Shown: positions 1 to 60,979, numbered from the stretch's first letter. The stretch is DNA of 60,979 bases from an uncultured Anaerolineaceae bacterium (GCA_964435005.1 CAYSXA010000002.1:1-60979); one strand, 5' to 3'. The notes: generated by a model not told the origin, from the sequence alone. Program-made: numbers and translations.

Positions 1-125
1 ATCTACTTTTGGCGCGTTCATGCTCCCAAGTCTACCTCAACTGCGTAACTCCTACCAGGTTTGGGAAGTTGAGAAAAGTGTCCCGCAACGGACGTCGACC
101 GTCGCACCGGCCCGCTGCGCGGGCG

Positions 126-134
126 TGATATACT
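126..134 (+). promoter_or_regulatory. candidate extended -10 box (TGATATACT) for the acyltransferase gene; possible leaderless transcript
   Basis: TGn-TATACT 9-mer. The identical 9-mer recurs at 10613-10621 upstream of argF. The hexamer ends 7 nt before the ATG at 142, with no Shine-Dalgarno in between. No convincing -35. Confidence 0.3.
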
Positions 135-141
135 CCGCCGC

Positions 142-837
142 ATGCAAAGGCTGCTTTCGTTCCTGTTTCAGCGCGTCTGGCCGGTTACGGTACAGGGCGC
201 AGAGCATCTACCGCGTCGCGGCCCGGCGGTCCTGGTCGCCAACCATGCTTCGTATCTCGACCCGCTGGTGCTGATGCACATCGCGCCGACGCCGCCGCGC
301 TTCCTGGTCTGGAAGAAGCACTACGAGACTCCCCTGCTGGGGCAACTCTACCGCGCCATGCACGCCATCCCGGTGGACATCTGGAGCGGCGGTCAGGCCA
401 TCGGACACCGGGTGTATCGCACCGCGCTGAACCATTTGCGCTCAGGGGGGATTTTGGGGGTGTTTCCCGAAGGCGGGCGCTGTCCCGAAGGGCGTTTTCT
501 GAAGTGGCGCACGGGCGCGGCGCGGCTGGCGTTGTCCAGCGGCGCGGAGGTGGTGCCGATCACGCTGAACGGCACGTATCGCGCCTGGCCAATGCACCGC
601 GCACCGCGCCGCGCGCCCATCACCGCCACGGTGCACCCGCCAGTGGACGTGCGCCGCTGGCAAGGGATGCCAGGCCGCGAAGCCGCCGCCGCACTGACCG
701 CGCACCTGCGCGCTGTGGTCGCCTCGGCCTACGTTCCCCCTGCCCCCGCCGACTTGCCGCCGCCAGACTGGGCAAATCCCTATCTGTCCGACCCGCGCTG
801 GCGCGAGGCACTGGACGACGGCTCCTTGCCTTCCTGA
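142..837 (+). CDS. 1-acyl-sn-glycerol-3-phosphate acyltransferase family protein (PlsC-like)
   Basis: 231-aa ORF with acyltransferase block NHASYLD (HX4D) and block FPEGGR in the expected order. Confidence 0.8.
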   Translation: MQRLLSFLFQRVWPVTVQGAEHLPRRGPAVLVANHASYLDPLVLMHIAPTPPRFLVWKKHYETPLLGQLYRAMHAIPVDIWSGGQAIGHRVYRTALNHLRSGGILGVFPEGGRCPEGRFLKWRTGAARLALSSGAEVVPITLNGTYRAWPMHRAPRRAPITATVHPPVDVRRWQGMPGREAAAALTAHLRAVVASAYVPPAPADLPPPDWANPYLSDPRWREALDDGSLPS

Positions 838-2261
838 ACAGCGACCGCCGCGCGGATTTCCTCCAGCACCACATCCAGGTCAGTTTCGCGCGTGCGGTGG
901 GAGACGAAGCATGCGCGTAGCGCAACTTGCCTATCAATCAGGGTATCCGAAAGGAAAACACGGCCTCGACGCCGCAGCCGAAACGCGAGCGCACGATTGA
1001 TCTCGTCCAACCGCGCAGGGTCGTCCACCTGCGGCGGGTGATAGCGAAAGGCCACGATTCCCAGGGGCGCGGGGGCCAGCACTTCAAAATCCGGCGCGGC
1101 CTCCAGGCGGCGCACGAACGCTTCTGCCAGGGCGTACTCCGCCGCGAGCGCCTGCGCCAGGGCGTCCACTCCATACGTCTTCAGAGTAAGGTAGATCTTC
1201 AACGCGCGGAAAGAGCGCGAGAGTTGAGGGCCGTAATCGCGGAAGTTGATAGGGGCATCGGGTGCGCTGTTGGGCAGGTAATCCGTGGGGGTATGAAAGG
1301 CCGCGCGCAGCGTTTCGGCGTCGCGCACCAGCGCGCAACCGGCCTCGAAGGGGATGAACAGCGTCTTGTGGGGGTCGAAGGCGAAGGAATCCGCCATCTC
1401 CAGCCCGCGCGCCAGATATTGCTTTTCGGGCACCAGGTTCACCATGCCACCGTAGGCCCCGTCCACGTGCAGCCAGACGCCCTCTGCGCGGCACACCGCG
1501 CCCACCGATTCCAGATCGTCGCACGCGCCCGTGTTCACTGTACCCAGCGTGGCAACCACTGCCAGCGGGCGGTAACCAGCGGCCCGATCCGCGCGGATAC
1601 GGTCTTTCAGCGCGGCAGCGTCCATACGCCATTGGGCATCCGTGGGGATGAACCGCAGCGCGCGGCGGCCCAGTCCCATCATCTCAGCGGCCTTAACCAC
1701 TGAGTAGTGCGTCTCCTGCGTCAGGTAGAGCGTGAAAGGGGGCGCACCCGCCAGGCCGCGCTCGCGCACCTGGGGGTCGGCGGCCTGTCGAGCAGCGAGC
1801 AGACAGGTGAAATTCGCCATCGAGCCGCCGGAGGTCAACACCCCGCCGGCGGAGAGCGGGTAGCCGCTCATCTCTTTCAACCAGTCCAGCACCAGGCGCT
1901 CCACCTCGCTGGCGGCGGGCGCGCCTTCCCACACCGCCACGGACTGATTGAGCACCGCCGCCAGCGCCTCGGCGTAGATCGCCGCCGCCAGCGGCGAGGT
2001 GCGGATCCAGGCCAGAAAGCGCGGATGCCCCACGCGCACCGACCAGGAAGCCACCTTCTGGAAAGCATCGTCCAACGCGGCATCCACCCCCTGCGGATCG
2101 CGGGGCAGCGGCTCGCGCAGCAGATCGCGCAGGCGCGCAGGTGAGAGGCCAGGTGGCACAACCGGGTCGTCGCCCACGATCGTCAAATAGCGGGTGATGA
2201 ACTCCATCACCCGCTTGCCCATGCGTTCGATTTGTTCGGATTCGAGTTCCAAATCGGCCAT
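780..2261 (-). CDS. PLP-dependent group II amino-acid decarboxylase
   Basis: Motifs SGGSMANF and HVDGAYGG, plus the PLP-lysine context FDPHKTLF. I place the start at the ATG overlapping the thiolase stop (TGATG at 2259-2263) rather than the GTG at 2276. The 3' end overlaps the convergent acyltransferase gene by 58 nt. Confidence 0.8.
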   Translation of the reverse strand: MADLELESEQIERMGKRVMEFITRYLTIVGDDPVVPPGLSPARLRDLLREPLPRDPQGVDAALDDAFQKVASWSVRVGHPRFLAWIRTSPLAAAIYAEALAAVLNQSVAVWEGAPAASEVERLVLDWLKEMSGYPLSAGGVLTSGGSMANFTCLLAARQAADPQVRERGLAGAPPFTLYLTQETHYSVVKAAEMMGLGRRALRFIPTDAQWRMDAAALKDRIRADRAAGYRPLAVVATLGTVNTGACDDLESVGAVCRAEGVWLHVDGAYGGMVNLVPEKQYLARGLEMADSFAFDPHKTLFIPFEAGCALVRDAETLRAAFHTPTDYLPNSAPDAPINFRDYGPQLSRSFRALKIYLTLKTYGVDALAQALAAEYALAEAFVRRLEAAPDFEVLAPAPLGIVAFRYHPPQVDDPARLDEINRALAFRLRRRGRVFLSDTLIDRQVALRACFVSHRTRETDLDVVLEEIRAAVAVQEGKEPSSSASRQRGSDR

Positions 2262-3481
2262 CAATCGCCAATCCACTCAAAAATGGTACTCTCGCCCTGG
2301 CCGATGCCCACGCACAGCGTCGCCAGGCCGTAGAAGGGGCGCGGCTCGCGTGGTGCACGGCGGCGCATCTCATGTACCAGCGTGGTCACGATGCGCGCAC
2401 CAGTGCATCCCAGCGGATGCCCCAGCGCAATCGCGCCGCCGTTCACGTTGGTGATCTCGTGGCGCATTCCCAATTCGCGCATCACCGCCAGCGCCTGCAC
2501 CGCGAAGGCCTCGTTCAGTTCGATCAGGCGGATGTCGTCCATGGTCAGGCCGGCGCGTTGCAACGCCTTGCGGGTGGCGGGAATCGGGCCGTAACCCATC
2601 GTGCGCGGGTTCACCCCGGCGGCGGCGCTCACCACCCAGCGCGCCATCGGCTTCAGACCAAGTTCGCGGGCTTTGGTCTCACTCATCAGCAACACCGCAG
2701 CCGCCCCGTCGTTGATGCCCGACGCGTTCCCCGCCGTGACCGTGCCGTTCTTGCGAAAGACCGGGCGCAGGCGCGCCAGTTTCTCCAGCGAGGTGTCGCG
2801 GCGCGGACGCTCGTCGGTGTCCACCAGGATCGGATCGCCTTTGCGCTGCGGCACAGGGACAGGCACAATTTCTTCAGCGAATTTGCCCGAATCGATAGCG
2901 GCGATCGCCCGCCGATGGCTTTCCAGCGCGAAGGCGTCCTGCTCCTCGCGCGAGATACCGGTCTCCTCGTAGATGTTCTCGGCGGTCTCGCCCATACCTT
3001 CCAGCGGGAACATGGCCTCCATACGCGGGTTGGGGAAGCGCCAGCCGATGGTGGTATCCCACATGGTGAGGTTGCCCCAGGGATAGGGGCGCTCCCCTTT
3101 CGGGACGGCATACGGCGCGCGGGACATGCTTTCCACACCGCCCGCGATGAACACGTCGCCTTCACCGAGCTTGATCGCCCGCGCCGCCTGGTTGATGGCC
3201 GTCAGGCTGGAAGCACACAGACGGTTGAAGGTCACACCAGCCACCGAATGCGGGAACCCGGCCAGCAGCGCAGCCATGCGGGCCACGTTGCGATTGTCCT
3301 CACCAGCCTGGTTGGCGCAGCCGAGATAAACTTCCTCAATCAGCGACGGGTCGAGGTTGTTGCGCTCCACCAGCGCACGCAACACCAACGCAGCCAGGTC
3401 GTCCGGGCGCACGGCGGCCAGCGCGCCCCCGTGGTTCCCGATTGGCGTGCGGACGGCGTCCACGATCACGGCTTCGGGCAT
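2261..3481 (-). CDS. acetyl-CoA C-acetyltransferase (thiolase II)
   Basis: 406 aa. N-terminus [15 protein letters not shown], nucleophile context NRLCASSL, C-terminal [10 protein letters not shown] and CVGIGQG. Confidence 0.9.
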
Positions 3482-3533
3482 GGCTCCCTCCTCCTCACAA
3501 GGTTTTCGGCTCCCTCATCTCTCCCCAACCCGG

Positions 3534-3568
3534 CCCCCTCCCCTCTCCCAATGGGAGAGGGGAGGGGG
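3534..3568. repeat. perfect 16-bp C-run/G-run hairpin (CCCCCTCCCCTCTCCC-aat-GGGAGAGGGGAGGGGG), member of a repeat family
   Basis: Read directly. It lies 40 nt downstream of the epimerase stop (minus strand). Outer partial arms ccctca (3512-3517) / tgaggg (3596-3601). Sister copies at 13875-13912 and 59535-59571. Confidence 0.85.
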
Positions 3569-3607
3569 AAGCGGTCACCAGGCCGCAGGGGTGGGGTGAG
3601 GGCTATG

Positions 3608-4546
3608 CTACGACGCCTCCACGAGTTGAAAGCGCGGGTCGCGTTCCAGCGTGCGGCGCAGGCCCTCTTCCAGCGAAAAGCGCGGCTGATAGTTCAACTT
3701 CTCCCGCGCGCGGGTCAAATCCGCGCACAGGCGCGGCACGCCGGAGCTTTTGTGCGGGTTGTACACCACGTTAGCGCGGCTGTCCGTCAGGCGAAGCACC
3801 ATCTCCGCCAGTTCGCGCACGCTGGTTTCCGTGCCACTGCCAATGTTGATGACCTCCTGATCCACACTCGGTGCAGTCGCAGCGGCCACCATCGCGCTCA
3901 CCACGTCATCTACATAGACGTAATCACGCGTTTGCGAGCCATCGTTATGGATAACCAGCGTTCCGCCGTTCGTCGCCTGCTGCAAGAAGTAGGGAATCAC
4001 CGGCGGATGCGAGGGCGGCAGGTGTTGTCCCGGCCCGTAGGCGTTGAACACCCGCAGGCAGACCGCCTCAATGCCGTACAGCGCGCCGATGGTACGCACG
4101 TAATACTCCGCCGAGAGCTTGCTCACCGCGTAGGGGGAGTCCGGGCGCGGCCTCAGCTCCTCGCGCACCGGCTGTTCATCCTGGCGACCGTACACCGCGC
4201 CAGAGGAGACCAGCACCACGCGGCGCACCCCCACGTCGCGCATGGCCTCCATCAGGCTGACCGTGCCGCCCACGTTCACCGCGTTGTACTCGCGCGGATA
4301 GAGCACGGACTCCGGCACGGAAACACGCGCCGCCAGGTGGTACACCACGTCCACGTCCTGGAGCAGCGTCCAGAGTTTCGGGCGGTCGTTCACGTCGCCG
4401 CGAGTGAAGAGCACATCGGGGGAAAGCGCCGCCGGATTGCCCGCCGAAAGGTCGTCCAGGCCGCGCACCTGATGCCCTTCACGTGCCAGACGGTTGGCGA
4501 GCGCGCTTCCCAGGAATCCAGCAGCGCCCGTAATCAGAAAGTTCAT
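3608..4546 (-). CDS. NAD-dependent epimerase/dehydratase (GalE-like extended SDR)
   Basis: 312 aa. Rossmann motif ITGAAGFLGS and catalytic YxxxK (YAVSK). Confidence 0.8.
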   Translation of the reverse strand: MNFLITGAAGFLGSALANRLAREGHQVRGLDDLSAGNPAALSPDVLFTRGDVNDRPKLWTLLQDVDVVYHLAARVSVPESVLYPREYNAVNVGGTVSLMEAMRDVGVRRVVLVSSGAVYGRQDEQPVREELRPRPDSPYAVSKLSAEYYVRTIGALYGIEAVCLRVFNAYGPGQHLPPSHPPVIPYFLQQATNGGTLVIHNDGSQTRDYVYVDDVVSAMVAAATAPSVDQEVINIGSGTETSVRELAEMVLRLTDSRANVVYNPHKSSGVPRLCADLTRAREKLNYQPRFSLEEGLRRTLERDPRFQLVEAS

Positions 4547-4583
4547 TGGCCTCCTGTCAGGTCAGGCTGAGGGATGATGTTTC

Positions 4584-4592
4584 ATTATAGCA
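4584..4592 (-). promoter_or_regulatory. candidate extended -10 box (TGCTATAAT on minus strand) for the epimerase-thiolase-decarboxylase operon
   Basis: attatagca on the plus strand is the reverse complement of TGCTATAAT. It lies 38 nt upstream of the epimerase ATG, back to back with the plus-strand copy at 4611-4619. Confidence 0.4.
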
Positions 4593-4610
4593 CGAGAGGA
4601 AAGACGGCTA

Positions 4611-4619
4611 TGCTATAAT
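4611..4619 (+). promoter_or_regulatory. candidate extended -10 box TGCTATAAT for the mutase gene
   Basis: Perfect TGn+TATAAT. The downstream leader carries AAGGAGAAG before the ATG at 4683. Confidence 0.4.
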
Positions 4620-4682
4620 CGCGTCTAAAGGACATGAAGGCCAGGAACGCCACCACCGGTAATTAGTTTAAGGAGAAGAGCC

Positions 4683-6368
4683 ATGGCGCTGTACGACGAG
4701 AAGACGCTGGAAGAAATCCGCCGCGCGAAGGAGCAATGGGAAGAGACCACGCTCAAGCGCACCCTGGAACGCTTCCCGGAGCGTCGCGAGGAGTTCATCA
4801 CCGCTTCGTCCGAGCCGGTGGAGCGCATCTACACCCCGCTGGACGTGGCCGACATGGACTATCTGCGCGACCTGGGGATGCCCGGCGAGTACCCCTTCAC
4901 ACGCGGCATCCACGCCACCATGCACCGGGGCAAATTGTGGACGATGCGCATGTTCGCCGGCTTCGGCACCGCCGAGGAGACCAACCAGCGCTTCAAATAC
5001 CTGCTGGAACAGGGGCAAACCGGCCTCTCCGTGGCCTTCGACCTGCCCACACTCATGGGCTACGACACTGACTCGCCGGAAGCGGAAGGCGAGTTCGGCA
5101 AGTGCGGCGTGGCCGTCTCCTCGCTCAAGGACATGGAAGTGCTGTTCGAAGGCATCCCGCTGGACAAGGTCTCGACCAGCATGACGATCAATTCGCCAGC
5201 GGCGGTAATCTGGGCAATGTACATCGCCACGGCAGAAAAGCAGGGCGTGCGCCCCGACCAGTTGCGCGGCACGATTCAGAACGACATCCTGAAAGAGTAC
5301 ATTGCGCAGAAGGAGTACATCTTCCCACCGGAGCCGTCCATGCGGCTGGTGGTGGACACCATCGAATACGGGAGCCAGCACCTGCCGCTGTGGAACACCA
5401 TCAGCATCAGCGGCTACCACATCCGCGAGGCCGGCTCTACGGCGGCGCAGGAACTGGCCTTCACCCTTTCAGACGGGCTGGAATACGTGCGCTGGGCACT
5501 GGATCGTGGGCTGGACATTGACGAGTTCGCCCCGCGCCTGTCCTTCTTCTTCAACGCACACAACGATTTCTTTGAAGAGATCGCCAAATACCGCGCTGCA
5601 CGGCGCATCTGGGCGCGCGAGATGCGCGAGACCTTTGGCGCAAAGAACCCGCGCTCCTGGCTGATGCGCTTCCACACGCAGACCGCCGGTTGCACGCTCA
5701 CCGCGCAGCAACCGGAAATCAACGTGGTGCGCGTCGCCATCCAGGCGCTGGCGGCGGTGCTCGGTGGCACGCAGTCGCTGCACACCAACAGCCTGGACGA
5801 GGCGCTGGCATTGCCTTCGGAGAAAGCGGTCACCATCGCGCTGCGCACGCAGCAAATCATCGCCGAGGAATCCGGTGTGGCGAACACCATCGACCCGCTG
5901 GGTGGCTCGTTCTTCGTCGAGGCGCTCACCAACCGCCTGGAGCGTCAGGCATACGATTACTTCCGCCGCATTGAGGAACTCGGCGGCGTGCTGCCGGCCA
6001 TCGAAAAGGGCTTCTTCCAGCAGGAGATTTCGGACGCCGCCTACCGCTACCAGATGGAAATCGATGCGAACATCCGTAAAATCGTGGGCGTGAACGCCTA
6101 CAACGACCACAAGCCGTTCGAGATTCCGCTGCTGGAGATGGATCCGCGCGGCTACGAGCGCCAGGTCTCCCGGCTGAAGCAGGTGCGCCGCGAACGCGAC
6201 AACGGGCGCGTAGGCCAGGCGCTCGACCGGTTGCGCATTGCCTGTCAGGGCACCGAGAACACCATGCCCTACATCCTGGACGCCGTGCGCGCCTACGCCA
6301 CGCTGGGCGAAATCATCGGCGTGATGAAAGAGGTGTTCGGCGTGTACGCCGAGCCGACCTGGGTGTGA
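4683..6368 (+). CDS. methylmalonyl-CoA mutase family, catalytic (large) subunit without B12-binding domain
   Basis: 561 aa. [36 protein letters not shown] and SGYHIREAG are typical of the acyl-CoA mutase barrel. No DxHxxG B12-binding module in this ORF. Confidence 0.85.
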
Positions 6369-6406
6369 GCACGCGGCGGAAAACGGGCTTTATCCCATTT
6401 CCAATC

Positions 6407-6446
6407 AGCAGACCTGACAGGTCTTGGGAGACCTGTCAGGTCTGCT
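6407..6446. repeat. perfect 18-bp inverted repeat with 4-nt loop (AGCAGACCTGACAGGTCT-tggg-AGACCTGTCAGGTCTGCT); terminator-like hairpin or double operator
   Basis: Read directly, 39 nt after the mutase stop. Each arm is itself a near-palindrome (AGACCTGnCAGGTCT). No T-tract follows. Confidence 0.6.
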
Positions 6447-6461
6447 CATTAGAAACAGACG

Positions 6462-6470
6462 TGCTATAAT
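6462..6470 (+). promoter_or_regulatory. candidate extended -10 box TGCTATAAT for ftsK
   Basis: Perfect TGn+TATAAT 21 nt upstream of the ftsK ATG; AGGAAAC Shine-Dalgarno lies between. Confidence 0.4.
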
Positions 6471-6490
6471 TTCCGCACAGGAAACAGCCC

Positions 6491-8800
6491 ATGCCGGCAA
6501 AACAATCGAAACCCAAACCGAAGAAGAAAAAATCGTCCACGAGGGGCAAGAAGGCCAGTCAGGCGAGCCGTGGTAAACGCACACGTGCGACGCGCAAGGC
6601 ACCGGCGAAAGCCACCCCGGTGTCGTTGCCTCGCGCGCCGTTGATTCAACTCTCGCCTGAGCGCAAGATGGACATCCTCGGCGTGCTGCTGGCAGTGACG
6701 GGTAGTATTGTGCTGCTCAGCCTGCTGCCCACCGGGGCCGGCCTGCTGGAGCGTTGGGCGACCTTCTGGAAACGCGCCTTCGGCTGGGGGGCATATCTCT
6801 TTCCCATCACCTTAATCCTGCTCGGCGTCTGGCTGATCCTGCGCGCGGTGGAACGCATCCCGCCACCCACCTCGGCGCGTATGCTCGGCGTGGCGCTGCT
6901 CTTCTTCGACCTGATCACCTGGCTGCACTTTTTCCTTTTCCCACAGAGCGTGGGTGAAGGGTACACGTTCGCTGCTGCCGGGCGAGGGGGCGGCTACGTG
7001 GGCGCCACCCTGGAGGGGGCGCTGGTCACCGCGCTGGGCTGGTGGGGCGCCGCGGTGGTACTGTTCGCCTTCCTGCTCATCGGGCTGGTGCTCGCGCTGG
7101 ACATCTCGGTGGTGGATCTGTTCCGCTGGATTCCGCCGCTCTGGCTGCGCCTGCAAGACGCGTGGGACGAGTGGCGCGCCACGCGCCGCAAGCGACCGGC
7201 GTACTCCGCCGGCGTCGCACCGGACGCGGCAACCACGCCGCCGCTGGATTCCCCCGCTGCCACAGCTGTGGCGCACACCGCCGACGAGCCCGCCCTGGCG
7301 GTGGAGCCGCGCTCCTGGGCTTTGCCCCCGGTGGCGGACATCCTGGATCCCGGCGACCAGATGAACGCGAGTGACGAAATCGACCGCGAGCGGGTGCGCA
7401 TCATCGAAGAGACACTGGCCTCCTTCGGCGCGCCGGCGCATGTGGTGGAAATCAACCGCGGCCCGACGATCACCCAGTTCGGCGTGGAGCCGGATTTCAT
7501 CGAGCGCGGCGGACGCCGCACGCGCGTGCGCGTGGGCAAGATCGCCGCGCTGGCCGACGACCTGGCACTGGCGCTCGCCGCCCAGCGCATCCGCATCCAG
7601 GCGCCGGTTCCCGGCAAGGGCTATGTGGGCATCGAGGTACCCAACGAGCGGATCAGCCTGGTTGCGCTGCGCGACATCATCGAAAGCGAAGCCTTCCAGC
7701 GACTGAAATCGCCGCTGCGCATCGCGCTGGGCCAGGATGTCTCCGGCAACGCGGTGGCCGCCGACCTGACCACCATGCCCCACCTGCTGGTTGCCGGTGC
7801 GACGGGGTCGGGCAAATCCGTGTGCGTGAACGCCATTGTGTGCTGCCTGCTGCTGCATAACACGCCGGACGACCTGCGCCTGCTCATGGTGGATCCCAAG
7901 CGGGTGGAACTGACCGGTTACAACGGCATCCCGCACCTGCTGGCGCCGGTGGTGGTCGAGATGGACCGCGTGATCGGCGCGCTGCAATGGGTCACCCGCG
8001 AGATGGACAGCCGCTACCAGAAGTTCGCCGAGGTTGGCGCGCGCAACCTGGCAGATTACAACGCCCGCATGGTCGCGCAAGGGCAACCCAGGCTGCCCTA
8101 CCTGGTAGTGGTGATCGACGAACTCGCCGACCTGATGATGCTCGCGCCCGACGAGACCGAGCGCACGCTCACCCGGCTGGCGCAACTGGCACGCGCCACG
8201 GGCATCCACCTGATCGTGTCCACCCAGCGCCCTTCCACGGACGTGGTGACCGGGTTGATCAAGGCGAACTTCCCGGCGCGCATCGCCTTCGCCGTGGCCT
8301 CCGGCGTGGACAGCCGCGTGATCCTCGATCAGCCGGGCGCAGAGCGGCTGCTGGGGCGCGGTGACATGCTCTTCCAGGCACCGGACGCGCCGGCGCCGGT
8401 GCGTCTGCAGGGCGCCTACGTCTCCGACAACGAGATCGCCCGCCTGGTGATGTACTGGCGCGGGTTCTCCGGCCTGGTGGAAACCACCCCGGTCGCCAGC
8501 CAGCGCCCCGTGGACGCACCGCCCAACGGCATCCCGCTGAAGCAAAAGCCGCTCTGGGAAGACATGGAGCCAAAAGAAGACCTGGATCCGCTGTTCGACG
8601 AAGCAGTAGCGCTGGTACGCCGCCAGGGACGCGCCTCGATCTCCATGCTCCAGCGCCGCCTGCGGATCGGCTACACCCGCGCCGCGCGGCTGATCGAAAC
8701 CATGGAAGACAAGGGGATTGTCAGTCCGCCGCAACCGGGCACCCATCAGCGTGAAGTGCTGGACTACGGCCCGGCCGCCCCACCTGCAGACGAAAACTGA
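6491..8800 (+). CDS. ftsK: DNA translocase FtsK
   Basis: 769 aa. Basic N-terminus and 4-5 TM helices, Walker A GATGSGKS, Walker B VVVIDELADL, C-terminal winged-helix gamma domain ISMLQRRLRIGYTRAARLIETMEDKGIV. Confidence 0.92.
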   Translation: MPAKQSKPKPKKKKSSTRGKKASQASRGKRTRATRKAPAKATPVSLPRAPLIQLSPERKMDILGVLLAVTGSIVLLSLLPTGAGLLERWATFWKRAFGWGAYLFPITLILLGVWLILRAVERIPPPTSARMLGVALLFFDLITWLHFFLFPQSVGEGYTFAAAGRGGGYVGATLEGALVTALGWWGAAVVLFAFLLIGLVLALDISVVDLFRWIPPLWLRLQDAWDEWRATRRKRPAYSAGVAPDAATTPPLDSPAATAVAHTADEPALAVEPRSWALPPVADILDPGDQMNASDEIDRERVRIIEETLASFGAPAHVVEINRGPTITQFGVEPDFIERGGRRTRVRVGKIAALADDLALALAAQRIRIQAPVPGKGYVGIEVPNERISLVALRDIIESEAFQRLKSPLRIALGQDVSGNAVAADLTTMPHLLVAGATGSGKSVCVNAIVCCLLLHNTPDDLRLLMVDPKRVELTGYNGIPHLLAPVVVEMDRVIGALQWVTREMDSRYQKFAEVGARNLADYNARMVAQGQPRLPYLVVVIDELADLMMLAPDETERTLTRLAQLARATGIHLIVSTQRPSTDVVTGLIKANFPARIAFAVASGVDSRVILDQPGAERLLGRGDMLFQAPDAPAPVRLQGAYVSDNEIARLVMYWRGFSGLVETTPVASQRPVDAPPNGIPLKQKPLWEDMEPKEDLDPLFDEAVALVRRQGRASISMLQRRLRIGYTRAARLIETMEDKGIVSPPQPGTHQREVLDYGPAAPPADEN

Positions 8801-8834
8801 CCCCAGAACCCGCCGCCAGACCACCTGCGTGAGA

Positions 8835-9857
8835 ATGGCGGGCTATTGCATCTCCATTTCGATTGCCATGCTTTCTGCCATTGACCATCGCTACCTGCAT
8901 CGGACGACTCGCGGGCTGTTGCTGACCACTTTGCTGATCCTCTCCTCGGCGTGCGCCAGCCCCGCGGTTCGCGCCTACCCGCCACCGCAGGCAACGGCTT
9001 CGCTGGCTCCACCAACCTCCACACGCATTAAGCGGTCTTCCACGCCGACACCTGCAATCAACCCCACCCCCCCGAACGACTCCGCTTCGCCCACCGCCAC
9101 CCCGACTGTCCCGGTGCCTACGCCCACTCCCACCATTGACCTGAGCGCCTGTCTGGCCGCCGGTGGGCGCATGGAACGCCACCGCCTGCGCACCGAACTG
9201 CTGCCCCAGGCACTGGAATACCGCATCTACCTGCCCCCATGCTACGACCAGCAACCCGACCGTCACTATCCAGTGCTGTATCTGATCCACGGCCAGTCTT
9301 ACACGGACGATCAATGGGATCGCCTGGGCGCAGATGACGCCGCCGACATACTGATCGGCACCGGCGAAATCCCCCCACTGATCATTGTCATGCCGCGAGA
9401 CCGCGTGTGGAAGCAACCTTCCCAAGACAACTTCGGGCGGGCGATCATCGAGCAATTAATCCCCTTTGTGGATGAGGTTTACCGCACGCTGCCGGAGCGT
9501 CGCTTCCGCGCGATCGGCGGCCTGTCGCGTGGCGCGTCCTGGGCGGTGCATCTCGGCCTCTCCCACTGGGAGTTGTTCGGTGCCATTGGCGCGCACAGCC
9601 TGCCGGTGTTCTTCGAAGACGTGGGGCGGATCGACCGCTGGCTGAACGCCATCCCGATGGAACAATGGCCACGCATCTGGCTGGACATCGGCGACCACGA
9701 CTCGGAGAACCTGCGCACCTCCACCTCCTGGTTCGAGGAACGCCTGACGGAGCACGGTATCCCCCACGAATACTACGTGTTCCCCGGCTGGCACGACGAG
9801 AAGTACTGGGGCAGCCACGTGGAACTCTACCTGCGCTGGTACGCAGCGGACTGGTAA
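8835..9857 (+). CDS. secreted/lipid-anchored putative esterase (esterase D / enterochelin-esterase-like alpha/beta hydrolase)
   Basis: The ORF track starts at 8718 inside ftsK; I trimmed it to the first ATG after the ftsK stop. Hydrophobic N-terminus with lipobox-like LSSAC, a Pro/Thr-rich linker, then YLIHGQS and [10 protein letters not shown] (GxSxG). Confidence 0.65.
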
Positions 9858-9883
9858 TGCCTTCCCCAACCAGCTAAGCAATC

Positions 9884-9911
9884 GGGGCGACCTTCTGGCC
9901 GCCCCTGTTTT
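9884..9911 (+). terminator. intrinsic terminator after the esterase gene
   Basis: GGGGCGACC-ttct-GGCCGCCCC (9-bp stem, one mismatch) followed by TGTTTT. Confidence 0.6.
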
Positions 9912-9927
9912 GCAATCGCAAACCGGC

Positions 9928-10506
9928 TTACCAGCCCGGAATCTCCTGCGCGGCGATGTACTGCAACACCGCGCGCGCCAGCCGGGTGTCCTCCAGCGCG
10001 CGGTGGCTGTTGGGGATGGGAATGCGGCATTGCCGCCCGGCCTGCTCCAGCCGCCACCAGCGATAATCGCCGGTGCGCGGATTTCGTTCCCCCTTGAAGC
10101 GCGCGTACAGTTTCATGATACAGAAGAATTCCGTGTCGGGCAACGACCAGGGCAGGCCGTACCGCGCGTTCGATTGCCGCATCAAGCGCACGTCGTAGTC
10201 CACGTTGTAAATCGCCACCACGCGCCCGCCGAGCACCCGCTGCACTTCCGGCCAGACCTGCGCCCAGGTCGGCGCTGTGCGCAGGTGCGCGTCGGTCAGG
10301 CCGTGCACGCGGCTGGCCTCCAGCGGCACACGTCCCTGCGGGCGCACCAGCGTGTTCAACAACACCTGCCCATCGTGATCCACCACGCTGATCTCAATGA
10401 TCTCGGCCCGCTCGTCCAGGCCGGTGGTTTCGGTATCCAGAAACACAGGGCGCCGCTCCAGTACCTGACGGGCTTCGCGGATGGCGTCCCAACGCACTCG
10501 GCTCAT
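9928..10506 (-). CDS. DEDDh 3'-5' exonuclease (DnaQ/epsilon-like)
   Basis: Exo [11 protein letters not shown] and Exo [13 protein letters not shown]. Start trimmed to MSRVRWD (ATG at 10506), preceded by AGGAGG. Confidence 0.75.
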
Positions 10507-10612
10507 GCACGTCCTCCTGAAAAGCGATTTCTTCATATATACCACAGCATTCCAGAGCAGGCGGAGGTTCAGGAGAGCATCGTCTTCCCCTCCCATACCC
10601 TGCCGGGCGATA

Positions 10613-10621
10613 TGATATACT
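10613..10621 (+). promoter_or_regulatory. candidate extended -10 box TGATATACT for argF-pyk
   Basis: Same 9-mer as at 126-134, 54 nt upstream of the argF ATG. Confidence 0.35.
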
Positions 10622-10674
10622 CCCGCATGGCGGCCCGTTCGCCGCATCCCCAACCCGAAACTCAGGAGTATGCC

Positions 10675-11597
10675 ATGAAACGCGACTTCCTTGCGATCGC
10701 CGACTACACGCCGGAAGCGTTACAACAAATGCTCGACCTGGCGCGTGATCTGAAGCGCGAATGGAAGGCCAGCGGGAACGCACCGATCCTGAAAGGCAAA
10801 ACGCTGGCGATGATCTTCCAGAAACCCAGCCTGCGCACGCGCGTGTCGTTCGACATGGCGATGCGTCATCTGGGCGGAGACGCGCTGTACCTCTCACCCC
10901 AGGAGATCGGTCTGGGCAAGCGCGAATCCATTGCCGACGTGGCGCGCGTGATTTCCGGCTATGTGGACGCGGTAATGGCACGCGTGTTCGACCACGAGCA
11001 CGTGGTGGAACTGGCGCGCTGGGCCAGCGTGCCAGTGATCAACGGCCTGTCGGACTACAATCATCCCTGCCAGGCGATGGCCGACGCGCTGACCATCATC
11101 GAAGAATTCGGCACGATGCAAGGCATCAACGTGACCTACGTAGGCGATGGCAACAACGTGGCACTCTCGCTGATGCACATCTGCGCCAAACTGGGTGCGA
11201 ACTTCACCATCGCCTGCCCGGAAGGCTACGACCTGCCTGAGGAGGCCGTGGCGCAGGCGCGCGAGTTTGCCGCCGCAAGCGGCGCGGCGCTGGCCTTCCT
11301 GCGCGACCCACACCAGGCCGTGCGCGAGGCGGACGTGATCTACACGGATACCTGGGTAAGCATGGGGCAGGAAGAAGAAGCCCGCCGCCGCGAGCGGGTC
11401 TTCCCGCCTTATCAGGTGAATGCACAACTGGTGAGCGAGGCACGCGAGCACGTGATCGTGATGCACTGCCTGCCCGCGCACCGCGGCCAGGAGATCACCG
11501 ACGAGGTGGCCGACGGGCCGCACTCGCGTCTGTTCCCGCAGGCGCACAACCGGCTCCACGCACAAAAAGCGGTGCTGGTGGAATTGCTGAGCGAAGC

Positions 11598-11601
<4 letters not shown>
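10675..11601 (+). CDS. argF: ornithine carbamoyltransferase
   Basis: 308 aa after trimming the 563-aa ORF to [11 protein letters not shown]. Motifs: carbamoyl-phosphate site [13 protein letters not shown], then [21 protein letters not shown]. Confidence 0.9.
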
Positions 11602-13061
<1,460 letters not shown>

Positions 13062-13074
13062 TCCGAGGTCTGAC

Positions 13075-13836
13075 ATGAGCGAACAACGCGTGGTATTGAT
13101 CACCGGTGCCGCGGGCGGTATTGGCCGCGCGACGGTGGCCCACTTCGCCGCCCAGGGCTGGCGCGTGATCGGCGTGGATCGCGCCCCCTTCGGCGAAAGC
13201 TTTCCCGAAGGCGGGCTGTTCATCCGGGGCGACATCTCCGGCCCCAGTCAGTGGCAGGCCATCTTCGCCCAGGCGCGCGCGTCCACGTCCGTGCTGCACG
13301 CGCTGGTCAACAACGCCGCGATGCAAATCGCCAAACCGTTGCTGGAGACCACGGTCGAGGAGTGGGACGCGGTGATGGCCTCGAATCTGCGCTCCGTCTT
13401 CCTGGGCGTGAAGATGGCCTACCCGCTGCTGAAGGCCGCCGGCGAGAGCGCGATTGTGAACGTCTCCTCGGTGCACGCCATCCAGACTTCGGCGAACATC
13501 GCGGCCTACGCGGCGAGCAAAGGCGGCCTGCTGGCGCTCACCCGCGCGATGGCAATTGAGTTCGCTCCGGACAACATCCGCGTGAACGCCATCCTACCCG
13601 GCGCGGTGGACACGCCCATGCTACGCGCCGGTCTGAACCGCGGCCACGTGGACGGCGAGGACATCCACCAGCGGCTGGAAAACCTGGCGCGCAAAACGGT
13701 CAACGGGCGGGTGGGCCGCCCAGAAGAGATCGCCCGCGCCATCTACTTCCTGGCCGACGGCACGCAGTCTTCCTTTATGACCGGCCAGGCGCTGGTGGTG
13801 GACGGCGGCGCCACGGCGCGATTGAGCACAGAATGA
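13075..13836 (+). CDS. classical SDR oxidoreductase
   Basis: 253 aa. Motifs TGAAGGIGRA, NNAA, and catalytic S...YAASK. Confidence 0.85.
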   Translation: MSEQRVVLITGAAGGIGRATVAHFAAQGWRVIGVDRAPFGESFPEGGLFIRGDISGPSQWQAIFAQARASTSVLHALVNNAAMQIAKPLLETTVEEWDAVMASNLRSVFLGVKMAYPLLKAAGESAIVNVSSVHAIQTSANIAAYAASKGGLLALTRAMAIEFAPDNIRVNAILPGAVDTPMLRAGLNRGHVDGEDIHQRLENLARKTVNGRVGRPEEIARAIYFLADGTQSSFMTGQALVVDGGATARLSTE

Positions 13837-13874
13837 TCCCCTCACCCTTCCCCCCAGGGCCTGCAAGGCCGCTT

Positions 13875-13912
13875 CCCCCCTCCCCTCTTCCATATGGAAG
13901 AGGGGAGGGGGG
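13875..13912. repeat. perfect 17-bp C-run/G-run hairpin (CCCCCCTCCCCTCTTCC-atat-GGAAGAGGGGAGGGGGG), same family as 3534-3568
   Basis: Read directly, 39 nt after the SDR stop. Outer arms cctcaccct (about 13840) and agggtgagg (about 13920) give a nested inverted repeat. Confidence 0.85.
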
Positions 13913-13949
13913 GCTGAGGAGGGTGAGGTGAGGACACGAGACTACCCTG

Positions 13950-14756
13950 ATGCAAGCTCTAAAACACACCTTCCTCTGGAACCTGGCCCGCTGGGGGTAC
14001 TTCCACCTGCGCCATCTGCCTGACTGGCCCTCGGCGTACCTGCACCCCTGGCGGCGGCAATCCATCGCCCGCCTGGCAGCGTGGAAAGGCCGCTACCGTG
14101 GCAAGCGGTGCTTCGTGATCGGCAACGGCCCCAGCCTGCGCCACACGGACGTCTCTCGTCTGAAGGGCGAGTACACCTTCGGCATGAACCGCATCTACCT
14201 GGCCTTCGAGGACTGGGGCTTCACCACCACCTTCCTGGTCTCGATCAACGACCTGGTGATCGAGCAGTGCGTGGACGACTTCCTGGCGCTGGACGTGCCA
14301 CGCTTCTTCTCCTGGCGCGCGCGCCGCTTCTTCCAGGACAAGCCGGTCCCCGCTGGACAGGAACCGACCTTCCTCTACACCACCTACGACGGCCCAACCT
14401 TCGCCCGCGACGCCCGTTACCGCCTCTGGGAAGGCGCGACCGTGACCTACGTCTGCCTGCAACTGGCCTTCCACATGGGCTTCGAGGAGGTCATCCTGAT
14501 CGGCGTGGATCACAGTTTCCAGACCAAAGGCGAGGCGAACAAAACGGTGGTTTCCGACGGTGACGATCCCAACCACTTCGACCCGCGCTATTTCGGCAAG
14601 GGATTCCGCTGGCAACTACCCGACCTGGAGACTTCGGAGATGGCCTACCGCCTGGCACGCGCGGCCTACGAACAGGCCGGTCGGCGCGTGGTGGATGCGA
14701 CCATCGGCGGCAAATTGACCGTGTTTCCTAAAGTGAACTATGATGACCTCTTTTGA
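13950..14756 (+). CDS. DUF115/MptE-like domain protein (sialyltransferase-like GNGPS motif), putative glycan-modifying enzyme
   Basis: 268 aa. CFVIGNGPSL near the N-terminus, LIGVDHSF, and HFDPRYF. The family assignment is from memory of the DUF115/CstII-like motif only. Confidence 0.45.
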   Translation: MQALKHTFLWNLARWGYFHLRHLPDWPSAYLHPWRRQSIARLAAWKGRYRGKRCFVIGNGPSLRHTDVSRLKGEYTFGMNRIYLAFEDWGFTTTFLVSINDLVIEQCVDDFLALDVPRFFSWRARRFFQDKPVPAGQEPTFLYTTYDGPTFARDARYRLWEGATVTYVCLQLAFHMGFEEVILIGVDHSFQTKGEANKTVVSDGDDPNHFDPRYFGKGFRWQLPDLETSEMAYRLARAAYEQAGRRVVDATIGGKLTVFPKVNYDDLF

Positions 14757-14798
14757 GGCCCCTGAGTCAGGCAGAGACCGAATACGCACGAGGAAACC

Positions 14799-16283
14799 AT
14801 GATCCTCTCCCGCCGTTTGGAACGCGGATTGCTGACCCTGCTCCTGCTGCTGGGGCTGGGATTGCGGCTGTACGACCTGACGGACGCACCGCTGGACTTC
14901 CACCCTACCCGGCAATTGCGCGGCGCGATCATCGCCCGCGCGATCTATTATCGCATGCTGCCGAACGCCGATCCCGAAAAACGCGCCCTTGCCGAAGCCA
15001 TGGCGCGCATACCGGCGCGCTTTGAGCCGCCCATCCTGGAGACCCTGACCGCATTGGGCTACCTGGTCGCCGGTGGCGAGCACCTCTGGATCGCACGGCT
15101 GGTCAACACCGCACTCTGGCTGCTCGGCGGTTTAGGATTGTACGCACTGGCACGAGCAATCACGGGCCCATTCGGCGCACTGCTTTCACTGGGCTACTAC
15201 CTGGTATTGCCCTTTGGGGTGACCGCCAGCCGTTCGTTCCAACCCGACCCAGGGATGACTGTCTGGATGGTGCTCAGCGTATGGGCGCTGTACCGCTGGC
15301 GCGAAGCGCCGTCCTGGCGACGGGCGCTGATCGCCGGCGCGCTCGGCGGTCTGGCCGCGCTGACCAAAGTGGTGATCGCTCCTATGATTGGCATCGCTGC
15401 GCTGGTGGTTGTGCTCCAGGTTTTCGGCTGGCGACGCTTTTGGCGGCAGGCCCAGGTGTGGGGAATGGCCGGGTTGATGATCGTGCCAGCAGCATGGCAT
15501 TATATCCTCGCCAGCCCGGGCAACGCAGGGGAGTACACACTGGCCTGGGGAGTGAAATTGTGGTCTCTCCTGCGCGATCCTGGCTTCTACGTGCGCTGGC
15601 TGAGCTTCGAGTCTTCACAGATGGGCTTTACCATGCTCATCCTGGCTGCGCTGGGATTGTTGCTCTTCCATCCGCGTGACCGCTTGCTGGTCGCTGGTCT
15701 ATGGGTAGGGTTCGTGCTCTACGGCCTTGCCCTGCCGCACCAGATCACCACCCACAATTATTACCACATCCAGTTCGTGCCAGTGGTCGCGCTTTCGCTG
15801 GCGCCAATCGGAGAGATTGGCGCCGCAGCGCTGGGGAAGCGAGACCGCCTGGCTCGGGCACTGGCTCCACTCGTGATGCTCGTCGCCCTGGCCTACCCAG
15901 CCATCCTGGTGCGCAACCAGATGGCCGTGAAGGACTACCGCCAGGAAGGCGCCGCCTGGGCCACCCTCGCCACGCAAATCCCCGACGGCAGGGTCATCGC
16001 ACTCACTCAATCCTACGGTTATCCTCTGATGTATTATGGCTGGCGACGAGTGGATTTATGGCCTGTTCTGGCGGAACGCAAACTCGCCACATTGCGCGGA
16101 CGGGAATCGGATACAGAGTTCCAGGAGTTCTTCAAAAACCGAACCAGAGATGCCGATTACTTCGTGATCACGTTCATCAACGATCTGGAACGCCAGAGCG
16201 ACCTGAAAGCTTATCTGGAAGCGCACTACCCGCTCATTGTAGATCAACCTGGCCTGAAGATCTACCGTCTGAGAGACAAGTAA
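14799..16283 (+). CDS. GT-C fold membrane glycosyltransferase (GT39/ArnT/PMT_2-like), copy A
   Basis: 494 aa with about 11 hydrophobic helices, N-terminal LRLYDLTDAPLDFHPTRQ loop, soluble C-terminal about 100 aa. No clear DE motif in loop 1. Confidence 0.55.
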   Translation: MILSRRLERGLLTLLLLLGLGLRLYDLTDAPLDFHPTRQLRGAIIARAIYYRMLPNADPEKRALAEAMARIPARFEPPILETLTALGYLVAGGEHLWIARLVNTALWLLGGLGLYALARAITGPFGALLSLGYYLVLPFGVTASRSFQPDPGMTVWMVLSVWALYRWREAPSWRRALIAGALGGLAALTKVVIAPMIGIAALVVVLQVFGWRRFWRQAQVWGMAGLMIVPAAWHYILASPGNAGEYTLAWGVKLWSLLRDPGFYVRWLSFESSQMGFTMLILAALGLLLFHPRDRLLVAGLWVGFVLYGLALPHQITTHNYYHIQFVPVVALSLAPIGEIGAAALGKRDRLARALAPLVMLVALAYPAILVRNQMAVKDYRQEGAAWATLATQIPDGRVIALTQSYGYPLMYYGWRRVDLWPVLAERKLATLRGRESDTEFQEFFKNRTRDADYFVITFINDLERQSDLKAYLEAHYPLIVDQPGLKIYRLRDK

Positions 16284-16286
16284 GGT

Positions 16287-17267
16287 ATGGCAAAGCCGCT
16301 GGTAAGCATTGTCACGCCCTCATACAACCAGGCGACCTACCTGGAGCACACCATCCGCTCAGTGTTGGGGCAGGATTACCCCCACGTCGAGTACATCGTG
16401 GTGGACGGTGGCTCCACGGACGGCAGTGTGGAGATCATCCGCCGTTACGAAGACCGGCTGGCCTGGTGGGTCTCCGAGCCAGACGCCGGGCAGGCAGACG
16501 CGATCAACAAGGGGTTGGCGCGGGCACAGGGCGAGATCGTGGCCTGGCTGAACTCAGACGACCTGTATCGCCCCGACGCGGTGCGCGAGGCGGTGCAGGC
16601 CTTGCAGGCACACCCTGAAGCCGGGCTAGCCTTCGCCAACGCCACTTCGATTGACGCTCAGGGACGCCCGCTGAACGACATGACCTTTGGAGCGTGGGGG
16701 CTGGCCGACCTGCTGGCCTTTCGGATCATCTGTCAACCAGCAGTGTTCATGCGGCGCGCTGTCTTCGAGCAGGCCGGCGGGCTTTCCACGGAGTACCACT
16801 TTCTGCTGGATCACCACCTCTGGATACGCATGGCGCGGCTGGCTCCGATGATCTACGTGCCGTCCTTCTGGGCGTTCGCGCGCCACCACCCGGCGGCCAA
16901 GAACGTAGCGCAGGCGGTGCGCTTCGGCGAGGAAGCGTTCCGCATCCTGGCATGGGCCGAAACGCAACCCGACCTGCAACCGCTGCTGAGACAGCAGCGG
17001 CGGCGCGTCCAGGCTGGGGCGCACCGCTTTGCCGCCCGCTACCTGCTCGACGGCGGGCAGCCGCGCCAAGCGCTGGCGCATTATCTGCGCGCCCTGGGAT
17101 GGCACCCGCGCACCGCGCTCGCAGAAGGCCACCGCATGGTCTTTGCCGCGCTCAGCCTGCTGGGGTTGGGCTTCCTGGGCGACGCTTACTATCACTGGAA
17201 AGGACGACACCGGCCACAGTCCACGCAGCGAGAGGGGATAGAGAATGCCGACAGCCTCTACGCGTGA
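16287..17267 (+). CDS. family 2 glycosyltransferase, copy A
   Basis: Motifs [37 protein letters not shown] (DxD-type). Confidence 0.85.
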
Positions 17268-19017
17268 GCACCACCGTTGGGGGATAGTCGCATTGGGGCT
17301 GCTACCAGGTGTCTTTCTGCTCTGGGCTGCCATGCAGCCGTTCGATGTAGTCAAGCCACTGGTGGATGCCTGGATGCCGGACGGGGAGTTCGAGCTGCTC
17401 ACCCCGGCGACTTTTGTGCTGTTAAACAGGGGCTTGTGGTTGGCAGGGGCATCTTTCCTCGTACTGGGCATCGCCAGTGTGCTTCACCCACAGGCAACAC
17501 AGCAGTGGCTTGCGATGACGCAGGCCAGGGTCCGGTTGCAGGCACATCTGTGGCTGCACGCCAGTCAGGCACTACTACAGGCTATATGGCCCGCCAGAGA
17601 AGAGCGCATGTACGCCGCCGGGCTGGGCCTCGCGGTCACACTGGCCGTGGCAGCCCGTCTCCCCTGGCTCAACCGTCCGATGAGCCACGACGAAGCGTAC
17701 ACCGTGATGGTCTTCGCCCGCCCCGGCTGGTGGACAGCGCTCACGGATTACCATCTACCAAATAACCACATCCTCAACAGCCTGCTGGTCAGCCTGATCC
17801 TGCGATGGGGGGGATACCAGCCCTGGATGGTCCGCTTGCCGGTCTTCCTGGCATCGCTCGGCGTGGTAGTCGCAGTGTATCTCGTCGGGCGAGAGATGTA
17901 CTCCCCTGCGGTGGGGCTGGGCGCAGCGCTGGCGCTCGCCGCGCTCCCGGCGATGCGCGAGTATGCCACCAACGCGCGCGGTTACATGTTCATCGCCTTG
18001 TTCACTCTGGGGATGTTATGGAGCGGCCTGATCGTGATAAGGCAGCGCAACCGCGCCGCCTGGATGCTGCTGGTCTTGAACGGCGTGCTGGGGTTGTTTT
18101 CTGTACCCGTGATGCTGATTCCGTGGGGCATGATCATGCTCTGGCTGGGGGCGACGGCTCTGTGGGAGCCAGTGGAAACCCGCTATGGGTCGAAGCGCGC
18201 CTTCTGGCTGCGATGGGCGCTGTCCGGAATACTGACCGCGGCGATAACGCTGGTGCTGTATCTGCCAGCAATCACCCAATCGGGTGGTAAGGCTATCTTT
18301 GCCAATCCCTTTGTACAACCGGTGGCGCGTGAAGTGTACGGCGAGGTGTTGCGCTCGCGCCTGCGAGCAACCTGGAACGAATGGACAGCGAACGTACCTC
18401 TCTGGATACAGATCCTGTGGGTCGTCGGCTTACTCGCCGCGTGGATGCTGGATCACCGTCTCAGCCGTCGGCGCGTGCCCTTGTGGGTGGCAGGCGGGTT
18501 GTGGATATCGCTTTTCCTTTTTGTGCGTCGCCCAAATCCCTGGCCGCGCATCTGGTATTTTGCTCTGCCCCTCGCCGCGCTGTGGGGCACTGCCGGCTGG
18601 TGGGGGTTGTTGCAGCACCGGCGGCACAGCGTCCGCGGCCTGCTGGTCGCACTTATGCTGATCGCGCTGCTGGGCTCCTGGCGCGAAGTCGCTGCGCTAC
18701 CGAACCGATGGAACAGCCAGGGAGCAGATGAGCGAGCCGTGGTTTTCTTACAAGGACGCATCTTATCAACAGACATCCTCGTGGTGGACTCGCCGGACAG
18801 CGCGCCAGTGTGGTATTATTCGCTGCTATACGGTCTTCCCTCGGATATGTTACGCACCGATCGATCTTTTACCAGGGCGTTTATCCTGGTCAACACGAAA
18901 GAAGGCCAGACCGTGGAAGGCGTCTGGCAGGCACGCATCCCGCAATCTTCTACCTGCCTGCAAACCGCCCATCAAATTGGCAAGATCGGCTATCTTCAGG
19001 TGTTTGAATGCCCATGA
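17245..19017 (+). CDS. GT-C fold membrane glycosyltransferase (GT39/ArnT-like), copy B
   Basis: 590 aa, polytopic. First extracytoplasmic loop carries MSHDEAYTV (ArnT/PMT-type DE motif). Overlaps the previous gene by 23 nt. Confidence 0.65.
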
Positions 19018-19787
19018 ACGATCCCCTGGTGACCATCGTCACCCCTTCATACAACCAGGCAGAGTTTCTGGAAGAAACCATCCAATCAGTGTTCGCACAG
19101 GATTACCCGCACATCGAGTACATTGTGATCGATGGCGGCTCCACCGATGGCAGCGTGGAGATCATCCGGCGCTACGAAGACCGGCTGGCCTGGTGGGTTT
19201 CCGAACCAGACCAAGGTCAGACGGACGCCATCAACAAGGGATTCGCCCGCGCGCAGGGCGAAATCCTGGCCTGGCTGAACTCGGACGACACCTACGAGCC
19301 GCACGCGGTTTCAGAAGCGGTGGCCTTTTTGCTGGCACACCCCGAAGTCGGGCTGGTGTACGGCGACGCCAATTACATCGACGAACAAGGACGTGTGCTG
19401 GGGCGTTTCCCCGCGGCGCAGACCGACTACCGTCGCCTGCGCCGTGGCTACGTCCACATCCCGCAACAGGCAGCCTTCTTCCGCGCCGACTTGTGGCGCC
19501 AAGTTGGGCCGCTCGACCCTTCATTTTACTTCGCGATGGACTACGATCTGTGGGTGCGGCTGGCGCGTGTCTCAGAGCTTCGCTACGTGCCGCGCCTGTG
19601 GGCGAACTTCCGCATCCACCGCAACGCCAAGACGCATAAGGACGACGACCGTTGCTGGCCGGAGATGCTGCGCGTGCACTACCGCGATGGTGGCAGCGTG
19701 TTCTCCGTCATCGTGCTCAAATACCTGATTCGCCGCGCCTTGGGGCCGCTCTGGGTGCGCTGGCGGGAGCGCAAAATCGGCGTGTGA
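19008..19787 (+). CDS. family 2 glycosyltransferase, copy B (paralog of 16287-17267)
   Basis: By hand alignment, 83 of the first 100 aligned residues are identical to copy A. This includes the 27-aa block [27 protein letters not shown]. The C-terminal halves diverge. Confidence 0.85.
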
Positions 19788-19809
19788 TTATCTTTCCAGG
19801 AGGATAGCA

Positions 19810-20694
19810 ATGAAAGGTATCATTCTGGCAGGCGGCAAAGGTACCCGCCTCTACCCGCTGACAATTTCTGTAAGCAAGCAACTGCTGCCGGTGTACGATA
19901 AGCCCATGGTGTACTACCCGCTCTCCATGTTGATGCTGGCCGGCATTCGGGAGATTCTGGTCATCAGCACCCCGGAGGCACTGCCTGCCTTTCGCAAGCT
20001 TCTGGGAAGCGGGGAACAGTGGGGATTGCGCTTCACCTATGCAGAGCAGGCAGAGCCGCGTGGACTGGCAGATGCTTTCCTGGTCGGCAGTGAGTTTGTG
20101 GGAAACGATCCTGTTTGCCTGATCCTGGGCGACAACATCTTCTTCGGCCACGGCCTGCCAGACAAACTGCGCGCCGCAGCGAAATTGACGCACGGTGCGC
20201 GTGTCTTCGCCTACCCGGTCAAAGACCCTGAACGTTACGGCGTGGTGGAGTTCGACGAGCAGGGACGGGCGCTGAGCATCGAAGAAAAGCCCAAACAGCC
20301 CAAATCCCGTTACGCTGTGCCAGGAATCTATTTCTACGATGGGCGCGTGGTAGAATTTGCCCGGGGATTGCGCCCCTCGGCACGCGGCGAATTAGAGATC
20401 ACTGATCTGAACAACGTTTATTTGCAACGCGGCGAACTGACCGTAGAAGTGCTGGGGCGTGGTGTGGCCTGGCTGGATGCAGGCACCCACGAATCGCTGC
20501 TCCAGGCAGCCAGTTTCGTCCAGGCGGTGGAGGAACGACAGGGGATGATGATCTCCTGCCCGGAAGAGATCGCTTTTCGTCTGGGCTACATCACGGCAGA
20601 AGAACTGAAAGCACTGGCGATGAAGATGAAGAACAACCACTACGGGCAGTATCTGTTGCAGATAGCAGAAGATTCCATAACTGTTGAGGCATAA
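19810..20694 (+). CDS. rfbA: glucose-1-phosphate thymidylyltransferase
   Basis: 294 aa. [18 protein letters not shown] and LGDNIF, with full-length RmlA-like layout. Confidence 0.92.
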
Positions 20695-20699
20695 ACGCA

Positions 20700-21578
20700 A
20701 TGCGCGTGCTGTTGTTGGGAAAGATCGGTCAGGTCGGATGGGAATTGCAGCGCACGCTGGCGCCGCTGGGTGAAGTGATCGCGCTCGATTATCCAGAAGT
20801 GGACTTTTTGCAACCCGAAACGCTGCGATCGGTTGTACGGCGTACTCGACCGGAAGTGATCGTCAACGCGGCAGCCTACACCGCCGTCGATCGTGCCGAA
20901 GAAGAGCCGGAGAAGGCGCACGCAATCAACGCTGAAGCGCCGCGCGTGTTGGCCGAAGAAGCCCATGCGCTGGACGCGGCGTTGATACACTATTCCACCG
21001 ATTTTGTGTTCGACGGCACAAAGGGCGCGCCCTACACTGAAGCCGACACACCCAACCCGATCAACGAATATGGGCGAAGCAAACTGGCTGGTGAGCAGGC
21101 CATTCAGCAAGTAGGCAGTGCGTATCTCATCTTCCGCACCAGTTGGGTGTACAGCCTGCGGCGGCCCTGCTTCGTGACCAAAGTGCTGGGCTGGGCACGG
21201 CAGCACGACACCCTGCGCATCGTGGACGACCAGATCGGCAGCCCAACCTGGTGCCGCATGCTGGCCGAGGTCACCGCGCAGGTACTGGCGCAGGGAGCGC
21301 TCAATGTACGCGATTTCGTGTCCGAGCGACAGGGCGTGTACCATCTAGCCGGCACGGGTGCGGTCTCCCGCTTCGAGTGGGCACAGGCCATCCTGGCGCT
21401 GACAAAGGACGATCAGCGCCGCGTACGACAGGTGCTGCCTGCCCGTAGCACGGACTTCCCCACCCCAGCGAGCCGTCCGGCGTTCAGCGCTCTGGACGTG
21501 AGCGCCTTCCACCACACGTTTGGCATCGGCCTGCCAGACTGGCGAGACGCATTGCAACTGGCGGTGAACCATGGGTGA
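20700..21578 (+). CDS. rfbD: dTDP-4-dehydrorhamnose reductase
   Basis: 292 aa. MRVLLLGKIGQVGWEL and NAAAYTAVDRAE, with STDFVFDG typical of RmlD. Confidence 0.88.
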   Translation: MRVLLLGKIGQVGWELQRTLAPLGEVIALDYPEVDFLQPETLRSVVRRTRPEVIVNAAAYTAVDRAEEEPEKAHAINAEAPRVLAEEAHALDAALIHYSTDFVFDGTKGAPYTEADTPNPINEYGRSKLAGEQAIQQVGSAYLIFRTSWVYSLRRPCFVTKVLGWARQHDTLRIVDDQIGSPTWCRMLAEVTAQVLAQGALNVRDFVSERQGVYHLAGTGAVSRFEWAQAILALTKDDQRRVRQVLPARSTDFPTPASRPAFSALDVSAFHHTFGIGLPDWRDALQLAVNHG

Positions 21579-22419
21579 GCGCCTTTGGGCGGAATCCGCC
21601 GCCGCGCCACTGGAATACGATTCGGCTTCCCTGACGATTGCGCCCGTTCAGGAAATCCGCGAACTGTGGCGCTACCGTGATCTGTTGCGCCTGCTGGTGG
21701 CGAACAGCATCAAGACGCGCTACAAACGCTCTATGCTGGGCGTGGTATGGACGTTGCTCAACCCGCTGCTGAACACTCTGGTGCTCACCATCGCACTTTC
21801 GGCGCTGTTCCGCTTCAACGTTAAAAATTATCCCATCTATATCCTGATTGGCTTGCTGGCGTGGAACTTCTTTTCCCAAACCGTCACCATGTCCATGCAC
21901 ACACTGGTGTGGGGCAGCAGCCTGCTGAAGCGCATCTACGTGCCGCGCTCCATCTTCGCCCTTTCCGTGCTGGGCAACGGACTGGTCAACCTGGGGCTGG
22001 CCTTCATCCCTCTGCTGCTGATCATGGCCGGGATGCGCCACCCCATCCGCTGGACGCTGCTCTTTGTGCCCGTGTCGGTTTCCCTGATGGCGCTGTTCAC
22101 GTTGGGGTTGTCGTTGCTGCTGTCCACACTGGCAGTCTTCTTCGCCGATGTGGTGGACATGGTCAGCATCCTGCTTTCCGCCTGGTTCTACCTGACGCCA
22201 ATCATCTACCCGCTGGACATCATCCCTGAGACATTTCGCCCATACATTCGCTGGAATCCGCTCACCGTGTTCGTTGAATTGTTCCACGCCCCTGTTTATG
22301 AGGGTCGCCTGCCCGATCCCCTGACGCTGGGCGTGGCGGTGGCGCTGGCATTTGGCACGGTGCTGCTTGGCTGGTGGGTGTTCACAAGGAAATCGGATGA
22401 GTTTGCGTACCGCATTTGA
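21571..22419 (+). CDS. wzm: ABC-2 type polysaccharide export permease
   Basis: 282 aa, 6 TM. N-terminal RELWRYRDLLRLLVANSIKTRYKRSMLGVVW is typical of Wzm/TagG. Confidence 0.8.
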   Translation: MGERLWAESAAAPLEYDSASLTIAPVQEIRELWRYRDLLRLLVANSIKTRYKRSMLGVVWTLLNPLLNTLVLTIALSALFRFNVKNYPIYILIGLLAWNFFSQTVTMSMHTLVWGSSLLKRIYVPRSIFALSVLGNGLVNLGLAFIPLLLIMAGMRHPIRWTLLFVPVSVSLMALFTLGLSLLLSTLAVFFADVVDMVSILLSAWFYLTPIIYPLDIIPETFRPYIRWNPLTVFVELFHAPVYEGRLPDPLTLGVAVALAFGTVLLGWWVFTRKSDEFAYRI

Positions 22420-23704
22420 GCATTCTGCGTCTGAAGATCTGGATGAACCGGTGATCCGGCTGGAAGGTGTGTCGGTGCGCTATCGCGTGCCGCACGAGCG
22501 CATCCCGTCTTTCAAAGAATATGCGATCCGCCGTTTGAAAGGCCAGGTGCAGTACCATCACTTCTGGGCGCTGAAGGACGTCAGCCTGGAGGTCTATCCA
22601 GGTGAAGTGGTGGGGATCATCGGGCCAAACGGCGCAGGCAAGAGCACACTACTCAAGGTAGTGGCGCGGGTGCTACGCCCCACGCGCGGACGGGTACAGG
22701 TGCGCGGACGGGTCTCGCCGCTGCTGGAACTGGGCGCAGGCTTTGACCCCGAACTGACCGGGCGCGAGAACGTGTATCTGAACGGGATGATCCTGGGACG
22801 CTCGCGTCGCCAGATCGACGAACGGTTCAACCACATCGTGGCCTTCGCCGGGCTGGAGGATTTCATTGACGCGCCGCTGCGCACCTACTCCACCGGCATG
22901 GTCGCCCGGCTGGGCTTCGCGGTCGCCACAGACGTGCGCCCGGAAATCCTGATCGTGGACGAGATCCTGGGCGTGGGCGACGCGGACTTCCAGACGCGCT
23001 CCTTCGAGCGCATCCAATCCTTCCAGGCAGCAGGCACCACGATCTTGCTGGTCTCTCATAGCCTGGAGCGGGTGCAGGAGATGTGCTCGCGCGTGGTGTG
23101 GCTGGACAAGGGGCAGGTAAAGGCCATTGGCACACCGGAGCAGGTGATTCACCATTATCTGGAACAGGTGAGTGAGCAAGAGGCTAAACGCCTGTCCGCC
23201 TCCATGGAAGAAACTTCTTCTACAACGTCAGAAGAAACCCCTCACCGATGGGGTACCGGCGTGGTGGAAATCACTCGCGTGCAGATCACCGACGCCAATG
23301 GCTCACCTAAGACAATCTTCCAGACCGGCGAACCGCTGTGCCTGCACATGGATTTCATCGCACACCACCCCGTGGAGTCGCCGGTGTTCGGCGTGGCGAT
23401 CCACCGCAACGATGGCGTGCACATCACCGGGCCGAACACCGCCTTCGCCGGCCTGACACTGCCGACCATCTCCGGCCCCGGAGAGGTCATCTACAAAATC
23501 CCTGCACTTCCGTTGCTGGAGGGCAAATATTTCTTCTCGGTGGCCGTGGTCAGCCAGGATGACACGGAATTGTACGACTACCACGATCGGTTGTACCCTT
23601 TTCGCGTGCAGAATCACAGTACAGAGATTCCGGAAAAATATGGGTTGATGACAATGCAAGGGCACTGGCAAGTGATCACTGAGACAGCAACGATCGAGGA
23701 GTAG
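22397..23704 (+). CDS. wzt: polysaccharide export ABC ATPase with C-terminal glycan-binding extension (Wzt-like)
   Basis: Walker A GPNGAGKST, signature YSTGM, Walker B ILIVDE. A C-terminal beta-rich extension of about 170 aa (VEITRVQITDANG...FGVAIHRNDGVHI) resembles the Wzt C-terminal carbohydrate-binding domain. Start trimmed to the ATG at 22397. Confidence 0.85.
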   Translation: MSLRTAFEHSASEDLDEPVIRLEGVSVRYRVPHERIPSFKEYAIRRLKGQVQYHHFWALKDVSLEVYPGEVVGIIGPNGAGKSTLLKVVARVLRPTRGRVQVRGRVSPLLELGAGFDPELTGRENVYLNGMILGRSRRQIDERFNHIVAFAGLEDFIDAPLRTYSTGMVARLGFAVATDVRPEILIVDEILGVGDADFQTRSFERIQSFQAAGTTILLVSHSLERVQEMCSRVVWLDKGQVKAIGTPEQVIHHYLEQVSEQEAKRLSASMEETSSTTSEETPHRWGTGVVEITRVQITDANGSPKTIFQTGEPLCLHMDFIAHHPVESPVFGVAIHRNDGVHITGPNTAFAGLTLPTISGPGEVIYKIPALPLLEGKYFFSVAVVSQDDTELYDYHDRLYPFRVQNHSTEIPEKYGLMTMQGHWQVITETATIEE

Positions 23705-23707
23705 TTC

Positions 23708-26700
23708 ATGGCCAACAGGCACCTTTTTGACGAATACTATTTCGCCCACAATTGCGGGCGACCATACCAACGAGACGAGCACTGGCTCAATTTTTTTGAT
23801 GGGATTGCAAAACGTATTATTGAAGAGTTTCAGCCACAAAGCGTTTTAGACGCTGGATGCGCCTGGGGATTCCTGGTCGAGGCTTTCCGCAAACGCGGTG
23901 TAGAGGCCTACGGCGTAGATATCTCAGAATATGCCCTCCAAAACGTGCATCCCGATATCAAACCTTACTGCTGGGTCGGATCAATCACTCAGCCTTTTGG
24001 CCGCAAATTCGATCTGATCACCTGTATCGAGGTATTGGAGCATCTGCTCCCGGACGAAGTCCCGAAGGCTATTGAAAACCTGTGTCAGCACGCCAATCAA
24101 ATCATCTTTTCCTCAACCCCCTTTGATTTCAAGGAAGCAACGCACTTTAGCGTCCACGATCCGGAATACTGGGCTGCACAGTTTGCCCGTCATGGCTTCT
24201 ATCGAGACTTAGACACAGATCTCTCTTACATCACCCCCTGGGCAGTTCGCTTTGTGAATACGCAAATGAGCCCAATGAGGCTTGTGCAGGCTTATGAGCG
24301 CAGGCTCTGGCTCCTGACGAAAGAAAACGTTGATTTACGGCAGGCTTCAGTTGAGGGCGAAGCGCAGGTGAGAGATCTGAGAAAACAGGTACAGCAACGA
24401 GGCCAGGAGATATCTGTGCTCTCCGCCCACATCAAAGAAAAAGAGCGGGAAATCGGTACGCTTGCAGAGCAGGTAAAAGAGAAAGACGGGGCAATACTCG
24501 CACTCTCTAACCAGATACATGAAATTATGGAGAGCGAGGCTTGGCTGCTCAGCAGGCTGCTGACTCGCATATTATCCCCGTTTGCCCCGCCAGGCAGCAA
24601 ACGAAACCGTATTGCAAAACGACTTGCAAAGGTAGCATGGACATGGCGCTCTAGAGGCAGAAAAGAGGCTCTCAAACTCCTTTCGCACTCGTGGCAGCAG
24701 GCGTTCTCACGCATCACAGACCGAGATGACTACCAGCGCTGGCAATTAGCGAACGAACCCAAACCCTCGGCACTGGCGCGCCAGCACAAGGAATGGAAAA
24801 ACTTCTCTTACCAACCCCTGATCAGCATCATCACACCGGTTTACAACCCTCCCCCTGCCGCACTTCGCGACACTATTGAATCCGTGTTGGCACAGACGTA
24901 CCCGCATTGGGAACTCTGGCTCATCGACGGCAAATCTACCTTATCGGAAGTGCGAGAGTTGTTAGAGGAAGTCGAGAAAAAAGATCAGAGAATCCACGTC
25001 GTGTTTCTGGAAGAGAATCTGGGGATATCCGGAAACACAAACGAAGGTTTGAAAAGAGCACAGGGGGATTTCGTTGCGTTCCTCGACCACGATGACCTGT
25101 TAGCGCCCAACATGCTTTACGAGGTCGTCGATGCTCTCAACCAGGATCCCCATACAGACATTGTTTACTTTGACGAAGATAAAATTTCTGCAGACGGACA
25201 GGTACGTAAAGACCCCTGGTTCAAGCCCCGGGCCTGGTCTCCCGACTTGCTGCTATCCGTGAACTATTTAATGCACTCGGTATTCCGCCGCTCTTTGTTG
25301 CAGGAAGTTGGTGGCTTCGACCCTCAGATGGACGGTGCTCAAGATTGGGACTTGGCACTCCGCTGCACAGAAAAGACACAGAAGATCCGCCACATCCCCA
25401 AAGTCCTTTACCATTGGCGACAGGTTCCCGGCTCAGCCGCCGCAGCAGCCGATGCCAAACCCTGGGCTTTCCGCGCACAGATAAATTGCGTCCAATCCCA
25501 TTTACAGCGCCTGGGTGTTCAGGATGCACAGGTTGTCTCCCCCAGCTTAGGACAAATTCGCGTATTATGGCCTGCCACGCACGCGAAAGTGTCGATTATC
25601 ATCCCTACAAAAGACAAAGTGGGGCTTTTACACGCCTGCCTCTCCTCGCTTTTGACGATAACTTCTTATCCAGACTACGAAATCATCCTTGTGGATACAG
25701 GGAGCGTTGAAAACGACACATGGCAATACTATGACTCCCTGGACGACCCCCGCGTAAAAATCGTCAAATTCAAAGAAGAGTTCAACTACTCCAAAGCGAA
25801 CAATTTCGGTGTACAACACGCTTCGGGAGAAATTCTTCTCTTCCTCAACAACGATACGCAAATTCTCGCCGCCGACTGGTTAACGGAACTGGCCGGCTGG
25901 GCAAGCCGCCCCGAAGTCGGCGCCGTGGGATGTAAATTGCTGCGCCCTGACGGTACAATCCAACACGCGGGGATCATAATCGGCCTGGAAGGCCATGGAA
26001 GCCATGTTTTTGAAGGTAACCCGGAATCCTATTACGGGCCTTTCGGGTCATCAGAGTGGTATCGAGATTACCAGGCAGTCACTGGTGCCTGCATGTGCAT
26101 GCGACGGGAAGTTTTCGAGCAAGTCAACGGCTTTGACCCTGCATATCAGATCGGCTATGGCGACATTGATCTGTGCCTACGGGTCAGGGAAAAGGGCTAT
26201 CGTGTCGTATATACACCTTTTGCCCGCCTGTTGCACCACGAAGGTGGCACTCGCGGTCTCTCGCTGCCAGCCAGTGACGTTCTTCGCGCATCAATCAAGA
26301 TGTATGACTTGATTTGCGCCGGTGACGCTTACTTCAACCCGAACCTCTCCTACATGAAGCGCAAGACGGCTATCGCCTTACCCGACGAGGAAACTCGAGA
26401 GGAACGATTGTTTCGTATCTTAACGCAATATGGCTTGGTTAACCCGAATACCCCCCACACAAGCCTTGAGCCAGGCGACATCCCGGATCGTGATTCCTTC
26501 GCTGCCGCTTCGCCGAATCTGCTATTCATCACTCACGACCTCAGCAGAAGCGGGGCCCCGATCCTGTTGCACGCTCTGGGGCGAAAGCTATCCGAAAGCT
26601 ATCAAATAACCGTGCTCTCTCCCGTCGATGGCCCCTTGAAAGAAGAGTTTCTTCGCAATGGCATCAACGTTGTGGTACATCCCGCCGCGTTGGACGACGC

Positions 26701-27586
26701 CCGTGTCATCGCCCAAGTCGCAAAGGAATACGACTGCGTAGTAGCAAACACCATTCTGGCCTGGCGTGCTATATACGCTGCCCTGGCCATGGAACGTCCT
26801 TGTATATGGTGGATTCACGAATCCCGTTTCGGCGCGAAACTGGCAACCGAAAACAGACAGGTTGGCAATGCTTTCAAAGCTGCCAGCAAAGTGATCTTCC
26901 CCGCAAACAAGGTCGCCGACTTGTACCGACCATTCCTCCCCACAAACGAGAAATTTGTCTGCCTTCCCTTCTTTGACCTGGAGTATTTGCAAGACAGACA
27001 GCAGTTCCCTCAAATTCTCGACAAACAACCTGATCGCAAGTACGTGGTATGTATTGGGAGTATAGAGCCGCGCAAAGGGCAAGACATCTTGCTGGAAAGC
27101 CTCAGCTTGCTGCCAGAACATACGCGCTCTAAACTGGAGGTCTATTTCATAGGCCGCACTCTGGCAAAATCTTATTATCATCGACTTGTCCGTCAATCTA
27201 GAAAGTGGAAGAACGTCCATTTCATTGGAGAAGTACCTCATGAGACCGCGCTCGCGTACCTTGCACAAGCAGACATCTTCGTCCTTCCTTCCCGAGATGA
27301 AGTCTTGCCGGTAACGTTGCTTGAGGCCATGTTCTTCGGAAAAACGATCATAGCTAGCAACGTCGGGGGCATTGGGGAGGTGATTACCCATGGAAACAAC
27401 GGATTGCTGGTCGAACCTGGCAATCCGCAATCCCTGGCGGACCAACTCACTTTCTTATGCAGCGAGGAGGCCAAAAGACATGCGTTGGGTAAGCGGGCAC
27501 AAACTACCATCCACCACCTTACTGAAGAAACAGACCATGAGTTCATCAAGATACTTGAAACGGTTTGCTCCCATAACCCTGCGTAG
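23708..27586 (+). CDS. 1292-aa multidomain enzyme: SAM methyltransferase / coiled coil / GT2 / GT2 / GT4(GT-B)
   Basis: - aa 40-130: VLDAGCAWGFL...FDLITCIEVLEHL (class I methyltransferase).
- aa ~192-280: heptad-rich segment (RDLRKQVQQRGQEISVLSAHIKEKEREIGTLAEQVKEKDGAILALSNQIHEIMESE).
- aa 371-600: ISIITPVYN...FLDHDD (GT2).
- aa 625-870: VSIIIPTKD...LFLNNDT (GT2).
- aa 935-1292: EPRKGQD...PSRDEVLPVTLLEAMFFGKTIIASNVGG (GT4 EX7E). Confidence 0.85.
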   Translation: MANRHLFDEYYFAHNCGRPYQRDEHWLNFFDGIAKRIIEEFQPQSVLDAGCAWGFLVEAFRKRGVEAYGVDISEYALQNVHPDIKPYCWVGSITQPFGRKFDLITCIEVLEHLLPDEVPKAIENLCQHANQIIFSSTPFDFKEATHFSVHDPEYWAAQFARHGFYRDLDTDLSYITPWAVRFVNTQMSPMRLVQAYERRLWLLTKENVDLRQASVEGEAQVRDLRKQVQQRGQEISVLSAHIKEKEREIGTLAEQVKEKDGAILALSNQIHEIMESEAWLLSRLLTRILSPFAPPGSKRNRIAKRLAKVAWTWRSRGRKEALKLLSHSWQQAFSRITDRDDYQRWQLANEPKPSALARQHKEWKNFSYQPLISIITPVYNPPPAALRDTIESVLAQTYPHWELWLIDGKSTLSEVRELLEEVEKKDQRIHVVFLEENLGISGNTNEGLKRAQGDFVAFLDHDDLLAPNMLYEVVDALNQDPHTDIVYFDEDKISADGQVRKDPWFKPRAWSPDLLLSVNYLMHSVFRRSLLQEVGGFDPQMDGAQDWDLALRCTEKTQKIRHIPKVLYHWRQVPGSAAAAADAKPWAFRAQINCVQSHLQRLGVQDAQVVSPSLGQIRVLWPATHAKVSIIIPTKDKVGLLHACLSSLLTITSYPDYEIILVDTGSVENDTWQYYDSLDDPRVKIVKFKEEFNYSKANNFGVQHASGEILLFLNNDTQILAADWLTELAGWASRPEVGAVGCKLLRPDGTIQHAGIIIGLEGHGSHVFEGNPESYYGPFGSSEWYRDYQAVTGACMCMRREVFEQVNGFDPAYQIGYGDIDLCLRVREKGYRVVYTPFARLLHHEGGTRGLSLPASDVLRASIKMYDLICAGDAYFNPNLSYMKRKTAIALPDEETREERLFRILTQYGLVNPNTPHTSLEPGDIPDRDSFAAASPNLLFITHDLSRSGAPILLHALGRKLSESYQITVLSPVDGPLKEEFLRNGINVVVHPAALDDARVIAQVAKEYDCVVANTILAWRAIYAALAMERPCIWWIHESRFGAKLATENRQVGNAFKAASKVIFPANKVADLYRPFLPTNEKFVCLPFFDLEYLQDRQQFPQILDKQPDRKYVVCIGSIEPRKGQDILLESLSLLPEHTRSKLEVYFIGRTLAKSYYHRLVRQSRKWKNVHFIGEVPHETALAYLAQADIFVLPSRDEVLPVTLLEAMFFGKTIIASNVGGIGEVITHGNNGLLVEPGNPQSLADQLTFLCSEEAKRHALGKRAQTTIHHLTEETDHEFIKILETVCSHNPA

Positions 27587-29495
27587 AACGGGGCAGGCGC
27601 TGGCGTTCACTCTGGTGGCACTCGTGATCCTTTGGGGTGCCACGCGTTCCCTGGCTGTTGCCCTCCCCGCATCCATCACCGTGCCATCAACCGCCCAACC
27701 AGAAGGTCTTGACTTTGCTTCACTCTATTTACGAGACCCCTGGGACATGTCTGAGTTTTCAGATGTCTCCCAATATTTGAATGAGTCTGGCCAACGAAAT
27801 CTGGTGACCAACATCAATGTCTCCAACGGTGTTTTCAGTGGAACGTCTGTCGGGGATGCCCTCAGCGGTAACGCCTATTTCTTCCCCCTCTTCCCCGGCT
27901 ACCTGGGTGCGATCCAGGTTGGGAAGGTTGGAAGCCGGTATCCCATTCCAAAGGACACGTTCAAATGTCTCTACATCGCCATGAAAGTGGATTCAGGGCC
28001 AGCCAACAAATTCGGGCCCGACCAATACAGGGTGTTCTGGTTTGCCGATGAGCACCTTACCAACGGTTCCTGGGGACAATCCTATGGCCAGCCACTCTAT
28101 CCGGAAGCCGGTGCTGGGCAACCTGTGCACAGCTGGCGCTTGTATTCCATAGACTTATCCACAGCCCCCTTATTTGATGGCAACACCACGTGGAATAACA
28201 TGCCCAGTGTAGAGGGGATCCGTATCGATCCCACCATTAATGCAAATGTCAACTTCGCAGTGGACTGGGTGCGTCTAACTGACTGCAATCCAGTGGATGT
28301 TACAATCACCTGGACTGGAGGAACCTCCGCCGACACGGCCATCTGGCTGCGGCCAGTGAACACCAACCGCGACATCCGAGTAGCAACGGGGGTTGACGGC
28401 ACAGCGGGCTGGTACACGCTGGACGTACAGGGCATTGCCCCCGGCTCCTATTACGTGGGTCTGGGAACGGATACCACCTGCTGTTCCCAGATGAATACGG
28501 CTCAACCCCTGGTGATTCAACAGACTCCCATTGTCTCTTTCACGCGCCCTTCTTTCCTGAGCGGAACAGACTATGCAAGCTCAGCAGGCAATCAATGGGA
28601 TTTTGGGGACAGCAGCGATGTGGTTGACACCCGAAACTTTAAGAGTGTGTCCTTGCAAAACGGGGAATTAGTCATGGTCACGGCTTCAGGCCCCCAACCT
28701 GCTGGAGTAGATGCCCAGGTAGTCCTTAACACCCCTGCGCCTATTGACACTTCGACTTACCGCTATCTCTCGTTCCGCATGTCCACCCAGAACGGTTCAG
28801 CTCCCTGGCAAAATGTAGTGGACGGGATGATCGCCCGTCTGGTGTGGTCGATCCAGGGTTCCAGTGGCAGGCCCGGTTATCGGTGTAACCTGGTCAGCCA
28901 AGACATTCCCTATGACGTGGGCTACCACACCTACACAATCGACTTGCATGACGCGTTCAGCGGATCAGCAGAGGAAGTCCAGGGCGAATGCACCGGATAC
29001 CCATGGAGATGGCAACAAACCCTGCCGGTGTTAGAGCTCAGATTTGATCCGAACGAAAACATCACCTGCAACCCTCAATCAGGGAGTTCCTTTATTATTT
29101 CGACCTGCGGAGACTTCGTGCAGAACCTGGACTGGATTCGTCTAACAGCCATAGATCAGGTGAAACGGGGAACACCCTATCTTATTGAAACAATCGTGAC
29201 CCCCCTGGAAAGCGGAATGGCCATTGATTTCTTCTATACAACCGACAGGAACAATCCCACCCAATTTCTGGCGGAACAATACTACGCTGCCCCACCTATC
29301 GGTAGTTTCCAGGTGTTTTTACCCGTGGTGGTGAACAGCCTCTCCAACTCTGACACAACCCCTGAAAGCAATTATACTTACCTGTGGGATACCTCAAATG
29401 TACCTCCCGGCACCTACTACATCTGTGCAAGGTACACCGGATTCCAAACTGTCACTTATTGCAGCGAAGCTCCTGTAAAGGTAACTTCCCCTTGA
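27537..29495 (+). CDS. exported/N-terminally anchored protein of unknown function with two internally repeated beta-rich modules
   Basis: 652 aa from the ATG at 27537 (the ORF track starts at 27390 inside the previous gene). One N-terminal TM (ALAFTLVALVILWG). Repeated landmarks: VDWVRLTDCNP / LDWIRLTAIDQ, IRIDPT / LRFDPN, YSIDL / YTIDL, APGSYYV / PPGTYYI. Confidence 0.6.
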   Translation: MSSSRYLKRFAPITLRRTGQALAFTLVALVILWGATRSLAVALPASITVPSTAQPEGLDFASLYLRDPWDMSEFSDVSQYLNESGQRNLVTNINVSNGVFSGTSVGDALSGNAYFFPLFPGYLGAIQVGKVGSRYPIPKDTFKCLYIAMKVDSGPANKFGPDQYRVFWFADEHLTNGSWGQSYGQPLYPEAGAGQPVHSWRLYSIDLSTAPLFDGNTTWNNMPSVEGIRIDPTINANVNFAVDWVRLTDCNPVDVTITWTGGTSADTAIWLRPVNTNRDIRVATGVDGTAGWYTLDVQGIAPGSYYVGLGTDTTCCSQMNTAQPLVIQQTPIVSFTRPSFLSGTDYASSAGNQWDFGDSSDVVDTRNFKSVSLQNGELVMVTASGPQPAGVDAQVVLNTPAPIDTSTYRYLSFRMSTQNGSAPWQNVVDGMIARLVWSIQGSSGRPGYRCNLVSQDIPYDVGYHTYTIDLHDAFSGSAEEVQGECTGYPWRWQQTLPVLELRFDPNENITCNPQSGSSFIISTCGDFVQNLDWIRLTAIDQVKRGTPYLIETIVTPLESGMAIDFFYTTDRNNPTQFLAEQYYAAPPIGSFQVFLPVVVNSLSNSDTTPESNYTYLWDTSNVPPGTYYICARYTGFQTVTYCSEAPVKVTSP

Positions 29496-29511
29496 AAGGA
29501 ACGCTCTATCC

Positions 29512-30501
29512 GTGACTACCCTGGTGTCTGTTCTTTTGGTGACCTTTAACAGCGCGGCATATTTGTCGCGCTGTCTGACACATCTGAGCCAACAGACCTT
29601 CCGGGATTTTGAATTAATCATCGTAGATAACGGATCTACGGATAAGTCTTTAGAAACGCTAAACACACTGGACACTGCACGGGCGTTTCCTGCTCTACGA
29701 CTCATACGCTTAGATCACAATGCTGGATTCGCTGTTGCAAACAACGTAGCCGCACGTCTTGCCCACAGTCCCTGGCTGGCGTTGCTCAACCCTGATGCCT
29801 TTCCTGCTCCAACCTGGCTGGAACATCTAGTTGAGGCTGCGAAGCAGCATCCGGAGTACCATTTCTTTGCTTCACGCCTGATCCAGGCCCAACAACCAAA
29901 CCTGCTAGACGGCGCCGGCGATGTGTATCACGTAAGCGGCTTAGCCTGGCGACGCTTCCACAACATGCCTGCCGATCAATTCGGCTTGGAGAAAGAGGAA
30001 GTTTTTGGCCCCTGCGGGGCAGCAGCCATGTACAGCCGCCAAGCGTTCCTGGAAGCAGGTGCCTTCGACGAAGACTTCTTCAGCTACCACGAAGACGTAG
30101 ACTTGGCCTTTCGCCTTCGGTTAAGAGGCCACCGATGCCTTTACGTACCAGCCGCCGTCGTCCATCACATAGGTTCCGCCAGTACGGGCGTTAAAAGCAA
30201 TTTTGCTGTGTATCACGGGCACCGCAACCTGGTCTGGACTTTCATCAAAAACATGCCTGCCCCCCTGCTGATCAAATACTGGCCATTGCACCTGCTGTTT
30301 ACGGTAATACAGTGGGGTTACTACATTGGCAGAGGGCAAGGCCGCGCCTTTGCACGTGCCAAAAAAGACGCTTTTCGCCGCCTCCCCCTGATGTGGCAAA
30401 AGCGCAAAGACATCCAGACCGAATCCCGCGTGACAGCGCAGGAGATAACCCAACACCTCTCACGAAACCTGTTGGCCCCTTTGAAATCGCGAAAAGTGTA
30501 A
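29512..30501 (+). CDS. family 2 glycosyltransferase (rhamnosyltransferase-like)
   Basis: GTG start. Motifs VSVLLVTFNSAAYL, IIVDNGSTD, LLNPDAF. Confidence 0.85.
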   Translation: MTTLVSVLLVTFNSAAYLSRCLTHLSQQTFRDFELIIVDNGSTDKSLETLNTLDTARAFPALRLIRLDHNAGFAVANNVAARLAHSPWLALLNPDAFPAPTWLEHLVEAAKQHPEYHFFASRLIQAQQPNLLDGAGDVYHVSGLAWRRFHNMPADQFGLEKEEVFGPCGAAAMYSRQAFLEAGAFDEDFFSYHEDVDLAFRLRLRGHRCLYVPAAVVHHIGSASTGVKSNFAVYHGHRNLVWTFIKNMPAPLLIKYWPLHLLFTVIQWGYYIGRGQGRAFARAKKDAFRRLPLMWQKRKDIQTESRVTAQEITQHLSRNLLAPLKSRKV

Positions 30502-30505
30502 TTCG

Positions 30506-31393
30506 ATGCAACTGTCCATTTGCATTGTCTCTTTCAACACCAAAAGCTACCTGCATGATTGCTTATACTCCATTGTGGAAAACATCCACATCCCTCATGA
30601 AGTCATCGTGGTGGACAATGGTTCCACAGATGGCACGGCAGAGATGCTGACGGCAGAGTTCCCTCAGGTGCGTTTCTTTCCTGGCTCGACCAACGAGGGC
30701 TTCAGCCGCCCGATGAACCGGGCTCTGCGTGCTGCGCAGGGAGAATATCTGGTATTGCTCAACCCGGACACCGTGGTGCTGGAAAAGGCTTTCGACCAAC
30801 TCGTGGCATTCATGGAAGCCCATCCGGAGGTCGGCATCTGTGGCCCAAAGGTGCTCAACCCGGACGGCACACTGCAAGGCCCTTGCCGGCGTGGCGAGTC
30901 GCGCCCCTGGGCGGTGATCAGTTACTTCCTGGGGCTGTACCGTCTGTTCCCCCGCTCGAAACGCTTTGGTGGTTATTTGCTGAATTACCTGGATGAGGAT
31001 GAAATCGCAGAAGTGGGCGGCGTCTCAGGTTCCTGTATGATGATCCGCCGCGCAGTCATCGAGGACATCGGCTACTTGGACGAACGTTTCTTCGCCTATC
31101 AGGAAGACGCCGATTATTGCTTTCGTGCGCGGCAGGCAGGTTGGAAGGTCTATTACGTCCCCACGGCGCGGATCATCCACTACGGCGGGCAGGGCGGCTC
31201 ACACGCCGCTCCCTGGCGAGCCATCATAGAGTGGCACCGCTCGTACTGGCTGTACTATCGAAAAAACCTAGCACGTGACTACTTCTTCCTGTTCAACTGG
31301 GTATATTACAGTCTGATGCTGTTGAAACTGTGCTTTACCCTGGCGACGAACCTCTTCCGCCACAAAAAGAATCCCGGCCACGGCAAAAGGTGA
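30506..31393 (+). CDS. family 2 glycosyltransferase (rhamnosyltransferase-like)
   Basis: Motifs LSICIVSFNTKSYL, VIVVDNGSTDGT, LLNPDTV. Confidence 0.85.
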   Translation: MQLSICIVSFNTKSYLHDCLYSIVENIHIPHEVIVVDNGSTDGTAEMLTAEFPQVRFFPGSTNEGFSRPMNRALRAAQGEYLVLLNPDTVVLEKAFDQLVAFMEAHPEVGICGPKVLNPDGTLQGPCRRGESRPWAVISYFLGLYRLFPRSKRFGGYLLNYLDEDEIAEVGGVSGSCMMIRRAVIEDIGYLDERFFAYQEDADYCFRARQAGWKVYYVPTARIIHYGGQGGSHAAPWRAIIEWHRSYWLYYRKNLARDYFFLFNWVYYSLMLLKLCFTLATNLFRHKKNPGHGKR

Positions 31394-31405
31394 GATAATT
31401 GGCTC

Positions 31406-32179
31406 ATGTCTTCTCCAAAACCTGCTGAAAACTGGTGGATGGGCTGGCAGGTACTGACTATCTGCACCCTGTTCGGCGCGGTCGTCGGTTTCCTGGTCCA
31501 TCGCCAGCGCCCGCCAGTGTACGAAGCCCAGGTCACCTTCAACATCTTCCTGGACATGGCACGCACCGGCTCTCTGGACGAGCGCGAGACGGATCATGTA
31601 CTGGGTACAGCTGGCTGGTTGCTGACCGCTGGATCGGTGATTCCCCAGGCCGCACAACGAGCCCAGGCACAAGGCTGGCCGATCGACACAGCAACGCTGG
31701 CCAGTCACGTGTTCGTCGAACGCCTGCAAAATCGCTGGGCAGTGCGAGTCCGCGACACGAACCCACAACGCGCAGCTCAACTGGCGAACTGGATCGGCGA
31801 ACTTGGCCTGCAACAATTGCAAGATGCCTACAGCCACGCATTGAAAGCACACATGCTGCGCCGCCACATGGACCACCTGGAACGCTGCCTGGAGGCAGCG
31901 CCCTCGCTAAGCCCCGCAGCACCACCCCCGTGCAATTTGAAATCCCTGCCCCAGCTACAAGCGGACATGGAAGCCACCGCGGCCCAGTTGACCGCCGAAG
32001 CTTTGGCCTCGCATGGGCTGGTGCCCGCGCTAACTTTCGGCGTGCTCGCCTGGGCCACACCGCCAACGCAGCCTGTGCTCTACGGGCGGACGACCTCCAT
32101 TCTGGTCGGTACAGCGATTGGCATCTGGGTGGGGCTATCCTGGCTGGTCATCATTGCACGGAGAGAGATCCATGCTTGA
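31406..32179 (+). CDS. polysaccharide co-polymerase-like (Wzz-type topology) protein
   Basis: 257 aa. N-terminal TM followed by PPVYEAQVTF (Wzz-like PxYxA), a helical central part, a Pro-rich segment (ATPPTQPVLYG), then a C-terminal TM. Confidence 0.5.
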   Translation: MSSPKPAENWWMGWQVLTICTLFGAVVGFLVHRQRPPVYEAQVTFNIFLDMARTGSLDERETDHVLGTAGWLLTAGSVIPQAAQRAQAQGWPIDTATLASHVFVERLQNRWAVRVRDTNPQRAAQLANWIGELGLQQLQDAYSHALKAHMLRRHMDHLERCLEAAPSLSPAAPPPCNLKSLPQLQADMEATAAQLTAEALASHGLVPALTFGVLAWATPPTQPVLYGRTTSILVGTAIGIWVGLSWLVIIARREIHA

Positions 32180-33647
32180 ACGCTGGGAACGGCTGGGGGA
32201 GCGCATAGCGCCTGTTCTGTGGGCAGCATTGCTCATCTCCCTGCCTGTGACCAGTTTCCGACCACTTTCGCGACTGCTGGGCGGGCCAATGGTTGCCCCG
32301 CTGGCCATGGTGCCGATGGGCATGCTGCTCGTGGTCTGGGTCGCACCACATCTGCTACGACAACGGTGCCTGCCGCGCCTGACCTGGCCTTTCTTCGCCT
32401 TTGTCTGGGTGGCGTTGCTCGCTTCGCTGGCGGCCTTCTTCCTGCCCATCCCTCCCTATCGATCCCACACGATACTGACAAGCGAATTCAGCGCCTGGGC
32501 CACACTGGGCATCGGTGGTGGCTTTTACCTGACCACCATTACCTGGCTTCGAGACGAAAAACACCTGCGCAACGCGCTCTACTGGCTTAACCTGTCGGCA
32601 ATCGTACTGTTCACCTGGTCGGCGATACAAGGCTACTATGTGTTCGTGCGCAGCGCAAATCCGTCCTGGCTGATCACGGCACAGCGATGGATCAGTCTGC
32701 GTGGGCTGTTTCCGCACCGTCTGAACGGCCTGGCGTTTGAACCGTCGTGGCTGGCGCATGTGCTGAACATGGCTTACTTTCCCTGGTGGATCGCCGCCGT
32801 GACTCGACGACAGTCGGTGTATCGCTGGCGGCTGGGCCCGATCCTGGCGGAAGACCTGCTACTGGCCGTTGGGTTGCTCGTCCTGTTGTACTCGTTCTCG
32901 CGCATTGGCTTGATTTCCGTCCTTTTGATGACGGGCTACCTCAGCCTGCGATTGAACCTCTGGCTGGGGGAGCGTATCCACGTCTGGCTGCGTCGGCGGT
33001 TGCCCGCAGGCCGGGTTGTATCCATCATGCTGGGGGGCGGACTCTTCTTTGCCTTTCTGCTCTTTTACGCAGCGGTTTTGTACACCCTGATCCGTTTTGG
33101 TGCGCGCTACGATGTCCGTATCGCGGCCATGTTTGAGATCACTGCCGCCGATTTCACCAGCCCCTGGAATCTGGTGAATCGCCTGTTCTTCGCCGAACGA
33201 ATGGTTTACTGGGTGGCTGCCCTGCGCGTGTTCGGTCGTTTCCCCTGGCTGGGCGTAGGGTTGGGGAACGTGGGCTACTTTCTCCCTCAAACCCTGCCCG
33301 ATTTTGGCTGGTGGCTGCCGGAAGTCAACGATGTGTTGCTACGCTTCGCCTTTTTGCCCAACGCCAAGAACCTGTGGGTGCGTCTGCTGGCTGAAACCGG
33401 CGTTATGGGATGGACGGCTGTTCTGGTCTGGGTGTGGGGATTGTGGCGTGCGGCGCGGTCTCTGGAGCGAAAAACACCCGTGTCGCCGTTGATCAACCTG
33501 CTTGGGCTGGGCGGCCAGTTGATGTTGATCGCCTGGTTCTCCGAGGGGTTCAGCCTGGATACGTTTGGCCTGCCGTATTACTGGCTGGGGCTGGGAATAC
33601 TCACCGCCGCCGTGGCGGTGGGGGCACAGGAGGAATCGTTTTCATGA
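32172..33647 (+). CDS. O-antigen ligase / Wzy_C family polytopic membrane protein
   Basis: 491 aa, about 11-12 TM. HRLNGLAFEPSWLAHVL and FSRIGLISVLLM resemble the Wzy_C signature. Start ATG at 32172 overlaps the previous stop (ATGCTTGA). Confidence 0.7.
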   Translation: MLERWERLGERIAPVLWAALLISLPVTSFRPLSRLLGGPMVAPLAMVPMGMLLVVWVAPHLLRQRCLPRLTWPFFAFVWVALLASLAAFFLPIPPYRSHTILTSEFSAWATLGIGGGFYLTTITWLRDEKHLRNALYWLNLSAIVLFTWSAIQGYYVFVRSANPSWLITAQRWISLRGLFPHRLNGLAFEPSWLAHVLNMAYFPWWIAAVTRRQSVYRWRLGPILAEDLLLAVGLLVLLYSFSRIGLISVLLMTGYLSLRLNLWLGERIHVWLRRRLPAGRVVSIMLGGGLFFAFLLFYAAVLYTLIRFGARYDVRIAAMFEITAADFTSPWNLVNRLFFAERMVYWVAALRVFGRFPWLGVGLGNVGYFLPQTLPDFGWWLPEVNDVLLRFAFLPNAKNLWVRLLAETGVMGWTAVLVWVWGLWRAARSLERKTPVSPLINLLGLGGQLMLIAWFSEGFSLDTFGLPYYWLGLGILTAAVAVGAQEESFS

Positions 33648-35647
33648 AGACCCGACAATGGCCCTGGATTGCTATCGCTGCCGGTTGTGCGTTGCTTCTG
33701 CTGGCCTGCACCTGTACCCTGATCCTGGGTGCCAGCGTGGTCACGCTGGGAAGATGGCTGACCGATGCCCCGTTGGACATTCCGGTGACCGTTGCCGTCG
33801 CCACGCCGGTTCGCGTACCAACCATCCCGGCGGCGCAGTTACCCGAACTCTGGCAAGCGGCACAGGAAACACGTCAACAGTTAGAGAACACGCTGGTACC
33901 CGAGAATGACCCGCTGGACCTGGCCGTGCGGCTGGGGCAGGCCCCCGAGCCTGTCCCCTCGGTCGTCCCCAGCGGGCCGTACCAGGTAGGCGACCGCCAG
34001 GAATTCTGGGTCACGAACACAGACACCAACAAGACCAGCCGCGTTTCCGCCACCCTGCGCTATGTGACCGACCACCTGTACTTCTGGATCGCGGACGATG
34101 TAGATTACGACAAGCAGGCTCTGGCGCGTCTGGCGCAGTCCTTCGAGGAACACATCTACCCCACCGTGCGCAGCTTCTTCGGCAGCGAGTGGACACCCGG
34201 CATTGACGGTGATCCGCATCTGTATGTGCTCTACACCCACGGCATGGGAAATTCTGTGGCCGGCTACTTCTCCTCGGCGGACGAAGTGCCGCCGCTGGCG
34301 CACGAGTACTCCAACGCCCACGAGATGTTCTTCCTCAGTGCGGACAACGTGGCTCTGGACGAGGATTTCACCTACGGCGTGCTGGCGCACGAATTCCAGC
34401 ACATGATCCACTGGTATCGGGACCGCAACGAGACCTCCTGGCTGAACGAGGGCTTTTCAGAACTTGCGGCTTTCCTGGCCGGCTTCGACATAGGCCGCTT
34501 CGACTACGTTTACCTGCGTGCCCCCGATCTGCAACTGAACACCTGGCCCAGCAGCCAGCAGGCAGACACCAGCCCACATTACGGCGCGGGATTTCTCTTC
34601 GTTACCTACTTCCTGGACCGTTTCGGCGAGCAGGCCACGCGTGCGCTGGTGGCCGAGCCGCAAAACGGCCTGGTCAGCGTGGACCGCGTGCTCGCCGACC
34701 TCAACGCCACCGATCCGCTCACAGGCAAACTGTATCGCGCCGATGATTTCTTCCAGGACTGGACGATTGCCAACCTGCTGCGCGATGAGCATGTGGCTGA
34801 CGGGCGCTATACCTACCTGACATACCCCGACGTATCCAAGCCAAATGACACAGAGCACATCCACCGCTGTCCGTCCGACACGCCGCTGACAACCACAGTG
34901 CACCAGTACGGCGTGGACTACATCCGCATTACCTGCCGCGGTGACTACACGCTGCACTTTGAAGGTACGCCTTTTGTATCCGTGTTGCCGGTGGATCCGC
35001 ACTCCGGCGAGTTTGTCTTCTGGTCAAATCGCGGGGACGAATCCGACATGACGCTCACACGGCAATTCGATTTCACCGGTCTGGATTCGGTCACACTGAC
35101 GTACTGGATGTGGTACGATATCGAGCAGGATTACGACTACGTGTACCTGGAAGCCTCTACAGACGGCGAGCACTGGACGATCCTCACCACACCGTCTGGT
35201 ACGGGCGAAGACCCCAGCGGCAACAGCTACGGCTGGGCATATAACGGCCAGACGGGGCAATGGGTACAAGAGCGCGTGGATCTCTCGCCGTTCGCAGGGC
35301 AGCAGGTGTACCTGCGCTTCGAGTACGTCACCGATGCGGCGGTCAACGGAGAAGGCTTCCTGTTAGACGATATCGCCATCCCAGAACTCGGCTACCTGAC
35401 CGATTTCGAACAAGACGACGGCGGCTGGCAGGCAGCAGGCTTCGTCCGCTTACGCAATCGCCTGCCGCAAACTTACCGTGTGGCACTGGTCACCTTCGGC
35501 AAGGACACCACGGTACAGAAATGGGCGCTGAGCGGAGATCAGCCCCTCGACGTGCCCCTGCACCTGGAAGAGGACGCCGTGTTCGTCGTGAGCGGCACTA
35601 CACGCTTCACCCTGCAGCCCGCCGTGTACACCCTGGACATTCGCTAG
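33644..35647 (+). CDS. secreted/lipoprotein zinc metalloprotease (gluzincin HEFQH...WLNEGFSE), paralog A
   Basis: 667 aa from the ATG at 33644 (ATGA overlap with the ligase-like gene). Signal peptide with LLLACTC. Motifs VLAHEFQHMIHW + WLNEGFSE, GIDGDPHLYVLY, YLEASTDGEHWT, LDDIAIPELGY. Family (M30/M6-like) not resolved by eye. Confidence 0.7.
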   Translation: MKTRQWPWIAIAAGCALLLLACTCTLILGASVVTLGRWLTDAPLDIPVTVAVATPVRVPTIPAAQLPELWQAAQETRQQLENTLVPENDPLDLAVRLGQAPEPVPSVVPSGPYQVGDRQEFWVTNTDTNKTSRVSATLRYVTDHLYFWIADDVDYDKQALARLAQSFEEHIYPTVRSFFGSEWTPGIDGDPHLYVLYTHGMGNSVAGYFSSADEVPPLAHEYSNAHEMFFLSADNVALDEDFTYGVLAHEFQHMIHWYRDRNETSWLNEGFSELAAFLAGFDIGRFDYVYLRAPDLQLNTWPSSQQADTSPHYGAGFLFVTYFLDRFGEQATRALVAEPQNGLVSVDRVLADLNATDPLTGKLYRADDFFQDWTIANLLRDEHVADGRYTYLTYPDVSKPNDTEHIHRCPSDTPLTTTVHQYGVDYIRITCRGDYTLHFEGTPFVSVLPVDPHSGEFVFWSNRGDESDMTLTRQFDFTGLDSVTLTYWMWYDIEQDYDYVYLEASTDGEHWTILTTPSGTGEDPSGNSYGWAYNGQTGQWVQERVDLSPFAGQQVYLRFEYVTDAAVNGEGFLLDDIAIPELGYLTDFEQDDGGWQAAGFVRLRNRLPQTYRVALVTFGKDTTVQKWALSGDQPLDVPLHLEEDAVFVVSGTTRFTLQPAVYTLDIR

Positions 35648-35665
35648 GTCATCAAAACAAGCCTC

Positions 35666-35695
35666 GATCACGGATGTGAGTCCTCATCCGTGATC
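35666..35695 (+). terminator. 11-bp perfect hairpin between the two protease genes (GATCACGGATG-8nt-CATCCGTGATC), no T-tract
   Basis: Read directly, 19 nt after the stop at 35647. Confidence 0.4.
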
Positions 35696-35729
35696 CATCA
35701 CAACCCAATTTCCCGTTACGGAGGAACTC

Positions 35730-37805
35730 ATGCACTATCGCCGTTTCCCCCTTCTCCTGCTGCTGGTGTTGGCGCTGCTCGTGAGCGCCTGCGGAAAGGC
35801 CGCCACACCAACACCAACCAGCGCCCCCCCAACCCAGGCACCGACCAAAGCACCCACACAGCCCCCCACGGCGGCACCGTCGGCCACGCCGACCGTGGAA
35901 CCGACGCCCGCCTGGCCAGAGCCGATCGCGCCGGAGGAAGACCTCAGCCGTTCCCCGGTCAGCGCGGTTGAACAGGCCACCTTTGACACCCTCGCCAGTC
36001 TGGACTTCGTGGAGAACGATCCCATCGGCCTGGCTGTCGCAATTAAAGGCGTGGAAGGCCCGGTGAACCCCGTAGCGGCGACCGAAGCCCCTACTCTGAA
36101 AGAAGGCACCGTGCAGACCTTCTGGGTGCACAACACGGACACCAACGAATGGAGTCAGGTGGAAGCCCGTCTGGAGCGCGTCACCGAACACGCCTACCTG
36201 TGGTTCGATACCAGCCGTGAACTGGTGCAGAAGGATGCCATCGACAAAGCTGCAGAGGCCTTCGAGAGCATGTACGAAGCCGATCGCGCCATCTACGGCA
36301 GCGAATGGAACCCCGGCATCGACGGCGATCCTCATGTCTATGTCCTGCACGCCGCCGCCACCGCGCTGTGCAACGTGACTGAGAGCACCGCCCACCAGTG
36401 CTCGCTGCTGGGCTATTTCTCCACCACGGACGAGTTGCCTGTGGCCGTAGAGCCGCACTCCAACCAGCATGAGATGTTCATCATGAACATGGATAAAGCG
36501 ATCGGCGGCGAGCAGTACCTCACCACCCTGATTCACGAATTCCGCCACATGATCGAGCACAATTACGACCGCCACGACGACGACTGGGAAGTGGAAGGCA
36601 CGGCGGTGATGGCGGAAGACCTGCTCGGCTACCCCAAGGTCGCAGGCGGCTACGGCAACGCGTTCACCGGCAACACCACCGACCTGCAACTGAACGTCTG
36701 GTCGCAGGGCGCCTCCGCCATTCAGCACTACGGCCAGGGTTATGTCTTTGCCCGCTACATCTACGACCGCCTGGGCCGTGATTTCTACTCGGCCTGGGTG
36801 CAGCACCCCGACCGCGGTTTCCTCGCCCTGGACGCCGTGTTGCAAGAGCAGGGGTACGATTTCAACGCCCACGACCTCTGGCTGGACTGGGCAACCGCCG
36901 TGGCGTTGCTGGGCTTCGACAACACCGCCATGCCTTACGCCTTCGGTGAGAACTTTTACGTCAAGCCGCCCAAGCGCACGCCGATCAACAAATTCCCCAA
37001 GACCATCAAGGACACGGTCAATCAGTACGCATTTGACGTGTACGACGTACGCGGCAAGGCACCAGTGCAGATCAACTTCACCGGCACGACCAAGGTCGCC
37101 GTGCTGGAGAACCTGCTTCCCGCTTCGGGCCAGTACATGTGGTGGTCGGGTCGCGCCAACCAGAGCGACATGAACCTGACCCGCGAGGTGGACCTGACCG
37201 GCGTGGACCAGGCCACCCTGGAGTACGACGTGTACTACAGCCTGGAGCGCGGCTACGACTTCGCTTATGTGCTGGTTTCGACCGACGGGGGCCAGACCTG
37301 GCAGTCGCTGGTCTCGGAAAACATGCAGGGCGAGAAAGCCAGCGACGATCCGGGCGACAACGCGCTCACCGACCGCTTCTACACCGGGCGCACGAAAGGC
37401 TGGGTGCATGAGAGCATCGACCTGAGTGACTACGCCGGGCAAAAAGTGCTCCTCCGCTTCCAGTACATCACCGACGCCATCTTCACCGGTCCCGGCATGG
37501 CGCTGGACAACATCGCCATCCCCGAAATCGGCTTCTACGACGACGCAGAAAGCCTGGCAGACGGCTGGCAGGCGCAGGGCTTCACCCGCGTGACGGCCTA
37601 CGAACCGCAGCGCTTCCACCTTGTGCTGGTCACCTTCGACGCAGACGGCGTGCCGCAAGTGCAGCGCATCGCCCTGGCCGACGACAACACGGCTTCCTTT
37701 GAAGTGCCGTTGAGCGAGGACAGCAGCCGCGCGTTGCTCATCGTGGCAGCGTCTAACCCACTGATCATGACGCCCGCACACTATCAGATCGAAGCCAGTC
37801 AGTAG
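35730..37805 (+). CDS. lipoprotein zinc metalloprotease (HEFRH...WEVEGTA), paralog B
   Basis: 691 aa. Lipobox LLVSAC, a 44-aa Pro/Thr/Ala linker, LIHEFRHMIEH + WEVEGTAVMAE, GIDGDPHVYVLH, YVLVSTDGGQTW, LDNIAIPEIGF. Collinear with paralog A. Confidence 0.7.
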   Translation: MHYRRFPLLLLLVLALLVSACGKAATPTPTSAPPTQAPTKAPTQPPTAAPSATPTVEPTPAWPEPIAPEEDLSRSPVSAVEQATFDTLASLDFVENDPIGLAVAIKGVEGPVNPVAATEAPTLKEGTVQTFWVHNTDTNEWSQVEARLERVTEHAYLWFDTSRELVQKDAIDKAAEAFESMYEADRAIYGSEWNPGIDGDPHVYVLHAAATALCNVTESTAHQCSLLGYFSTTDELPVAVEPHSNQHEMFIMNMDKAIGGEQYLTTLIHEFRHMIEHNYDRHDDDWEVEGTAVMAEDLLGYPKVAGGYGNAFTGNTTDLQLNVWSQGASAIQHYGQGYVFARYIYDRLGRDFYSAWVQHPDRGFLALDAVLQEQGYDFNAHDLWLDWATAVALLGFDNTAMPYAFGENFYVKPPKRTPINKFPKTIKDTVNQYAFDVYDVRGKAPVQINFTGTTKVAVLENLLPASGQYMWWSGRANQSDMNLTREVDLTGVDQATLEYDVYYSLERGYDFAYVLVSTDGGQTWQSLVSENMQGEKASDDPGDNALTDRFYTGRTKGWVHESIDLSDYAGQKVLLRFQYITDAIFTGPGMALDNIAIPEIGFYDDAESLADGWQAQGFTRVTAYEPQRFHLVLVTFDADGVPQVQRIALADDNTASFEVPLSEDSSRALLIVAASNPLIMTPAHYQIEASQ

Positions 37806-37826
37806 CCATTTGACCGCCTCTCTTCA

Positions 37827-37868
37827 AGAACGACGCACCGGTCCGGTCGGTGCGTCGTTCTTTCTTCC
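37827..37868 (+). terminator. intrinsic terminator closing the glycan/protease operon
   Basis: 14-bp perfect stem AGAACGACGCACCG-gtccggt-CGGTGCGTCGTTCT followed by TTCTTCC. Confidence 0.7.
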
Positions 37869-37922
37869 CCGCCACCCGGTGCTGCTGCCGCCAAACGCCG
37901 TGCCCCGCAAAATCCACGCGGA

Positions 37923-37950
37923 TTGACATTTATCCAGAATCGACTACACT
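37923..37950 (+). promoter_or_regulatory. candidate sigma-70-type promoter (TTGACA-16 nt-TACACT)
   Basis: Consensus -35 hexamer and an acceptable -10, 34 nt upstream of the ATG at 37984, which has a GGAGG Shine-Dalgarno. Confidence 0.45.
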
Positions 37951-37983
37951 TAGGATGGGTTTCACAGAAACTTGGAGGCAACC

Positions 37984-38208
37984 ATGCTTGACGACCTGCG
38001 CAACGAAGCGACAACCAACACCTTCTTCGAGGATGACGATGCCGACTTCTTGCTGGAAGGAGCACCGGTCCGAGAGAGGGGGAACTTCCTTGGCATGACC
38101 GCTTTGCAGCGCTTCATCCTTTCCATGATGCTGTTGTTTTCGGTATGCCTGTTGGGTTCGCTATGCCTGCTGGTAACCCAACGGCTGGTCCCGCCGGGGT
38201 TGTACTGA
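37984..38208 (+). CDS. small acidic N-terminus / single-TM membrane protein, unknown function
   Basis: 74 aa. GGAGG lies 5 nt upstream of the ATG. C-terminal hydrophobic helix FILSMMLLFSVCLLGSLCLLV. Confidence 0.4.
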   Translation: MLDDLRNEATTNTFFEDDDADFLLEGAPVRERGNFLGMTALQRFILSMMLLFSVCLLGSLCLLVTQRLVPPGLY

Positions 38209-38277
38209 CCCACTTTCCTCCAGCGATCCACCGAACCGAACAGGGTAAATCAGAGACGGCTACACGAAACCCTTTTG

Positions 38278-38306
38278 TTGACGCCGGCTCCGCTCCGTGT
38301 TATCCT
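38278..38306 (+). promoter_or_regulatory. candidate promoter TTGACG-17 nt(TGT)-TATCCT giving a leaderless M23 peptidase mRNA
   Basis: The -10 hexamer ends 6 nt before the ATG at 38313. No Shine-Dalgarno is present. Confidence 0.35.
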
Positions 38307-38312
38307 TGCGCC

Positions 38313-39524
38313 ATGAGCGAAGAACAACCTCTTCCAGACGACCGCCTGCGCCCGCCGGACGCTCGTCCGGTGCGCGACTGGTGGAGCAACCTTTGGGAAG
38401 AAATCCATCAGGCGGGGTGGACGGGTGCCGTACAACGCGCACTCACGCCGCTGATCTTTTTCATCACCGTGCTGCTCATGGTCTGGGTGCTGCGCCTGGG
38501 TGCCGGCCGCCTGCAGGCCAGACTGCCGGACGTGGCTCCGCCAGCCGCCCAAGACGCGCTGGCCGCGCCAGCCCAGACAGCCACGCAGGAAGTCTCCCAA
38601 ACGACCGCCATCACGCTGCCGCCCCTGACGGCCGCCGGAGCAGCGTGGGGCGGCATCCCCCGCTTTGCCCTGCTGCACACCACCATCCCCACCCGACCGC
38701 GCGTGGAGGTGATCACGTACACCGTGCAACCAGGGGACACGGTGTTCGGCATCGCCGAGAAGTTCGGCCTGCGCCCGGAAACCATCCTGTGGGGCAACTA
38801 CGAGGTGCTGCAAGACAACCCCCACGTGCTGCGCCCCGACCAGGTGCTCAACATCCTGCCGGTGGACGGCGTATACCACAAGTGGCGCGAGGGCGAGAAC
38901 TTCCGTAAGGTAGCACGGTTCTACGGCGTGGACCCCCAGGCGATCATCGAGTGGCCGGGTAACCACCTGCCGCTGGACTTCGACCCGGACAACCCGAACA
39001 TCGAACCGGGGACATACCTGATCATCCCGGGTGGCTCACGCCCGCTGCGCGACTGGGGCCCGCCGTCCATCGTGCGCACCAACCCCGCCGTCGCCTCGAC
39101 CTACGGCCCCGGCTTCTGCGGCAAGATCTACGAAGGCGCGGTGGGTACAGGCACGTTCATCTGGCCAACGCCACTGCACTACCTGTCTGGCTACGATTAC
39201 AACTCGAACATCCACCCCGGCATCGACATCGCCGGCGACTACGGCCACGCGATCTACGCCACCGACGCTGGCGTGGTGGTGTATGCAGGCTGGAGCAATT
39301 ACGGCTACGGCAACCTGATCGTGATCGACCACGGCAACGGCTGGCAATCGCTCTACGCTCACCTTCAGTCTGTTTATGTGGGCTGCGGCCAGTCGGTCTT
39401 CCAGGGCGATGTGATCGGCGAGATGGGCAGCACAGGCAATTCCACCGGTCCGCACCTGCACTTCGAACTGCGGCATTCCCAATGGGGCAAGGTGAACCCC
39501 TGGAACTTCCTGCCACCGCCCTGA
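38313..39524 (+). CDS. membrane-anchored LysM + M23 (LytM-type) peptidoglycan endopeptidase
   Basis: TM segment LIFFITVLLMVWVL, LysM-like YTVQPGDTVFGIAEKFGL, and M23 motifs HPGIDIAG and GPHLHFEL. Confidence 0.85.
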   Translation: MSEEQPLPDDRLRPPDARPVRDWWSNLWEEIHQAGWTGAVQRALTPLIFFITVLLMVWVLRLGAGRLQARLPDVAPPAAQDALAAPAQTATQEVSQTTAITLPPLTAAGAAWGGIPRFALLHTTIPTRPRVEVITYTVQPGDTVFGIAEKFGLRPETILWGNYEVLQDNPHVLRPDQVLNILPVDGVYHKWREGENFRKVARFYGVDPQAIIEWPGNHLPLDFDPDNPNIEPGTYLIIPGGSRPLRDWGPPSIVRTNPAVASTYGPGFCGKIYEGAVGTGTFIWPTPLHYLSGYDYNSNIHPGIDIAGDYGHAIYATDAGVVVYAGWSNYGYGNLIVIDHGNGWQSLYAHLQSVYVGCGQSVFQGDVIGEMGSTGNSTGPHLHFELRHSQWGKVNPWNFLPPP

Positions 39525-39528
39525 TGCG

Positions 39529-40761
39529 ATGACCCAACTGTCCTTCCTGGCCTGGACGGTGACCGACCTCACCCGCTACCTGCGCGACCTGCTGGAGAGC
39601 GACTTCAACCTGCAGGACGTGTGGGTGGAGGGTGAGGTCTCCAATTTCTCCCAGCCCCGTTCGGGGCACGTGTACTTCACGCTCAAGGACGACCGCGCCG
39701 CGCTGCGTTGTGTGATGTGGCGCAGCGTGGTGGCGCGCCAGGCATACCTGCCCCGCGATGGCGAGGCCGTGCTGGTGCACGGCAAGGTGAGCGTGTACGA
39801 GGCGGGCGGTCAATACCAGTTGTACGCCGACCGCATCCAGCCGGTGGGCACGGGGGCGCTCTTCCAGGCCTTCCTGGAACTCAAAGCGCGCCTGCAGGCC
39901 GAAGGACTGTTCGACGAGGACCGCAAGCGTCCGATTCCGGCCTGGCCGCGCCGCATCGGCGTGGTGACCTCACCCACTGGCGCCGCGCTGCGCGACATAC
40001 TGAACACCATTCGCCGCCGGTATCCGCTGGCCGAGGTGGTGCTCGCCCCCACCTCCGTGCAGGGCATAGAGGCCCCGCCAGGCATCGTGGCTGCGCTGGA
40101 GGCGCTGCAGCGCCTCGCCCCGCCCCCCAACGTGATTCTGGTGGCGCGTGGCGGCGGCTCACTGGAAGACCTGTGGGCGTTCAACGACGAGCGCGTGGTG
40201 CGCGCAGTGGCCGCCTGCCGCGTGCCGGTGATCAGCGGGGTGGGACACGAGACGGATTTCACGCTGACCGACTTCGCCGCAGACCGACGCGCGCCCACCC
40301 CGACCGCCGCCGCCGAACTCGCCACGCCCGACCAGGCCGACCTGCGTGCCACGCTGGCGGAACGCCACGCGCGGCTGATTCGGGCAGTACAACGCGCGCT
40401 GGAAGCGGAGCGCATTGCGCTGCACGCCATATACCAGCGGCTGGCGCGACACGCACCGCTCACCCGCATCCGATCCGACCAGCAGCGGCTGGACGAATGG
40501 TCACTGCGTATGAAGCGCGCGCTGACCCACCGCGTGACGCTGGAGCGTGCCCGGCTGACCGCCCTGCAATCGCACCTGGACGCGCTCAGCCCGCTGGCCG
40601 TGCTCCGACGCGGCTACGCGCTGGTCACCGACGCACAAGGACGGGTGGTGCACAGCGTGCGACAGGTGCGACCCGGCAACCGGCTCTCGGTGCGCGTGCA
40701 GGACGGTGCGTTCCCGGCTCAGGTGTTGGAGGAAACCGATGGCGAACGAGAAGCCCGTTGA
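39529..40761 (+). CDS. xseA: exodeoxyribonuclease VII large subunit
   Basis: 410 aa. OB-fold VWVEGEVSNFSQPRSGHVYFTLKD, catalytic region ARGGGSLEDLWAFNDE, C-terminal coiled coil. Confidence 0.9.
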   Translation: MTQLSFLAWTVTDLTRYLRDLLESDFNLQDVWVEGEVSNFSQPRSGHVYFTLKDDRAALRCVMWRSVVARQAYLPRDGEAVLVHGKVSVYEAGGQYQLYADRIQPVGTGALFQAFLELKARLQAEGLFDEDRKRPIPAWPRRIGVVTSPTGAALRDILNTIRRRYPLAEVVLAPTSVQGIEAPPGIVAALEALQRLAPPPNVILVARGGGSLEDLWAFNDERVVRAVAACRVPVISGVGHETDFTLTDFAADRRAPTPTAAAELATPDQADLRATLAERHARLIRAVQRALEAERIALHAIYQRLARHAPLTRIRSDQQRLDEWSLRMKRALTHRVTLERARLTALQSHLDALSPLAVLRRGYALVTDAQGRVVHSVRQVRPGNRLSVRVQDGAFPAQVLEETDGEREAR

Positions 40762-40966
40762 GGAACTGACCTACGAACAGGCGATGGCCGAACTGGAGGC
40801 CGTGGTCGCCGCGCTGGAGGCCAACGAACACACGCTGGAAGAATCCCTGCGGTTGTTCGAGCGCGGCCAGGCGTTGCTGCAACGCTGTGCCGCGCTGCTC
40901 GACCAGGCCGAACTCCGCGTGCAGCAACTGGTGGAAGGGAAATTGCAGCCATTCGAGGAAACGTAG
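40739..40966 (+). CDS. xseB: exodeoxyribonuclease VII small subunit
   Basis: 75 aa from the ATG at 40739. LTYEQAMAELEAVVAALE...LEESLRLFERGQAL. Overlaps the xseA end. Confidence 0.85.
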   Translation: MANEKPVEELTYEQAMAELEAVVAALEANEHTLEESLRLFERGQALLQRCAALLDQAELRVQQLVEGKLQPFEET

Positions 40967-41117
40967 CAGTCGAGGTATGGAAAGGGGGAAACCCAACCAC
41001 GGATGTGCACAGAGGCACACAAATTTCGCCCGCCAGGGCATGACGGGTGCCCATTACGAAGTTGTCTGGAAGCCCCCCTGGGGGGAAGTTTCGGGAGGGG
41101 AGGATTCTGCGCCACCC

Positions 41118-42986
41118 TCAGCCCAGATGCGCCTTAATCGCCTGGGCTAACGCTTCGGTGATGCCCGGCACCTGCTGCAACTCCTCCAGGCTGGCCTGGC
41201 GGATGGCATCCAGCGAACCGAAGTGCTGGAGCAGCCGCTTGCGGCGCGTCGGGCCGATGCCGGGCACGGCTTCCAGCGTGGAAGCCAATCCCAATCTGTC
41301 ACGGCGACGGCGGTGGGCGGTGATGGCAAAACGGTGTGCTTCGTCGCGCAGCCGTTGCAGCAGGTACAGCCCCTGCGAATCGCGCGGCAGGCGCAGCGGC
41401 TCGCTTTGCTCCGGCAGGAAGATTTCTTCGTGGCGCTTCGCCAGCCCGGCCACCGGCACCCGCTCACGCAGACCAAAGCGCTCCAGCACGGCCACCGCAC
41501 GGCTCAACTGCCCCTTGCCGCCGTCCACAATCAGCAGGTCGGGGAGCATCCCAAACGCCTCGTCCTTGCGCTTGCCGGGCGTATCCCCTTGCTCCTGAAG
41601 CGCCTGCCAGCGGCGGAAGCGACGCGTGAGCACCTCCTCCATGCTGGCGAAGTCGTCCGGGCCGCTCACCGTGCGGATGTTGAAGCGGCGGTAGAGCGAC
41701 TTCTTCGGCACACCCTGCACGAAGACCACCATGCTGCCCACCGCCGCCGTGCCCTGGGTGTTCGAGATGTCGTAGCACTCGATGCGGTTCGGCGGGCGCT
41801 CCAGGCCGAAGGCGCGTTGCAGGTCGGCCAGCGCCTCGCTCTGACGGTGACGCTCACTCTCCCACTGCCGGCGAAGCATCCGCAGCGTCTCGGCGGCGTT
41901 CTGCGCCGCCAGGGCGACGAGTTCCTGCTGCATCCCCTCGCGCGGGATGCGGATTTCCACCGTCTGCTCCCGCTGGCGCAGCCATTGCTGGATGATTTGC
42001 ATCTCCTCAATCGTTTCGGGGAGCAACACCTCTTCCGGGAGATGGGGCGCTTCGGCGTAAAACTGCTTCAGGAACTCCGCCAGCACCTCGGCGTCCGGCG
42101 TATCCTCCGCCCCTTCGAGCAGGAAATATTCCCGCCCGATCAGTTTGCCGCCGCGCACGAAGAAGACCTGCACGCAGGCTTCCCGCTCATCGCGCGCCAG
42201 GGCAATCACATCGGAGTCCACGTAATCTGGCGAGACCACCTTCTGCCGCTCCACGATGGTTTCAATCGCCTTGATCTGGTCACGCAACGCCGCCGCGCGT
42301 TCGAACTTCAGTTCCTGCGCCGCCTGGCGCATCTCCTGTTGCAGGCGCGCCACAATGGGCTCCGTGCGCCCGGCGAGGAAATCGCACAGGTCGGCAATCA
42401 TCTGGCGGTAGTCCTCCTGGCTCACCGCACCGATGCAGGGCGCAGCGCACAGGCGGATGTCGTGGTACAGACAGGCGCGCGCATCCTGGCCGGTGATCGT
42501 GCGGTCGCAGGTCAGGTAGGGGAAGATGCGCCGCAGCACGTCCAGCGTCTTGTGCACCGCCCACACACTGGTGTAGGGGCCGAAGTAGCGCGAACCGTCC
42601 TGCTCCATGCGTCGCGTGACGGTCACTTTGGGGAACGGGTCGCTCCAATGCACCTTGATGTAGGGATACCGCTTGTCGTCCTTCAGCCGCACGTTGTAGC
42701 GCGGGCGATGCCGCTTGATCAGGTTCATTTCCAGGATCAGGGCTTCCAGTTCAGAATCCACCACGATCCATTCGATGTCCGCGATGCGGCGCACCATTTG
42801 ACGCGTCTTGGGGCTGTGCCCTGCACTGCGGTGGAAGTACGAGCGCACACGATGGCGCAGGTTGACCGCCTTGCCCACGTAAATCACCTCACCCTGGGCG
42901 TCCTTCATCAGGTAGCACCCAGGTTTGTTGGGAAGCGCGTCCAGCCGCGCCTGCAGATGAGGAGAAACGGACGGGTTGCGGCTCAT
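41118..42986 (-). CDS. uvrC: excinuclease ABC subunit C
   Basis: GIY-YIG GCYLMKDAQGEVIYVGKAVNLRHRVRSYF, a UVR domain, and C-terminal (HhH)2 LEAVPGIGPTRRKRLLQHFGS. Start trimmed to MSRNPS (42986). Confidence 0.92.
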   Translation of the reverse strand: MSRNPSVSPHLQARLDALPNKPGCYLMKDAQGEVIYVGKAVNLRHRVRSYFHRSAGHSPKTRQMVRRIADIEWIVVDSELEALILEMNLIKRHRPRYNVRLKDDKRYPYIKVHWSDPFPKVTVTRRMEQDGSRYFGPYTSVWAVHKTLDVLRRIFPYLTCDRTITGQDARACLYHDIRLCAAPCIGAVSQEDYRQMIADLCDFLAGRTEPIVARLQQEMRQAAQELKFERAAALRDQIKAIETIVERQKVVSPDYVDSDVIALARDEREACVQVFFVRGGKLIGREYFLLEGAEDTPDAEVLAEFLKQFYAEAPHLPEEVLLPETIEEMQIIQQWLRQREQTVEIRIPREGMQQELVALAAQNAAETLRMLRRQWESERHRQSEALADLQRAFGLERPPNRIECYDISNTQGTAAVGSMVVFVQGVPKKSLYRRFNIRTVSGPDDFASMEEVLTRRFRRWQALQEQGDTPGKRKDEAFGMLPDLLIVDGGKGQLSRAVAVLERFGLRERVPVAGLAKRHEEIFLPEQSEPLRLPRDSQGLYLLQRLRDEAHRFAITAHRRRRDRLGLASTLEAVPGIGPTRRKRLLQHFGSLDAIRQASLEELQQVPGITEALAQAIKAHLG

Positions 42987-43045
42987 CGTTTCGATTGTAC
43001 CAGAAGCCATTTGACGAACCACCGGCGGCGGGATACAATCCCGAC

Positions 43046-43504
43046 ATGCCCTACCTGATCGACGGCCACAACCTGATCCCGCACGTGCGCGGGCTGTCGC
43101 TCTCTCAGATCGACGACGAGCAGCGGCTGATTGAACGCCTGCAGGCGTTCTGCCATCGGGAGCGCGTCGCGCGGATCGAGGTGTACTTCGACCAGGCGCC
43201 GCCGGGGATGAGCGGCACGCGTCGCTTTGGCGCGGTGACGGCGCACTTCGTGCGCCAGGGCACCACCGCCGATCAGGCCATCCGCCGCCATCTGGGACGA
43301 CTGGGGCGTGAGGCGCGCAACTGGACGGTGGTCACTTCTGACCGCGCGGTGCAGGTTGCGGCACGCGCGGCGCACGCCAGGGTGATCAGCAGCGAAGCCT
43401 TCGCCGCCCGCCTGGACGCCCCCGCTTTACCCGACGACGAAGAAAAACCACCCCCAGACGAAGACATCGAAACCTGGCTGCGCCTGTTTGGGGAAGGAGA
43501 ATAG
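43046..43504 (+). CDS. NYN/PIN-like YacP (Rae1-type) domain protein
   Basis: 152 aa. MPYLIDGHNLIPH...VTSDRAVQ is typical of DUF901/YacP. Confidence 0.65.
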   Translation: MPYLIDGHNLIPHVRGLSLSQIDDEQRLIERLQAFCHRERVARIEVYFDQAPPGMSGTRRFGAVTAHFVRQGTTADQAIRRHLGRLGREARNWTVVTSDRAVQVAARAAHARVISSEAFAARLDAPALPDDEEKPPPDEDIETWLRLFGEGE

Positions 43505-43513
43505 TCCTCTGCC

Positions 43514-44125
43514 ATGAACAAACGCGTGCTCTCTCCTGAAATCCTGTTCCTCGGCTGCGTGGCGGTGATCGCCGCGCTGGTGTCGATCGGCCCGGCGGAG
43601 AAATCGCTGGGCGTGAACGTACGGGTGGTGTACCTGCACGGCGCCTGGGTGTGGACGGCGCTGGCCGGCTTCCTGGCGGCGGCGGGGGCTGGGTTGGCCG
43701 CCTTTGCCCTGCGCCGCGAAAGCCTACACCGCTGGTCGCGTGCGCTGGGGCGCACCGGCCTGTTCTTCTGGGTCACCTACCTGCCGATTTCGCTGTGGGC
43801 GATGCAGACCAACTGGAACGGCCTGTTCCTGGCCGAACCGCGCTGGCGGCTGGCGTTGACCTTTGCGGTGGTCGGGCTGCTGGCGCAAACCGGCCTGACG
43901 CTGATCGAAGACCCGCGCTGGGCTTCAGGTGTGAACATCGGCTACGCGGCGGCGCTGTTGTGGGGCTTGCAGCACACCGAAAAAGTGATGCATCCGCCCT
44001 CGCCCATCCTGAGTTCGGATGCAGTGCGCATCCAGGCCTTCTTCGCCCTGCTGATGGTCTTCACCCTGCTGAGTGGCTGGCAGGTGGCACGCTGGTGGCA
44101 CCGCCGCGAATGCGTCGCCAGTTAG
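43514..44125 (+). CDS. six-TM membrane protein with CcmC-like (heme-handling, WWD-family) landmarks; tentative
   Basis: - Loop 1: RVVYLHGAW (compare E. coli CcmC RIIYLHVPAA, as I recall it).
- Loop 2: Trp-rich SLWAMQTNWNGLFLAEPRW.
- Loop 3: His-containing LQHTEKVMHPP.
- Predicted topology is the same as CcmC. Confidence 0.4.
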   Translation: MNKRVLSPEILFLGCVAVIAALVSIGPAEKSLGVNVRVVYLHGAWVWTALAGFLAAAGAGLAAFALRRESLHRWSRALGRTGLFFWVTYLPISLWAMQTNWNGLFLAEPRWRLALTFAVVGLLAQTGLTLIEDPRWASGVNIGYAAALLWGLQHTEKVMHPPSPILSSDAVRIQAFFALLMVFTLLSGWQVARWWHRRECVAS

Positions 44126-45252
44126 CCCTGTTCACCGCCGTGCGGACGGCCTTCAACACGGCCTACCGCATGGCCTACCCCTTCCTGAGCACGTTCGCGC
44201 GCGGCGTGGGCGTCCCGCCGGAGACGCTGGCGCTGGCGTTGACCGCGCGCTCCGTGCTGGGCGCGCTGGGGCCGTTCCTGGCCGCGATTGCCGACCGCGT
44301 GGGGCGACGCGCGGGGATGCGCTTCGGCCTGGTATTGTTCGTCGTCGGCCTGGCGCTGGTCTCCCTCTGGCCGACCTTCCCTGCGCTCTTCCTGGCGCTC
44401 ACCCTGGTCACGCTGGGGAAATACGTCTTCGACCCATCCATGCAGGCCTACCTGGGGGATCGCGTGCGCTACGAGCGGCGCGGCACGGCGATTGCAGTCA
44501 CCGAGGTTGGCTGGTCGCTAGCCTTCCTGCTGGGGATGCCGCTGGTCGGCTGGGTGATGGGACGCTGGGGCTGGCGCGCACCGTTCCCGCTGTTGGCGGC
44601 GGTGGGGGTGCTCGCCCTGCTCGCACTGCAACGCACCGTACCGCCCGACCCGCCCGTGACCGCCGCGCCGCCGTCCGTGCTGCACAACCTGCGGGCAGTG
44701 CTCACGCACCCGGCGGCGTGCTTCGGCCTGCTGGTGGGGCTGACGGCCAGCGCCGCAAACGAAGCGGTCAACCTGGTCTTCGGCCTGTGGCTGGAAGATG
44801 CCTTTGGGCTGAAACTGCTTGCGCTGGGCGGCGCGGCGGCGGTGATTGGCCTCTCGGAGTTGGGCGGCGAGGCGCTGGTCGGCGGTTTTACCGACCGCAT
44901 GGGCAAGCGCCGCGCCATCGCCCTGGGGCTGCTGACCAACAGCCTGGCGGCGCTGGCGCTGCCGTTGCTGGGCCGCACCTCGAACGGTGCGCTGCTCGGC
45001 CTGTTCCTGTTCTACATCACCTTCGAATTCACCCTGGTAAGCAGCATTCCGCTGATGACCGAAGTGCTGCCCCAGGCGCGCGCCACGGTGATGGCGGCCA
45101 ACGTGGCCGCGCTCTCGCTGGGGCGGGCGCTTGGCGCGGGCATCGCGCCGCCGCTGTACGCCTTCGGCATCCTGGGGAGCGTGCTCGGCGCGGTGGCGCT
45201 CAACCTGATCGCCCTGACTGCGCTCACGCGCGTGGCGGTGCAGCAGCCGTAG
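44110..45252 (+). CDS. MFS transporter
   Basis: 380 aa from the ATG at 44110 (the ORF track starts at 43651). About 12 TM. ADRVGRR (MFS motif A-like) between TM2 and TM3. Confidence 0.7.
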   Translation: MRRQLALFTAVRTAFNTAYRMAYPFLSTFARGVGVPPETLALALTARSVLGALGPFLAAIADRVGRRAGMRFGLVLFVVGLALVSLWPTFPALFLALTLVTLGKYVFDPSMQAYLGDRVRYERRGTAIAVTEVGWSLAFLLGMPLVGWVMGRWGWRAPFPLLAAVGVLALLALQRTVPPDPPVTAAPPSVLHNLRAVLTHPAACFGLLVGLTASAANEAVNLVFGLWLEDAFGLKLLALGGAAAVIGLSELGGEALVGGFTDRMGKRRAIALGLLTNSLAALALPLLGRTSNGALLGLFLFYITFEFTLVSSIPLMTEVLPQARATVMAANVAALSLGRALGAGIAPPLYAFGILGSVLGAVALNLIALTALTRVAVQQP

Positions 45253-45282
45253 AGGATGGTACAATCTCGACAGGAGAAGACC

Positions 45283-46542
45283 ATGCTCGTTCATTCGGCC
45301 TCACAATTGCTCACCATCCCCGGCCCGCCGCAGCGCGGGCGCGAGCTGGGGAACCTGGGGATCATCACCGACGGCGCGGTGCTGATCCGCGACGGACGCA
45401 TTGCAGCGGTCGGCACCTCGGCGGAACTGCTGGCAGCCTACCCCGACGAGGAACGCCTGGACGCCGCCGGACGCGTGGTGATGCCCGGCTTCGTTGACCC
45501 GCACACCCACCTGCTCTGGGTTGGCGACCGCGCAGCGGAGTTCGAGATGCGCCTGCAGGGGAAAACCTACCTGGAAATCCTGCAGGCGGGCGGCGGCATC
45601 CTGAATACGGTGCGCGCTACACGCGCCGCGACCGTGCCCGACATGGTGGCTGCCACGCTGCCGCGTCTGCAGACAGCCTTCGCCCACGGCACGACCACGG
45701 CGGAGGTCAAGACAGGGTATGGCCTGCAAACCGCCGCCGAACTGCGCATGATGGCTGCGCTGCTGGTGCTCGACGAGCGCGCGCCGCTGGACGTCGTCCC
45801 GACCTTCCTCGGCGCGCACGCCATCCCGCCCGAATTCCAGGACAACGCCGACGGCTACACCGACCTGATCTGCCACGAGATGCTGCCCCTGCTCCGCGAG
45901 TGGTGGGAGAGCAACGGCGGCGACCGCCCGCTGCCGTTCGTGGACGTGTTCTGCGAAACCGGCGCGTTCGACCTGGCGCAATCCCGCCGCATCCTGGAGA
46001 CCGCCCGCGACCTGGGTTTCCCACTGAAGATTCACGCCGACGAGTTCGACAACCTGGGCGGCGCGGCGCTGGCCGCTTCGCTCGGCGCCGCTTCGGCGGA
46101 TCATCTGGTAGCGACCCCTGAGGAAGACATCCGCGCACTGGCGCAGTCGGACACGGTGGCCGTAGCACTGCCCTGTACGCCCTTCGGCCTGGCAGAGACG
46201 CACTACACCCCCGCCCAACAGATTCTGGACGCCGGCGGCCTGCTCGCCCTGGCGACGGACTGCAACCCCGGCACAGCCTGGTGTGAGAACATACAGTTCG
46301 CCATCGCACTGGCCTGCCGCGCCATGAAACTGACGCCCGCGCAGGCCATCGTGGCGGTCACGCTGAACGCCGCCGCCGCCGTGGGCCGTGCCGATCAGAT
46401 CGGCTCGATCGAGGTCGGCAAACAGGCCGACCTGCTCATCCTGAACGTGCCAGACTACCGACATCTGGGGTATCGCTTCGGCGTCAACCTGGTGCACACG
46501 GTCATCAAGCGCGGTGTGAAACACGTCCTGGCACAAGATTGA
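45283..46542 (+). CDS. hutI: imidazolonepropionase
   Basis: 419 aa. Amidohydrolase FVDPHTHL, then KTGYGL, IHADE, ATDCNPGT, typical of HutI. Confidence 0.8.
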   Translation: MLVHSASQLLTIPGPPQRGRELGNLGIITDGAVLIRDGRIAAVGTSAELLAAYPDEERLDAAGRVVMPGFVDPHTHLLWVGDRAAEFEMRLQGKTYLEILQAGGGILNTVRATRAATVPDMVAATLPRLQTAFAHGTTTAEVKTGYGLQTAAELRMMAALLVLDERAPLDVVPTFLGAHAIPPEFQDNADGYTDLICHEMLPLLREWWESNGGDRPLPFVDVFCETGAFDLAQSRRILETARDLGFPLKIHADEFDNLGGAALAASLGAASADHLVATPEEDIRALAQSDTVAVALPCTPFGLAETHYTPAQQILDAGGLLALATDCNPGTAWCENIQFAIALACRAMKLTPAQAIVAVTLNAAAAVGRADQIGSIEVGKQADLLILNVPDYRHLGYRFGVNLVHTVIKRGVKHVLAQD

Positions 46543-46561
46543 CGCGCCACCAGGAGGAACC

Positions 46562-46771
46562 ATGCTCAACGTGCTGTTGCTCACCTCGCAACCTATCGAC
46601 CCGTTCGTGCGTATTGTGCTCATCCTGGTCGGCCTGGTGCTGGCCTGGGTGCTGATCAAGTTGCTGCTCCGCCTGGCGATCAAGGTGTTCACCTGCGGCT
46701 GCGGAGTGATCGTGCTCATCGGCGTAGTGATGATCGCCGCCGAACTGCTTTCCAAGCGAGGTGGGCCGTGA
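46562..46771 (+). CDS. small two-TM membrane protein
   Basis: 69 aa. AGGAGG lies 5 nt upstream. Its stop overlaps the GTG start of the HD-domain gene. Confidence 0.5.
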   Translation: MLNVLLLTSQPIDPFVRIVLILVGLVLAWVLIKLLLRLAIKVFTCGCGVIVLIGVVMIAAELLSKRGGP

Positions 46772-47439
46772 AGCCGATCTCGCTGGATGAGGCGCGTCGC
46801 TGGTATCCCAACGACGCGGTGCACGGCTTCGACCACATTTTGCGCGTGCTGCGCATGGCGGAACGCATCGCCCAGGCGGAAGGTGCCGATCTGGCGATCG
46901 TGCGCGCAGCGGCGCTGCTGCACGATGCCGAAGGGAGCGACGGCGAGCTGACGTCCGCTGCGCGGAGCGACCACCACCACGCCTCAGCGGACTTCGCCCG
47001 GCGCGTGCTGCGCGAGCACGGCTGGCCGGAAGCGCACATCGCCGCCGTGGAGCACTGCATCCGCGCCCATCGCTTCCGTGACCCGCAGGAACCGCCGCGC
47101 ACGCTGGAGGCCAAGGTGCTGTTCGACGCAGACAAACTGGACGCGCTCGGCGCGATTGGCGTGGTGCGCGCGCTGGCCTACGCGGTGCAGCACGGCTCGC
47201 CGGTGGTGGCGCGCCCGTCCGAGCGCTTCCTGCGCACCGGCGAACGCGAACCGGACGAGCTGCACAGCGCCTACCACGAGTACCTGTTCAAATTGCGACG
47301 CCTGCCGGAGCGGTTACACACCTCCACCGCGCGCGCCATCGCCGCGCAACGCATGGCCTTCATGGACACTTTCTTCAACCAGTTACTAGAGGAAACCGGC
47401 GTTGACCTCTCGCCAGTTTCGGATACAATGAGCGTATGA
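46768..47439 (+). CDS. HD-domain metal-dependent phosphohydrolase
   Basis: HGFDHILRV ... ALLHDAEG (H...HD) ... DADKLDALG. Confidence 0.8.
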   Translation: MKPISLDEARRWYPNDAVHGFDHILRVLRMAERIAQAEGADLAIVRAAALLHDAEGSDGELTSAARSDHHHASADFARRVLREHGWPEAHIAAVEHCIRAHRFRDPQEPPRTLEAKVLFDADKLDALGAIGVVRALAYAVQHGSPVVARPSERFLRTGEREPDELHSAYHEYLFKLRRLPERLHTSTARAIAAQRMAFMDTFFNQLLEETGVDLSPVSDTMSV

Positions 47440-48122
47440 ACGTTCCCTACGGCCCCATCCTGATCGTCGAGGATGTCGAGCACATCCTGAAATTCCTGGA
47501 AGTCACGCTGCGTTTCAAAGGCTATCCCGTGGCCATGGCGCGCAACGGCCAGGAAGCGCTGGAGTACATCGCCAGGGAGCACCCCTCGCTGGTAGTCACG
47601 GACATCCTGATGCCCAAACTGGACGGCTACGCGCTGGCCTATCACCTGCGCTCCAATCCGCGCACACAGGACATCCCGATCATCTTCCTCTCCGCGACCT
47701 ACGTCACCCCGGAGGACAAGGAATTTGCGCTCAGCCTGGGCGCGGTGCGCTTCCTGGAGAAGCCGGTGGACACAGAGGAGTTTCTGCTCACTGTGGCCGA
47801 GGTGCTCACGCAGGGGCCGGGCGACCTGCCCCAGCCGCTCGACCGCCGCACCTTCTACGAAGGCTACCGCCAGCGGCTGGAGACCAAGTTGCAGCACAAA
47901 CTGACCCAGATCACGCGCACCGAGCGCCTGCTGGAGACCCTGCCCGAAGACCAGCGAGCGCCCTTCCAGTCCATGCTCACCGAGGCCTGCATGCACCGCG
48001 ATGAAATTATGGCCGAATTGCAGACGGTAAACCAGCGCCTGGCCGAACTGGAGGCCGAAAACGCAGCGTTGGAGTCGGATTCCGGGCACGACCCTGACCA
48101 GGAGCCCGATTCCGACGACTAG
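47436..48122 (+). CDS. stand-alone response-regulator receiver with C-terminal coiled coil and acidic tail
   Basis: ILIVEDVEH...VVTDILMPKLDG...FLEKP (REC), then a heptad-like segment ending LAELEAENAALESD. ATGA overlap with the HD gene. Confidence 0.85.
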   Translation: MNVPYGPILIVEDVEHILKFLEVTLRFKGYPVAMARNGQEALEYIAREHPSLVVTDILMPKLDGYALAYHLRSNPRTQDIPIIFLSATYVTPEDKEFALSLGAVRFLEKPVDTEEFLLTVAEVLTQGPGDLPQPLDRRTFYEGYRQRLETKLQHKLTQITRTERLLETLPEDQRAPFQSMLTEACMHRDEIMAELQTVNQRLAELEAENAALESDSGHDPDQEPDSDD

Positions 48123-48189
48123 TGCGTTGTTGCCTGTTGACAACGGATTCCGTCCCGCAGGAGACTGCGGGCGTTTTTTTGGAGAAGCG

Positions 48190-48984
48190 ATGAAACCCAC
48201 CCTGAACGACCTGGAGACCCTGGCGCGGCTTGCGGGCCGCATTTTACGCGAAGGTTACGGTCGGCGACATCAGATTGACTACAAAGGCGTGATCGACCTG
48301 GTGACCGAGGTTGACCGGCAATCCGAGGCGCTGCTGCTGAGTGAGATCAGGCACCGCTTTCCCGGCCACCGCGTAGTCGCCGAAGAATCCGGCGGGCTGG
48401 ACGGCGCAGACGGCGACCTGTGGTTCGTCGATCCGCTGGATGGCACGGTGAACTACGCCCACGGCGTGCCCATCTTCACGGTGTCCATCGCCTACGCCCA
48501 CCAGGGGAAAGTGCGCCTGGGTGTGGTGTACGACCCGATGCGCGACGAGTGCTTCGCCGCCGAGCGAGGTCGCGGTGCCTGGTTGAACGGTGAACCGATT
48601 CGGGTCTCCCCCACCGACGACCTCAACCGCAGCCTGCTGGTGACCGGCTTCCCCTACGACATCCGCACCAATCCGCAGAACAACCTCGACCTGTTCGCCA
48701 CATTCGCGCTACGCACCCACGGTGTGCGACGGCTGGGGTCTGCGGCGCTTGACCTGTGCTACGTGGCCGCCGGACGATTCGATGGCTACTGGGAAATTCG
48801 CCTGAACCCGTGGGACGTGGCCGCCGGCGGGCTGATCGCAGAAGAAGCCGGCGCAAAGGTCACCAACCTGGGTGGCGAGGCGGATTACCTCTCGCCGCCG
48901 CAGTCCATCCTGGCCGCGAATCCAATCATCCACGCCCAGATACTCAACGTCATTCAAGAAGTGAAAGGAACAAGGAACGAGTAA
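48190..48984 (+). CDS. inositol monophosphatase family protein (SuhB-like)
   Basis: VAEESG, WFVDPLDGTVNYAHG, and WDVAAG motifs. Confidence 0.85.
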   Translation: MKPTLNDLETLARLAGRILREGYGRRHQIDYKGVIDLVTEVDRQSEALLLSEIRHRFPGHRVVAEESGGLDGADGDLWFVDPLDGTVNYAHGVPIFTVSIAYAHQGKVRLGVVYDPMRDECFAAERGRGAWLNGEPIRVSPTDDLNRSLLVTGFPYDIRTNPQNNLDLFATFALRTHGVRRLGSAALDLCYVAAGRFDGYWEIRLNPWDVAAGGLIAEEAGAKVTNLGGEADYLSPPQSILAANPIIHAQILNVIQEVKGTRNE

Positions 48985-49018
48985 GTCCCCCCGATCTCCC
49001 TCATGCACATCATGTCGT

Positions 49019-49051
49019 GGGGCACAACCCATCCCAAGGGCGTTGTGCCCC
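49019..49051. terminator. hairpin between convergent genes (GGGGCACAAC-13 nt-GTTGTGCCCC)
   Basis: 10-bp perfect stem, extendable with a bulge. Followed by GCTTTCATT on the plus strand. Confidence 0.5.
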
Positions 49052-49055
49052 GCTT

Positions 49056-49739
49056 TCATTCTAAAGAGACCAGCCCTGTACGAATGGCAAACTTCACCAG
49101 TTCGGTGCGAGAATGCAGGTTCAGCTTCGCCATGATGCGTTCGCGGTGACGGGCTACGGTCTTCGGGCTGATGCCCAACCGCTCGCCGACCTGAGAATTG
49201 GTCAGTCCTTCCGCTACCAGTTCGAGCACCTGACGCTCGCGTTCAGTGAGCACCTCCAAGCCCGGATGCGGTTCATCCTTTTCCCTGGACAAAGCCGCCC
49301 GCTCGCTCAGGCGGCGGTAGTCTTCCAGCAACCAGCGCGCCAGCGAGGGTTGCAGGTAAACATGCCCTGCAGCCACAGCCCGGATAGCGTTGACCAGCTC
49401 ATCTGGCGCAGCACGCTTGGAAAGGTAACCCGATGCACCAGCGGCCAGCATCTCAAAGAAGTATTGCTTGTCCTCGTGCACGGTGAGCGCCAGCACCGGA
49501 CACTGGGCACCCATCTCCCGCAACCGTCGTGTGACCTGGATGCCATCCAGCTCCGGCATGGTAATGTCCATCAGGATCACGTCCGGACAGACCTCTGTAG
49601 CGACCTGTAAAGCTTCGACACCGCTGGCCGCCTCAGCGACCACGACGATCTCCTCGTGGGTTTCCAGGAAGGTACGCAATCCGGCACGCACCACCTCATG
49701 GTCGTCCACCAGCATCACGCGGATGGGTTCTTCCGTCAT
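49056..49739 (-). CDS. NarL/FixJ (LuxR-type HTH) response regulator
   Basis: REC domain VMLVDDHE...ILMDITMPELDG. C-terminal LTERERQVLELVAEGLTNSQVGERLGISPKTVARHRERIMAKL. Confidence 0.9.
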   Translation of the reverse strand: MTEEPIRVMLVDDHEVVRAGLRTFLETHEEIVVVAEAASGVEALQVATEVCPDVILMDITMPELDGIQVTRRLREMGAQCPVLALTVHEDKQYFFEMLAAGASGYLSKRAAPDELVNAIRAVAAGHVYLQPSLARWLLEDYRRLSERAALSREKDEPHPGLEVLTERERQVLELVAEGLTNSQVGERLGISPKTVARHRERIMAKLNLHSRTELVKFAIRTGLVSLE

Positions 49740-51214
49740 TCACCTTCCTCCTCGATCGGCTCCAGCCGGGCGGGAAGCCTGGCGCGGATGCGTGTTCCCC
49801 GTCCGGGAGCACTGTCCACCTCCAGCGTACCGCCGACTGCTTCCACTCGTTCCTGCATGCCCATTAACCCCCAACTCCACTCCGAACGCGGCTTTTGCTC
49901 CAGGTCAAAGCCAACGCCCTGATCACGCACTTCCAATTGTACTTCGTCTTCGCCGAACACAAGGCACACCTCCGCCTGATCCGTGCCCGCGTGGCGCACC
50001 ACGTTGGTCAGCGCCTCCTGTACGACACGGAAGATCACCGTTTCCAGTGTGGGATCGATCCGTCGGGATGCCTTCTGGACGTTCAGAGCGGTGCGCAAAC
50101 CGAGGTGGTAGTGCAGGTCTTCAACCAGACACTCCAGCGCGGGGATCAGACCCAGGTCGTCCAGTTGCGCCGGGCGCAGATCGTGCACCAGGTGCTGCAG
50201 GCGGCGGGCAACCTGATCGCCCAATGTACGGGCTTGTTGCAGATGATACGTCGCGGCCAGATTGTCCTTCACATGGTTTTGCAAGGCCGCCAGATGCAGG
50301 CTGAAGGCGGTCAGCGTCTGGGCAGTCTCGTCGTGCAACTCGCGCGCAATGCGAGCGCGTTCGTCTTCCTGCGCCTGGACGATGCGGCGTAGCAGTTCAC
50401 GACGCAGCGCCTCGCGGTGCACCAGTTCTCGCAGGCGCGCCTGCTGCGCCTCTTCCATCGCCTGACGGCGCTCCTGCTCGGCAGCCTGAATGGCATGCAA
50501 CAAACCGAGCGCCATGCCTGCCGCCAACACCGTCCGCACCACTTCCATCCGCATCCGCAGGATCTTCCCAATGCCGATCGCGTTCAACCAATCGGGAGAC
50601 TGCCAGCGCCCAGGCTGGACAAGCACCTGAGAGAGCGCGTACAACGCAAAGCAGAGCGCCGCCCACAGCAAACCTCGAGCCAGGGACGCGCGATTCTCGG
50701 CGATCAGCTCGCGGGCGCGGTGGCGCAGGGCAAACGCCGCCAGCAACGCCCCCGGCGCACCCAGACCGTAGCGCGCCAGACGATCAGCCTGGAGAAGCAA
50801 AGCCTCTGGTGGGAGCGGCTTCAGCAACGCAATTCCCAGCAGGACAGCCAGGTAAAAGAAAAGCAACCCAACGCCCACCCAGACGTCCCGCGCAGCGAGG
50901 CGGCGCGGCGGGTAGAGCACCTGCACTCCATAGGCCACCAGCGAGAGGAATGAAAGCACCAGCATGCCCACACGTAGCCAGGGTAACCAGGGAGGAAGGA
51001 ACCAACCCTGCCCCGGCTCCAGTTGCAACGCCAGCTCCACCCACTCGTGCAACCCATGCAATGCACCGAACACCGCCAGCGGCAAGAGGACACGCGCAGC
51101 GGCCAACCGGGGCGCGCGTCCCATTTCCAGCCCGAGCAGCGTGCCCAGCAGGACGAACGCCAGCCCGTAGGCCAGATAGATCGCAAACATGGTGGGGGAT
51201 AAGACGGCTTCCAT
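49736..51214 (-). CDS. membrane-embedded sensor histidine kinase (HisKA_3 / NarX-DesK type)
   Basis: About 6-7 N-terminal TM helices with only short loops, H-box RIARELHDETAQTL, HATPase_c (VVQEALTNVVRHA ... DQGVGF). ATGA overlap with the regulator gene. Confidence 0.85.
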   Translation of the reverse strand: MEAVLSPTMFAIYLAYGLAFVLLGTLLGLEMGRAPRLAAARVLLPLAVFGALHGLHEWVELALQLEPGQGWFLPPWLPWLRVGMLVLSFLSLVAYGVQVLYPPRRLAARDVWVGVGLLFFYLAVLLGIALLKPLPPEALLLQADRLARYGLGAPGALLAAFALRHRARELIAENRASLARGLLWAALCFALYALSQVLVQPGRWQSPDWLNAIGIGKILRMRMEVVRTVLAAGMALGLLHAIQAAEQERRQAMEEAQQARLRELVHREALRRELLRRIVQAQEDERARIARELHDETAQTLTAFSLHLAALQNHVKDNLAATYHLQQARTLGDQVARRLQHLVHDLRPAQLDDLGLIPALECLVEDLHYHLGLRTALNVQKASRRIDPTLETVIFRVVQEALTNVVRHAGTDQAEVCLVFGEDEVQLEVRDQGVGFDLEQKPRSEWSWGLMGMQERVEAVGGTLEVDSAPGRGTRIRARLPARLEPIEEEGE

Positions 51215-51253
51215 TTGTACTCATTGTACCCCATTCACAACACAGGAAAATGT

Positions 51254-51286
51254 GTCAAATGTCCTGCCATCAATAGGACATTTGAC
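51254..51286. promoter_or_regulatory. perfect 12-bp inverted repeat GTCAAATGTCCT-9 nt-AGGACATTTGAC; candidate operator
   Basis: Read directly in the 234-nt, visibly AT-richer divergent intergenic region between the kinase gene and the first cytochrome gene. Confidence 0.4.
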
Positions 51287-51448
51287 CCTCTCATCTATCT
51301 TTAATGTCGGGTATGATAGTTGTGGATTGGGTTATTTACCCCATCACCCAAGTGGGTCCTGTTCAAAGGAGGTGAAGTATAACCAGACTTTGACAATCCC
51401 TCGAACCACTTTGCACCACAAGTTTTTCGTTGAGAAGGAGAATGCCGT

Positions 51449-52720
51449 ATGAAGACCAAATGGTTCCTGTTCCTTGTGTTACTGGTGGCTGGCGCGCTGG
51501 TGTTCAGCGCGTGTGCTGGCCCCCAGGGGCCGGAAGGCCCACAAGGCCCCGCTGGTCCGCCCGGGCCGCAGGGCCCCGCTGGTCCGCCAGGCAAGGACGC
51601 CACGGCGGCTCAGCAATACGTTGGCTCCGAGAAGTGTGGCGAATGTCATGAGGCCGAGTACGAGAAGTTCGTGAAGTCCGGCCACCCCTACAAGCTGACC
51701 AAGATCGAAAACGGTCAGCCGCCGGAGTATCCCTTTGACGCAATCACTGGCGGCGTGCCCACCCCGCCGGAAGGGTACACCTGGGCCGACATCTCCTACG
51801 TGATCGGCGGCTTCGGCTGGAAGGCGCGCTTCCTGGACAAGGAAGGTTACATCATCACCGGGCCCCCGGGCACGCGTGGGGACAAGGCCGCGGCGGAGGG
51901 CTACGTCAACCAGTACAACTTCGCCAACGAGGTGGTCGGTAAAGAGGCTGGCTGGGTGCAGTACCACATCGGCGATGAAAAGCCCTACACCTGCGGCACC
52001 TGCCACACCACCGGCTACGATCCCGAGGGGCACCAGGATGACCTGCCCGGCATCGTGGGCACCTGGGCCTTCCCTGGCGTCCAGTGCGAAGAGTGCCACG
52101 GCCCTGGTAGCCTGCACAGCGAAGACCCCTACGGTGTGCCCGTTGTCGTGGAGCGCGCCTCGCAATTGTGCGGACGCTGCCACCTGCGCGGCGACCCGGC
52201 AGAGATCGACGCCAAGGGCGGCTTCGAGAAACACCACGAGCAATACGAAGACCTGCTGAACTCGAAGCACTTCGCGATCTCCTGCGTGACCTGCCACGAT
52301 CCGCACGCCTCGGCGATCTATGCCGACCCGAACGTCAACCCGAACAAGTCCATTCGCCAGACGTGTGATACCTGCCACTGGCAAAGCGCCAAATACCAGA
52401 AGACTGACAAGCACACCGGCGTGCAGTGCTACGAGTGCCACATGCCGCCAATGGCGAAGTCGGCCTGGGGCAATACGGACACCCTCACCGGGGACATCCA
52501 CTCCCATCAGTTCTCCATCAACACGGATCCCAACGATCCCCAGTTCACCGAGGATGGCAAGTACGTGATGCCATACATCACCCTGGCCTACGCCTGCCAG
52601 TGGTGCCACGATGGCGACAAGGCCTCCACGCAGGACCTGACCACCCTGGCCGATATGGCAAAGGGCTACCACATGCCGCCGGTTGAGACCGCGCCGACCA
52701 CTGAAACTACAACACCGTAG
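51449..52720 (+). CDS. octaheme c-type cytochrome lipoprotein with collagen-like N-terminal stalk
   Basis: 423 aa. Signal peptide with lipobox-like VFSAC. Eight CxxCH: CGECH, CGTCH, CEECH, CGRCH, CVTCH, CDTCH, CYECH, CQWCH. Thr/Pro-rich C-terminal tail. GAAGGAGA Shine-Dalgarno. Confidence 0.85.
   Translation: MKTKWFLFLVLLVAGALVFSACAGPQGPEGPQGPAGPPGPQGPAGPPGKDATAAQQYVGSEKCGECHEAEYEKFVKSGHPYKLTKIENGQPPEYPFDAITGGVPTPPEGYTWADISYVIGGFGWKARFLDKEGYIITGPPGTRGDKAAAEGYVNQYNFANEVVGKEAGWVQYHIGDEKPYTCGTCHTTGYDPEGHQDDLPGIVGTWAFPGVQCEECHGPGSLHSEDPYGVPVVVERASQLCGRCHLRGDPAEIDAKGGFEKHHEQYEDLLNSKHFAISCVTCHDPHASAIYADPNVNPNKSIRQTCDTCHWQSAKYQKTDKHTGVQCYECHMPPMAKSAWGNTDTLTGDIHSHQFSINTDPNDPQFTEDGKYVMPYITLAYACQWCHDGDKASTQDLTTLADMAKGYHMPPVETAPTTETTTP
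51518..51598 (+). repeat. nine uninterrupted Gly-X-Y (collagen-like) triplets; 9-nt periodic DNA with a 17-nt exact direct repeat
   Basis: GPQ GPE GPQ GPA GPP GPQ GPA GPP GKD (aa 24-50). ggccccgctggtccgcc occurs at 51545-51561 and again at 51572-51588. Confidence 0.85.
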
Positions 52721-52742
52721 CTCTGGCGGCTACACACCATAT

Positions 52743-52780
52743 GATGCGGGGGGGGCGGGCACACCCCACCCCCCCGCATC
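52743..52780 (+). repeat. G-run/C-run hairpin between cytochrome genes 1 and 2
   Basis: GATGCGGGGGGG ... CCCCCCCGCATC: a 12-bp perfect stem with a 14-nt loop that can pair further (ggg/ccc). Confidence 0.6.
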
Positions 52781-52800
52781 TGGTTCCAGGAAAGGTGCCT

Positions 52801-53946
52801 ATGGTGCAAGCAACAAAATCCCGGCTGTGGCTGCTACTGATCCCTCTGCTTCTGGTGGGATTGGGGCGCGTGTCGCAGGCGCGGGCTGAAGGCGAAGGGC
52901 CGTTGCCACCGATTCCTCTGCCGACCAGTGTCCCGATGAGCAACGACCAGTGTCTGTCATGCCACATCACACCCTTCATGTATCGCACCCTGCCCGATGG
53001 ATCGCAGATCAACCTGACGCTGGATCGAATCCTGTTCAACACCTCGGTACACGGGCGAGAAGGGCTGTCCTGCGTGCAGTGTCACACAGAAATCACCGGC
53101 TTCCCACATCCGGAGCTCACGGTGGAGAGCCAGCGGGAACTGACCATTCAGTTGAACCGCGCCTGCGCGACCTGTCACGTCGGTGAAGCAGAACGTTACC
53201 GACAGGGCGATCATGCCCGCTTGCTGACAGAAGGGAACACAGACGCCGCCGTGTGCTCCGATTGCCACGGAGCACACCACCTGGAGGAATTCGGCGGTGC
53301 ACGCAGCAAAATCTCAGCCGCATGTCGGCAATGCCATGCCGAGATTTACGATGTGTACCGGGACAGCGTGCACGGCAAAGCGCTGATCGAAGAATTCAAC
53401 CCGGACGTGCCCACCTGCATAGATTGCCATAGCAACCACGCGAACGCAGGGCCAGCACAGCGGTCCTCTTTCCTCCTGTTCTCTCCGCAGATTTGCGCCC
53501 GATGCCATGCGGACGAAGAACTCATGGCGCGCTACGAGATCAACACCAACGTCTTTGAGACTTACGTGGCCGATTTCCATGGCACCACGGTGACCATCTT
53601 CGAGCAGATCGCGCCGGATCAGATCGTGAACAAGCCCGTATGTGTGGACTGTCACGGCGTGCACAACATCCTGCCACCTACCGACGAGAACAGCTCGGTG
53701 ATGAAAGACAACCTGGTGGAGACCTGCCGCCGCTGTCATCCAGAAGCCAATCTGAACTTCCCGGATGCCTGGATGAGCCATTACACACCTGACTGGAAAC
53801 ACACCCCGCTGGTCACGCTGGTGCAGTGGTTCTACAACATCGTGATCCCGCTCACCATCGGTGGGATGACTCTCTTCGTGGTCACCCATGCATGGCGCAC
53901 CCGCGTCCGTCGCCGAGTGGATACCCGGAAGGAGGGAGGCTCATGA
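52801..53946 (+). CDS. nonaheme c-type cytochrome with C-terminal membrane anchor
   Basis: 381 aa from the ATG at 52801. Signal peptide ending SQARA. Nine CxxCH: CLSCH, CVQCH, CATCH, CSDCH, CRQCH, CIDCH, CARCH, CVDCH, CRRCH. C-terminal TM WFYNIVIPLTIGGMTLFVV. Confidence 0.85.
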   Translation: MVQATKSRLWLLLIPLLLVGLGRVSQARAEGEGPLPPIPLPTSVPMSNDQCLSCHITPFMYRTLPDGSQINLTLDRILFNTSVHGREGLSCVQCHTEITGFPHPELTVESQRELTIQLNRACATCHVGEAERYRQGDHARLLTEGNTDAAVCSDCHGAHHLEEFGGARSKISAACRQCHAEIYDVYRDSVHGKALIEEFNPDVPTCIDCHSNHANAGPAQRSSFLLFSPQICARCHADEELMARYEINTNVFETYVADFHGTTVTIFEQIAPDQIVNKPVCVDCHGVHNILPPTDENSSVMKDNLVETCRRCHPEANLNFPDAWMSHYTPDWKHTPLVTLVQWFYNIVIPLTIGGMTLFVVTHAWRTRVRRRVDTRKEGGS

Positions 53947-55103
53947 GCGTCCCGGAGAAATTCGAGCGCTTTTCGCCCATTCGACGCTTTGAGCATTGGG
54001 TGATGGTGGCCTCGTTCACCGCCCTGGCATTCACTGGCCTGCCGCAGAAGTACATGGACTTGCCGATCTCGCTGGCGGTCCTGCGCGCGGTAGGCGGACT
54101 GGAGACCGCACGCGTGATCCACCGCGTGGCCGCGGTGATCTTGATGCTGATCTCCATGGTACACATCGGTTCGGTGCTACACGACTGGTATGTGAAGCGC
54201 CTTCGGGCGTCCATCATGCTGGGGAAGCAGGATCTGATCGACGCGATCGAGTATCTGCGCTACAACCTGGGACTGCGTCCCGAACCACCCAAGATGGGTT
54301 GGTTCACCTTTGACGAAAAAATCGAATACTGGTCGTTGATGTGGGGCACCCTGATCATGGTGCTGACCGGCTTCTTCCTCTGGAATCCGATCACGGCAGC
54401 TCGCCTTTTTCCTGGCGAATGGATCCCGGCAGCCAAGACCGCGCACGGATCCGAGGCGCTGCTGGCGGTACTGGCGATCCTGATCTGGCACACCTACCAC
54501 GTGCACCTCAAGCACTTCAACAAAAGCATGTTCACCGGTTACTTGACGCGGGAAGAGGTAGCCCAAGAACACCCGCTGGTGCTGGAACACCCACCGCAGC
54601 CCGCACCGTTCCCGGCAACCGAGCGGCACAAACGGCAACGCACCTTCCTGGCAGTGTACCTCATCCTGTGTCTGCTGTGGCTGGGCGGGGTGACCTGGTT
54701 CGTCACGGTCGAGCAAACGGCGACCAGTGCGCCAGAGCCGATCCCCGACATCGCTCAGGTCGAAGCTTTCGCGCAACTCACCCCCACGCCGCTCCCTCAG
54801 CCAGCGAATCTGGAGGAAGCCACCGCCCGTTACGGCACCACCTGGGAGGGCGGCATCGGCGCGTTGCTCAGCAGTAAGTGTGGTCGTTGCCATACGCCGC
54901 GCCTGGGTGCTCGTCATCTGGATTTAACCACCTACGCCGGCGCACTGGCCGGCGGCGATTCAGGGCCGGCGGTTGTCCCCAACTCCCCTGGCAGCAGCCT
55001 GGTGCTGATCTGGCCGAACCTGGAAGACCATCCGGCCCACTTAACCCCGCTGGAACGCGCCGCCGTCTGGAGATGGATCGTTCACGGCGCGCCCGAACGT
55101 TGA
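53943..55103 (+). CDS. FdnI/HydC-type b cytochrome (4 TM) fused to a fifth TM and an extracytoplasmic monoheme c domain (PSCyt1-like)
   Basis: - ATGA overlap with the previous gene.
- RFSPIRRFEHWVMVASFTALAFTGLP is typical of prokaryotic cytochrome b561 / formate dehydrogenase gamma.
- Conserved His in TM1, TM2 and TM4.
- C-terminus LLSSKCGRCH...GGDSGPAVVPNSPGSSL...WIVHGAPER. Confidence 0.8.
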   Translation: MSVPEKFERFSPIRRFEHWVMVASFTALAFTGLPQKYMDLPISLAVLRAVGGLETARVIHRVAAVILMLISMVHIGSVLHDWYVKRLRASIMLGKQDLIDAIEYLRYNLGLRPEPPKMGWFTFDEKIEYWSLMWGTLIMVLTGFFLWNPITAARLFPGEWIPAAKTAHGSEALLAVLAILIWHTYHVHLKHFNKSMFTGYLTREEVAQEHPLVLEHPPQPAPFPATERHKRQRTFLAVYLILCLLWLGGVTWFVTVEQTATSAPEPIPDIAQVEAFAQLTPTPLPQPANLEEATARYGTTWEGGIGALLSSKCGRCHTPRLGARHLDLTTYAGALAGGDSGPAVVPNSPGSSLVLIWPNLEDHPAHLTPLERAAVWRWIVHGAPER

Positions 55104-55107
55104 GCCC

Positions 55108-55155
55108 CTTCCCCCGGTGCTGACCGAGGCAGGCCGCACCGGGGGAGGACTTTTT
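55108..55155 (+). terminator. terminator-like hairpin with T5 tract between the b-cytochrome and NapC-like genes
   Basis: 13-bp stem (one G-U) CTTCCCCCGGTGC ... GCACCGGGGGAGG followed by ACTTTTT. The AGGAGGAGG Shine-Dalgarno of the next gene follows. Confidence 0.55.
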
Positions 55156-55169
55156 AGGAGGAGGACACC

Positions 55170-56873
55170 ATGGCGCTGAAATCACTGTGGGAGGTAATGA
55201 AGAAAGGCCAGATCTGGCTGCGCCTGGCGCCGTTCATCGCCCTGGCCGCGATCCTGGCAGTAGTGCTGTATGGCGGTATTTACGCCTGGACGTACACCAA
55301 CTCAGCGGAATTTTGCGGCAGCACCTGTCACACCATGCCGCCAGAGTACAGCGCCTATCAGCGGTCGCCGCACGCGCGGGTGCAGTGCGTCGAGTGTCAT
55401 CTAGGGCGCGACATCGTGACCAAACAGTTCACGCGCAAGGCCGGCGACCTGCGGCATGTGCTCGCCACCCTGACGCGCGACTACGAGTTCCCCATCTTCG
55501 CCAAAGAGATGCGCCCGGCGCGGGAGACCTGCGAGAAATGTCACTACCCGGAAAAATTCTCAGACGACAGCCTGCGAGAAATCCAGCGTTACCTACCCAA
55601 CGAGGAGAACGACCACGAAAGCATCTTCCTCATCCTGAAGACAGGCGGCGGGTCGAAGCGCGAGGGGCTGGGCAAAGGGATCCACTGGCACATCGAGAAT
55701 CCCATCCTTTTCCTGGCCACCGACGAATTGCAGCAAAACATCCCTTACGTGCGGGTGGTGCACGAAGACGGCACGTTCACCGAATACTACGACGTGACCT
55801 CAGGGTTCACACCTTACGACGTGGAACGCAAGCCGCTGCAACGCATGGACTGCATCACCTGCCACAACCGGGTGACACACCGCATCCTCGCACCCGATGA
55901 CGCGGTCGATCAGGCGTTGAGCAAGGGACTACTCCCCAAACTCCCCGACATCCGTCGTCAGGCGGAGAACTGGCTGCGTCAGCCGTTCACTTCGGTAGAC
56001 GAAGCGCAGGCAACTCTGGCGGAGCAGGTGCCAGCTTTCTATCAGCAACATTACCCTGATGTGAGCGCCGAGGATGTGCAACAGGCCGTCTCTGTGCTGC
56101 AAGAGATGTACGCCCGCCTGTACTTCCCGGAACAGAAAACGGACTGGCAAACGCACCCGGACAACCTGGGGCACCGCACATCGCCGGGTTGTTTTCGCTG
56201 CCACGACGGCAAACACATGACCGCCACCGGCGAAGCCATTCGACTGGAATGCAACCTGTGCCACTCCGTGCCAGTGATTTCCCAGGAAGGGGAACGGGTG
56301 GCCCGAATCGAGATCGTGCGCGGCCCGGAGCCGGTCTCGCACACCCACTCCAGCTGGATCAGCCTGCACGGCCAGGTGCTCGACTCGTCCTGTCAGGAAT
56401 GTCACCCGCCAGCCAGTCCGGATGTGGATTACATCCAGCTGGAAGGAAAACTGCCCTCGGACGGTTCCTTCTGCGGCAATCCGATGTGTCATGATCGGAA
56501 CTGGCAATATGCCGCCTTCGATGAGCCCGCCTTGCAGCCGTTATTGGATCAACAACTGTACATCCTGCTGAACACCAGCCCTTACCTGTTGGAAGGCGTG
56601 CCGCGCACCTACGAAGGCACCTTCAAGGCAATCTTCGACGGGCGCTGTGTTTTCTGTCACAGCGAGCCGGACGCTAAGGCCGACCTGGACATGAGCACCT
56701 ACGAAGGCATCCTGAGAGGGGGCAAAAACGGCCCTGGGATCGCACCCGGTGACCTGAAGGCCAGCCTGATCTGGCAACGCCAGACGCGCCGCAAGGCGCA
56801 CTTCGGTCAGATGCTGGACGACGAATTGGAAGCCCTGCGTGACTGGATTCTGGCCGGCGCGCCGGAAAGATAA
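55170..56873 (+). CDS. NapC/NirT-like membrane-anchored multiheme cytochrome with C-terminal PSCyt1-like domain
   Basis: 567 aa. N-terminal TM. NapC-like EFCGSTCHTM (CxxxCH) + SPHARVQCVECH + CEKCH + CITCH, then CFRCH, CNLCH, CQECH, CGNPMCH (CxxxxCH), CVFCH. C-terminal end is WILAGAPER. Confidence 0.8.
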   Translation: MALKSLWEVMKKGQIWLRLAPFIALAAILAVVLYGGIYAWTYTNSAEFCGSTCHTMPPEYSAYQRSPHARVQCVECHLGRDIVTKQFTRKAGDLRHVLATLTRDYEFPIFAKEMRPARETCEKCHYPEKFSDDSLREIQRYLPNEENDHESIFLILKTGGGSKREGLGKGIHWHIENPILFLATDELQQNIPYVRVVHEDGTFTEYYDVTSGFTPYDVERKPLQRMDCITCHNRVTHRILAPDDAVDQALSKGLLPKLPDIRRQAENWLRQPFTSVDEAQATLAEQVPAFYQQHYPDVSAEDVQQAVSVLQEMYARLYFPEQKTDWQTHPDNLGHRTSPGCFRCHDGKHMTATGEAIRLECNLCHSVPVISQEGERVARIEIVRGPEPVSHTHSSWISLHGQVLDSSCQECHPPASPDVDYIQLEGKLPSDGSFCGNPMCHDRNWQYAAFDEPALQPLLDQQLYILLNTSPYLLEGVPRTYEGTFKAIFDGRCVFCHSEPDAKADLDMSTYEGILRGGKNGPGIAPGDLKASLIWQRQTRRKAHFGQMLDDELEALRDWILAGAPER

Positions 56874-56891
56874 CCACGTCTACAAAACCGC

Positions 56892-56933
56892 ACAGGGCAC
56901 AGAGGGTGGTACTCTGTGCCCTGTCTTTATTTT
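56892..56933. terminator. bidirectional intrinsic terminator between convergent genes
   Basis: 13-bp perfect stem ACAGGGCACAGAG-ggtggta-CTCTGTGCCCTGT followed by CTTTATTTT. On the other strand it is followed by GCGGTTTTGT. Confidence 0.75.
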
Positions 56934-58495
56934 GTCTCCAGCTTGAACGTCCAGGGGACGTCCGGGTCGTAATGGATAATCCGCCGGTCGGGGAAGGCAT
57001 CCGCCAGCGCGGCGTCGGCGGACGAGCCGCGACTGACAGCAAAGATGAACGGCGTAGTCAGGTAGGGGTCTTCCAGGTCGAGCAGCGCGCCGTACTTCGT
57101 CCAGTGATTCGCGTGCACGATGACCAGCGCCGGCGTGAGCGCCCGCGCTTCGGCGGTGCGGAAGGGCATCAGCCGTTCCGCCGAGATGCCGTACAGACCG
57201 GCCATGCTCTCCAGGCGAGCAGGGAGATAGCCCACCAGGTTTACCGCAAACAGCAGTGCAAGAAATGCGAAGGTCGCCAGAGGGCGCACCTTGCGCCAGC
57301 CACGGCGCGGAGCAGGGACGTCGGTGAGGCGCAGCGGCCACCCCGCCAGCCGCACGAACCCCAGCGCCGTCAGCAGACTGACGCCAAACAGTCCCTCGTA
57401 ATAGTATCGCGGCCCAAACAGCCATGCTCCCACCCAATAGGCCAGGTACACCACCACCAACGAAAGAGGCACCGACGCGGCCAGCAACACCCTTCGCCAG
57501 CGACGGTGGTCGAGCAACCCCGCTGCCAGCGGGATCAGGGTCAACGGCCCCCAGCCGAGCACGTCCCACAAGCCGACCTGCAGGCTGAAGCGCGTGTTCA
57601 CCCAGGCCTGGTGCAGCGTGTGACCTTCGGGACGCACGCCCACGCCCGGCCCAAAGCCCACCGTGTCATACGGCCACCACAGGGTGTACGGATTCCGGAA
57701 AGGGTCTCCGGTCAACGCCCCCTGCCAGACCAGATGGAAGAAAGCCAGCATCAGCGCCAGCGCACCGACCAGCGCTACCCGCCCGCGCACCGCCGGGCGG
57801 CGCAGCAGCAGCCACAACCCATGCAGCGCGAAGGGCAACGCCACGCCCACGGCAGTCAACGGGCGGGTGAGCGCCAACAACCCCAACGCCATCCCGGAGA
57901 CCACCGCCGGCAACCAGGCGTGCACGCCACACCGCTGCCCGTCGGAGGCGTCCAGCCAGCCGATCACGAAGATCAGCGTAAGCGCCAGCCCCCACGGATG
58001 CGAGAGCAGTGAACCGCTGTTCATCAGGAAGAAGGGCGAGGTCAGGGTGACCAGCGCGGCGAGCAGCCCGACAGTCTCACCAAACAGTTTTTCCCCCAGG
58101 CGGAAAATCAACCACACGGCCAGCCCGCCGAGCAGCGGGTTGACCAGCCAGCGCCACCCCAGGCGCACGCCCAGCGAGAGCAACGCCGGCCAGCCAAGCG
58201 GATACTTGCCAAACCGCTGACCCTGGTAGTCCACCACGAACGGCACCATGAAACTTTTGGGGTGCGGCGGCGAAGGGATGGTCAGGTCGCCGTGCGCCAG
58301 CGTCCGCGCCTGCCAGACGAAAGCGACCTCGTCTTCAATGTGCGGGATGCGCTCGAACACCCGCGCGGTGACCCAGGCGCCCATCAGGGCGGCGAGGGCG
58401 GCGAGGAAGAGGGCAAGCCAGAGCGTTGGTTGGCTGGTTGCCTGGTTATCTGGTTGCACTGGTTGGGTTGGTTGTGCTGGTTGCGGTGGTTGCAC
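56927..58495 (-). CDS. GT-C fold membrane glycosyltransferase (GT39/ArnT-like), third copy, with N-terminal QPx repeat
   Basis: 522 aa from a GTG start. Polytopic. The loop-1 motif IPHIEDEVAFVWQA (DE) is typical of ArnT/PMT families. N-terminus QPPQPAQPTQPVQP. Confidence 0.7.
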   Translation of the reverse strand: MQPPQPAQPTQPVQPDNQATSQPTLWLALFLAALAALMGAWVTARVFERIPHIEDEVAFVWQARTLAHGDLTIPSPPHPKSFMVPFVVDYQGQRFGKYPLGWPALLSLGVRLGWRWLVNPLLGGLAVWLIFRLGEKLFGETVGLLAALVTLTSPFFLMNSGSLLSHPWGLALTLIFVIGWLDASDGQRCGVHAWLPAVVSGMALGLLALTRPLTAVGVALPFALHGLWLLLRRPAVRGRVALVGALALMLAFFHLVWQGALTGDPFRNPYTLWWPYDTVGFGPGVGVRPEGHTLHQAWVNTRFSLQVGLWDVLGWGPLTLIPLAAGLLDHRRWRRVLLAASVPLSLVVVYLAYWVGAWLFGPRYYYEGLFGVSLLTALGFVRLAGWPLRLTDVPAPRRGWRKVRPLATFAFLALLFAVNLVGYLPARLESMAGLYGISAERLMPFRTAEARALTPALVIVHANHWTKYGALLDLEDPYLTTPFIFAVSRGSSADAALADAFPDRRIIHYDPDVPWTFKLETK

Positions 58496-58526
58496 TGGTT
58501 TCCTGGTTACATTGGTTAGCCTGGTT
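58427..58526 (-). repeat. 12 tandem units of an 8-9-nt repeat with invariant AACCA core
   Basis: TGGTT on the plus strand at 58427, 58435, 58443, 58451, 58460, 58469, 58478, 58487, 58496, 58504, 58513 and 58522. The array spans the stop of the upstream nucleotidase gene, the 29-nt spacer and the first 23 codons of the GT39-like gene. Confidence 0.9.
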
Positions 58527-59514
58527 ATGCGCCGATGGCGCGCAGGGCGGCGAGCACGGCGTCGTGCAGGTGGCCGTTGGTGGCGAGCACACCGCGATTG
58601 CGCGCCAGCGTGCGCCCGGCGGTGAAATCCAGTGGCTTCCCGTCCAGATCAGTGACGCGTCCGCCGGCCTCCTCCACCACCAGCGAACCGGCGGCCTGAT
58701 CCCAGATTTTCTCACGATAGTCCGGCTTCTTCGGCGAGAGCAGGCGCACCAGCACCTCGCCGGCGCCAGCGGCCAGCAGCGCGTACTTCGCCTGGCTGTC
58801 CATGGGCACCGGGTCGGCCTGCGTGCCCAGCGACTCGGCCAGCGCGCCGACCTGCCCGACGTTCGTGTGCCCGGCTTCCCAGGAACGCAACAGGCGCGCC
58901 TGCGCCGGGTCGCGGCGGTCGGAAACGCGCAGGCGGGTGAACGCGGGCGCTTCGGCGGCCAGCGGCGCGTACCAGGTGCCGCCGCCGCGCACGGCGACCA
59001 CCAGCGAGCCCGCCCCGCCGACCTCAGTGCGACGGGCTTCCACCAGATTGGGGCAACCCAGCACCCCGATCTGCACCTGGCTGTCCTCGATCAGCGCCAG
59101 CGCCACGGCGAACTGGTCGCCGCGCAGGAAGCCTTTGGTGCCGTCGATCGGGTCGAGCGTCCAGAAGCGCCCCTGTGGCGCGCCCGCGCCCCGGTCGATC
59201 CAAGCACAGACCTGTTCCGCGTCCGCTTGCGGGCGGAATCGCTGCACAAAACGCGTGACCTGTGCCAGCGTCTCCGCCTGAGCCGGGTCGCGCAGCGCGG
59301 CGGCGTCTTCCTCGCCAACCAGCGGGTCATTCGGGAACGCCTCGTCCAGCGCGGCGGCGATCAGCGCCTGCGAGGCGAAATCGGCCACCGTGACCGGCGA
59401 TCGGTCGTCTTTGGTGAGCGCCTGGCCGGCGAGCGCGCTCTGCACCGCGCGCACGGCCAGCGCCGCCTGACGGACGGCGGACAGGGCGAATTGGACTTCG
59501 GGAGCGTTCAGCAT
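58525..59514 (-). CDS. 3'(2'),5'-bisphosphate nucleotidase (HAL2/CysQ-type, IMPase superfamily)
   Basis: FWTLDPIDGTKGFLRGDQFAVALALIE and WDQAAG. Start trimmed to MLNAPEV (59514) so that the gene does not run into the hairpin at 59535-59571. Confidence 0.75.
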   Translation of the reverse strand: MLNAPEVQFALSAVRQAALAVRAVQSALAGQALTKDDRSPVTVADFASQALIAAALDEAFPNDPLVGEEDAAALRDPAQAETLAQVTRFVQRFRPQADAEQVCAWIDRGAGAPQGRFWTLDPIDGTKGFLRGDQFAVALALIEDSQVQIGVLGCPNLVEARRTEVGGAGSLVVAVRGGGTWYAPLAAEAPAFTRLRVSDRRDPAQARLLRSWEAGHTNVGQVGALAESLGTQADPVPMDSQAKYALLAAGAGEVLVRLLSPKKPDYREKIWDQAAGSLVVEEAGGRVTDLDGKPLDFTAGRTLARNRGVLATNGHLHDAVLAALRAIGA

Positions 59515-59534
59515 GGGGGCTTCTCCAAATCTCT

Positions 59535-59571
59535 CTCCCACCCCTTCCCCCAGTGGGGGAAGGGGTGGGAG
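59535..59571. repeat. perfect 17-bp C-run/G-run hairpin (CTCCCACCCCTTCCCCC-agt-GGGGGAAGGGGTGGGAG)
   Basis: Read directly, 6 nt downstream of the rimO stop (minus strand). Same architecture as 3534-3568 and 13875-13912 but with a diverged arm sequence. Confidence 0.85.
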
Positions 59572-59576
59572 GGAGG

Positions 59577-60905
59577 CTAATGTACCGGCACACCGGTCAG
59601 GTCGTAAGGCATGGCGCCGGTGATGCGCACCGGGACGATCTCACCAATGGGCAGGTCGCCCTCCACAATCACCAGCCCGTCGATTTCGGGCGCGTCGCGG
59701 TACGATCGCCCCAGCGAGAGGCCATCGCCCTGACCTTCAATCAGCACGTCCAGCGTGCGCCCGACGAACGACTGGTTGATCTCCAGGGAAATGCGCTGCT
59801 GACGTTCCATTAGGCGCTCCCAGCGCTCCTGCTTGACCTCCGGCGGGATGGGGTCTCCAAGCGGCTCACTGGCCGTGCCGGGTTCGAACGAAAACTGGAA
59901 GGCGCCCACGCGGTCAAAGCGGATGTCTTCGATGAAATCCAGCAGCGCCTGGAACTCTTCTTCGGTCTCGCCGGGATAACCCACGATGAAGGTGGTACGC
60001 AGCGCCAGGTTGGGGATGGCGGCGCGCATGGTCTCCAGCGTACGATATACCCAGTCCACATTCGCCGGTCGTCGCATACGGCGCAGCGTTTGCGGATGAG
60101 CGTGCTGCAACGGCATATCCAGGTAGGGCACGATCTGCTCGTGGGCAGCCATCACCTCAATCAGGCGCGGCGTGACGTAGCCGGGGTAGGCGTACAGCAC
60201 GCGAATCCAGTCCACGTCGGGCACGGCCTGCACCAGGTTCTCCAGCAGCACAGCCAGGCCGTCCTTCAACCCCAGGTCATGGCCGTAGTCCGTGGTGTCC
60301 TGGGCGATCAGGATAATCTCGCGCACGCCGTGGTCACGCAGCACGCGCGCCTCGTGCAGGATAGCCTCCATCGGGCGGCTGACCAGCGTACCCTTGATGT
60401 TCGGGATGGAGCAGAAGGCGCACGGGCGGCGGCAGCCGTCGGCGATCTTCAGGTAAGCACTGGCGCCCTGCACAGCAACGCGCAGCGTATCGCCCTCATC
60501 GCGCCCCACGGTGGGCGTCTCCGGCAGGTGATAGATCGGTTCGGGGTGTTTACGCGCCCGCAGTTTGTGGATCACGTCCAGGATGTCCATCCAGCGGCGC
60601 GTGCCCAGGACACCGTCCACGCCGGGTACCTGGCGGACGACCTCCGCGCCATACCGCTGGGTAAGACAGCCTGCGGCGATCAGGAACTGGTCTGCGCGCT
60701 TGGATTGGGCCAGTTCGCGCAGCACCTGGAGCGACTCCTCGCGCGCCGGGCCGATGAAGCCGCAGGTATTCACGATCAGCACCCCGGCTTCCTCCGGCGT
60801 GGCTGTCGGGAGGTAGCCTTCCTGTCCCAGCAACTGCGCCATCGACTCGGAGTCCACCGTGTTCTTGGCGCAACCCAGGGAGACCAGATGAAATGTCTTC
60901 TTCAT
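59577..60905 (-). CDS. rimO: ribosomal protein S12 methylthiotransferase
   Basis: 442 aa from MKKTFHLVSLGCAKNTVDSE. Radical-SAM motif CRRPCAFC and C-terminal TRAM domain. Confidence 0.9.
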   Translation of the reverse strand: MKKTFHLVSLGCAKNTVDSESMAQLLGQEGYLPTATPEEAGVLIVNTCGFIGPAREESLQVLRELAQSKRADQFLIAAGCLTQRYGAEVVRQVPGVDGVLGTRRWMDILDVIHKLRARKHPEPIYHLPETPTVGRDEGDTLRVAVQGASAYLKIADGCRRPCAFCSIPNIKGTLVSRPMEAILHEARVLRDHGVREIILIAQDTTDYGHDLGLKDGLAVLLENLVQAVPDVDWIRVLYAYPGYVTPRLIEVMAAHEQIVPYLDMPLQHAHPQTLRRMRRPANVDWVYRTLETMRAAIPNLALRTTFIVGYPGETEEEFQALLDFIEDIRFDRVGAFQFSFEPGTASEPLGDPIPPEVKQERWERLMERQQRISLEINQSFVGRTLDVLIEGQGDGLSLGRSYRDAPEIDGLVIVEGDLPIGEIVPVRITGAMPYDLTGVPVH

Positions 60906-60970
60906 GCAACCTGTATCCTGTAACCTGATTACCTGACACAAAATCATGTGAAGTAAGGGAATGGGCGTAA

Positions 60971-60979
60971 ATTATAGCT
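60971..60979 (-). promoter_or_regulatory. possible -10 box (AGCTATAAT on minus strand) upstream of rimO, at the window edge
   Basis: attatagct is the reverse complement of AGCTATAAT. Upstream context is cut off by the window end. Confidence 0.25.

Follow-up and report, generated by a model that had tools for sequence, protein, structure and literature searches.

Sediments, mats, aquifers and bioelectrochemical reactors harbour abundant Anaerolineae, which have repeatedly been noted as rich in multihaem cytochromes. The literature that we found gives no account of how these cytochromes connect to the quinone pool. A stretch of 60,979 nucleotides from an uncultured Anaerolineaceae bacterium (GCA_964435005.1 CAYSXA010000002.1:1-60979; hereafter, the window) raises this question in concrete form. 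It carries a cytochrome operon in which a first-pass annotation had recognized the two parts of a CbcL-like c::b cytochrome as two genes, with a further c-type haem domain on the b subunit. Here, we ask whether the two products, designated P0001 (encoded at 52801-53946) and P0002 (53943-55103), act as one complex, what this complex may do and what the further domain may contribute.

The accessible parts of two descriptions give Geobacter CbcL nine CX2CH motifs followed by six HydC/FdnI-type helices (PMC6295460, PMC9129911), and the available text of a preprint assigns to CbcL the oxidation of menaquinol for acceptors of low potential (10.1101/2022.08.31.506072). The CbcL/MtoC/MtrH family is described, in the portions available, as having 3-23 CX2CH motifs and, in most members, six membrane helices. 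The same portions of a 2018 census, which surveyed quinol oxidases serving extracellular electron transfer, name no CbcL homologue in Chloroflexi (PMC6295460).

In this study, we describe the gene pair, its relatives and its neighbours (Table 1). We propose, with a probability of roughly 0.6, that P0001 and P0002, the products of translationally coupled genes, associate in the membrane as a single quinol:multihaem-cytochrome c oxidoreductase of the same kind as CbcL, MtoC and MtrH, which feeds an electron path outwards.

Table 1. Features of the cytochrome operon and its flanks (positions in the window)
Feature	Position	Strand	Remarks
LuxR/GerE-type response regulator	49056..49739	-	Pfam Response_reg E 3.7e-32, GerE E 1.5e-22; divergent from the cytochrome operon
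Membrane histidine kinase (HisKA_3 + HATPase_c)	49736..51214	-	Pfam; N-terminal membrane sensor part
Octahaem lipoprotein-like cytochrome	51449..52720	+	8 CxxCH; Pfam MtrC/MtrF domain II/IV E 3.1e-13
Nonahaem c subunit P0001	52801..53946	+	Signal peptide, nine predicted bis-His haems, C-terminal anchor, basic cytoplasmic tail
RBS-like aggagggagg; ATGA stop/start overlap	53930..53939; 53943..53946	+	Read as translational coupling
FdnI/HydC-type four-helix dihaem b core, P0002 residues 1-215	53943..54587	+	Conserved His 18, 60, 74, 168, 183
Fifth transmembrane helix, P0002 residues 225-255	54615..54707	+	Preceded by RHKRQR on the inner side
Pro/Thr/Ala-rich disordered linker, P0002 residues 256-286	54708..54800	+	pLDDT <50 over 259-281; no K/R
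PSCyt1-like monohaem c domain, P0002 residues 287-386	54801..55103	+	CGRCH at 54879-54893 (residues 313-317)
NrfH/NapC-headed, ImcH-like multihaem cytochrome	55170..56873	+	Pfam Cytochrom_NNT E 5.7e-12, PSCyt1 E 5.2e-9
Hairpin with 13-bp stem, T runs on both strands	56892..56924		Between convergent genes; consensus match only

Two coupled genes of a large family

The two open reading frames encode proteins of 381 (P0001) and 386 (P0002) amino acids. For P0001, an alternative ATG lies upstream at 52741, but its relatives begin aligning at residues 1-6, and the start at 52801 is therefore favoured. The ATGA shared by the two genes lies exactly where it had been placed by the first-pass annotation.

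Genes for the nonahaem and b proteins occur together in 54 of 61 related loci, and a stop/start overlap is found in 46 of 58 related gene pairs. The proposal that two parts of a c::b cytochrome are encoded here as two genes is supported by natural single-chain fusions of the same family (P0139, P0142, P0177 and P0348), among which P0139 consists of nine haems, anchor, b domain, helix 5 and PSCyt1. In addition, the nine-haem c::b fusions P0380, P0388, P0405 and P0432 match P0001 with E values of 6e-45 to 5e-59 and the b domain with E values of 2e-39 to 3e-50. The c-to-b gene order of the pair is colinear with the fused forms. By linkage, overlap and natural fusions, the pair is one unit. The family comprises 213 clusters at E<=1e-30, and the split form is the majority state of this very large family and no oddity. 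An apparent c::b fusion in one related locus (L059) proved to be an artefact of a run of N, read as X in the translation and followed by out-of-frame text. A search of the ESM Atlas returned only c3-family clusters, mostly from Chloroflexota and none with a b domain.

The closest described counterpart of the pair is CbcL (GSU0274), and the two have several features in common. In each, the nine CX2CH motifs lie in a periplasmic portion some 250-300 residues long, in which further His residues are conserved and no Met ligands are required; the b part is a dihaem cytochrome of HydC/FdnI type, the membrane helices add up to six, an imcH-like gene lies close by, and there is no Fe-S, flavin or molybdopterin partner. 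As in the CbcL/MtoC/MtrH family, the multihaem c part is placed outside and N-terminal to the b part. The family trait of having c and b on one polypeptide is absent; whereas CbcL is a single polypeptide, here two reading frames meet in an ATGA, the cut falling after the anchor helix and before the first helix of b. The pair also differs in carrying a PSCyt1-like monohaem domain behind the last helix and in its occurrence in Chloroflexota. Because Geobacter CbcL, MtoC and MtrH were compared by description, the assignment to their family rests on the fusions and the architecture. We thus view the pair as a variant of the known CbcL kind, a likeness drawn from architecture, published descriptions and the c::b fusion matches.

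Division into two genes is also known from CbcBA (GSU0593-0594), in which, according to the available text of a preprint, a multihaem c protein with a C-terminal helix and a separate dihaem b protein are encoded in one operon (10.1101/2021.04.15.440034). However, CbcA is described there as having seven haems and a helix that reportedly supplies the fourth His of the b haems, whereas all four haem-b His residues of the present pair sit in the b subunit. The gene order differs as well, as do the extra helix and c domain, and the same text states that CbcB shares no sequence homology with CbcL.

Within the operon, the neighbours of the pair are cytochromes only. A sigma-70 promoter scan of 51000-57200 gave 0 sites against a mean of 1.3 in shuffled sequence, and the hairpin at 56892-56924 is likely to be the end of the operon. 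Relatives of the flanking response regulator are present in 17/61 related loci; a full-length relative of the histidine kinase is found in nine, and in six of these it is upstream and divergent as here. The genome itself contains 24 ORFs with at least three CxxCH motifs, together with Ccm-type maturation genes and two Cytochrom_C_asm matches; ResB (PF05140) was not found in this genome (97.7% complete). Its second cytochrome b, a 910-aa seven-haem fusion (C13), matched P0002 at E 0.002 and was rejected as a paralogue of the P0002 family.

The nonahaem and dihaem subunits

P0001 begins with a signal-peptide-like segment and, as had been claimed, carries nine CxxCH motifs (residues 51, 91, 122, 152, 175, 206, 232, 281 and 309) and a C-terminal membrane anchor. 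The anchor corresponds to an AF2 helix at residues 336-379 with a hydropathy peak at 344-362 (DNA about 53806-53889), and the tail behind it has seven Lys/Arg residues. Each Cys and His of the CxxCH motifs is kept in 97-100% of 61 sequences, and nine further His residues (84, 103, 138, 159, 191, 213, 260, 288 and 327) are each kept in 98-100%. His363 in the anchor was considered as a fifth b-haem ligand, by comparison with CbcA and helix 1 of CbcL; this position is Asp in 87% and His in 2% of the 61 sequences, and the role was therefore rejected for this clade.

A Foldseek search with the P0001 model (pLDDT 71) gave no match at E<=0.001; the best sub-threshold rows were hydroxylamine oxidoreductase 6t5e in first place (E 0.013), MtrA (E 0.038, prob 0.99) and NrfB. 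By sequence profile, P0001 matched MtrA of the Mtr complex at E 6.5e-11, with NrfA-type nitrite reductases also among the matches. The hydroxylamine oxidoreductase and NrfA-type matches, as well as an octahaem gene directly 5' of the pair, could suggest that the pair oxidizes quinol as the membrane anchor of a reductase of periplasmic type whose substrate is soluble (nitrite, hydroxylamine or sulfur oxyanions), with the octahaem protein as the catalytic subunit. We consider this quite unlikely. Apart from the E values of the structural matches, the eight haem motifs of the octahaem protein are plain CxxCH without exception, its best Pfam match is the MtrC/MtrF haem domain, and Pfam and NCBIfam searches (E<=0.1) gave no octahaem tetrathionate reductase, hydroxylamine oxidoreductase or NrfA for it. 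Moreover, an octahaem-like gene is present in only 17 of the 61 related loci, compared with 54 for the pair. The octahaem protein, which has a Gly-X-Y stretch behind a lipobox-like Cys, is more probably a distal electron carrier or terminal reductase.

The b subunit, P0002, had been described as an FdnI/HydC-type protein of four helices, followed by a fifth helix and a CGRCH domain, and both Pfam and AF2 agree with this layout. Ni_hydr_CYTB (PF01292) covers residues 9-199 (E 4.8e-14; 53 bits, cut-off 30.1), and the model (pLDDT 81.6) has long helices at 12-36, 53-84, 123-147, 160-190 and 225-255, a disordered segment at 256-286 and a folded domain at 287-386. FdnI of E. coli matches by sequence at E 1.2e-6 (1kqf_C), and in a Foldseek search with the model nothing else reached significance (FdnI at E 1.6e-6, TMt 0.75); a VIA comparison of the two gave Z 16.4 over 205 aligned residues.

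P0002 and FdnI (1KQF/1KQG chain C) share the four-helix fold and the His pattern. All four haem-b His residues sought on helices 1, 2 and 4 are present, and over 121 superfamily b domains they are nearly invariant (His18 in 118, His60 and His168 in 121, His183 in 120). Three of them align with the FdnI ligands in exact register and the fourth, H183, lies one residue off FdnI H169 in the pairwise alignment. FdnH, the partner of FdnI, has a single C-terminal helix, like the anchor of P0001. The two systems differ in that the partner is an Fe-S subunit in the case of FdnI and a nonahaem cytochrome here, and in that P0002 has a fifth helix, an outer c domain and a fifth invariant His, His74, for which a simple FdnI-like two-haem scheme does not account.

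Some source annotations would make P0002 a plain formate dehydrogenase gamma or hydrogenase b subunit; JGI lists relatives under the name 'formate dehydrogenase gamma subunit', no solved structure is closer than FdnI, and TIGR01583 (formate dehydrogenase gamma, NCBIfam) matches at E 1.1e-14. Such an identity is extremely improbable. The TIGR01583 score of 54.9 bits is far under the equivalog cut-off of 115.85, and NF007558 likewise does not reach its threshold (40.5 against 339 bits). Scores so far under the cut-offs fit a protein that is related but not the same, and they also mean that no curated family claims P0002. Furthermore, its constant upstream partner is a nine-haem cytochrome, to which it is also fused in nature, and when the four operon proteins and three flanking ones were scanned with Pfam and NCBIfam, formate dehydrogenase or hydrogenase matches were confined to the sub-threshold gamma and b-subunit hits of P0002 itself.

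The distribution of charges in P0002, with about 15 Lys and Arg on the predicted inner segments and 2 on the outer ones, places the PSCyt1-like domain outside in the predicted topology, and the parity of helices is consistent with this in the natural fusion P0139. The fifth helix had been seen as an extra element grafted on together with this domain. This part of the first-pass annotation does not hold: helix 5 is a family trait, present in relatives with c domains and also, in the absence of any c domain, in 11 of 114 complete representatives; another 38 representatives consist of the b part only. The pair has six membrane helices (the anchor, four in the b core and helix 5), and helix 5 is probably the equivalent of the sixth helix of CbcL.

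A PSCyt1-like haem domain on two neighbouring proteins

The claim of a PSCyt1 domain at the C-terminus of P0002 stands as far as the Pfam threshold is concerned, whereas the domain departs from the canonical form in having His where Met stands. PSCyt1 (PF07635) is recognized at residues 313-354 (E 3.6e-6; 27.9 bits with the cut-off at 22, and 31.3 bits in the genome search), spanning positions 1-42 of the 59 in the profile. The domain follows the PSCyt1 pattern of CxxCH then L-[DR]-L..., GG.SGPA[VI]VPG.P..S and a closing W[IV]..GAP helix, and it has 31-44% identity to the planctomycete-type PSCyt1 domains of P0164 and P0172-P0176. In those proteins the 'MP' Met motif is present; the Met of this loop is the likely sixth haem ligand of PSCyt1. 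In P0002 the loop is shortened and lacks Met, and His363 of P0002 stands there instead. C313, C316, H317 and H363 are invariant in 28/28 sequences, and the alignment suggests that the haem is probably bis-His ligated. The best solved fold for this domain is FoxE (5mab_A; Z 8.8, rmsd 3.4, 97 aligned).

In planctomycete PSCyt1/PSD1-type proteins PSCyt1 is N-terminal, whereas here it forms the C-terminus of two proteins, a cytochrome b and an NrfH-like cytochrome. The second instance, which the earlier annotation had missed, lies on the ImcH-like protein encoded next to P0002. The two ends have 37% identity over 90 residues (E 5e-16), and these two adjacent proteins are the only ones in the genome in which PSCyt1 passes the Pfam cut-off. 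The titles and abstract openings of the five papers found to mention PSCyt1 contain no treatment of this domain fused to a cytochrome b or an NrfH-like cytochrome.

The ImcH-like protein has one N-terminal helix, a CX3CH motif at residue 49, seven CxxCH motifs and one CX4CH motif, and it matches TIGR03153 at E 5.3e-19, under the cut-off of that model. As far as the available description goes, it is similar to ImcH of G. sulfurreducens in its NapC/NirT-like head, the atypical CX3CH motif by the helix and further CX2CH motifs behind it, and differs from it in ending in a PSCyt1-like domain. The accessible part of the 2018 census lists Anaerolinea thermophila as the sole Chloroflexi species with an ImcH homologue, also with a single helix (PMC6295460). 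An ImcH-like gene is present in 25 of the 61 related loci, and in 22 of these it has the PSCyt1 end.

The restriction of the domain to two adjacent proteins, its position at the extreme C-terminus with a GAPER end in both, and the partial Pfam match might be taken to mean that it is a docking or assembly module, which joins the b and NrfH/ImcH-like modules or fixes them to the wall and plays no part as a relay. This is very unlikely. The CxxCH motif and the candidate sixth ligand are invariant, and a mere docking fold need not keep them. In relatives, the slot behind helix 5 is occupied by one to six PSCyt1-like domains or by multihaem domains, and such tandem and multihaem arrangements fit a wire better than a dock.

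Proposed electron path and its direction

In the proposed oxidoreductase, menaquinol would be oxidized at a putative quinol site on P0002, and electrons would cross the membrane via haem bC (His18/His183) and haem bP (His60/His168) and leave at the outer face through the nine bis-His haems of P0001. The C-terminal helix of P0001 may pack beside the b subunit, in the manner of the FdnH anchor in formate dehydrogenase-N. The single, probably bis-His, PSCyt1-like haem, hanging on a flexible linker of 30 residues behind helix 5, could also accept electrons outside. Since the pair shares an operon with an octahaem lipoprotein and with an ImcH-like cytochrome of the same terminal domain, the complex most likely feeds a path out of the cytoplasmic membrane, and extracellular electron transfer, to an acceptor outside the cell, is its most likely role.

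The same complex could also run in the opposite direction, from an outside donor (Fe(II), a cathode or a partner cell) to the quinone pool, the direction that has been proposed for MtoC in Fe(II) oxidizers. In its available parts, the 2018 census reports CbcL/MtoC/MtrH homologues from Fe(III) reducers as well as from Fe(II) oxidizers, and it found nothing by which quinol oxidizers could be told from quinone reducers (PMC6295460). A Chloroflexota isolate has been reported, in the text available, to carry out both anodic and cathodic electron transfer (PMC5808234). The DNA is present in a hydrothermal vent run and in a microbial mat run, with no RNA run among those listed as containing it. The solved structure that best fits the C-terminal domain, FoxE, is that of a putative Fe(II) oxidase; however, this is a fold match at a middling Z. 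Against electron uptake, all ten c haems are predicted to have bis-His ligation, which suggests low potentials that would suit quinol oxidation better than Fe(II) uptake, and ImcH-like proteins have so far been tied, in the census text, only to quinol oxidation (PMC6295460). Inward flow is thus unlikely, and we retain quinol oxidation with outward flow as the preferred reading.

In the available text, Anaerolineales are credited with a wealth of multihaem cytochromes and regarded as lacking a Gram-negative envelope (PMC7399161). Published work takes Chloroflexota to be without an outer membrane, and all carriers would then need tethering. A built-in tethered carrier is known from a single-membrane bacterium, Bacillus subtilis: in QcrC of the menaquinol:cytochrome c reductase, a monohaem c domain is fused behind the membrane helices of a quinol-oxidizing b-type complex. 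Unlike P0002, QcrC belongs with the unrelated bc1/b6f-type b family, is without a multihaem partner and has His/Met ligation. It is possible, and we offer this only tentatively, that the CbcL-type and ImcH-type modules of Chloroflexota, which represent the two principal types of quinol oxidoreductase in extracellular electron transfer, each gained the same linker-tethered bis-His PSCyt1 variant as a mobile haem in place of the soluble periplasmic carriers of Geobacter, and that both feed one octahaem lipoprotein, whose stalk would be collagen-like. A wire of the beads-on-a-string type, made of as many as five or six of these domains with Pro/Thr-rich linkers between them, might then run through the wall in relatives.

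Overall, the split pair with a tethered extra haem domain is a common yet undescribed variant of a known family and no new kind of machine. For the question of how Anaerolineae multihaem cytochromes reach the quinone pool, the locus provides a candidate that is both concrete and widespread, namely a CbcL-type pair in split form beside an ImcH-like gene, both with a tethered haem domain of low-potential type. These genes can serve as markers in genome surveys, in which searches for the fused form or for a protein of CbcL length will miss the split pair. They also suggest, in a form open to testing, what takes the place of soluble carriers in cells that have no closed periplasm.

A cytochrome operon with two overlapping subunit genes

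The nonahaem c subunit P0001 (381 aa) and the cytochrome b subunit P0002 (386 aa) are encoded by neighboring genes among four consecutive cytochrome genes on the forward strand of the window. A hairpin follows the fourth gene, and a hairpin scan found nothing comparable between the four. The first-pass annotation had described nine CxxCH motifs in P0001, a CGRCH motif in P0002 and an ATGA overlap of the two genes. The motif count agrees, CGRCH occupies residues 313-317, and the overlap is present, preceded by aggagggagg.

Features of the cytochrome operon and its flanks in the window
Feature	Position	Strand	Remark
Histidine kinase and LuxR-type response regulator	49056-51214	-	upstream of cytochrome operon
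Octahaem lipoprotein-like protein	51449-52720	+	eight CxxCH, Gly-X-Y stretch
Gly-X-Y run	51518-51598		after lipobox-like Cys
P0001	52801-53946	+	nine CxxCH
His363 codon of P0001	53887-53889		inner end of anchor helix
ATGA overlap	53943-53946
P0002	53943-55103	+
His74 codon of P0002	54162-54164		helix 2
567-aa protein	55170-56873	+	NrfH/NapC-headed
Hairpin	56892-56924		13-bp stem, T runs; after fourth cytochrome gene

We fetched 61 related loci, mostly from Anaerolineae or Chloroflexota MAGs, with a few labelled Acidimicrobiia, Myxococcales or Thermoanaerobaculum. A full-length relative of the window kinase occurs in 9 of them and a regulator relative in 17, and several keep the divergent position seen in the window. 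No Pfam family matched the membrane sensor part of this kinase, which spans 280 residues. Pfam Collagen matched the Gly-X-Y run of the octahaem protein at E 2.8e-4, under its cut-off.

Among 61 c-subunit sequences (P0001 plus 60 taken from the related loci), each Cys and His of the nine CxxCH motifs is kept in 97-100%, and the further His residues 84, 103, 138, 159, 191, 213, 260, 288 and 327 are each kept in 98-100%. Judged from sequence, these His would be enough for nine bis-His haems; bis-His haems are also reported for the periplasmic domain of CbcL (PMC9129911). The anchor-helix His363 is unconserved, Asp standing in its place in 87% of the 61. The solved proteins nearest to P0001 by profile are all distant: MtrA of the Mtr complex (E 6.5e-11), NrfA-type reductases, and 28pb_A, an unnamed cytochrome c of 278 residues. 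Foldseek with the AF2 model of P0001 (pLDDT 71) returned no match at E<=0.001.

The assignment of P0002 to FdnI-type b proteins, made at first pass, holds by several routes. Pfam Ni_hydr_CYTB (residues 9-199) exceeds its gathering score, and NCBIfam models for formate dehydrogenase gamma and hydrogenase b match far under their equivalog cut-offs. Among solved proteins, E. coli FdnI alone is related by sequence (E 1.2e-6), and a Foldseek search with the AF2 model likewise gave FdnI as its sole significant hit (E 1.6e-6, TMt 0.75). VIA-align gave Z 16.4 over 205 residues for FdnI, 11.2 for HyaC and 11.1 for CybB. In the model (mean pLDDT 81.6), five long helices are followed by a disordered stretch at 256-286 and a confident domain at 287-386.

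The four haem-b His residues, which the annotation had proposed to look for, are present. In a pairwise alignment, His18, His60 and His168 coincide with the FdnI haem-b ligands His18, His57 and His155, and His183 lies one residue off the fourth FdnI ligand. All four are invariant in 28 close relatives and kept in 118 to 121 of 121 superfamily b domains. Two haems need no more than four His. A fifth, His74, located 14 residues below His60, is kept in 119 of the 121 and has no counterpart in E. coli FdnI by pairwise alignment.

By likeness to FdnI, the N-terminus of P0002 is predicted to be inside. The predicted inner segments (N-tail, loop 2-3, and loop 4-5 with RHKRQR) carry about 15 Lys and Arg, the two outer loops carry 2, and the linker after helix 5, the fifth transmembrane helix, carries none. 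Since there are five helices, the CGRCH domain is predicted outside, as c-haem attachment requires and in line with the topology expected at first pass. The start of P0001 resembles a signal peptide, and its C-terminal helix is followed by a basic tail (7 K/R).

Split and fused forms

The c and b genes are adjacent in 54 of the 61 related loci. Stop and start overlap in 46 of 58 gene pairs, 21 by 4 nt and 18 by 8 nt; these overlaps are approximate because pair starts were chosen by a nearest-start rule. None of the 61 loci contains a true c::b fusion. An apparent 666-aa fusion in a Thermoanaerobaculum MAG (L059:5771-7771) was rejected as an artefact created by a stretch of N that connects two frames. 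In L021, L023, L031, L038, L061 and L056 the main pair is immediately preceded by a second pair, a nine-haem gene with a short b gene. Its b ORF has 241-303 aa without CxxCH in five loci, and 512 aa with a partial b match only in L056. This second pair is a tandem duplication of the module.

A search among longer proteins gave 55 matches: 19 with b, helix 5 and four to six C-terminal CxxCH; 19 or 20 in which a multihaem part is fused N-terminally to b; 5 in which 9-12 haems come after b and helix 5; 4 histidine kinases that include a b-like domain; and 7 with a PSCyt1 match only. P0139 (779 aa) is an exact fusion of both window genes, with 53% identity to P0001 and 45% to P0002. Its order is signal, nine haems, anchor helix, b, helix 5 and PSCyt1, with parity kept. 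Two other fusions, P0142 and P0177, have all parts except the PSCyt1 end. The nine-haem c::b fusions P0380, P0388, P0405 and P0432 match P0001 over nearly its full length (31-35% identity, E 6e-45 to 5e-59) and the P0002 b core at 38-40% identity (E 2e-39 to 3e-50).

The kinases (P0149, P0151, P0152 and P0153; 912-914 aa, with HAMP, dCache, HisKA_3 and HATPase) carry an N-terminal cytochrome-b-like membrane domain with 38-43% identity to P0002; two bear NCBI MAG names, Chloroflexi and Dehalococcoidia. They raise the possibility of a haem-b or quinone-sensing kinase, which is worth attention.

A HMMER scan with P0002 residues 1-260 against 1.84 billion representatives found 1863 proteins at E<=0.001, 1163 at E<=1e-10 and 213 at E<=1e-30. 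Among the best 150, 36 partial matches were set aside and 114 classified: b with helix 5 and C-terminal c haem(s) (51, of which nine have one motif, like P0002), b only (38), b with helix 5 and no haem c (11), an N-terminal c part of three or more haems (11), b with C-terminal c haems but no helix 5 (2), and b with two N-terminal CxxCH (1).

A midpoint-rooted FastTree of 121 b cores, restricted to sequences with a BLAST match that covers residues 25-195, has two sides divided by a branch with support 96. P0002 lies on the side dominated by b with helix 5 and c, and nested within that side is a small starred clade that unites P0139, P0142 and P0177. The nine-haem fusions lie on the opposite side, intermixed with b-only proteins. 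The fused state requires 9 changes on the tree, at least 8 of them forced by starred branches, and thus fusion and fission are frequent in the superfamily. The original proposal that the two genes encode the two parts of a c::b cytochrome is supported by natural fusions; the split itself is no oddity but the usual state around the window's gene.

Helix 5 and the PSCyt1-like domain

The first-pass annotation had treated the fifth helix as grafted together with the C-terminal domain. This part does not stand: helix 5 is present in relatives without the c domain and in fusion P0142. The domain itself was correctly recognized as PSCyt1-like, Pfam PSCyt1 (residues 313-354) scoring over its gathering score. 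The cargo behind helix 5 is variable: none, one PSCyt1-like domain, a tandem array of two to six with Pro/Thr/Ala-rich linkers between them, or 9-12 haems. In P0143, P0144, P0146, P0147 and P0148, 9-12 CxxCH in repeated Pro/Ala/Thr-rich units replace PSCyt1. PF01292 and PF07635 occur together in 108 of the best 120 listed relatives of P0002.

The domain is 31-44% identical to those of planctomycete-type PSCyt1/PSD1 proteins. The planctomycete type has an 'MP' loop. In the Anaerolineae type the loop is shortened, lacks Met and carries an invariant His as part of 'HP' or 'HF'; from these sequences we infer probable bis-His ligation and low potential. The nearest solved fold to residues 285-386 is FoxE, at a middling score (Z 8.8, rmsd 3.4, 97 aligned).

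The 567-aa downstream protein has an NrfH/NapC-type head, CX3CH beside its single helix, and a PSCyt1-like domain at its extreme end. The latter and that of P0002 share 37% identity over 90 residues (E 5e-16), and both end in GAPER. These two are the only proteins with PSCyt1 over cut-off in the genome that holds the window. A sub-threshold match (18.8 bits) lies on its contig 1 (9681-9782, 254-aa frame), near two multihaem ORFs. A relative of the downstream gene occurs in 25 of the 61 related loci, many of them cut by contig ends, and has a PSCyt1 end in 22. Titles and abstract openings of PSCyt1 literature, most subscription journals being outside the search's scope, describe no cytochrome b fusion.

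Distribution and relation to CbcL

P0002 has matches at E<=1e-20 in 33 of 401 sampled Chloroflexota genomes (its own included) and in 17 of 24 genomes of one family in the same order. Its own genome (3.03 Mb, 291 contigs, 97.7% complete) has 24 ORFs with three or more CxxCH, the maximum being 26 in one ORF, and two Cytochrom_C_asm matches. A second c::b fusion of 910 aa on contig 13 (19899-22631; L064:2900-5629) is unrelated to the P0002 family, with marginal likeness to P0002 (E 0.002). It has seven CxxCH, a His-bearing anchor helix and a Ni_hydr_CYTB domain (E 5.6e-25), and is preceded by a gene for a 506-aa eight-haem Cytochrome_cB (PF11783) protein (L064:1364-2881). Possibly it is one of the cbcB-cbcA fusions noted for Chloroflexi in the CbcBA preprint (10.1101/2021.04.15.440034). 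Many multihaem cytochromes are described, and extracellular electron transfer proposed, for Anaerolineales and Ardenticatena (PMC7399161, PMC5808234, 10.1101/2021.08.23.457424); the passages covered name no quinol module.

CbcL is described as having nine CX2CH in its N-terminal half (residues 30-279), six membrane helices of HydC/FdnI type, two b haems, and bis-His ligation of every c haem (PMC6295460, PMC9129911, 10.1101/2021.04.15.440034). Against this published description, the window pair has the same plan over two polypeptides, nine haems followed by 1 + 5 helices. At the level of sequence, the unnamed nine-haem c::b fusions P0380, P0388, P0405 and P0432 served as proxies for CbcL, MtoC and MtrH. 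The CbcL/MtoC/MtrH family is reported to range over 3-23 haem motifs and 416-1034 residues, and for Chloroflexi the 2018 census records no member, while the one ImcH homologue that it lists for them has a single helix (PMC6295460). A literature search for CbcL with Chloroflexi or Anaerolineae, covering few subscription journals, returned only this census and the CbcBA preprint as relevant. The latter describes Geobacter genomes with many clusters in which genes for a dihaem b and a multihaem c protein are neighbors (10.1101/2021.04.15.440034), and therefore split pairs as such are not new.

The window pair is real and well conserved; its mechanism, direction of electron flow and acceptor are what we infer. 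Going by its architecture, the pair most likely belongs to the CbcL-type quinol:cytochrome oxidoreductases as a split member, or is a close relation of them. What sets it apart is the tethered PSCyt1-like haem domain, which it has in common with its ImcH-like neighbor.
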